Translations under genes and position numbers: made by a program
Source: Candidatus Saccharimonadota bacterium
Lineage (GTDB): Bacteria; Patescibacteriota; Saccharimonadia; Saccharimonadales; UBA4665
Assembly: GCA_016699935.1 (NCBI GenBank)
Contig: CP064992.1
Location: 540,001-572,000 of the forward strand
Direction of reading: 5' to 3'
Length of the DNA: 32,000 nucleotides
In this document: one piece after another, positions 1 to 32,000 of the stretch
How positions within the stretch are numbered: the first letter of the stretch is position 1
How the letters are laid out: the number at the start of each line of letters is the position of its first letter
Notes under the pieces: generated by a model
What the model was told of the DNA's origin: nothing
The model's input: the letters and a program-made list of their open reading frames with translations, nothing else
Databases searched by the model: none

Positions 1-1
1 T

Positions 2-241
2 GACATGGTCAGCCTGCAATTTTTCAACGGTGTACCCATAAACGTTGAGCTGCCAAAAAACGTGCCACTCCTGGTGACGTATACCGAAAATGCAGTAAAA
101 GGCGATACCAGTAGCTCAATTACAAAAGAGGCAACTCTAGAAACGGGCATTACTGTGCGTGTGCCGGCGTTTATTAAGCAAGGTGATGTCATATCTGTAG
201 ACACAAGCAACGGCGCCTACCGTGAAAGAGTCAAAGAATAG
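2..241 (+). CDS. efp: Elongation factor P, C-terminal part (5' end lies outside the window)
   Basis: The frame is open from the window edge. The translation ...VELPKNVPLLVTYTENAVKGDTSSSITKEATLETGITVRVPAFIKQGDVISVDTSNGAYRERVKE fits the conserved EF-P C-terminal pattern (KGDT, ATLETG, VP.FI..GD.I.VDT..G.Y..R). Confidence 0.85.
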   Translation, partial: DMVSLQFFNGVPINVELPKNVPLLVTYTENAVKGDTSSSITKEATLETGITVRVPAFIKQGDVISVDTSNGAYRERVKE

Positions 242-244
242 CCA

Positions 245-274
245 CTGTCATTCCCGCGCAGGCGGGAATCCATC
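245..274. repeat. Left 30-bp inverted repeat with an internal 8-bp-stem hairpin (attcccgc/gcgggaat)
   Basis: Checked base by base against 561-590. The internal palindrome lies at 250-269. Confidence 0.95.
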
Positions 275-276
275 TT

Positions 277-615
277 ATGAATACATACTACGTCTACATA
301 TTAGCAAGTAAGCCAAACGGAACGCTCTATATTGGCGTGACGAATAATCTCGAGCGTCGGCTGTATGAGCACAAGAATACTCTAGCTGATGGTTTTACGA
401 AAAAATATGGCGTAAAACAACTTGTTTATTATGAAGAATATAATAGCGTAGAGGCGGCCATTATTCGGGAAAAACAACTCAAGAAATGGGAGCGTGCGTG
501 GAAGGTTCGACTTATAGAAGAGCGAAACTCGTATTGGAACGATTTGAGTTTAGAGTGGGGGATGGATTCCCGCCTGCGCGGGAATGACAGCGAAACTGTC
601 AGGATTCAGTCATGA
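277..615 (+). CDS. GIY-YIG (URI-type) nuclease family protein
   Basis: Intact 112-aa ORF. The N-terminus YYVYILASKPNGTLYIGVTNNLERRLYEH is the GIY-(x10)-YIG motif with the conserved R and E. Its stop overlaps the tlyA start (ATGA at 612-615). Confidence 0.85.
   Translation: MNTYYVYILASKPNGTLYIGVTNNLERRLYEHKNTLADGFTKKYGVKQLVYYEEYNSVEAAIIREKQLKKWERAWKVRLIEERNSYWNDLSLEWGMDSRLRGNDSETVRIQS
561..590. repeat. Right 30-bp inverted repeat, lying inside the 3' end of the GIY-YIG ORF
   Basis: Exact reverse complement of 245-274. It encodes the tail ...MDSRLRGNDS of the ORF. Confidence 0.95.
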
Positions 616-1387
616 AAGAACGTTTGGATATAACTGTAGCGAAACGGGGGTTGGTGGCCAGCAGGAGCCAGGCAGAAAGCTATGTGCGACTCGGAAAGGT
701 ACTGGTGAATGGTAAGCCCGCGGTGAAAAGTGGACAATTGGTATCTGAGGCCGACAAAATTGAGGTGAAAACAGACGTGCAGTATGTGAGCCGGGCGGCA
801 CTAAAACTTGAGAGTGCCGATGCGACATTTCACATTGACTGGCAGGGAAAAACTGTTCTGGATGTAGGGAGTAGTACGGGTGGGTTTACGCAGTACACGC
901 TCGCTCACGGGGCGAAAAAGGTAATCGCCGTAGATGTCGGTACCGAGCAGTTACACCCGAGTCTGCGCAGTGATCCGCGGATTGAACTGCATGAAAAAAC
1001 TGACATACGTGATGTTTGGCTTCGCCAAACAGAACCAAGTTACGAGTCATGACTCAAGAAAGAAAGCAGTTTTCATAGAAGGAAAAATAGATATTGTTGT
1101 CGGTGACGTCAGTTTTATATCACTCCGAGAAATCTTACCTCATGTGGCTAAACTTATGTCACGTGGTTCTCTGCTTATCGCTATGGTTAAGCCGCAGTTT
1201 GAAGCAGGGCATAGTAGACTCAAGCACAAGGGGTCATCAAAAATGACCGGATGCGCCGCGATATATTGCAGGACTTCGAAGCCTGGGCGCGCGCGTTTTT
1301 CATCGTCGTCGACAAAAAGACTCTGAAGTGGCTGGCAGCAAGGGCAATGTAGAGCGCTTCTACCTCCTCCGCAAACTCCAACACTGA
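612..1387 (+). CDS. tlyA: TlyA-family rRNA 2'-O-methyltransferase (hemolysin A-like); reading frame interrupted at least three times in this assembly
   Basis: An S4-like N-terminus (RLDITVAKRGLVASRSQAESYVRLGKVLVNG) is followed by the SAM motif VLDVGSSTGGFTQ. GDVSFISLREILP...MVKPQFEAG follows in a second frame, VIKNDRMRRDILQDFEAWA in a third, and DSEVAGSKGNVERFYLLRK in a fourth, ending at TGA 1385-1387. The last break is repaired by adding one A to the run at 1314-1318. Confidence 0.8.
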
Positions 1388-1451
1388 CACGAGCTTCGCA
1401 CCAGCCAGCCTGCTCAGATGCGGAGCATCTGACACCACTGGCTTACTATCA

Positions 1452-1475
1452 CCCCACGAAACCAGTTTCGTGGGG
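1452..1475. terminator. Perfect hairpin (ccccacgaaac / gtttcgtgggg) downstream of tlyA
   Basis: An 11-nt arm at 1452-1462 is the exact reverse complement of 1465-1475. There is no clear U-tract, so the terminator role is uncertain. Confidence 0.35.
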
Positions 1476-1780
1476 ATCCCGTTCTTTATGCTCCTGCACA
1501 TTTTCCTCTCTAGTACTATCTTCACCGTACTTAAGACCTCCCCGCAAAATAACTCCGTAGTCCATAACGCGCCCTTTGTGTCCCAAATAGAGCAATAACC
1601 TTCGCATCGTAACAGCAGTTACGATTTGTCGGCTATTGCCAATTTGAAACAAAAATCATCACGTTCTGGGTATACGGATTATTCTGCAAGAGGTCTTTAT
1701 AGTGCAACTCGTTCCGTTCTTCGAGAAGAAATGCTTTATTAGTATGAGAGTGTGAAACTCGTGTATGAGCGAACAAGCGA

Positions 1781-1997
1781 ACCGGTGCGTAAGCGCCGGC
1801 TTTAGGAGAGGGAGGAGAGTCGTTTCGGATTCATTCCGAAACAACGAGGAGGGACGGTAGTCCCTCCTGAGCGTACTAAAGCGTACCGGTGCGTAAGCGC
1901 CGGCTTTAGGAGGAGGAGGAGAGTCGTTTCGGATTCATTCCGAAACAACGAGGAGGGACGGTAGTCCCTCCTGAATATGGACGGTAGTCCCTCCTGA
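1781..1997. repeat. Tandem repeat: two 90-bp units (1781-1870 and 1885-1974, period 104 bp) plus a third partial copy (1979-1997); each unit has three hairpins
   Basis: The units differ only in the purine-rich tract (aggagagggaggagag versus aggaggaggaggagag). Hairpin 1 is ccggtgc-gtaa-gcgccgg, with a GNRA-type loop. Hairpin 2 is gtttcgga-ttcat-tccgaaac. Hairpin 3 is ggagggac-ggta-gtccctcc. Confidence 0.9.
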
Positions 1998-2014
1998 ATA
2001 TTATTGCTACAATA

Positions 2015-2680
2015 ATGCTTATGTATTACTTCCCGAACCGTACGGTTGCCGGAGATTTGATCGCCGACCAGCTAGAAAAGCAATATCGGTATCAGAACTG
2101 CGCAGTGATTGCGCTGAGTGACGGTGCTGTCGTGGTGGGTGCAGAAATCGCGAAGCGCCTCCACTGTGTTATTAATATGCTTCTTTCCTCTGCCATACAA
2201 CTCCCCCGAGAGATTGACGCGCTTGCATCTATAGATAACTTTGGCGGTGTAACATACAACGACAAATTTAGTCCTGGCGAGCTTGAAGAAATAAAGAGTG
2301 AGTACTTTAGTTATATAGAACAACAGAAGCTGCAGAAATTGTTTGAAATGAACGAGCTGCTTGGCCAGGGTGGTGTATTAAGCACGAAACTTTTGCGGAA
2401 CCGCAACGTTATTGTGGTATCGGACGGTCTTAGCAATGGCTTCTCAATGAAGGCGGCATATGAATTCCTCAAACCCATTAAGACAAAACGAGTTATCATG
2501 GTTTCGCCATTCGCGAGCGTTCCAGCTGTAGACCAAATGCATATGCGCGCTGACGAAATCGTATGCCTGAACGTCATTGAAGATATAATTTCTATCGATC
2601 ATTACTACGACGACAACGCCCTGCCTGCACATGATGCAATTGTCCGCATACTCGAAGATATAGTGCTGCACTGGAAATAG
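2015..2680 (+). CDS. Phosphoribosyltransferase-like protein
   Basis: Intact 221-aa ORF. It begins with FPNRTVAGDLIADQLEKQY...AVIALSDGAVVVGAEIAKRL and contains NVIVVSDGLSNGFSM, which resembles the PRPP-binding acidic-hydrophobic loop of type I PRTases. The family assignment is from pattern only. Confidence 0.6.
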   Translation: MLMYYFPNRTVAGDLIADQLEKQYRYQNCAVIALSDGAVVVGAEIAKRLHCVINMLLSSAIQLPREIDALASIDNFGGVTYNDKFSPGELEEIKSEYFSYIEQQKLQKLFEMNELLGQGGVLSTKLLRNRNVIVVSDGLSNGFSMKAAYEFLKPIKTKRVIMVSPFASVPAVDQMHMRADEIVCLNVIEDIISIDHYYDDNALPAHDAIVRILEDIVLHWK

Positions 2681-2774
2681 AATCTTTAGGGTAAGGTTTG
2701 CACTTCCCGGTCTTCTAACGGAATAAATCCGTCAGAAGACCTCCCAACCCCTAAAGGTGGCGCTCTCGCTTGCT

Positions 2775-2794
2775 AGCACCTTCGGTGCTTTTTA
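2775..2794 (+). terminator. Rho-independent terminator candidate after the PRTase-like gene
   Basis: agcacc-ttc-ggtgct stem-loop followed by ttttt. Confidence 0.5.
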
Positions 2795-2846
2795 GTATGT
2801 AACCGAGATCCATATGTCGATCTGAGGCTAAGCAGCCAGTAGTGGG

Positions 2847-3496
2847 TTATTCTATGAAGTCTTCGAGTGCCCCGCGGTCACAAATGGTTATACGAGACTG
2901 CTCGCTCGTAATGAAGCCTTTTCGCTCAAGTTCTGAAAGGGTACGACTGGTTGTCTCACGGGTAGCACTGATAGAGCTAGCGATATCCTGATGCCTCAAA
3001 GGAACATCTATCTTAACGCCTGTTATTGATTCAACACCAAACCGCTCGGCCATACCTAACAAGAAAGAGGCTAGTCGTTCGCGCACGGTGCGGTATTCGA
3101 GTGTCATTATGCGTTCACCATGTAGCCGAAACATATCGGCAAGAATACTAACCACTGGAACGGCAGCCTCGGGGTAGGCGTGTAGGTGTTCCAGGAAGGC
3201 ATCACGGCTAATAAGCCAGACAACTGTTGGCGCAAGGGCAGTGTAGATAATTTCTCGTTCGCGATGCGCTATAGCCCATGTCAGCCCGAGTAGTTCACCA
3301 GACTGACGAATAATCAGCAGGTTTTCTTCGCCGTACTTTGTTATATCGTAGGCCTTTACCAAGCCGCTTTCAATATAAAAGACCCCAGCCGGTGATCCGC
3401 CTGGCCGAACCAGAAATTCCCCTTGGAGTATTCCTGCTTGGAGCCGGTATGAAATAAATCAACCAACGCCGCCAACTGTGTATCATCGGCTAGCAT
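2847..3496 (-). CDS. Crp/Fnr-family transcriptional regulator; one frame break near 3362-3385
   Basis: The C-terminal HTH is RHQDIASSISATRETTSRTLSELERKGFI. The cNMP-binding-like part is GVFYIESGLVKAYDITKYGEENLLIIRQSGELLGL. The N-terminal 45 codons (MLADDTQLAALVDLFHTGSKQEYSKGNFWFGQ...) lie in the adjacent frame upstream of the 171-aa track ORF. Confidence 0.8.
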
Positions 3497-3584
3497 GGCA
3501 GTATTATCCCACAGCGAACCACCCCTGTCTATAAGAAATCATACTGCTGCGTCAGGCTAGTGTGATAAATCTCGCAAGTTTTGT

Positions 3585-4309
3585 GTGATGAACTTAACTG
3601 CTACGCAGTATGCTTCTCTATATACTGAAATGTACGTAGGGAGCGACCGGTCAGTAGACCGAGAACCCCTCGAGGAGACAGAGATGGTTAGTATGAAGCA
3701 AATCACCAAACAGCTACGACAGATTGGATGTGACTATGCGGTGTGGGGCCGGAGCGAGATTCGTGAGCTGACCAATATTCTCATGGATGATGAGCAGATT
3801 CAGCAAGCGGTTAACGGATATTATGACGGTGGTTTCGCGCTCCTTTGTGTTACGAACTATCGAGTGTTGATTGTGGACAAAAAGCCACTGGCACTCACTG
3901 TCGAAGATCTTCGCTATGACATGATAGCGGAAGTAGATTATAGCTCCCGTGTTTTTACTTCTGTATTCCACATATATACTCCTATGCGAACACTCATTTT
4001 TACCAGTTGGAGCATTAGTAAGCTTCGAAAGAGCATGAACTATATCCAGCAACGTGTTATGGAACTGCGAAACAACGATTACCTTGTGGGTCAGTTTATC
4101 CAGCAAAACAGCCAAAGCCTGCGGTATTTGTTTCGGGCAAACGATGGCAGCGCCAAGCGGTGCCACAAATGGTTCCAACAAACGCAACTTCAGAAAAGCC
4201 AACAGCAGAATTCGAAGCCTATCGACCACCGGTTCGGCCACTTATGAACCCCTACACGAAGGTTCCGCTACTGTCGCGTCGTCGCCGATACCCGAGCTTC
4301 TACCTCTAA
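3585..4309 (+). CDS. Bacterial PH-domain (YokE-like) protein; frame break near 4110-4120; start uncertain (alternative ATG at 3684)
   Basis: The core SEIRELTNILMDDEQIQQAVNGYYDGGFALLCVTNYRVLIVDKKPLALTVEDLRYDMIAEV is typical of bPH domains. A more protein-like C-terminus (...NPYTKVPLLSRRRRYPSFYL, stop 4307-4309) is reached by adding one A at agccaaagcc. Confidence 0.5.
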
Positions 4310-4519
4310 CGTTATTGTACCCATATTGCTACACTCGACTTATGAGGGAATTCCCGACTCCAGCTTCTTCAGGTCTGCCCATAAGCCCCTTTTACGTCTT
4401 TTTACTCCTCTCCAGATAAAGGAGCTTCTAGAATCACTTCTGGACAATGCTGACGAAAATGCGATTCCAGCGTAAGTCGGGTATACTGTCATTAGCAGTA
4501 TGAGAGAAAGAATAGCGCT

Positions 4520-6224
4520 TTGGTCGCGCAAGGTAACATGGTTCATTGGTCGACACCTAAACAGGCGCGTATAGTTGGTGGCGTATTGTTGGTCATTGTC
4601 ATTGCCCAGTGTGCGTATCCTGCAAATAGAACGTTACCTTTTGTGCGCCTTGATGGTAAGCGGATTGGCTATCAGTCTGGAAAACAGATTTCCCAGATAC
4701 TTATAGACCAGTACAGTAATGTGCCTCTTACGTTGCATGTAGAAGGGCCCGCCAAAGACCAGTCGCGAAAAACTACTGTGGCGCCCGCAGGCTTGCAACC
4801 AGACATCGACCGTATCTTGCATGACATCAAGGCCTACCCGTGGTGGCAGCGGCTGATCCCCTTTAGCGGGCTCGTCAAAGGACTCTCCCACAATCAACGG
4901 GTAGTAGTGGCATTTGACGAACAACGTTTTAAAGAATATGCCGAGGGTGAGCTCAAATCTTGCAAAGTTTATCCCAAAAACGCCGGAGTGAAGGTACTCG
5001 AAGGGGCCGTAGTGCTTGACGCTGCAAAGAAGGTCAGGAGTGTTCGCTCGATACGCTGCATAAGGAGCTGCAGACTGTTTCGCTTGAGCCAAATGGAATC
5101 CACGCCTACGTAAACGCCAATACAATCAAACCGCTTCGATCGGACAAAGATGTAGAAAGGAAATTGCAAGAGGCCCAGACGCTTACCGAACGCAAACTAT
5201 CATTGAAACTTGACGATAAAGATTATCCGGTCGCAAAGTCCACCCTCGCCTCGTGGCTAGTCATAGCCGAAGATCCTACAGATAAAAAGAAACTGACGAT
5301 TGATGTTGATACGAAGCTAATCCGCGACTATTTGACCGAAATGCAGAAGAAAATATACATTGCGCCAGGCGTTACGACAGTGCGCACGACAGACGGTGTT
5401 GAGACAGATCGCACGGAGGGTGTTTTTGGGCGCGGGCTTAACTTTACCGCTACGGCCGATGCGCTAAAAAAACAGCTCCTAGACGGTAACGGCATTGTAG
5501 CCGGCTCGCTTATTACGCTGTCTCCGCGAGTGGCTTACCTGCGTTCGTACTCCGCTTCGCGTGCCGGGTTGCAGGCGTTACTGAATGATATTGTCAAAGA
5601 TAAAGGTGATTATGCGATATCAGTACGTCTCAGCGATGGCACTACGGTGAGTGCCAATGGCACAAAACGGTATCATCCGGCAAGTACCTACAAACTGTAT
5701 GTGGCGTATAGTTTTCTGAAGCGAATTGAAAGTGGTGCTATCAAATGGGATGATGCGGCCACTGCGGGCAAAAAAGTATGAGCCAGTGCTTTGACGTCAT
5801 GATATTAAACTCCGACAACACGTGCGCGGAATGGCTCGGCGAGAAGATTGGCTGGTCCAACATTCAAAACGAAATCCGGGCTCTCGGACTGAGCAATACG
5901 AGTACGATTCGGGGGGCTATGTACTCCACGCCCGATGATGAAACGCTATTTTTACACAAACTGCAGTATGGCAACATTCTGAAAACATCCGAACGCGATC
6001 GTTTGCTCGATGTCTTGAAGCGCCAAATCTACAGGCAGGGGATACCTGCAGGTGTGCGTGTAACGGTAGCTGATAAAGTTGGGTTTCTCGACGGAAAACT
6101 TCATGACGCTGCTATTGTGTATGGCAGCAAAACGTATATGCTCACGATTATGTCGCAAGGAAGTTCGTGGGCGCAGATTGCCGATGCAGCGAGGCAGATT
6201 AATGAGCAGTTGAACAGAATGTGA
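4520..6224 (+). CDS. Membrane-anchored serine hydrolase with a class-A beta-lactamase/DD-peptidase-like C-terminal domain; two frame breaks (about 5030 and 5770-5775)
   Basis: Three track ORFs (4520-5113, 5164-5781, 5778-6224) read as one protein. An N-terminal TM segment (VGGVLLVIVIAQCA) is followed by the SxxK motif (PASTYKLYVAYSF), an SDN motif (MILNSDNTCAEWL) and a KTG-like DKVGF. The second break is repaired by adding an A to the run at 5770-5775. Confidence 0.65.
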
Positions 6225-6372
6225 AGGTAATGAGAGAACCGAAAGCTCAATTTTCAGTTTTAAATGATCAGAATATTTTCAAGTAACAAGTAGCAAATGA
6301 CCCATGGCGTCTGTTTGTCTGAGGCTTGAAACTTGTTACTTTTCTGTAAATTGTAAAGTGAGCTTTGAAAAT

Positions 6373-7448
6373 TTATTTACTGACGTTGAATTTGAACTCA
6401 ACAACGTCTTCTGGCTGCATAACATAGGTTTTGCCCTCGGTGCGGACTTTTCCGGCGGCACGCGCATTGGGAAGGGAGCCAGCTACAATGAGGTCCTGGT
6501 AGTTTACGATGTCTGCGGCGATAAAGCCGCGTTCAAAGTCGCCGTGGATCACGCCGGCGGCTTGTGGGGCGGTCGCGCCACTAGGAATCGTCCAGGCTCG
6601 GACTTCTTTATCTCCAGCCGTGAGGTAGCTCTGGAGTCCGAGTGTGTCATATGCGGAGTGTATGAGCTGGACGAGACCGGATTCTTTCACATTGTAGCTT
6701 TCGAGTAGCTCGCGACGGTCGGCTTCGTCCAGGCTGCGAAGTTCGTCTTCGAGTTTGGCGCAGACGAAGAGTGCAGGGGCCGGTGAGACAAGTGTTTTCA
6801 CCTGGGATTGGAATTTTTCATCTGTCAGCTTCGCTTCATCTAGATTGAACAAATAAATTATAGGCTTCAGTGTCAACAGTTGCAGTTCCTGGCGTAGCCA
6901 GCTGCACGATTCATGATTCATAATTCCAGGTTCACTCCAGAGCGGACGTCCCTCGTCGAGGATAGATTTTACCTGTTCTACAAACTCTACAAGCGGTTTG
7001 AGTTTCGCATTTGCTTTCGCCTCTTTTTCGAGCCGGGGAAGTCGGTTTGTCACGGTCTGGAGGTCGGCCAGGACAAGTTCGGTATTGATAACATCGATAT
7101 CTTTGGCTGGGTCATGCGCGTCATCAACGTGTGTGACATTGGGGTCGTCAAATGCTCGTACGACTTGGACGATAGCGCCGCAGGTACGGATGTGCGCGAG
7201 GAATTGGTTGCCCAGGCCCTCACCCTTGCTCGCGCCAGCCACGAGCCCAGCGATGTCTACAAAGGTTACCGTGGCGGGTTTGATGGGCGCGATGTGGTAT
7301 AGCTCGCTCAGTTTTGAAGCCGCTCATCAGGCACGGGCACAATGCCGGTGTTCGGCTCGATGGTGGCAAATGGATAGTTTGCTGCCAAGATGTTGCTATC
7401 GGTCAGCGCATTGAACAGCGTCGACTTCCCAACATTCGGCAAACCCAC
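6373..7448 (-). CDS. ychF: Ribosome-binding ATPase YchF; native first 5 codons displaced to 28141-28156 by the island; one frame break at the T-run 7312-7315
   Basis: The minus strand reads (I)[45 protein letters not shown], then [42 protein letters not shown]... through to the TGS-like C-terminus ...[18 protein letters not shown]. In the YchF frame a TAG lies two codons upstream of the GTG at 7448-7446. Confidence 0.9.
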
Positions 7449-9052
7449 TATGCGCTATGCTCAACATCTAACCCTACCTTTTTTACAGTTAATGATGTTG
7501 CATACGCTGGAATCTTTCCGCATATTCTTACTTTCTCCTTCGTTGCTATTACTTTATCAACTATTTTACGTACCGTAAAAAGCTTTTCATCGTAGCCCAG
7601 ATTTTCTAGGTACTTCTTAAAAGGCTCTACAGACGATTCTAGATCTATCTCTTGCAGTTGGGCTAACTTATTCGCTTCTGGCTTGTTGATCAGGTCTAGC
7701 AGTTCTTTACGACGCCTTGCAACACTATTCATTTGATCTGTGTATACGACTTCAGACATAGTGTCCATGCCCCAAGCTTTCACGTAACGACGTTCTTCTT
7801 GTTCAAGTGCTTTTTTCTGCAAGAGTAGCTCATCTTTTTTAGGGCTTTGACCTGCAATGAGCTTTTTTTCTTCTGCGTAACGATCAAGCTGCTTCTGTAA
7901 TAGGGTAGGGTCTGTCATTAATTCGCAAAGTTTGGACCAACCTACTGCATCTAGTACCTGTACATTCACTCCTGCTTCAAAGCATGTGCGTGGCTTAGGG
8001 AACTTGAGTAGACGGTCAGTACAGCGGTAGTAGAAATGACCATTTTGACCCTCACCAGTACGGGAAGTACCGCAAGCACACTGTATCAAGCCACCGAACA
8101 AGTAAGGATTCTTCTTGAAGCGTTGACTTAGCTTACCGTTGCTCTTAATTTGAGATTGAACCTTTTGATACAGTTCGTCACTAATAATGCGTGGTGCTTC
8201 TACCTCTAGCCATTCATCACGTGGTCTGGTTTTACGACTACCTTTTAATGAATGACGGTGCTGGTATTTCTTCTGAGATTTAGCCATAGGATTTTTAGTT
8301 ATTACACTCTCAGACTTGTAGTAATAATGTTTACCAATATAGGTTTCGTTTTTCAACATACGGTGAATTGGACCATTCGACCATGTGTCACGCTTCTGTT
8401 TTTTTGGCGGTATGCCCAAATCGTACAAACGTCGTATGACTTCTTTAATAGAAACGCACTCAATGCCAATCCATTCAAATATCATTTGTACGACTTTGGC
8501 TTCTTCTTCGTTAATAACAAATTTGCCATTAATTTTGTCGTAACCTTTGCCTTTGATTGGCACATAATCATACCCGTAAGCTGCTTGATAGCCTAGTAAC
8601 TTCCCAGAGCGTACTTTATTGAGTTTCCCAATACGAAAGCGTTCAGAAATCTTCATACGCTCATACTCGTGGAACATTCCCATTACACCGCCCAAAAGCT
8701 TTTCTTCAGGTGAGACACCATTAATGTCGTGTAAGCTATGAAACTCAATGCCTAATTGGATTAGTTCCTGTATTACTATTTCCTGATGGAAGAATATACG
8801 GGCAAGGCGACCCTTGTCGTAGACGTATAAAATATCAAACTTCTTTTCAAGTGCGTCAGCTCGCATAAGATCAAGTGAGGGACGTTCTAGTATTGCACCT
8901 GACCAACCCTCGTCAATATATATACAGCTTTCCAGAAGGGTATTACCGTCAGCTTTAATTTTTGGCTTAATCTCCGAAAGTTGGTTTTGTACAGTTTGCT
9001 CTTCTTTTTGAAGTTCGGTACTAACCCTTGCGTAAAGTGCTGCACGTAACAT
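7448..9052 (-). CDS. Large serine recombinase (integrase)
   Basis: Intact 534-aa ORF. The resolvase-type N-terminus is [12 protein letters not shown], with the catalytic Ser context. A recombinase domain follows, then a zinc ribbon ([20 protein letters not shown]) and a C-terminal coiled-coil-like region. The stop TAG sits exactly at the island-host junction. Confidence 0.9.
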
Positions 9053-9267
9053 TACTTTGACTCCTTTGTTTTTTTGGTACTGCGTTTTGATATGAATGAC
9101 TCTAGTGCAATCTGGCTTATACGATAGCCTTTGCCTAATTTAAGGGCTTCAAGATCACCGTTTTTTATATATGTAAGTACACTTTGCCAGTGAAGTTTAA
9201 GTAAATCTGCAACTTCCTGTACTGTGTAATATTTCTTGTCTATCATTATAATCTCCATTATAAACAT
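9052..9267 (-). CDS. Excisionase-family (MerR-like) helix-turn-helix DNA-binding protein
   Basis: YYTVQEVADLLKLHWQSVLTYIKNGDLEALKLGKGYRISQIALESFI is the typical excisionase-type HTH signature. Its stop overlaps the recombinase start. The true start may be the internal ATG (MIDKKYY...). Confidence 0.7.
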   Translation of the reverse strand: MFIMEIIMIDKKYYTVQEVADLLKLHWQSVLTYIKNGDLEALKLGKGYRISQIALESFISKRSTKKTKESK

Positions 9268-9287
9268 TTATAAATAAATATCAATCG

Positions 9288-9425
9288 TTACTCCTGAGAA
9301 GCACTCTCAATGTGTTCGAAATATTTATCAAACAAATAGTTGAATGCTTCTTCTACAGTGCGAGTATCGCCGTCATCGACGTACTCGTACTCAATTTCTG
9401 GTGGTAGTGCGGTCTTTCGTGACAT
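9288..9425 (-). CDS. Small acidic hypothetical protein (45 aa)
   Basis: My own translation is MSRKTALPPEIEYEYVDDGDTRTVEEAFNYLFDKYFEHIESASQE. It fills the gap between the primase-helicase and the excisionase genes on the same strand. I recognise no homology. Confidence 0.3.
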   Translation of the reverse strand: MSRKTALPPEIEYEYVDDGDTRTVEEAFNYLFDKYFEHIESASQE

Positions 9426-9427
9426 GT

Positions 9428-19363: not shown

Positions 19364-21543
19364 TTTCAGCCCAGACTAATATTCAGAAGATCTTAAATGC
19401 ATCAGAGACTTATTATGAGATACCAAATTTTCAGCGGCCATATGCATGGCAGACAGGTAATGCGAACGAGTTTCTAGTAGATCTTGAAGACAGCGTAGCA
19501 AAACGCAAAAATCATTACTTTGGCACGGTCGTTTTAGTTGAAGAGACTGCAAGTACTTATTCAGTAGCTATCATTGACGGACAACAGCGTGTCACTACAT
19601 CGCTACTCATGGTAACGGCTATATATCATCTAGTAAAAAAAGACCCGTCACTAATTGAGAATCCTGAGACAACACCAGAGCTAATACGTGATCGCTACCT
19701 GTTTAATGCAAACATCGACAAGAATAAAGTGAAGCTTCGTACTGTTACGACTGACAACCAGATCTTGCAGCACATTTTTGATAAAGACGGTGAAGAGTCA
19801 CGACTAGAGCCACGAGAACGAATGAGTAACATCTATCAGGTGTACTCGACCTTTCGTAAGTACTTTTCGACTCGCAAGGGTCTAGATAAATACATCGAAG
19901 GACTAAAGTTGTTTGAAGTCATTTCAATTACTCTCAATGGTAATGACGATAATCCGCAGAGAGTTTTCGAAAGTATAAATTCAACGGGTAAGCCACTAAC
20001 AGACGGTGACAAAATCCGTAACTTTGCTCTCATGCTAGGTAACGACAAGCTACGCAATCATGTATACGACAATTATTGGTCGATCATTGAAGAATCACTT
20101 GTGGATTCGAACAAAGATAATATTACTGATTTCTTTCGTAGTTACATCATGTCGAAACGACAGGCTATTGTTCGCTTAGATGCGGTTTATCCTGAGTTTA
20201 AGAAGCAGTTTGATAGGCAGGTAGGAGAGTCACAAGAAGAAGTCAAAATTGACGCTTTCTACGCTGATATAGTTGAGTCGTTGGGCTTCTATAGGCTTCT
20301 GAAGCTCATAGATACTGATGATTTTGAAAGTCAGTATAAGGGCATTTGTGAAACCATATTTAAGATGCGGTATCTTCAGATTGACCTATATATTCCTTTC
20401 GCTATGAACGTATTGCGTCATCACGCAAATGGCGAACTTACTGATCAACAATTCGAAGATGTGTTTAAGCTAATCGAGACATATTTCTCACGTCGTATCG
20501 TGAGCGGTATTGCTACAACCAGTGTGGACCGATTCTTAGCTTCATTACACAAAGATATTCTTAGTTATCAGAAAGATAGTCCTGACGCAGATTATGTCGA
20601 TGTTCTTCGTTATATTCTTCTAAATCGTATTGGTCAAACCCGTATACCTGATGATGCAGAATACGAAAATGCAATTCGTACTCGTGAAGCATATTACCAA
20701 AGGAATTCATTCCTTATTTACGTTCTTACAGCGGTTGAAGGTACGTCTAAAGAAGCTGTTCATACCTTGCACCAAATCTCAGACGCTAAGTTGAAATTGT
20801 CTATCGAACACGTAATGCCGCAAACACTCACAAGCAGGGACTGGCAAGAGATGCTAGGTGATGATTACGAGCGAATTCACCGTGAATATTTGCACACACT
20901 GGCAAACCTAACGCTCACAGGCTACAACTCTGAATACTCTAATCGGCCTTACGCAGATAAGATGCATCTTGAGATCAAAGATAAAAAGACTGGCGAAGTT
21001 CAGAATGTAGGATTCGCTGACAGTAAGCTTCCTATAAATGTGTGGATAGCGAAACACGATGTCTGGAATGAAGATACATTGAAAGAGCGTCAAGCATGGT
21101 GGGTAAAGAAGCTTAAAGACACATGGTCATTCCCAGTTACTTCGTTCAAACCTATCGAAGAAGACACATCTGTGTACTTACTTGAAGCTACAGACTTGAA
21201 GGGTAGGAGCATACGCTCAGTAGATGTATTTGGTGAAAAGAACTCTGTTACTACATGGTCAGAAGCTTTAGATACCATCACAGAGTCGATATATAACCGA
21301 AACCCTGAGTTTATCGAAACCATTAGTAATGATGAGTGGCTCTCGAAAATTATTCGTCAGGATGCGAGTGCGTTCAATAGCAGTGCAGAGATATTAGACA
21401 CGGGATATTTCGTGGACACTGGAAATGACACAAATACTAAGCTTCGTATTATCAACGCACTAGGTAAGCTATTCGGTCTGACTCAGGATGATATAAAGGC
21501 AGAATTGACCGCTGACAAGCATATCGAAGAAGACGAAGAGTAG
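19360..21543 (+). CDS. GmrSD-like DUF262/DUF1524 protein (type IV restriction-family architecture) with an extra C-terminal region of roughly 190 aa
   Basis: Intact 727-aa ORF. The DUF262 motifs are YEIPNFQRPYAW and IIDGQQRVTT. The DUF1524 His-Me-finger-like block is LSIEHVMPQT...LHTLANLTLTGYNSEYSN. Its start overlaps the upstream stop (ATGA). Confidence 0.85.
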   Translation: MISAQTNIQKILNASETYYEIPNFQRPYAWQTGNANEFLVDLEDSVAKRKNHYFGTVVLVEETASTYSVAIIDGQQRVTTSLLMVTAIYHLVKKDPSLIENPETTPELIRDRYLFNANIDKNKVKLRTVTTDNQILQHIFDKDGEESRLEPRERMSNIYQVYSTFRKYFSTRKGLDKYIEGLKLFEVISITLNGNDDNPQRVFESINSTGKPLTDGDKIRNFALMLGNDKLRNHVYDNYWSIIEESLVDSNKDNITDFFRSYIMSKRQAIVRLDAVYPEFKKQFDRQVGESQEEVKIDAFYADIVESLGFYRLLKLIDTDDFESQYKGICETIFKMRYLQIDLYIPFAMNVLRHHANGELTDQQFEDVFKLIETYFSRRIVSGIATTSVDRFLASLHKDILSYQKDSPDADYVDVLRYILLNRIGQTRIPDDAEYENAIRTREAYYQRNSFLIYVLTAVEGTSKEAVHTLHQISDAKLKLSIEHVMPQTLTSRDWQEMLGDDYERIHREYLHTLANLTLTGYNSEYSNRPYADKMHLEIKDKKTGEVQNVGFADSKLPINVWIAKHDVWNEDTLKERQAWWVKKLKDTWSFPVTSFKPIEEDTSVYLLEATDLKGRSIRSVDVFGEKNSVTTWSEALDTITESIYNRNPEFIETISNDEWLSKIIRQDASAFNSSAEILDTGYFVDTGNDTNTKLRIINALGKLFGLTQDDIKAELTADKHIEEDEE

Positions 21544-21545
21544 AC

Positions 21546-22697
21546 ATGGATACGTCTGGATACTTCGACCTAACAGTTCCAGAGAATAATATTGATTCGC
21601 TGACTATAAATCAGCAAGATCATTTTGATTGTAGTCTAGTGAATAATGCTACGGGCGAAACATACAAAGGGTTCATTCTTGCAAAATCGCCACAGGGCAA
21701 TAATTTAACGGTGTGTGATACAGAATTCAAACGTTCTGGCACTGACAATAAGTATCAGCCCCGACTGACATTTCGTCGAGTAGATGATGAGTTTAATGAC
21801 GTTAATGCTCCCGCAGGTTCTAAAAGTCGTAGGATACCGTTCTCAGACGGCTCAGATGGTTATCGGGAGTTTTGGAAAATGGTGGCATTTCTATTTAAGT
21901 TCAAAGAGACGATCGACTTCGGTGAGTTTGATGGAACCTACCAAGTAATATCTGCTGAACAGCTAAAAGAGTATATGAATAATGCTTCTAATAATGACGC
22001 AATTATTAAAATGGCTGATGAGCTTGAAATTGAAGTCTCTGAGTTACTTAGAACAAAATCTACAATTAGACTACTAAAGACCTATAAAGAAAAATTAGAA
22101 GAATTTATCGAGACAAATGCTTCTGAAACAGATGTTCAAAATTGGCTTGATGAAGACGGTCACAAGTACAGGCAGCAGCGATGCATGATATTTGGACTTG
22201 AGTATATAGACTTTCAGCGTGAAGGTTCGTTGAGTTCGAAAAAATTCGATGTACTTACTAGGGTAGGCTCTAAGTATGTGGACCACGTGCTTATTGAATT
22301 GAAAAGCCCAGCAGATGATATATTTGAAGTTACTCAATCTAGCAGTATTAATAACCCTACTAGCACCTATCAGATTCACAAGCATCTAGCACGTGCTATA
22401 CCTCAAATTCTAGAGTATAAGAGCACACTTGAAGCAAAGCCAGCAGGTGATGCGGAGTTGGAGGAATTAGGTATTAAAGGGCAAGCTCATATCGGGAAGT
22501 GCATTATTGTAATTGGGAAACATAGTGATGATGCACGTTGGAAACAGAATCGAGAAAATCTAGTACGCTCTCTTGGATCTACACTAGAGATTTGGACATA
22601 TTCAGAGCTGTTCAATAAGCTTTCCTCAACGATTGAAAATCTAGAACGAATTAAAGAGCACGAAGAACCTGCTGAAGATTTATCGGACTGGTTTTAA
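21546..22697 (+). CDS. Shedu-like DUF4263 nuclease-family protein with an unrecognised N-terminal domain
   Basis: Intact 383-aa ORF. The C-terminal half has a PD-(D/E)xK-like pattern typical of DUF4263: ETDVQNWLDEDGHKY...KKFDVLTRVGSKYVDHVLIELKSPADDIF...LARAIPQILEYK...GKCIIVIGKHSDD...LEIWTYSELF. Confidence 0.7.
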   Translation: MDTSGYFDLTVPENNIDSLTINQQDHFDCSLVNNATGETYKGFILAKSPQGNNLTVCDTEFKRSGTDNKYQPRLTFRRVDDEFNDVNAPAGSKSRRIPFSDGSDGYREFWKMVAFLFKFKETIDFGEFDGTYQVISAEQLKEYMNNASNNDAIIKMADELEIEVSELLRTKSTIRLLKTYKEKLEEFIETNASETDVQNWLDEDGHKYRQQRCMIFGLEYIDFQREGSLSSKKFDVLTRVGSKYVDHVLIELKSPADDIFEVTQSSSINNPTSTYQIHKHLARAIPQILEYKSTLEAKPAGDAELEELGIKGQAHIGKCIIVIGKHSDDARWKQNRENLVRSLGSTLEIWTYSELFNKLSSTIENLERIKEHEEPAEDLSDWF

Positions 22698-24178
22698 TGA
22701 TGATGCAACTATCAAAATCTGATTACATGCTTTATCTCGCACACCCTGCATGGTTGTGGATGAAAAAACATGCAAAGACCTTACTGCCAGCTATAGACCC
22801 TGCAACACAAGCAATTTTCGATACTGGTCACGAATTCGAACAGTACGCAGAAGCTTTATTCCCAAGTGGTGTCACGCTTGGATTTAGTGATTATGATGAG
22901 TATCTTTCATTACCTGAGAGGACCACACGGGCACTAGACGATGGAATTCTCACGATATTTCAGGGTAGATTTGAGCACGAACAACTAACTTTTATTTGTG
23001 ATGTGATTCAGGTCGTTGATGGTAAAGAGATTGACCTGATTGAGATTAAGTCGAGTACAAGTGCTAAGCCTGAGCATATTACAGACCTTGCGTTTCAGAT
23101 GTTCGTTTTAGAAAAGTGTGGGTATACCGTAAGAAATGTAGCGGTAGTACACGTCAATAATCAGTATGTTCGTAATGGTGAAATTGACGCTAAGCAGATC
23201 ACGTTTAGAACTGATGTCACTGATGCAGTTAAGGCTGCGAAAGATTTTACGATAACAAAGATCGACGAAGCATTAGAAACAATGTCTCTGACTGAATGCC
23301 CAGATGCATCTCCTCTACATGCGAGCACTAAATCATTTGGTGATTGGTTGCAAATTTACAAACACTTAAAGAACCCAAAGGCTGGAAGTATTTACGACTT
23401 ATGCCAGATGGATGCGAAGACATTAAGTAACCTTCAACAAAATAACATTACACACGTAAAAGACATTCCACCTGACTTTGTTCTGAAGCCAAAGCAACGA
23501 CTTCAAGTTGAGGCACTTCGACAGGGAAGACCTACGATCAGTAAAGACAAAATCAAGTCATTCTTAGATTCATTTAGCTACCCTCTATACTTTTATGATT
23601 ACGAAACATTAAGTAGTTTAGTGCCTTACTTTGATGGTCTAAAGCCTTACCAACAGTTACCGTTTCAATATTCGATTCATATTTTAGACAGCCCAGATGC
23701 AGAGCTAAGACATGAAGAGTTCTTGCATCGTGATAGTGCAAATCCTGCTGAAGCACTAACGAAATCTCTCGTCTCACATATAGGGGATGAGGGGACAGTA
23801 CTTGCGTGGAATATGGGTTTTGAAAAGAGCTGTAACACATTACTTGGTACGATAGTGCCAGAGTATGCAGATTTCTACAGTAAGCTTAATGAAAGAATTG
23901 TAGATCTAATGATTCCTTTCTCGCAGAATTGGTATGTTGATGCTGATTTTTGTGGGAGTGCATCTATCAAGAAAGTCCTACCCGTACTCGTACCATCTCT
24001 GTCACACAAGGACCTAGATATTTCTGATGGTAGTTCAGCTCAGAGGCTATGGATGGAAGCTATTCTTGATGGGAAGCGACCTGACGAAAAAGAAAAGATT
24101 CTTAATGACTTGCTCGATTATTGTAAGCTCGACACACTTGCTATGGTTGAAATATTTAACGTTTTACGAAAAATATAG
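22697..24178 (+). CDS. DUF2779 domain protein (RecB/Cas4-like PD-(D/E)xK N-terminal part and an RNase-H-fold-like C-terminal part)
   Basis: Intact 493-aa ORF. The N-terminus LSKSDYMLYLAHPAWLWMKKH is the typical DUF2779-family start. It also contains EIDLIEIKSSTS and the C-terminal YFYDYETLSSLVPYFDGLKPYQQLPFQYSIHIL. Its start overlaps the upstream stop (TAATG). Confidence 0.7.
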   Translation: MMMQLSKSDYMLYLAHPAWLWMKKHAKTLLPAIDPATQAIFDTGHEFEQYAEALFPSGVTLGFSDYDEYLSLPERTTRALDDGILTIFQGRFEHEQLTFICDVIQVVDGKEIDLIEIKSSTSAKPEHITDLAFQMFVLEKCGYTVRNVAVVHVNNQYVRNGEIDAKQITFRTDVTDAVKAAKDFTITKIDEALETMSLTECPDASPLHASTKSFGDWLQIYKHLKNPKAGSIYDLCQMDAKTLSNLQQNNITHVKDIPPDFVLKPKQRLQVEALRQGRPTISKDKIKSFLDSFSYPLYFYDYETLSSLVPYFDGLKPYQQLPFQYSIHILDSPDAELRHEEFLHRDSANPAEALTKSLVSHIGDEGTVLAWNMGFEKSCNTLLGTIVPEYADFYSKLNERIVDLMIPFSQNWYVDADFCGSASIKKVLPVLVPSLSHKDLDISDGSSAQRLWMEAILDGKRPDEKEKILNDLLDYCKLDTLAMVEIFNVLRKI

Positions 24179-24214
24179 TGGTGCGTGTGGTGGGGTAGCA
24201 ATTATCTGGAAAAA
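24170..24214. repeat. Left copy of a perfect 45-bp direct repeat (aaaatatagtggtgcgtgtggtggggtagcaattatctggaaaaa)
   Basis: Identical to 27794-27838. It overlaps the last three codons and the stop of the DUF2779 gene. Confidence 0.95.
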
Positions 24215-24313
24215 GTGAACGAACATTAACCATACAAACACACTGTAGGAGCGTCCCAGAGGTCATAGGGGGTTTTTAAGACAAAAGATGAGATATTCAC
24301 TGTGCTTGCTTAG

Positions 24314-24327
24314 TACCCCTAGGGGTA
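24314..24327. promoter_or_regulatory. CsoR-type operator palindrome TACCCCTAGGGGTA overlapping a -10-like TATATACT
   Basis: A perfect 14-bp GC-core palindrome lies 14 nt upstream of the csoR-family start codon. It matches the general TAC-C4..G4-GTA architecture of CsoR operators. Confidence 0.6.
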
Positions 24328-24340
24328 TATACTTTAAGAC

Positions 24341-24625
24341 ATGAGAATAGACATAAAAAAGCGGGCAAGTCACCGAACTAAAATCATTGAAGGTCAGATT
24401 AAGGGCTTGCAGAAGATGATAGATAAAGAAGATTACTGCATGGATATTCTGACCCAGTCCTTAGCCATTCAAAAGTCATTAGCTTCGCTTCACAAATTAG
24501 TATTAGAAAATCATATAACTACTCACATCACAGATATGCTTGCTTCTGGTAAGGAGAAGGAACAAACCAAAGCTCTTGAAGAACTATTGAAACTATACGA
24601 GCTTAATAACATTCGGGGTAAATAA
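24341..24625 (+). CDS. csoR: CsoR/RcnR-family metal-sensing transcriptional repressor
   Basis: Intact 94-aa ORF. RTKIIEGQIKGLQKMIDKEDYCMDILTQSLAIQKSL...LENHITTHI is the family signature. The ligand positions read Cys-His-His, not the Cys-His-Cys of classical Cu(I) CsoR. Confidence 0.85.
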   Translation: MRIDIKKRASHRTKIIEGQIKGLQKMIDKEDYCMDILTQSLAIQKSLASLHKLVLENHITTHITDMLASGKEKEQTKALEELLKLYELNNIRGK

Positions 24626-24627
24626 CT

Positions 24628-24993
24628 GTGAAGTATCTAAAAGTACTTAAAAGAGTGGCTTTGCTGCTTGCGGTGTTACTCCTAAATTCTGTGACTTTTG
24701 CTGCACATAGTTCAGCTATGCCAGTAATGGCTCACGATATGGCTGGGATGAACCATAAGGCTAATGACAATACCTCTTGTGCTACACAGTGTCGCACAGC
24801 CGTTTTTAACAAAGAAGATGCAATCAATTCACGTTACGATGAAGAAGATGACGAACCAGTCGTGCCTTTTTACTCACAGAACCAAGCTTGGCTATTTAGT
24901 GATACGCATGTAACTCAAAAGTTGTATGCAGACTCGATAAAGCCACCGCCTAAGATACCAATATATATTCTCTACGGTGTCTTTAGAGTTTAG
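24628..24993 (+). CDS. Secreted Met/His-rich hypothetical protein (GTG start)
   Basis: A signal-peptide-like N-terminus (KRVALLLAVLLLNSVTFAAHS) is followed by MPVMAHDMAGMNH. It lies between the repressor and DUF305 genes in the same orientation. Confidence 0.5.
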   Translation: MKYLKVLKRVALLLAVLLLNSVTFAAHSSAMPVMAHDMAGMNHKANDNTSCATQCRTAVFNKEDAINSRYDEEDDEPVVPFYSQNQAWLFSDTHVTQKLYADSIKPPPKIPIYILYGVFRV

Positions 24994-25043
24994 GATTCGT
25001 TTGTTAATTCAAACCGTATCTTAAACGTAAATCAGGAGAACCT

Positions 25044-25709
25044 ATGAAGAACAAGAACAACATAATCATCGTGGCAATAGTCGCAATCGTTGCCATTGCG
25101 GGGGTAAGTATCTACGCCCTTAATAAAGATAACGATATGATGGACGGCAACAATATGATGGGTGGCAACTCGTCACAACAAGCAAGTACTGTCACTGTAG
25201 ATAAAGACTCGGCTGATTACAAAATGTACAGCGAACTTAAGGGCGAAGACTATGACCGAATGTTTCTAGCTAATATGATTGCCCACCATCAAGGTGCGGT
25301 TGATATGGCTAAGCTGGCTCTAACTAATGCTAAGCACCAAGAAATAAAAGATATGGCTAACAATATCATCACGGCTCAGACAAAAGAGATTGGCGAAATG
25401 CAAAGCTGGCAGACAGCTTGGGGCTACCCTGCAAGCAGTGGTGAAATGATGATGGATCACTCCTCAATGGGAATGATGGACGATATGGCTGGAATGACGA
25501 ATAAGCTAAAAGGTTTAACGGGTGATGAGTTTGATAAGGCCTTTTTATCTTCAATGATTGAACACCACCAATCAGCTATAAATATGGCGTACTCAGGTAA
25601 AACCAATGCACAACATCAAGAAGTAAAAACGCTCACAGTAGCTATCGTAGACGCACAGAGTAAAGAGATTACTCAAATGAAGCAATGGCAAAAGGAGTGG
25701 GGCTACTAA
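25044..25709 (+). CDS. DUF305 domain protein (two repeats), membrane-anchored or secreted
   Basis: The motif is duplicated: DRMFLANMIAHHQGAVDMAKLAL...EIGEMQSWQTAWGY and DKAFLSSMIEHHQSAINMA...EITQMKQWQKEWGY. An N-terminal TM segment is present. Confidence 0.8.
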   Translation: MKNKNNIIIVAIVAIVAIAGVSIYALNKDNDMMDGNNMMGGNSSQQASTVTVDKDSADYKMYSELKGEDYDRMFLANMIAHHQGAVDMAKLALTNAKHQEIKDMANNIITAQTKEIGEMQSWQTAWGYPASSGEMMMDHSSMGMMDDMAGMTNKLKGLTGDEFDKAFLSSMIEHHQSAINMAYSGKTNAQHQEVKTLTVAIVDAQSKEITQMKQWQKEWGY

Positions 25710-25722
25710 GCCAGGAGTATTT

Positions 25723-27735
25723 ATGGATCATTCGCACCACGAACACCAGCATATGGAACATCAGGAACACGATAAACACGCTGGTCATTCAGTGGCTATG
25801 TTTAAGGATAAGTTTTGGTTGTCACTAATACTGACGATACCCGTCTTGGTTTATTCCGAGATGATACAGCAGTGGTTACACTTCACACCGCCAGCATTTC
25901 CAGGCTCTCAATACGTTCCATTTGTGTTTAGTACCATCATCTTTTTCTATGGTGGTATGGTGTTCATCAAGAGTGCGATGGGCGAATTAAAAGCTAGGTT
26001 GCCAGGTATGATGACTTTAATCAGCCTGGCAATCATCACGGCATACGTCTATAGCGTTGCGACACAGTTCTTTATCGGTGGTGAAGGCTTTTTTGGGAAT
26101 TAGCCACACTGGTGACAATTATGTTGCTTGGTCATTGGCTAGAAATGGCTTCGGTAGCAAAGGCTGAAAATGCTTTAGACGCAATCTCAAAGCTACTGCC
26201 AGATAAGGCTGAAAAGTTAGTTAATGGAAAACCAAAGATGGTTTTAGTAAGCGAACTAAGTGTTGGCGACTTGGTATTAGTAAGACCAGGCACGAGAATA
26301 CCGATTGACGGTGTAATAACAGACGGGACATCATCAATAGATGAGGCTGCTATCACTGGCGAGTCAAAACCTGTAAGTAAAACCGTCAATGATAAGGTTG
26401 TTGCTGGAACCGTAAATCAAGACGGCTCAATCAAAGTTAAAGTTACGGAACTTGGAGATGATACTGCACTTGCAGGAATTATGCGACTTGTTGCAGAAGC
26501 TCAAAGTTCAAAATCTAATGTGCAAGTATTGGCGGATAAGGCAGCTTTCTACCTAACCATCATAGCTATTGTTACAGCTATCGTAACGTTCATTGTGTGG
26601 CTAGTTCTTAAAGATGTTGGCTTTGCATTAGAGCGGTCAGTAACAGTTTTGATAATTGCTTGTCCTCACGCTCTTGGCTTGGCGATACCTTTAGTTGTAT
26701 CAATCTCTACTACACTGTCAGCGAAGAACGGTTTACTAGTACGAAAGCGATTAGCTCTTGAATCAGCACGTAAGCTAGACTGGGTGCTATTTGATAAGAC
26801 AGGTACTCTAACTAAGGGCGAACACGGCGTAACTGATATATGGGCAACCAAAGGTTACTCACAAGAAGACGTACTGCACCTAACAGCGAGCCTTGAGCAA
26901 AACAGTGAACATATTGTTGGTAAGGGTATCGTTCGTAGGGCAGAATCAGACCACGTACACCTTGATAAGGTTGCTGACTTCAAAGCATTGCCAGGCTTAG
27001 GCGTACAAGGAACTTTACACGGCAACGAAGTGTATATTGCAGCCAGCTACCGCTATATAGAAGAAAATAAGCTTACTGTTCCTAAAGAAATTGCCAATGC
27101 CGTAAAGCAAGCTGCCAAAGAGGGTAAAACCGAAGTTTATTTGATTACTAATAAAAAGGTAATTGGTGCTTTGGGTTTGGCCGACATAGTACGGGAAGAA
27201 TCGAAACAAACCATTAAAACCCTGCGAGAAATGGGGATTAAGACGGCTATGATCACTGGGGACACCGATGAAGTTGCTGCCTACGTCTCAAAGCAACTAG
27301 GACTAGACCAGTACTTTGCAGAAGTACGACCCGAAGATAAGTCTGCGAAAGTGAAAGAGTTACAAAAACGGTCAAAAGGTTGCAATGGTTGGTGATGGTA
27401 TAAATGATGCACCCGCACTTACCCAAGCAGACATTGGCATAGCTATCGGTGCCGGTACGGATGTCGCTATAAAATCAGCGGATATTATCTTGGTAAAGAG
27501 CAATCCTCAAGACGTAGTTAAAGTAATTAACCTGTCAAAGGCTACGTACAAGAAGATGACACAGAACTTAATATGGGCAACAGGCTATAACATCTTCGCA
27601 ATACCTCTGGCCGCTGGCGTATTGTACGGTGCTGGCATAGTGCTTGCACCTGCACTTGGCGCGATTCTAATGTCAGCATCGACTGTAGTAGTAGCCTTTA
27701 ATGCACAGCTTCTACGTAGAGCAAAGCTCAGTTGA
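25723..27735 (+). CDS. copB: P1B-type copper-transporting ATPase of CopB type (His-rich N-terminus, CPH motif); two frame breaks (T-run 26089-26094 and A-run 27364-27368)
   Basis: The N-terminus [22 protein letters not shown] is His-rich. Further motifs are TGES, the transmembrane CPHALGLA, the phosphorylation site FDKTGTLT, and [12 protein letters not shown]. The three track ORFs join when one base is added to each homopolymer. Confidence 0.9.
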
Positions 27736-27793
27736 TAATAGAGAGTAGCTGAGATAGTTAATCGACAAGCATTGTCTTATCATTTAGGCTTGT

Positions 27794-27838
27794 AAAATAT
27801 AGTGGTGCGTGTGGTGGGGTAGCAATTATCTGGAAAAA
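27794..27838. repeat. Right copy of the perfect 45-bp direct repeat
   Basis: Identical to 24170-24214. It lies 58 nt after the copB stop. Confidence 0.95.
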
Positions 27839-28140
27839 AACTCCCGTGGCCTTGCTCAATTATATTTCGAGTAAAAGATGAACGACATTTACAACATACA
27901 TTGCAGACTAGTAAAGGTCTGGTGATAGTTAAATCAGTAGGAATGACAGTTCACCATTTACCACCAGCAGTTTCTTGTAGTTCTTTAATCTGTTGAGGCG
28001 TATAGCCTCGTGTTCTTTTATCTAAAGGAGGCATCGAGAAGGTTATATCAAATGGTATTGTTGCGTCTTGTGAATACCAATGCTTAGCATCTAACCCAAC
28101 CTCTCTATCAGAATTAAGTTGTGTTGTGTCTCTTGTATCG

Positions 28141-28156
28141 CTATAGAAAGACTCAT
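28141..28156 (-). other. ychF: Displaced native 5' end of ychF (ATGAGTCTTTCTATAG, MSLSI-) at the right island junction
   Basis: Fusing 28156-28141 to 7447 and downward on the minus strand gives [22 protein letters not shown] -10-like TATACT (28171-28166, minus strand) lies 9 nt upstream of the ATG. Confidence 0.6.
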
Positions 28157-28277
28157 GATGTTTTCAGTATAACAGAGGAGGGCGAGTCTTTTATAGGGTG
28201 AGTTTATGATTGTGAGTTTAGATAGTTTTTTTCGCTCGCACTCTCCTGTATGATGATATGAGGAAATCATAAGCATT

Positions 28278-28643
28278 ATGTTGAGAATTCGTACAGTCGC
28301 AATCAGCTCCTTAGCCGTCATTGTACTGCTTGGTATAGGTGCTATCGTGTACGACCGACTCCGATCTGAGCCTCCTATCAAACCAGACGACACCACTTCA
28401 CCGCAACAAGTTACATATAGCGCTGACATTCAAGCACAGATTGCGGCAGGCAAACAGTACCCCGAAGGTTCGTATGAGTGGACGAACGCTATGCTTAATG
28501 CCGCTGTCTATGCAGCAAACCATAGGCTGTGTAGCCAGGCGACCGATTTACTGGATACTGTCCAAAATGTGGAAAATAAAGACGGAGCTGGTGTTGATAT
28601 CGGCGTCGTTAAGGAGCGTATCGATGCAAGCTGCCAAGCCTAA
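28278..28643 (+). CDS. Membrane-anchored hypothetical protein
   Basis: Intact 121-aa ORF with an N-terminal TM helix (VAISSLAVIVLLGIGAIVY). Composition is host-like. I recognise no family. Confidence 0.45.
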   Translation: MLRIRTVAISSLAVIVLLGIGAIVYDRLRSEPPIKPDDTTSPQQVTYSADIQAQIAAGKQYPEGSYEWTNAMLNAAVYAANHRLCSQATDLLDTVQNVENKDGAGVDIGVVKERIDASCQA

Positions 28644-30858
28644 AGGATTTACGAAACTGACGGTGTGGATTTCGGGATTCTTGCTGCTAACAGTCTTATG
28701 TTTTGGGCTAATGGCTAGAATTGGTATGGCGCTCAGCACACAAGGACCTGATCCTTTAGATATGGGCATGGGTGCGACAGATATTGCCGCGTATGTTTTA
28801 GCCGAGCAAGGGAGTTCTATAAATGTACGTTCCATAACCATTCCGTTGTACTTGATGATGCTAGCACCAATCGAACACTCACCGTCACAGGGCTTGATTT
28901 GTGTTCAGACGCAAGGGACACTGCGCCGTCAAGCGGGAACAATTACCGTGACACGGGGATGTAAATGGTGGTACTGGTGCGGTAAGCGGAGCGCTCGTCG
29001 GCAAAAACATTACCAGCCTGAGCGTACCAGGACAGAGTACGCTATTTGGTAAACCGAGCACTGCGAACAACTGCTATGCCGCTACTCGTACGGTCACAAT
29101 CCTAGCTAGTGAGCTTGCGTTAGATATCTCCACTGGCAAATATAAAATAATGATAACTGCAGCACTTCCGGCTAGTGTGACTGACATACAAAACCATTTC
29201 CACATAAAACTTAGTGATGGAAAGGTGGGGTATTCGAGCCAGGCAGCCGCAGATAACTTTTTGCAATCGCCCAAGATTATCCTCGCAATGTGTATCGCAA
29301 ATACGCGCTGCCGTTTGCACCATCGTGTTCTATGACAAGCCCGGAAACAAAAACCATTTCGCTGTACGATGACGACAATGGTACCCTGGGGTGCAGCCAA
29401 CACCATTTGTGGTGTACGTTGAAGAGCTCTCGCCCGCTGGTGTAGTTAGTAGAATACCACTGAGTATCTCTGCGAATGCCAAAACCGATAGGGGAGGGAA
29501 CGTATGGTATCTTGCCTCCGGCAATCAGCGGACGGCCACAATCACGGCGACCTTCGCCGTTACACAAATACCGGTTTGTGCTCGACAGCGTCTATAGCGT
29601 AAACCTGCTGCAATTCCAGCTACCGTACGATAGCATCAATTACGATATTGACTGCCCGAAGCCAAATGCGACGTGATGTTGCCACCGTACCTGCCCGTAT
29701 GCTTGTTGGGCAACAAACAGCGTTCACCGTTCGGTTACGATTGTCGATGAGCTACGGGCCACCAATGGATTCGGGCAATCCGGCTATGACCGCGCAAGTA
29801 ACAAGCCCCGCTGGTGTAGTTACGAACTACGGGCAAATCGGGTATGCGGTTTCTGGAACAGGGGTTAATACAATTCTGACGAGCAATCCATCCCTCCAAT
29901 ACAAACCGCTTCAGGCGGGGACGTATACAGTGTCCTGGAACCTCTCTGGGAGCACCATTAAAGACGATGTAACGTGCACAAAGCAGTTTGATGCCGGCTA
30001 CCGTCCGTTTTTCACGGTAACGGGCGGTGATATTTTGTCTGGCGGTTCTATACGGTCATGGAACGAAGACAGTGGATCATACTTTGGAGCCGGAACGCAG
30101 CTTGCCGCAATAGCAACAGGTAATATCCAGAATTTCGTGTCGGGGTTTGGCCTACCCGGAGGAGCCGCCACTCGTAGTGGGAGCGCTCTGAGCTTCGCCA
30201 ATACAACTGCAAGTGGTACGACATACGGAGGTGGCTATGCAGTCAACCCATTTAGCCCAGAGCTACCAACAAATACGACTCCATGGCCGGCTTCAAGCTT
30301 AGGCCTAGGTGATGCGACGTTAGTAGATGGAGCTACGTACGTGCATAGCGGTGATCTCACATTGTCGGGTACACTACCTGCCAATAAACGTATCACCATA
30401 ATCCTGGAAAGCGGAAATGCCATCATTGCCAGTAATATACTATATGGCGCATATGCGAACGTTGCCAGCATACCGCGTCTGACGTTATTGATTCGAAGTG
30501 GCAATATTCTTGTTGGGAGTGCGGTGACCGAAATGCATGGAATTTATTATGCAGGGGTGTTAGTCCTGGCAACGGCAACTTCTACAGTTGTGCGAGTGGC
30601 GCGCTGCCAATCGTTATGACAACTTCTGGCGCTTACACAACCTGCCAGAATCGGCTGACGGTATACGGCGCGGTTGCCGCTAACAAACTGGTGCTGTCGC
30701 GGACGTACGGAAGCCTTATAGCCGTACCTGGCGTGCCAGCCGAACCAGCCGAGAATTTCTACTACAGCCCTGAGCTGTGGTTGGCACAAGACGGCGCAAA
30801 CACCGCTAATGGCCCAGTACGCTATGATTCGTATGTCAGTCTGCCCCCCGTGTTGTAA
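28624..30858 (+). CDS. Large secreted/surface protein with an N-terminal hydrophobic anchor; many frame breaks
   Basis: It starts MQAAKPKGFTKLTVWISGFLLLTVL. Protein-like Gly/Thr/Ser-rich sequence continues across frames: ...NGGTGAVSGALVGKNITSLSVPGQSTLFGK..., then 29648-30619 (...TYTVSWNLSGSTIKDDVTC...), then 30616-30858 (...RLTVYGAVAANKLVLSRTYGSL...). The stitching is by eye. Confidence 0.4.
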
Positions 30859-31013
30859 TATTGTTTTTGAATAATGAAATGGTCGAAGAACAGTGTAATG
30901 TACTACGGCAGGCGCTGAAAACGGAGGCACACAAACACGCTTGAATGAAGCTGTGCTCTATCGTGAGTTCGAGGAAGAGATTGGTATGGCGCCGTAAGTT
31001 TCTGGGGTTTGGC

Positions 31014-31921
31014 TTATAGGTTAACAGTGGCAAATTCAACAGCCGGGTCGTGGCACTCGGTACCGAAGTACGCTTTCTTTAGGTCGATTGTTGAATAATC
31101 GGTACATGGTATGAGTACCGGAGTTGCCGTAAAGTAATGCCAGGCTTTATCTGGGGTCTGATAGTAGTAGACGGGTACCGGCTCCTCACCGTCTTGTAAT
31201 TGTACAAAGCCACTCGCTGTATTATAGCCTCTGGTTGGGCTTGCATCTTGCACCAAATTTGCTATAACAACATCCTTTTTTTTGCTTGGATGATTCGCGG
31301 TAAACAAATCGTTGAACTGCTTTGTCTGCTTTGCTGATTTTTCATACTCAGCACTGTTTGCGCAGGTAACTTGCAGACCGTGACCATTCGTGAGCTGTTC
31401 GGTGGACAGCCTACAGCGCACAAAAGCATTTACGAAGGACTTATTGGGAGTAGTATTTCGTTTGGTGTCTGGGATTATTTTCTCATCTAATCCCTGCAAG
31501 TACAGTATGTGTCGTGCCTTATTGTATGTTTTTCAAGCTTGTCGGTCGGAACTTTGTATTCGATAGCACTATAGTTAGTAGGTAATACGGAGAAGGTATA
31601 GCCAGCAGGTTGATACGGTGTCGGCGTTACACCACTTTTTGTGTCACTAGAGCCACCAGACAGGGAGCTTGTGAGTGCATCCATGACCTGACTAACATCG
31701 CGAGCGGTTGTACGCTTGTAGTTGATAGTCCAGTAGGCGCCAAGCCAAGGAAGTACCACGAGCAACAAAAAAACAAGCGCGAGTATTTTCTTTTTAGGAG
31801 ACCACTGCAGTAAGCCCGACTTCTTGGCTGAAACACCGTCACTCGTCACAATTTTATAGTCGTCCGAACCGTCTTTTGGCGGTGCTGTGTCCTCTGTTTT
31901 TTGTGCCTTGGTATCACTCAT
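31014..31921 (-). CDS. Membrane-anchored hypothetical protein; one frame break near 31490-31500
   Basis: MSDTKAQKTEDTAPPKDG... is followed by a TM segment (KKILALVFLLLVVLPWLGAYW). The sequence continues into the 161-aa track ORF 31014-31499. I recognise no family. Confidence 0.45.
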
Positions 31922-32000
31922 AAGCCGCTCCCCCCTACCTTTAGCCTTAGTATAGCAGAACGGTGGAGAGTGAATACATAGTTTCTTACACAAGTTTCGC

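Follow-up and report, generated by a model that had tools for sequence, protein, structure and literature searches.

The window analysed here, a stretch of 32,000 nt of Saccharibacteria DNA, very probably holds an integrative element of about 20.7 kb (about 7449–28140) that was put at codon 6 of ychF by its own large serine recombinase (LSR). Three features are new: an attP that, as far as the sequences can be read, lies within the LSR gene; a tandem 63-bp duplicate of attP; and scars and layered remnants marking ychF as a hotspot. Little is known of the mobile elements of Saccharibacteria and other CPR bacteria, whose genomes are tiny. In these bacteria the element family described here appears to be a common carrier of defence and metal-resistance genes, and past insertions appear to have left a record at ychF, an apparent hotspot.

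Extent and gene content of the element

An integrated island of about 20.7 kb had been predicted, and this was borne out both by gene content and by the GC profile of the window, in which GC drops from ~0.49 to ~0.40 over roughly 7.45–28.14 kb (0.38–0.43 within the island against 0.46–0.53 in the flanks). The same host synteny was found at related loci. The element comprises a primase, an excisionase-like HTH protein and the LSR, together with a cargo of defence and copper-resistance genes (Table 1). The predicted nature of the recombinase adjoining the junction was confirmed by Pfam, which identified a Resolvase domain (PF00239, E 4.6e-27, residues 4–151, with the motif YARVSTELQ at residues 7–15) and a Recombinase domain (PF07508, E 1.4e-18, residues 182–305); the zinc ribbon PF13408 scored 18.9 bits in the window protein, under the cut-off of 25.3, and is precomputed for many homologues.

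Table 1. Coordinates of features of the element and of ychF in the window
Feature	Position	Strand	Basis or remark
ychF body, Val8 (GTG 7448–7446) to stop	6373..7448	-	
LSR, 534 aa in window, ends at junction	7448..9052	-	
P arm of att unit 1, within LSR 3' end	7449..7480	-	
attL identity block, ATAGCG-C-ATA	7449..7458	.	extra C at 7452
HTH_17 (excisionase-family) protein, stop overlaps LSR start	9052..9267	-	Pfam 2.2e-11
Sigma-70-like promoter TTGATA-16-TATAAT, upstream of HTH_17–LSR–(ychF)	9257..9284	-	consensus match only, 11/12
Toprim primase gene, split into three ORFs	9428..11603	-	
Defence cargo	13893..24178	+	Pfam, PADLOC
Copper-resistance cargo	24341..27735	+	Pfam
Detached recombinase 3' end, GLDAKHW + YSQDATIPFDITFSMPPLDKRTRGYTPQQIKELQETAGGKW + stop	27951..28097	-	would be joined to LSR body only across attP
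63-bp module GGTTGGGTTAGATGCTAAGCATTGGTATT: P' half of att unit 1 and P arm of att unit 2	28073..28135	-	
Stub ORF MSLSIAIQETQHNLILIERLG; its stop TAG, then at once ATG CTA AGC ATT GGT ATT	28091..28156	-	
Orphaned 5' stub of native ychF, ATG AGT CTT TCT ATA GCG ATA (MSLSIAI)	28136..28156	-	
attR identity block ATAGCGATA	28136..28144	.	stubs vs attP-type vs attL junctions
Native ychF promoter, extended -10 box (TGTTATACT)	28166..28174	-	9 nt before native ATG

The HTH_17 protein, which matches the PHROG 'excisionase and transcriptional regulator' and whose gene keeps its position in three related loci (L081, L083 and L086), is a candidate directionality factor or regulator, and the primase gene is a single ORF of 720 aa in L081. 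A weak TerS-like HTH was seen at 12717–12947. The defence cargo includes a type IIG MmeI-like restriction–modification enzyme (in pieces), helicase pieces, T5orf172, a GmrSD-type nuclease, Shedu SduA and DUF2779, and the copper cargo a CsoR-type repressor, a small secreted protein, DUF305 and a P-type ATPase in three pieces, the frameshifts falling at T6/A-runs. Pfam and PHROG scans of ORFs in the island gave no capsid, tail, portal or large-terminase genes, and a scan of IMG/VR gave 0 matches to the ychF-side junction motif and 0 to the P-arm motif.

The native 5' end of ychF and its replacement

The first codons of ychF, and not a tRNA gene, are indeed the target of integration. The native N-terminus is MSLSI(G/A)IVGLP; L(S/Q)I(G/A)IVGLP was present in all 27 Saccharibacteria relatives read, and the stub left at the far end of the island encodes the same residues with which the closest YchF begins (P0121, MSLSIAIVGLP...). 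This YchF is 90% identical, and no empty site from the same species was found; the nearest uninterrupted relative (L132) reads ATG AGT CTC TCT ATA GCC ATT GTA GGC. A TGnTAnAnT box ends 6–10 nt upstream of the start in 20/24 uninterrupted relatives, and the native ychF mRNA is probably leaderless or nearly so. Because the -10 box lies so close to the ATG, insertion at this point removes promoter and start codon together.

The element family would compensate for this loss through the dual-coded end of its recombinase gene. The P arm of att unit 1 carries an SD-like AAGGTAGGG and then ATG (7467–7465) TTG AGC ATA GCG [C] ATA, a replacement ychF start (MLSIAI) in a frame other than that of the recombinase, so that, within the recombinase gene, the final ~30 nt (...K V G L D V E H S) would also encode the SD-like motif, the ATG and MLSI(A/G)I. 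At occupied sites ychF is presumably transcribed with the HTH_17–recombinase operon, and conservation of the ORFs suggests that island signals drive its transcription as well as its translation. An insertion at the very start of ychF, which is apparently leaderless, would be tolerated because a single stretch of DNA codes for the recombinase end and the new start in two frames.

Consistent with this, in 21 of the 22 related loci with enough sequence the ychF ORF runs full length from the ATG that the island supplies; a frameshifted ychF was seen at the occupied site of L086. Gene callers give a YchF of 357–364 aa at related occupied loci, with an overlap of 56 nt between ychF and the 3' end of the LSR gene in L081 and L083–85, and an ML-type N-terminus was present in 21/120 YchF homologues. 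In two megabase genome records, CP064993 and CP065016 (1.21 and 1.26 Mb), the sole ychF start is island-derived and there is no recombinase, CP065016 retaining about the last 70 LSR codons. When the P-arm motif was used to retrieve metagenome loci, 36 of 45 belonged to the system. The claim that ychF has lost its start and promoter in the integrated state therefore does not hold for the family; the window is the only locus where the supplied frame is broken, by one extra C.

This extra C (7452) is a gap unique to the window in the alignment with L081 and lies outside any homopolymer. It puts the supplied ATG out of frame and ends the recombinase ORF at the junction. Either a recent mutation with inactivating effect or an error in assembly would account for it. 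That element and site are as we describe them and the C is a real mutation, with ychF inactivated in a decaying locus whose island no longer complements it, is a serious possibility that falls a little short of an even one. The recombinase would then truly end at the junction, where its stop TAG (7450–7448) overlaps the GTG of the ychF body, and GTG 7448 would at best yield an N-terminally truncated YchF by TAGTG stop–start coupling. The other placeable frameshifts in the window are bases missing in or beside A/T runs, so that the extra C is off the apparent error profile and may be real, and L086 shows that a frameshifted ychF can occur at an occupied site. However, the window sequence is visibly error-prone, ychF is intact in all but one of the other 22 loci, and the rest of the window's ychF is conserved (88% identical to that of L001), with only one further defect, of homopolymer type, a base missing in the A-run 7315–7312.

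An attachment site within the recombinase gene

Comparison of the junctions places attP inside the recombinase coding sequence. Among the 697 LSR homologues found, C-termini down to 47–50% identity end ...VGL(D/N).. and then run out of frame into ychF, while the ORF is unbroken from LSR body through att units to tail in L121, L131, L097/L101, P0242, P0249, P0253 and P0262; the last four are fragments which, like tblastn matches, add to the evidence for the tail. Differences by codon position within the tail (121:62:249) bear the signature of a coding sequence, synonymous codon changes outnumber non-synonymous ones (189 vs 119), and the tail frame is the only open frame in six lineages. In the free (attP) state the recombinase ORF would pass through the 63-bp duplicate of the att unit into this conserved 40-aa tail. 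With attP so placed, integration would detach the tail and swap the recombinase C-terminus, a swap read from the sequences on either side of the junctions; both Pfam-confirmed LSR domains remain on the body after integration. A phmmer search against solved structures matched only the catalytic domain (TP901-1 integrase, 3bvp, 2.6e-08) and is therefore uninformative on the tail. A search of 1.84 billion representatives with the tail peptide gave mostly short far-end ORFs, the two long matches being low-complexity repeats; the absence of full-length free-form recombinases from its results is uninformative, because such proteins would sit hidden inside 50% clusters.

The 63-bp module was found in about 19 loci between the LSR gene and ychF; in L091 it stands at the far end, and in L002 it is a lone scar. 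The two att units align at 44/66 positions (score 19, against -8.7±4.4 for shuffled sequences), and the unit used tracks codon 6 of attB, Ala or Gly, with a split of 5/5 and 4/4 in nine stubs that are not phylogenetically independent. We infer that unit 1 (central dinucleotide GC) was used in the window and wherever attB has Ala, and unit 2 (GG) where it has Gly. Taken jointly, that the recombinase 3' end is dual-coded for the ychF start, that attP lies in the recombinase's own ORF and gives two isoforms, and that the two att units are matched to attB alleles is a reading we offer tentatively, as one that may well be right but that we would not yet call probable. If true, the free element would make the long isoform with the 40-aa tail and the integrated element the tail-less one, which would let the element sense whether it is integrated and could bias the direction of recombination, and GC and GG units matching the Ala and Gly alleles of attB would widen host range across Saccharibacteria. 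Genome engineering has a demand for LSRs whose attB/attP pairs are defined, and two natural att units that differ in central dinucleotide and are served by one enzyme would be of direct use there.

Alternatively, the module and the two att units may be functionless leftovers of tandem integrations followed by deletions, one island inserting into the ychF start re-created by the previous one, and the correlation with Ala or Gly may reflect ancestry; we hold this to be possible, at distinctly less than even odds. Layered remnants are common: L001 has three tails, L135 has two, and the ends are nested in L091 and L101/L097. Scars without a recombinase were found in L002, L088 and L135. L002 has the same arrangement of stub ORF and ATG as the far end of the window's island, and there the ATG opens an intact ychF. 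The lack of phylogenetic independence among the nine stubs also favours an explanation by ancestry. On the other hand, the recombinase frame stays open across the module, which is conserved in its roughly 19 loci from many samples; LSR lineages ~50% identical carry similar duplications of other lengths; and the split at codon 6 is perfect.

Junctions and crossover

The block common to both ends of the island is ATAGCGATA, with one C more on the ychF side in the window. Comparing the junctions narrows the putative exchange to two bases, the first and second of ychF codon 6 (GC or GG), which would put the crossover dinucleotide of the window at the GC 28141–28140 in attR and 7455–7454 in attL. 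The far ends of the island in L091 match those of the window, and far ends joining stub to tail were found in L088, L101 and L135. A palindromic GC crossover dinucleotide is unusual for LSRs, and the L091 stub (GCA) lacks the base expected under the GC crossover model. Around the junction, dyad symmetry did not exceed chance in 22 attB sequences (~5.5/22 expected). An inverted repeat, CATTGGTATT...AATACCATTTG, lies at 28082–28049, off-centre from the junction. Our first guess, which put the crossover within the second Ile codon, at its 'AT', was dropped because the wobble base of codon 6 is host-like (A/G/T) at attL and C or T at attP-type junctions, and because all tails encode HW(Y/H). We also rejected L097/L101 as a circular attP junction, since it is chromosomal, with a truncated recombinase adjoining, in a locus with a stub and a native-type ychF flank.

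The original prediction had arrived at a different crossover. The bases it quoted are present (minus-strand GTG GGT TTG CCG AAT GTT GGG AAG from 7448, with an in-frame TAG at 7457–7455, and ATG AGT CTT TCT ATA G at 28156–28141) and its island boundaries are correct to within 9 bp, but its att reconstruction is 6 nt off register, the attR ATAG (28144–28141) having been matched to the second attL ATAG (7451–7448), a 4-bp identity at chance level (1/256 per register). The model that follows from this pairing, with a 4-bp ATAG crossover, an attB of ...TCTATAG joined to TGGGTTTGCC, an attP with tandem CATAGCG, a ychF disrupted without promoter or start, and by implication a same-species empty site TCTATAGTGGGTTTGCC, is very improbable. 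The join drops two codons, (G/A)I, to give an N-terminus MSLSIVGLP, and none of 119 YchF homologues is without those residues. A degenerate pattern for the proposed empty site matched none of 135 fetched loci, against 26 for a pattern two codons longer; the nearest empty site (L132) has the two extra codons, and the stub itself codes for MSLSIAI and not MSLSI. The proposed attP is likewise absent from the 135 loci, while a version shorter by 1 nt, GAGCATAGCGATACAAGAG, is present in 13, which read GAGCATAGCGATA without the extra C of the window. The restoration of ychF across the family also argues against it, even though in the window, given the extra C, ychF is unrestored and has GTG 7448, overlapping the recombinase stop, as its only in-frame start. 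Very improbable too is an assembly chimera with artificial joins between island and ychF flanks, since, many as the indel errors in the sequence are, both junctions, LSR–ychF and stub–island, are found again in dozens of contigs and samples that are independent, among them long contigs with the same host synteny.

Comparison with other integrative elements

LSR elements are known in protein-coding genes, among them A118 in comK, SPbeta in spsM and the skin element in sigK. The island resembles these in its protein-coding, non-tRNA target, in the set of Resolvase, Recombinase and, putatively, zinc-ribbon/coiled-coil regions, in a recombinase gene at the element end by the junction, and in the apparently very small identity of attP and attB. 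Whereas they split their target, whose function returns only on excision, the island family re-creates the 5' end and the gene is intact while occupied; unlike theirs, its attP would sit inside the recombinase ORF. SXT inserts site-specifically into a conserved housekeeping gene of the GTPase family, at its 5' end; the gene is kept functional, and SXT reportedly supplies a new 5' end and promoter. SXT, however, uses a tyrosine recombinase, and its attP and attB are nearly identical, whereas the island has a serine recombinase and a replacement start apparently dual-coded in the recombinase gene.

In Myxococcus phage Mx8 (intP/intX) the att site lies within the recombinase gene. The same is true of the SSV-type 'suicidal' archaeal integrases, and a review places recombinases which interrupt their own genes only in archaea (PMC8371274). 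As in the island, an att site in the recombinase's own coding sequence means that integration alters the gene product in SSV and Mx8, yet these are tyrosine recombinases, and the SSV1 gene is split into non-functional halves, whereas the island enzyme would lose only a C-terminal extension of roughly 40–61 aa beyond the canonical LSR domains. The island recombinase, a serine enzyme, is thus analogous to the SSV/Mx8-type family and not a member of it; if the tail swap affects activity, it would be a serine-recombinase counterpart of these tyrosine integrases.

The use of ychF as an LSR target has already been reported, for pipolins of Actinomycetota (PMC11551731), and so is not new. Those elements share with the island the target, the class of recombinase and a defence-rich cargo, and differ in host, Actinomycetota against Saccharibacteria. 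The passages of that report that deal with the ychF site assign it from gene context and give no att sites, 5'-end replacement or att site in the recombinase. Scans of ORFs in the island with Pfam and PHROGs turned up no piPolB, the replication gene of the island being the Toprim primase, and none of about 50 actinobacterial ychF loci fetched had a related LSR within 6 kb. A pneumococcal prophage remnant between dnaN and ychF (PMC6375853) also has its integrase gene directly upstream of ychF; its site is intergenic (PMC8637289), whereas that of the island is in coding sequence. There too the integration state affects ychF, integration lowering its expression and excision restoring it.

Reconstruction of the attachment sites

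The original prediction of an island inserted in the first codons of ychF describes a real element; corrections are needed both to the att reconstruction and to the functional interpretation. The bases from which it was built are present, namely GTG GGT TTG CCG AAT GTT GGG AAG from 7448 (minus strand), the in-frame TAG upstream of this GTG (7457-7455, minus strand) and, at the other end, ATG AGT CTT TCT ATA G (28156-28141), and the GC profile across the window bears out a low-GC island (0.38-0.43 at approximately 7.5-28.1 kb, against 0.46-0.53 in the flanks). However, joining the flanks at ATAG was wrong by six bases, and the real start is two residues longer than the proposed MSLSIVGLP. All 27 Saccharibacteria relatives examined begin ...L(S/Q)I(G/A)IVGLPNVGK, and the (G/A)I pair was absent from none of the 119 classifiable YchF homologues (120 collected). 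The nearest homologue (P0121, 90 % identical) begins MSLSIAIVGLP..., and its contig, L132, carries an uninterrupted site, which reads CTCTTGGTATACTGATTAGTC ATG AGT CTC TCT ATA GCC ATT GTA GGC TTG CCG, and the orphaned native 5' end of ychF in the window (the stub) reads ATG AGT CTT TCT ATA GCG ATA (MSLSIAI) before island DNA begins. At the junction of recombinase and ychF, L081, whose recombinase is the most similar to that of the window (95 % identity), has GAGCATAGCGATA and the window GAGCATAGCG-C-ATA|GTGGG. Because the stub reads MSLSIAI and the L081 junction lacks the extra C of the window, we read the shared att block not as ATAG but as ATAGCGATA; it occupies 28144-28136 and, interrupted by the extra C (7452), 7458-7449. 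The revised reconstruction predicts an attB of ...TCTATAGCGATAGTGGGTTTGCC... and an attP of ...GAGCATAGCGATACAAGAGACAC...; among 135 loci, the revised empty-site type was matched by 26 and the revised junction by 13, whereas neither sequence originally proposed was matched by any.

Positions of features in the window
Feature	Position	Strand	Remarks
Large serine recombinase (LSR)	7448-9052	-	534-aa ORF; Pfam Resolvase 4.6e-27, Recombinase 1.4e-18
Sigma-70-like promoter	9284-9257	-	TTGATA-16-TATAAT, upstream of HTH_17-LSR
Defence cluster	13893-24178		Type IIG MmeI-like RM enzyme, helicase pieces, GmrSD-type nuclease, Shedu SduA, T5orf172, DUF2779
Copper module	24341-27735		CsoR-type repressor, DUF305 protein, CopA-type P-type ATPase
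Detached LSR tail	28073-27954	-	Far end of island
Native ychF extended -10 box	28174-28166	-	TGnTAnAnT match
Example frameshift sites	26085-26095, 27360-27370, 5765-5775, 15520-15535, 16425-16440, 10131, 11271, 7312-7315

Two att units and the position of the crossover

A 63-bp module (28135-28073) lies between the LSR gene and ychF in approximately 19 loci. In L091 and in the window it follows a native stub at the far end, and in L002 it stands alone. With the LSR-adjacent P arm (the att sequence inside the 3' end of the recombinase gene) it doubles a 63-bp att unit in tandem; the two copies align at 44 of 66 positions with a score of 19 (shuffled sequences, -8.7±4.4, maximum 11). Where the stub is followed by the module, codon 6 is Ala (GC.; the window, L002, L091, L001 and L128), and where it is joined straight to the C-terminal extension of the recombinase (the tail), codon 6 is Gly (GG.; L088, L101, L135 and a second L091 site); across these nine stubs, all of them related, the att unit used appears to track codon 6. 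The wobble base of Ile-5 on the stubs is host-specific and that of codon 6 is host-like (A/G/T) at LSR-ychF junctions as opposed to C or T at attP-type junctions, so that the exchange would be bracketed to bases 1-2 of codon 6. We infer a crossover at GC in unit 1 (28141-28140 and 7455-7454) and at GG in unit 2, a model to which the L091 stub (GCA) is a partial misfit. A palindromic crossover dinucleotide such as GC is atypical for LSRs. In L124 (1035-1130, Ga0209542_10189458), what comes after the LSR, the P arm and the two att units is CAAGTACGGGGCTCC..., which belongs to neither ychF nor the tail; this junction may reflect an off-target insertion or a rearrangement.

attP within the recombinase gene

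As reconstructed, attP sits within the recombinase gene. The LSR ORF extends approximately 40 codons past attP-type junctions (HW(Y/H)xQDATIPFxITFSMPPLDKRTRGYTPQxIKELQETxGGxW-stop), as found in L121, L131 and L097/L101 and in the protein fragments P0242, P0249, P0253 and P0262, and joining the window's island ends in silico gives a predicted recombinase of 595 aa. This tail is coding sequence, since differences among six lineages are distributed by codon position as 121:62:249, synonymous codon changes exceed non-synonymous ones (189 versus 119) and its frame is the sole frame open in all six. As the tail is encoded at the far end of the integrated island, integration exchanges the C-terminus of the recombinase. 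The two LSR domains confirmed by Pfam remain on the body, making this a tail swap rather than destruction of the gene. The L097/L101 junction is chromosomal: it adjoins a truncated recombinase and has a stub on one side and a native-type ychF on the other, and attP-type junctions therefore do not prove circles. An inverted repeat, CATTGGTATT-N13-AATACCATTTG (28049-28082, minus strand), extends across the beginning of the sequence coding for the tail, off-centre relative to the junction; its arms co-vary in L091 (GGTATG...CATACC).

A replacement start for ychF

The original prediction held that ychF loses its promoter and start codon on integration; for the family this functional reading fails, an ATG supplied by the island restoring the ORF in nearly all loci with enough sequence. 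In the set of LSR homologues (697 at E ≤ 1e-3), C-termini down to 47-50 % identity read ...VGL(D/N)(V/A)x(H/Y)x and then pass out of frame into ychF (e.g. P0023, ...VGLDVKHSNRRPSECRQINAI, and P0069, ...KYRHRRPSKCRQINTLQ). The alternate frame of the same DNA reads ATG YTR AGC ATH GSN ATH GTN GGN, i.e. MLSI(A/G)IVG, its ATG being preceded by AAGGTNGGG, and in L081 and L083-85 gene callers give a YchF of 357-364 aa from an ATG 56 nt inside the LSR ORF. A metagenome search for the P-arm motif gave 45 loci, of which 36 belong to the system and nine are unrelated. A full ychF ORF runs from the island ATG in 21 of the 22 loci with enough sequence, the exception (L086) having a late frameshift; in 10 further loci, outside this count, ychF runs off the contig before a stop is reached. 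The N-terminus ML(S/A/T)I(G/A)I occurs in 21 of 120 YchF homologues, including those of CP064993 and CP065016, both without recombinase. Of the LSR gene, CP065016 retains no more than approximately 70 codons at the 3' end, and L002 and L088 bear comparable scars; there are therefore genomes in which the island-derived start is the sole ychF start and the ORF is intact. A second type of island-derived start is common to two unrelated contigs without recombinase, L088 (approximately 8560-8610, reverse-complement coordinates) and L135 (9960-10000). It comes with an extended -10-like box (TGTTATKAT) of its own, and its ATG is overlapped by a short ORF from upstream (ATG GAA AAG ACT GAT TGG GTT AGA TGT TAA).

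Of 24 relatives with an uninterrupted ychF, 20 have an extended -10 box, TGnTAnAnT, that ends 6-10 nt before the start codon, a spacing that makes the native mRNA probably leaderless or nearly so. Insertion at codon 6 would part ychF from both native promoter and native start, so that a replacement start would be needed, and in the integrated state the strong sigma-70-like site could drive ychF by read-through from HTH_17-LSR.

Sequence defects in the window

Two defects stand between the island ATG (7467-7465) and a functional ychF in the window: the A-run at 7315-7312 is one base short, and there is the extra C. The other placeable frameshifts, in host and island genes, are likewise deletions within or beside runs of A or T, a pattern that marks assembly errors. 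By contrast, the additional C is an insertion outside any homopolymer and may for this reason be a real mutation, or else an error. If it is real, the recombinase ends at the junction, where its stop TAG (7450-7448) overlaps the GTG at 7448; this GTG would be the only possible ychF start and most of the pre-P-loop strand would be lost. The loss of single bases from A/T homopolymers splits at least eight host and island genes, among them those for the ATPase, MmeI-type RM enzyme, helicase, primase, beta-lactamase-like protein, TlyA and YchF. Such a window resembles a long-read assembly left unpolished, or one error-prone for another reason, and its apparent pseudogenes are accordingly not to be trusted.

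Repeated insertion and relation to known systems

Remnants are layered at several loci: in L001 the true native stub lies approximately 1.9 kb upstream of the present ychF start and two older tails are also present, the remnants of L135 form two layers, and those of L091 and L101/L097 are nested. Each new island apparently enters the start of ychF that its predecessor re-created. The ychF promoter region and first seven codons (MSKSLEIGI) occur twice, in L101 (880-1000) and L097 (1520-1650; reverse-complement coordinates in both), as copies approximately 85 % identical by eye and approximately 3.5 kb apart, flanking decayed island remnants.

The system combines several known principles in a new form. 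For actinobacterial pipolins, ychF is already a reported LSR site (PMC11551731); a pneumococcal prophage adjoining ychF modulates its expression (PMC6375853), SXT inserts into the prfC 5' end with a tyrosine recombinase (PMC2791158), and one review confines att sites within integrase genes to the 'suicidal' tyrosine integrases of archaea (PMC8371274). Our literature search found no paper naming Saccharibacteria and ychF together.

Host and element content

The host is a Saccharibacteria bacterium; the closest ychF relatives are Saccharibacteria MAGs, and the order ychF, beta-lactamase-like, bPH_3, Crp, phosphoribosyltransferase, TlyA, (GIY-YIG), EF-P is the same in the megabase genome records CP065016 and CP064993. 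The GIY-YIG nuclease gene (277-615) lies between EF-P and TlyA here and in CP065016 (L133) and is missing from that position in CP064993 (L135) and L083; it is a variable and possibly mobile insertion in the host flank.

The element core comprises a Toprim primase (a single 720-aa ORF in L081), small ORFs, HTH_17 and the LSR, whose Zn_ribbon_recom match scores under the Pfam cut-off. Pfam and PHROG scans of the island ORFs found neither phage structural genes nor piPolB, and IMG/VR scans with the ychF-side junction and the P-arm motif gave no match to the element. A 76-aa HTH protein (12717-12947) weakly resembles small terminases (PHROG 4.1e-06; Pfam Sf6_terminase under cut-off), and could hint at a satellite-like lifestyle or be merely an HTH regulator. 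Within the defence cluster, PADLOC identified the RM enzyme as REase_MTase_IIG (4.5e-132) and the GmrSD-type nuclease as Orf5/HEC-06; an unassigned helicase gives a weak PbeA-like match. The copper module is cargo of a Saccharibacteria mobile element. Cargo varies among the islands of relatives, and the LSR-ychF junction type is the same in L083 (Ga0377230_0000012), an island whose cargo includes, at 467-1756, a reverse transcriptase and a bAvd-like gene, i.e. a diversity-generating retroelement.

What the first reader, a model, noticed from the sequence alone, without database searches (positions are those of the whole stretch)
21546..24178. Shedu-like DUF4263 nuclease with a novel N-terminal domain, translationally coupled to a DUF2779 protein
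The DUF4263 core (…DHVLIELKSP…AIPQILEYK…IVIGKHSD…IWTYSELF) occupies only the C-terminal half. The first 190 or so residues (MDTSGYFDLTVPENNIDSLTINQQDHFDCSLVNN…) match nothing I recognise. Shedu N-terminal domains are thought to be the variable sensing part.

The stop codon overlaps (TAATG) the start of a DUF2779 protein. That protein combines a RecB/Cas4-like motif (DLIEIKSS) with a C-terminal YDYET… module. Shedu is described as a single-gene system, so a fixed DUF4263-DUF2779 pair would be a new two-gene variant. It would also give DUF2779 a first functional context.
Basis: partly seen in the sequence, partly recalled or inferred. Interest (0 to 1): 0.75.

Follow-up and report, generated by a model that had tools for sequence, protein, structure and literature searches.

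The report
Shedu nuclease beside roaming DUF2779 exonuclease
The two genes are real, but they are not a dedicated pair: an ordinary Shedu defence nuclease sits in a mosaic anti-phage gene cluster whose last gene, DUF2779, closes many unrelated defence clusters in these small-genome bacteria, and that wider pattern is the lead worth testing.

Summary
Observation confirmed. ORF 21546-22697 is a Shedu SduA (DUF4263). ORF 22697-24178 is a DUF2779 protein. The stop and start share one base (TAATG).

Interpretation only partly holds.
- N-terminal domain: it has no Pfam, PDB or BFVD match. But on its own it hits an existing PADLOC SduA subfamily model (E 2.7e-9), and it forms a small family found only at the N-termini of Shedu-sized proteins.
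- The pair is not fixed. DUF2779 directly follows SduA in 5 of 26 loci of this clade, and in 0 of 14 below 72% identity. No DUF2779-centred locus has SduA as its immediate upstream gene.
- Identities are discordant between loci (SduA 91% with DUF2779 58%; 76% with 40%). The junction was therefore re-formed repeatedly rather than inherited.

SduA is gene 5 of a probable six-gene cluster: MmeI-like RM, DEAD helicase, T5orf172, GmrSD, SduA, DUF2779. The cluster lies on a low-GC island that starts with a serine recombinase.

DUF2779 is a Cas4-like plus DEDDy dual nuclease. It recurs as the tightly spaced last gene after type I, IIG/IIL, III, IV and ISP restriction systems, Gabija, SIR2-HerA and Avs4 (28 of 61 loci upstream versus 0 of 57 downstream).

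Best reading: an autonomous Shedu plus a shared DNA-end-processing module. That role is inferred, not shown.

The parts
7448..9052 (-). Large serine recombinase at the left edge of the low-GC island (about 7.4-28 kb, GC about 40% against 48-50% in the flanks)
   Evidence: Pfam Resolvase + Recombinase + Zn_ribbon_recom; GC profile
13433..16260 (+). MmeI-like type IIL/IIG restriction-modification gene, read as at least 5 frame pieces
   Evidence: Pfam MmeI_hel, MmeI_Mtase, MmeI_TRD, MmeI_C on the fragments. tblastn of the intact L112 orthologue hits frames 2/1/3/2/1. One junction inspected; it lies at an A5 run.
16226..18188 (+). DEAD/ResIII helicase, read as 3 frame pieces (658 aa when intact in L112 and L115)
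   Evidence: tblastn 91-92% identity to the L112 helicase in frames 2/1/3; junctions at A5 runs; Pfam DEAD/ResIII on orthologues
18200..19363 (+). T5orf172/MUG113 (GIY-YIG-like) protein. It is the most frequent upstream partner of this SduA subclade.
   Evidence: Pfam. Directly upstream of SduA in L005, L006, L112, L114, L115 and L131; upstream with GmrSD in between in the window, L001 and L113.
19360..21543 (+). GmrSD-type (DUF262 + DUF1524) type IV restriction enzyme, a swappable cassette
   Evidence: Pfam GmrSD_N and GmrSD_C; PADLOC Orf5/HEC-06 E 1.9e-100. Only 57% identical to the L001 and L113 copies although the flanking T5orf172 is 96-98% identical and SduA 83-99%.
21546..21950 (+). SduA N-terminal domain (aa 1-135): beta-rich domain plus one helix, with invariant C29, C57, P72, R73, G105, F109 and W110
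   Evidence: AF2 pLDDT 83.6; alignments A1 and A4; PADLOC PDLC00391 E 2.7e-9; no fold match in PDB or BFVD; 100 clusters in 1.84e9 representatives
21957..22646 (+). SduA linker plus DUF4263 PD-(D/E)xK nuclease (aa 138-367). Catalytic D235, E251, K253, Q287; motif I near D202.
   Evidence: Profile alignment to B. cereus SduA 8TI8; Pfam SduA_C aa 226-355; these residues are invariant in A1; motif positions from Gu et al.
22653..22694 (+). SduA C-terminal acidic tail ending in DWF
   Evidence: 52 of 120 homologues end in F after an acidic stretch, several with D[IV]PF
22697..23296 (+). DUF2779 N-terminal Cas4/RecB-like PD-(D/E)xK nuclease domain (D102, E116, K118, Q134), without the Cas4 four-cysteine cluster
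   Evidence: Residues invariant in a 40-sequence alignment; Foldseek hits Cas4 8D3L (E 1e-4), EXO5, the AdnAB nuclease and ACE1; weak PADLOC Cas4 hit
23582..24178 (+). DUF2779 C-terminal DEDDy-type 3'-5' exonuclease domain (D301, E303, E376, Y475, D479)
   Evidence: Pfam PF11074; residues invariant; RNase H-like 3'-5' exonuclease clade per PMC3985635; DEDD(y) assignment per PMC13621843; weak RNase T fold hit
24170..24214 (+). Left copy of a perfect 45-nt direct repeat. It overlaps the last 9 nt of DUF2779.
   Evidence: the repeat finder D1
27794..27838 (+). Right copy of the 45-nt repeat. The two copies bracket a 3.6-kb copper module (CsoR, DUF305, CopA pieces).
   Evidence: the repeat finder D1; Pfam; L002 lacks the module and rejoins the window at 27937

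Best explanation
The window carries a mosaic anti-phage island on an integrated element of a Saccharimonadia-type (Patescibacteria) genome. Within it, MmeI-like RM, a DEAD helicase, T5orf172, GmrSD, SduA and DUF2779 form one co-directional run.

SduA is an autonomous, canonical type-1 Shedu. By homology to B. cereus and E. coli SduA it should be a tetrameric PD-(D/E)xK nuclease kept in check by its N-terminal domain. As with about a tenth of all Shedu genes, it is embedded in a restriction-type operon.

DUF2779 is not Shedu's partner. It is a dual-polarity exonuclease: a Cas4-like 5'-end nuclease fused to a DEDDy 3'-5' exonuclease. It is carried as the last, tightly coupled gene behind whichever DNA-cleaving defence genes lie upstream.

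Inferred mechanism. The upstream enzymes (RM, GmrSD, Shedu; elsewhere Gabija, SIR2-HerA, Avs4) create breaks or free ends in invading DNA. DUF2779 then processes those ends from both strands. That would make the damage irreversible and release nucleotides, or resect ends for repair of self-damage. RecBCD or AddAB does this job in other bacteria, and CPR bacteria are reported to lack RecBCD.

Shown: gene identities, catalytic residues, context statistics, mosaicism. Inferred: co-transcription, nuclease polarity, and the role downstream of restriction.
For: Identity of the genes.

SduA contexts:
- Inside type I operons, HsdM-HsdS-SduA-HsdR (L012-L021, L026).
- After MmeI-helicase-T5orf172 (L005, L006, L112, L114, L115).
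- After type ISP-Pif1 (L132).
Gu et al. report 602 of 5,499 Shedu genes inside RM systems.

DUF2779 architecture: AF2 pLDDT 92 with Cas4, EXO5 and AdnAB fold hits. Both catalytic sets are invariant in 40 sequences of 37-86% identity. Literature.

DUF2779 context:
- In 80 genome loci from distinct species, 63 of 71 upstream neighbours are co-directional.
- RM or defence genes lie among the three upstream genes in at least 28 of 61 loci. One search gives 24; I added 4 by hand. The downstream figure is 0 of 57 (Fisher p 2e-10).
- The median gap to the defence gene is 0 nt, and 26 of 29 gaps are 30 nt or less.
- Upstream families include type I, III and IV restriction enzymes, Avs4 and MzaA, PLD-SNF2 + Eco57I methylase, HerA and AAA_13.
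- Downstream neighbours are mostly housekeeping genes.

Independent samples:
- 3 of 3 further homologues follow a defence or defence-like operon: SIR2-HerA, type III + AAA_13, and ResIII/SNF2/Eco57I + SMC-like + DUF2130.
- IMG/VR contigs show Gabija GajA-GajB then DUF2779, type ISP, HsdR and AlwI contexts.
- Plasmids of other phyla show NACHT, GHKL or AAA+ NTPases followed by DUF2779.

Mosaicism: discordant per-gene identities between loci.

CPR reported to lack RecBCD: PMC6509639. Solo-Cas4 is enriched in CPR/DPANN and lies next to RM in DPANN: PMC5704561.
Against: - No experiment or transcript data were available. Coupling is inferred from spacing, in genomes that are compact anyway: 41 of 73 downstream gaps are also 30 nt or less.
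- DUF2779 also follows rpoC-dnaG-rpoD in Paceibacteria-type genomes (L072, L087). It is quasi-essential in JCVI-syn3.0. Both point to a housekeeping role independent of defence.
- It is always the last gene, which equally fits a core gene bordering an insertion hotspot.
- The loci are the 80 best of more than 544 hits to one query lineage.
- Genes were called with a simple ORF rule. Defence labels came from clusters I annotated after seeing the upstream genes, so the up/down contrast is partly post hoc. The Pfam scan of downstream genes mitigates this.
- Within the closest SduA subclade, 5 of 12 loci have DUF2779 directly downstream. Some specific benefit of the pair is therefore not excluded.
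Confidence: 0.5

Rival explanations
1. Hotspot-anchor model. DUF2779 is a vertically inherited housekeeping repair or recombination nuclease. The DNA just upstream of it is a preferred landing site for mobile defence operons. Adjacency to SduA, and to every other defence gene, then has no functional meaning.
For: - DUF2779 follows rpoC-dnaG-rpoD in L072 and L087, with small insertions at the same place in L060.
- It is quasi-essential in syn3.0.
- Related loci share conserved downstream genes: c9-FtsK-c5, or the c22-c41 pair. Thioredoxin/DsbA-type proteins are the commonest family among immediate downstream neighbours.
- The upstream operon differs between DUF2779 copies of 72-81% identity.
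- RM genes that are 70-84% identical sit next to DUF2779 copies only 36% identical (L003 against L078).
- DUF2779 is always terminal, never internal.
Against: - Junctions with unrelated upstream genes are repeatedly 4-nt overlaps or 5 nt or less. Random insertion beside a core gene with its own promoter would not be expected to produce that.
- DUF2779 is itself carried on mobile DNA: inside the low-GC island of this window, on plasmids of four other phyla directly behind large NTPases, and twice on one IMG/VR contig.
Confidence: 0.3
2. SduA and DUF2779 form a dedicated two-gene Shedu variant in which DUF2779 is needed for, or specifically enhances, Shedu defence.
For: - One-base stop/start overlap in the window.
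- In the subclade of at least 72% identity, 5 of 12 loci have DUF2779 immediately after SduA, in four different upstream contexts and with four DUF2779 lineages: 93, 79, 58 and 40% identity.
- A two-component Shedu exists (KELShedu).
Against: - 7 of 12 close relatives, and 14 of 14 more distant ones, lack DUF2779 next to SduA.
- 0 of 71 DUF2779 upstream neighbours are SduA, and only L075 has SduA anywhere in the same operon.
- The homology search found more than 3,179 DUF2779 homologues but only 176 for this SduA clade.
- The identities of the two genes are uncorrelated between loci.
Confidence: 0.07
3. The functional unit that includes SduA is the MmeI-like / DEAD helicase / T5orf172 cassette. 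SduA would be its added effector, and DUF2779 would be incidental.
For: - T5orf172 is directly upstream of SduA, or upstream with GmrSD in between, in 9 loci of the close subclade. Start and stop overlap in several.
- The three-gene cassette recurs (L005, L006, L112, L114, L115, L065).
- Nearly all SduA proteins of this subclade carry the acidic ...DWF tail, which could be a docking peptide.
Against: - In L033 the slot after T5orf172 holds Avs4 instead.
- T5orf172 and SduA identities are discordant: 65% against 91% in L112.
Confidence: 0.1

Closest known systems
Shedu SduA, type 1 (B. cereus SduA, PDB 8TI8/8TI9; E. coli SduA, 8PS4)
   Same: C-terminal DUF4263 PD-(D/E)xK nuclease with motif II-IV residues conserved. 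A linker region alignable to B. cereus SduA, and almost the same length (383 against 382 aa). An N-terminal regulatory domain. Location in a defence island.
   Different: The N-terminal domain belongs to a small separate family with no detectable fold match. I could not show it is the sPC4/Whirly type of B. cereus. Many members carry an acidic C-terminal tail ending in F.
Shedu genes embedded in restriction-modification or BREX operons (Gu et al., bioRxiv 10.1101/2023.08.10.552793)
   Same: This clade lies inside type I, IIL, ISP and type II-like operons, as in the 602 of 5,499 cases reported.
   Different: Here the hosts are Patescibacteria, and in some loci the operon ends in DUF2779. That gene does not appear in the parts of the preprint I read.
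KELShedu two-component system (bioRxiv 10.1101/2025.09.13.674623)
   Same: A DUF4263 nuclease working with a second gene. This shows that Shedu is not always single-gene.
   Different: KELA is a dsDNA-binding protein that forms a complex with KELB. The partner proposed here is a downstream dual nuclease, and the pairing is not conserved.
DUF2779 / PF11074 proteins, e.g. MMSYN1_0389 of JCVI-syn3.0 (PMC13621843; Majorek et al. PMC3985635)
   Same: The same two-domain architecture, Cas4-like PD-(D/E)xK plus DEDD(y) 3'-5' exonuclease, with both catalytic sets conserved and no full Cas4 cysteine set.
   Different: The literature treats it as an uncharacterised, quasi-essential nuclease. The position as terminal gene of many defence operons seen here was not found in any of the 7 papers that mention DUF2779.
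Solo-Cas4 of CPR/DPANN organisms (Hudaiberdiev et al. 2017, PMC5704561)
   Same: A Cas4-family nuclease outside CRISPR loci, over-represented in small-genome lineages. It lies next to RM genes in DPANN and was proposed to act in defence or repair.
   Different: DUF2779 lacks the Fe-S cysteines and carries an extra DEDDy exonuclease. That study did not describe this fusion.
RecBCD/AddAB degradation of restricted DNA (established knowledge of E. coli and B. subtilis; not tested here)
   Same: The proposed role is processive removal of DNA ends produced by restriction. The nuclease fold is related to the RecB/AddB/AdnAB nuclease domains.
   Different: No helicase motor is present in DUF2779. The activity is unknown.

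Membership tests
Shedu (SduA) | DUF4263/SduA_C domain above the curated threshold | tested here: met
   PF14082 scores 41.9 bits against a cutoff of 27. 8 PADLOC SduA models match. Profile hit to 8TI8, E 7e-10.
Shedu (SduA) | PD-(D/E)xK catalytic motifs I-IV present | tested here: met
   D235, E251, K253 and Q287 align with B. cereus motifs II-IV and are invariant in 16 sequences. Motif I lies near the invariant D202.
Shedu (SduA) | Single gene sufficient for anti-phage defence | not testable with these tools
   Needs plaque assays.
Shedu (SduA) | Homotetramer with N-terminal domains gating the nuclease | not tested
   No multimer prediction was available. Only the N-terminal domain was modelled, as a monomer.
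Shedu type 1A (sPC4/Whirly N-terminal domain) | N-terminal domain with the sPC4/Whirly fold | tested here: inconclusive
   5 of 26 SduA-clade loci, and 0 of 14 below 72% identity. 0 of 71 DUF2779 upstream neighbours are SduA.
   SduA/DUF2779 identities to the window pair: 97/93, 91/58, 75/79 and 76/40%.
   Needs genetics and biochemistry.
DUF2779 (PF11074) | PF11074 domain above threshold, with DEDD-type acidic residues and Y-x3-D | tested here: met
   132 bits against a cutoff of 23.3. D301, E303, E376, Y475 and D479 are invariant.
DUF2779 (PF11074) | N-terminal PD-(D/E)xK (DUF83/Cas4-like) domain with D...ExK | tested here: met
   D102, E116 and K118 are invariant. Foldseek matches Cas4 8D3L at E 1e-4.
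Cas4 proper | Four-cysteine Fe-S cluster module | tested here: not met
   In the N-terminal Cas4-like domain no cysteine is invariant across 40 sequences. The only invariant cysteine, C476, lies in the exonuclease domain. C101 is lost in divergent members. The same was noted for MMSYN1_0389.
Cas4 proper | Association with cas1/cas2 or a CRISPR array | tested here: not met
   No cas gene appears in the window or in any annotated neighbourhood.

The most novel reading that the evidence does not exclude
DUF2779 is a previously unrecognised common accessory of DNA-targeting immunity. It would be a Cas4-like plus DEDDy dual-polarity exonuclease that is co-expressed as the terminal gene of many mechanistically different defence systems: type I, IIG/IIL, III, IV and ISP restriction, Gabija, SIR2-HerA, Avs4 and Shedu. 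In Patescibacteria, which reportedly lack RecBCD, it would supply the end-degradation or end-resection step that those systems otherwise borrow from the host. Plasmid contexts suggest it may also occur with NTPase sensors in other phyla.
Probability: 0.4. Interest if true: 0.7.

Novelty: new member of a known kind. Interest (0 to 1): 0.45.

Why it matters
As stated, the finding would have added a two-gene class to Shedu. The evidence does not support that: the Shedu here is an ordinary RM-embedded member of a catalogued subfamily.

What survives is a testable lead on an orphan family. DUF2779 is widespread and quasi-essential in the minimal cell JCVI-syn3.0, and it has no known function. In Patescibacteria it is strongly and directionally linked to the 3' ends of diverse DNA-cleaving defence operons.

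If that link is functional, it would explain how lineages without RecBCD finish off, or repair after, restriction-type cleavage. It would also define a shared module that defence-system finders currently miss: the protein matched no PADLOC model beyond weak Cas4 hits.

Tried and rejected
I re-ran it with database proteins only.
- I tried to place the N-terminal domain in Gu et al.'s N1-N59 scheme through NCBI accessions. The cluster look-up returned no accessions.
- tblastn of SduA against PLSDB plasmids: no match.
- I hypothesised that the island split ychF and that its N-terminus lies at the right border. Rejected: ORF 28091-28429(-) is unrelated, and the ychF N-terminus is probably just frameshifted upstream.
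- I first read the split MmeI and helicase genes as pseudogenes. That is now uncertain: all three junctions I inspected lie at A5 runs, and other genes in the window are split too.
- A first up/down defence count was wrong because unclustered genes were mislabelled. It was corrected.
- The 45-nt repeat core was not found in any fetched locus.
- Promoter and terminator scans gave no more sites than shuffled sequence and were not used as evidence.
- A literature search for a Cas4-like/DEDD defence protein found nothing relevant.
Full report
**1. Observation**

- Pfam places SduA_C/DUF4263 on aa 226-355 of the first protein (E 1.5e-10) and DUF2779 on aa 298-423 of the second (E 1.5e-38).
- PADLOC gives eight SduA models for the first protein and only weak Cas4 hits for the second.
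- The junction is TTT TAA TGA TGA TGC. Stop and first ATG share one base, and two more in-frame ATGs follow.

**2. Surroundings**

The two genes end a co-directional run:
- T5orf172/MUG113 protein, 18200-19363.
- GmrSD type IV restriction enzyme, 19360-21543. Its start overlaps the previous stop (PADLOC Orf5/HEC-06, E 1.9e-100).
- SduA, then DUF2779.

Upstream lie MmeI-family fragments (13433-16260) and a DEAD helicase in pieces (16226-18188). In relatives these are intact genes of about 930 and 658 aa, immediately before T5orf172. All three frame junctions I inspected (one in MmeI, two in the helicase) are at A5 runs. The breaks may therefore be homopolymer errors rather than decay.

The whole block lies in a 40% GC segment (about 7.4-28 kb) between 48-50% GC flanks. 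That segment starts with a large serine recombinase and a Toprim protein. Names on homologues and loci point to Saccharimonadia/Patescibacteria.

**3. The Shedu protein**

A profile of 16 homologues matches B. cereus SduA (8TI8) over residues 138-367 (E 7e-10). D235, E251, K253 and Q287 correspond to catalytic motifs II-IV of that enzyme and are invariant. Only about 135 N-terminal residues are therefore a separate domain.
- That domain is well conserved, including two invariant cysteines.
- It models confidently as six strands plus a helix (pLDDT 83.6).
- It has no Foldseek neighbour in PDB or BFVD.
- It is not new to catalogues. Residues 1-200 alone hit PADLOC SduA model PDLC00391 at E 2.7e-9.
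- A profile search of 1.84 billion representatives finds 100 clusters. The full-length hits carry the domain at the N-terminus of 330-430 aa proteins; the rest are short, probably fragmentary sequences.
- Gu et al. list 59 unnamed Shedu N-terminal families. I could not determine which one this is.

**4. Is the pair fixed?**

*Centred on SduA.* The evidence is a metagenome scan plus exact-protein look-ups, analysed by tblastn and clustering.
- Among 26 loci with enough downstream DNA (window included), DUF2779 follows SduA in 5: the window, L002, L112, L132 and L003/L130.
- All 5 are in the subclade at least 72% identical to the window's SduA (5 of 12). It is 0 of 14 in more distant members.
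- The distant members mostly sit inside type I operons, HsdM-HsdS-SduA-HsdR.
- Close relatives L113, L114 and L115 have T5orf172(-GmrSD)-SduA and then unrelated genes.
- L005, L006 and L131 have an unknown 546-aa protein in that position.

*Centred on DUF2779.* A genome scan gave more than 544 relatives, of which the best 80 loci were kept.
- None of 71 upstream neighbours is SduA.
- Only L075 has SduA in the same operon, separated from DUF2779 by HsdR.

*Divergence is incongruent.* SduA/DUF2779 identities to the window pair are 97/93 (L002), 91/58 (L112), 75/79 (L132) and 76/40 (L003).

The pair is therefore re-assembled repeatedly, not inherited as a unit.

**5. What DUF2779 is**

The AF2 model (pLDDT 92) matches Cas4, EXO5, the AdnAB nuclease and Argonaute-associated Cas4-like proteins, and weakly RNase T.
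- D102, E116, K118 and Q134 are invariant across sequences down to 37% identity. So are D301, E303, E376, Y475 and D479.
- The Cas4 cysteine cluster is absent.
- This agrees with Majorek et al. (RNase H-like 3'-5' exonuclease clade plus DUF83) and with the 2026 analysis of the quasi-essential MMSYN1_0389.

**6. Where DUF2779 sits**

In the 80 species-level loci:
- 63 of 71 upstream neighbours are co-directional, and 42 lie within 30 nt or overlap.
- Cluster-based labels put RM or defence genes among the three upstream co-directional genes in 24 of 61 loci, against 0 of 57 downstream.
- With later annotations (Avs4, GmrSD, AAA_13, ResIII-SNF2) the upstream figure is at least 28 of 61. This is my hand tally. 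Fisher p is 2e-10.
- The gap between the defence gene and DUF2779 has a median of 0 nt.

Upstream families seen:
- Type I HsdR, type III Mod/Res and GmrSD.
- MmeI/Eco57I-like methylases with PLD-SNF2 helicases.
- HerA, AAA_13, Avs4 (full-length PADLOC match) and MzaA.

Immediate downstream neighbours are mainly thioredoxin/DsbA, aminotransferases, a tRNA synthetase and similar genes.

Independent samples agree:
- Three further homologues follow SIR2-HerA, type III + AAA_13, and a ResIII/SNF2/Eco57I + SMC-like + DUF2130 cluster.
- IMG/VR contigs show GajA-GajB-DUF2779 twice, plus type ISP, HsdR and AlwI contexts.
- On plasmids of Campylobacterota, Cyanobacteriota, Negativicutes and Betaproteobacteria, DUF2779 follows NACHT, GHKL or AAA+ NTPases in defence-like neighbourhoods.

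Exceptions exist:
- In L072 and L087 it follows rpoC-dnaG-rpoD.
- Other upstream neighbours include a SAM synthetase and an AhpC protein.

**7. Interpretation**

The SduA-DUF2779 adjacency is best explained by two independent habits:
- Shedu genes embed in restriction-type operons. This is already reported, 602 of 5,499.
- DUF2779 closes such operons.

The operon is a mosaic. Against L001, T5orf172 is 98% and SduA 99% identical, but GmrSD only 57%. In L033 the slot between T5orf172 and DUF2779 holds Avs4 instead of GmrSD + SduA.

I commit to DUF2779 acting as a shared DNA-end-processing nuclease downstream of whatever cleaves DNA upstream. CPR bacteria are reported to lack RecBCD, and solo Cas4-family nucleases are enriched in such genomes.

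The main rival is that DUF2779 is a housekeeping gene flanking an insertion hotspot. The rpoD context, the syn3.0 quasi-essentiality and its strictly terminal position favour that rival. The near-zero spacing to unrelated upstream genes, and DUF2779's presence on islands, plasmids and viral-type contigs, argue against it. Genomics alone does not separate the two.

**8. Novelty**

- The Shedu is a new member of a known kind.
- The DUF2779 architecture is known.
- Two-component Shedu systems are known.
- None of the 7 papers mentioning DUF2779, nor a Cas4-like/DEDD search, describes DUF2779 as a recurrent terminal gene of defence operons.

That last pattern is the part worth following up.

Noticed in passing
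window 24170-24214 and 27794-27838: A perfect 45-nt direct repeat. Its first copy contains the last 9 nt of DUF2779. The two copies bracket a 3.6-kb copper module (CsoR, a 121-aa protein, DUF305, CopA pieces). The related contig L002 lacks the module, carries a different 280-aa gene there, and rejoins the window at 27937. The site just 3' of DUF2779 is therefore also a cargo insertion point.
   Followed up: partly
window 14207-14211, 16436-16440, 17953-17957 (also the CopA pieces 25723-27735, ychF about 7242, beta-lactamase 5164-6224): The frameshifts that split the MmeI-like gene and the helicase fall at A5 runs (three junctions inspected). Several other genes in the window are split too. This may be homopolymer error in the assembly rather than pseudogenisation. 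The four genes 18200-24178 are intact.
   Followed up: partly
window 22653-22694 (SduA aa 370-383) and homologues P0001-P0120: 52 of 120 SduA homologues end in an acidic tail that finishes with F (...DPLDWF, ...EDIPF, ...DDVPF). This resembles the C-terminal tip of bacterial SSB (DDDIPF, from general knowledge). The type I-embedded members mostly lack it. It may be a docking or autoinhibitory peptide.
   Followed up: partly
window 19360-21543 compared with L001:1770-3983 and L113:3067-5280: GmrSD is only 57% identical between contigs whose flanking T5orf172 (96-98%) and SduA (83-99%) are nearly the same. This points to cassette replacement inside an otherwise conserved operon.
   Followed up: partly
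window 13433-19363; L005, L006, L112, L114, L115, L065: A recurring three-gene cassette of MmeI-like RM enzyme, DEAD/ResIII helicase (about 658 aa) and T5orf172 protein, with overlapping starts and stops. PADLOC gives only weak PbeA hits for the helicase and nothing for T5orf172. It may be an undescribed RM-linked system.
   Followed up: partly
L032:114-4889, L033:2262-7004, L061: A 1,590-aa protein directly upstream of DUF2779 is a full-length Avs4 (PADLOC PDLC02169, 1,971 bits). L033 reads DEAD helicase, T5orf172, Avs4, DUF2779, parallel to the window's operon.
   Followed up: yes
L005:6742-8382, L006:8143-9786, L131:8146-9786: A conserved 546-aa protein with no Pfam or PADLOC match directly follows SduA, with start/stop overlap, in the position DUF2779 occupies in the window. 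A 135-aa unknown protein comes after it.
   Followed up: no
L130:1-2538, L134:9584-17295: Type IV secretion genes (TrbC and TrbL pilins, PrgI, TraC-like, TraG/VirD4-like) lie next to the defence-operon/DUF2779 block in two Saccharibacteria contigs. FtsK/SpoIIIE genes follow DUF2779 in several others.
   Followed up: no
L119 and L122 (IMGVR_UViG_3300032737_000190): One 55-kb viral-type contig carries two DUF2779 genes about 17 kb apart.
   Followed up: no

Follow-up and report, generated by a model that had tools for sequence, protein, structure and literature searches.

When a mobile element carries its attachment site inside the gene for its own recombinase, does the enzyme end differently in the integrated and in the free state? 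This question is raised by a 20.7-kb island (7448-28144) in the window, which is the whole stretch of 32,000 nucleotides that we analysed, taken from a genome assembled as a single contig of 1.23 Mb (G000:C1:540001-572000). The island has a GC content of 0.41 against 0.49 in its flanks and is a mobile element that interrupts the housekeeping gene ychF within its opening codons. A preliminary description of this DNA had proposed that the recombinase might end differently according to the state of integration, or that the open frame at the far end of the island might be a relic of a longer recombinase gene. With a probability that we put at about 0.8, the island belongs to a family of Saccharimonadales elements that are integrative and probably also replicative, and whose large serine recombinase inserts them at about codons 5 to 7 of ychF. 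The comparisons of related sequences given below place the attachment site of the element (attP) within the recombinase gene, at its 3' end, so that integration swaps a conserved tail of the enzyme for a few out-of-frame ychF codons.

Table 1. Coordinates and strands of the main features at the two ends of the island and within it.
Feature	Position	Strand	Remarks
ychF, host part (B' side)	6373-7448	(-)	in frame from GTG 7448-7446
Large serine recombinase (int)	7448-9052	(-)	534 aa as assembled
P arm 1	7449-7480	(-)	last int codons; in the other frame, TAG and substitute ychF start
Single extra base (C on the minus strand)	7452		alignment of P-arm copies
Excisionase-type HTH_17 gene	9052-9267	(-)	PF12728, 2.2e-11
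Replication-type module (Toprim protein and neighbour)	9428-11181	(-)	Toprim_2, 1.5e-10
Cargo	12717-27735	(+)	defence and copper genes (Pfam matches)
P' arm 2 (cacaagacgcaacaataccatttgat...) and 40-codon tail SQDATIPFDITFSMPPLDKRTRGYTPQQIKELQETAGGKW	27951-28072	(-)	ends at TGA 27953-27951
63-nt module, tandem second attP	28073-28135	(-)	comparison with L053, G065 and G017
Displaced native ychF start (B arm)	28156-28136	(-)	ATG 28156-28154, MSLSIAI; sequence ATGAGTCTTTCTATAGCGATA
Native ychF promoter-like motif TCTGTTATACT (extended -10 type)	28166-28176	(-)	by eye, 9 nt before ATG

The recombinase has an N-terminal resolvase-type catalytic domain with the serine nucleophile (PF00239 at residues 4-151, E 4.6e-27, with the motif YARVST near the N-terminus), followed by a PF07508 match at residues 182-305 (E 1.4e-18); the zinc ribbon PF13408 scores 18.9 bits, under its cut-off of 25.3, and a low-confidence AF2 model of the homologue P0004 shows long helices at 370-452. 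The canonical recombinase domains appear intact in the integrated copy, and only a C-terminal appendix would be exchanged. The stop codon of the HTH_17 gene overlaps the start of int, the same pair of genes is present in L053 and L058, and the HTH_17 protein is a candidate directionality factor. The gene order of the replication-type module is also kept in L058, and no virion genes were detected in the elements. The cargo comprises pieces of an MmeI-like methylase, a T5orf172 protein, GmrSD, a Shedu-like nuclease, DUF2779 and DUF305 proteins and a P-type ATPase, and several of these genes are broken by frameshifts.

Frameshifts occur along the window as a whole (at 900-1120, 5700-5850, 7300-7312, 14230-15760, 26050-26150 and 27330-27450), and the genes that they split are tlyA/FtsJ, a gene with a beta-lactamase fold, ychF, the MmeI-like methylase and the P-type ATPase (copB). 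In ychF the frame is broken downstream of the junction at an A-run around 7305-7312, where relatives encode ...DERLQKLSELY... and the window has CAAAAC. All seven indels examined adjoin A or T homopolymers, core genes are affected too, and the pattern looks like that of an indel-prone assembly rather than of pseudogenes. Claims based on open reading frames in this genome call for caution.

Near the right junction, the minus-strand segment GGTTGGGTTAGATGCTAAGCAT at 28101-28080 matches the recombinase terminus at 7478-7457(-) in 19 of 22 positions, as the preliminary description had reported. Even with up to three mismatches allowed, this partner is its sole match in the window, and shuffling (100 shuffles) gave an expectation of 0 such matches; the repeat is not a product of chance. 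By comparison with copies in other genomes, both segments are P arms of a family of large serine recombinase elements that target ychF. The P arm is a stretch of 32 nt which in one frame codes for the recombinase motif VGLD(V/A)(E/K)H and in another for a stop followed by a substitute ychF start, ATG-MLSI[A/G]I. At the left junction it forms the recombinase terminus (ggtagggttagATGTTGAGCATAGCGcATAGTGGGTTTGCC), with the substitute ATG at 7467-7465 (MLSIA..), and is homologous to the sequence ggttgggttaaATGTTGAGCATAGGTATT found upstream of ychF in 7 relatives; the right-hand copy reads ggttgggttagATGCTAAGCATTGGTATT.

The right-hand copy belongs to a 63-nt module, which consists of P' arm 1 (28135-28105, degenerate, caagagacacaacacaac..) and then P arm 2 (28104-28073), the latter with a TAG and an ATG (28090-28088, MLSIGI) of its own. 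The comparisons suggest that attP is double in the subfamily of the window, with its two cores in tandem at a distance of 63 nt (21 codons). This layout explains the 19/22 direct repeat, the weaker similarity that extends upstream of it with an indel, and the position of the apparent degenerate copy 38 nt inside the right junction. The module is 61/63 identical to that in L053, where it lies at the joint of two stacked elements, and 59/63 identical to that of G065, a different genus, where, on the attL side, the P arm of a recombinase with 92% identity is directly followed by the module, in frame, and the reading frame runs on into ychF. A solo copy in G017, which is of the same genus as the window and has the native start, the module and ychF without an island, is identical at 48/63 positions only. 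We considered that the module could be a vertically inherited scar of the host and rejected this, as it is closer to the copies in other genera (59-61/63) than to that in its own genus (48/63); the module evidently travels with the element. In a census of recombinase loci in metagenomes, of which at least 29 of 37 abut ychF, about 18 of the 21 loci of the window's subfamily carry the module, always on the attL side. In the window it lies on the attR side together with the tail, and from this difference in position we infer that the window used the upstream core, and G065 and most other copies the downstream one. Element Y of L058, whose recombinase is the 538-aa gene called there, likewise has module and tail at attR and would also have integrated through the upstream core.

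At the left junction, the sequence as assembled does contain the overlap that had been described, in which the recombinase stop TAG (7450-7448) shares a base with the ychF-frame GTG (7448-7446), and the G1 motif of YchF, GLPNVGKST, starts directly after the junction and this stop. The two ends share a block that reads ATAGCG[C]ATA at attL (7458-7449) and ATAGCGATA at attR (28144-36), and comparison of the junctions places the exchange within or beside the shared ATAGCGATA block, with the P arm mimicking the B arm. The bracketed C is the base at 7452, which falls in a gap column against all four related P-arm copies that were aligned (G065, L053, G017 and the window's own second copy); related P arms all read CATAGCGATA or CATTGGnATT, and the attL of the window reads CATAGCGcATA. 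This one base alone makes the int stop TAG, shifts the substitute start one base out of frame with ychF, and is the origin of the two alternative core alignments. The ATAG core with its offset of one nucleotide, which the preliminary description had preferred, is accordingly an effect of a base that related copies lack. When 7452 is deleted in silico, the recombinase becomes 551 aa long, reading 19 codons further into ychF (homologues have 538-573 aa), and the P arm gives YchF its own ATG plus six codons; a YchF short by five residues, as had been supposed, is no part of the family's design.

Base 7452 does not stand in a homopolymer, unlike the other indels examined; it may have arisen by a recent mutation that inactivated the copy, or else by an error of assembly. 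The exact 534-aa protein has no copy in the database beyond this genome's own contig, so the form that stops after HSA is without independent support, and the apparent overlap of stop and start at the left junction hangs on one base of doubtful status. Were the crossover to fall 3' of this base, the circle of the window would be out of phase.

The two flanks were joined, 40 relatives were searched, and beginnings of ychF were read. The starts fall into two classes. The first is the native start, ATGAGYyTnTCnATnGsnATnGTG.. (MSLSI[AG]IVGLP), preceded by TCTGTTAnAAT (L004, L005, L008 and L011), and the displaced start at the right junction of the window begins in the same way as ychF does in L004, L008 and L011. 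The second reads 'ggttgggttaaATGTTGAGCATAGGTATTGTG..' or 'ggttgggttaaATG..' (MLSI[AG]IVGLP) and has the 3' end of a recombinase gene directly upstream (L002, L003, L006, L010 and L012); it is to this class that the recombinase terminus of the window belongs. In these relatives the displaced end of the target gene is replaced by sequence from the element, in that TAG or TAA, ATG and MLSI[AG]I follow one another in the frame of ychF, whereas in the window the substitute start is one base out of this frame. The stop codon terminates any frame that enters from upstream and adjoins the new ATG. The P arm is dual-coding, with ..VGL(D/N)(V/A)(E/K)H.. in the recombinase frame and, in that of ychF, a stop followed by an ATG and six codons that replace the native start.

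The motif TCTGTTAnAAT, of the extended -10 type, stands 7-12 nt before the native ychF ATG in L004, L008, L016, L018, L026, L027, L047 and L049. This short distance suggests a leaderless or very short-leader ychF mRNA. A simple sigma-70 promoter scan of the window did not report TCTGTTATACT, which was recognised by eye, and some P arms hold the TCTGTTAnAAT motif inside the 3' coding region of int (e.g. TCTGTTAAAT in L047 and L012).

The minus-strand frame that begins at the right junction stays open, as had been noted, for 62 codons down to TGA 27953-27951; it reads DTRDTTQLNSDREVGLDAKHWYSQDATIPFDITFSMPPLDKRTRGYTPQQIKELQETAGGKW, measures 70 codons from stop to stop, and divides into one codon from the shared block, 21 codons of the module and 40 of a tail. 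The alternative alignment, in which the frame would be in phase with the recombinase, is supported: when the ends are joined, ..CATAGCGATA continues into CAAGAGAC.., yielding an ORF of 595 aa that ends in ..GGKW and includes the 62-aa extension. The attP joins made in silico are in phase in 4/4 cases (G042, G137, G085 and the window), which are related to each other and not fully independent; those of G042, G137 and G085 run from ..VGLNVEHWH into RYSVTQQPFELKLTMPPTDKGGRGY.. At the attR of G065, the native start is followed by CACAAGACGCAACAATACC and then by a tail 95% identical to that of the window.

Homologues also carry the WYSQDATIPF... tail contiguously. Full-length proteins with recombinase and tail are P0004 (584 aa, found in three metagenomes) and P0029 (589 aa), and an exhaustive HMMER search with the 62-aa peptide recovered six recombinase C-termini from proteins cut by contig ends that run on into the tail and represent several subfamilies (P0042, P0048, P0050, P0054, P0058 and P0064). 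At least eight database ORFs therefore have the recombinase end and the tail contiguous, and the reading frame is continuous across the join of P and P' and interrupted at attL. P0004 does not come from a free circle, as it is the upstream recombinase of two elements stacked before ychF, fused to the module and tail of its neighbour. No free circular copy was found, and a scan of viral contigs gave no relatives. The frame continuity in relatives supports a recombinase C-terminus that depends on the state of integration, and the tail continues the frame of int only where P and P' adjoin, which is the case in the excised circle and where stacked elements meet.

The proposal that a longer recombinase gene or an older element is in decay and has left the right-end frame as a relic, open by chance, has some facts in its favour, since the first 21 codons of the frame are indeed a duplicated attachment module and ends without a recombinase are common: 20 of the 29 tail-bearing genomes lack int at E<=1e-20, and G017 has the module alone. 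To this extent the earlier suggestion of a relic stands, for the 21 codons of the module, but it fails for the tail. A six-frame search found relatives of the tail in 29 of 151 genomes of the family, at 40-95% amino acid identity and in open frames of 35-100 codons; where both ends lie on one contig (G065, G042 and G137), the tail is on the strand of int, about 5-17 kb upstream of its 3' end, and in most of the copies read it is preceded by a displaced ychF start. The 40-codon pattern (ATIPFDITFSMPPLDKRTRGY..IKELQ..GGxW) is conserved as protein across genera, and the alignment reads ATIPF-x-[IL]-x-F-x-MPP-x-DKRTRGY-xP-x-x-I-x-ELQ...GGEW, with G and Y invariant. A codon alignment of 19 tail sequences, taken past the P' half-site, gives pairwise differences of 0.44, 0.36 and 0.62 at the first, second and third codon position, with 1043 synonymous and 2033 non-synonymous codon-pair differences. 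Such conservation across genera, with change mostly at third positions, and a tail that in all the joins is open and keeps the phase of int, make a relic very unlikely, and the codon comparison indicates that the tail is under constraint at the level of the protein.

The same codon pattern bears on the view that what is conserved is DNA only, be it a binding site of the recombinase, a terminator or some other element that acts in cis. The P' half-site does take up the first 25-30 nt, and the opposite strand has a terminator-like hairpin, which is not kept in G065 or L053; the codon-position pattern (1043 vs 2033), however, reaches about 90 nt past any plausible half-site, and we give this view hardly any credence. 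That the tail is instead a separate small gene at the end of the element, for example a regulator with its own start or with the displaced ychF start, its fusions to int being incidental, is suggested by the ORFs of 43-104 aa that gene callers annotate there and by the native ychF promoter and ATG, which point into the region when the element is integrated. Against it, the tail has no conserved start codon, and its sole internal methionine (FSMPP) is leucine or proline in about 40% of copies; conservation extends right up to the junction; in the ychF frame, a stop is met 21 codons from the native ATG, and the ATG of the module opens only 15 codons; and the frame of the tail is that of int, not that of ychF. 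We consider a separate gene very improbable as well. The hairpin itself, with its T-run, lies at 27994-28010(+), on the cargo strand, inside the tail codons RGYTPQ, and it is weaker or absent in G065 and L053.

Relatives of the tail were found neither in Pfam, with the 69-aa peptide, nor in the PDB, with a tail profile. The AF2 model of the tail alone has a basic turn (DKRTRG) and a helix (PQQIKELQETA) with a pLDDT of 77; in that of the full-length homologue P0004, pLDDT is about 31-34 at residues 490-555 and 50-67 in the tail, so that the last 95 residues are of low confidence and the tail is without a confident fold.

The P' arm and about 30 further codons code for the conserved tail; the free element would make a tailed enzyme of 595 aa, and the resident element a tail-less one. 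The tail, which may consist of an extended segment, the basic DKRTRGY turn and a short helix, could modulate the activity, stability or direction of the integrase, with the upstream HTH_17 protein as a putative excision factor. The predicted junctions of the circle are ...GAGCATAGCGATA to CAAGAGAC for core 1 and ...CATTGGTATT to CACAAGAC for core 2, and that of the empty site would be ...TCTATAGCGATA to GTGGGTTTGCC.

More tentatively, and with a good deal of doubt, these parts may be combined into a device with two states, in which the state of the DNA sets the tail and the tandem-core modules make the ychF start a stacking site like that of SCC islands. The tailed enzyme, made from the free circle or a stack joint only, would then be proficient in integration or differently regulated, and the tail-less enzyme of the resident element would depend for excision on the HTH_17 protein with which it is coupled. 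With attP cores in tandem, an element could leave behind or acquire a 'mini-att' module of 63 nt that is neutral to the frame, and each module would rebuild ychF and offer a fresh landing pad for cargo in these ultra-small bacteria. Serine integrases are valued because their direction is set by the enzyme together with a separate factor, and a natural family in which the state of the DNA edits the C-terminus of the enzyme would give a new handle on the control of direction and activity. A single 32-nt arm that serves as binding site, as codons of the enzyme and as substitute start of a host gene would be a dense case of functional overlap. In Saccharibacteria, the ychF gene would be a main gateway by which cargo for defence and metal resistance enters the genome, and it is a candidate site for genetic tools.

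A literature search for serine recombinase integrative elements in Saccharibacteria found nothing relevant, and the closest parallels come from other hosts. In the SPbeta-like Bacillus phage vB_BsuS-Goe14, attP is located within the gene of the serine integrase itself; on integration into spoVK the integrase is shortened by 131 aa, and the detached C-terminal part forms an ORF at the other end of the prophage (Kohm et al., bioRxiv 10.1101/2021.11.22.469490). The family described here resembles Goe14 in having a large serine recombinase, attP inside int and a tail ORF detached to the far end. Unlike Goe14, which loses 131 aa and disrupts its target gene, it has a tail of about 40 aa (62 with the module), its P arm rebuilds the start of the target gene, its attP is duplicated in tandem, and it resides in ultra-small Saccharibacteria, in elements without detected virion genes. 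In Myxococcus phage Mx8 (IntP/IntX), attP also lies within int, which on integration acquires a new 3' end and encodes a modified but still active integrase (review PMC6070905); unlike ours, this Int is of the tyrosine type, and the start of a target gene is not restored. The SSV-type ('suicidal') integrases of archaeal viruses and plasmids have the recombination site in the integrase ORF, so that the gene is split on integration (PMC7253208); they too are tyrosine recombinases, and the split, unlike that in the window, removes a large part of the enzyme. In mycobacteriophage BPs, attP is inside the repressor ORF, the proteins of the free and the integrated form differ in C-terminus and in fate, and the tail of the viral form is an ssrA-like degradation tag (PMC4557955). 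Here, in contrast, the split gene is that of the recombinase, and the tail, which ends in ...GGKW or GGEW, is not ssrA-like. None of these four systems rebuilds the 5' end of its target with the DNA that codes for the end of the enzyme, and none has tandem attP cores.

Stacking of elements was seen in L053/L058 and in G065. SCC-type islands at orfX/rlmH are likewise large serine recombinase elements that stack at one site and leave repeated att scars; their attachment site is the 3' end of the target gene, outside the ccr genes. The elements at ychF are like SCC in stacking at one chromosomal site and differ from it in having attP inside int and the 5' end of the gene as target. Two tail-type scars 1.8 kb apart are present in L045 (G065:C5, 778-912 and 2550-2756), each behind its own ychF-like start (MSNLSRGI.. 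and MSSISCGI..), and G111:C95 and G167:C6 have 4-6 tail-type copies at a spacing of about 0.5-1.7 kb; these multi-copy scars have the look of small cassettes at the ychF site, or of remnants of stacked elements. In L079 (942-1181), a metagenome copy, int and the module are followed by neither ychF nor the tail (...VGLDAKYWQVRGSKNKYKTKASQNYKNNC), and something else lies at the downstream core. In another subfamily (L050, G002:C72, and L006, G008:C11), a module of 102 nt (34 codons; ..EQVGYYANDS..KVGLNVEH) lies between the P-arm copies, and that of P0029 has 72 nt; every module length seen is a multiple of three.
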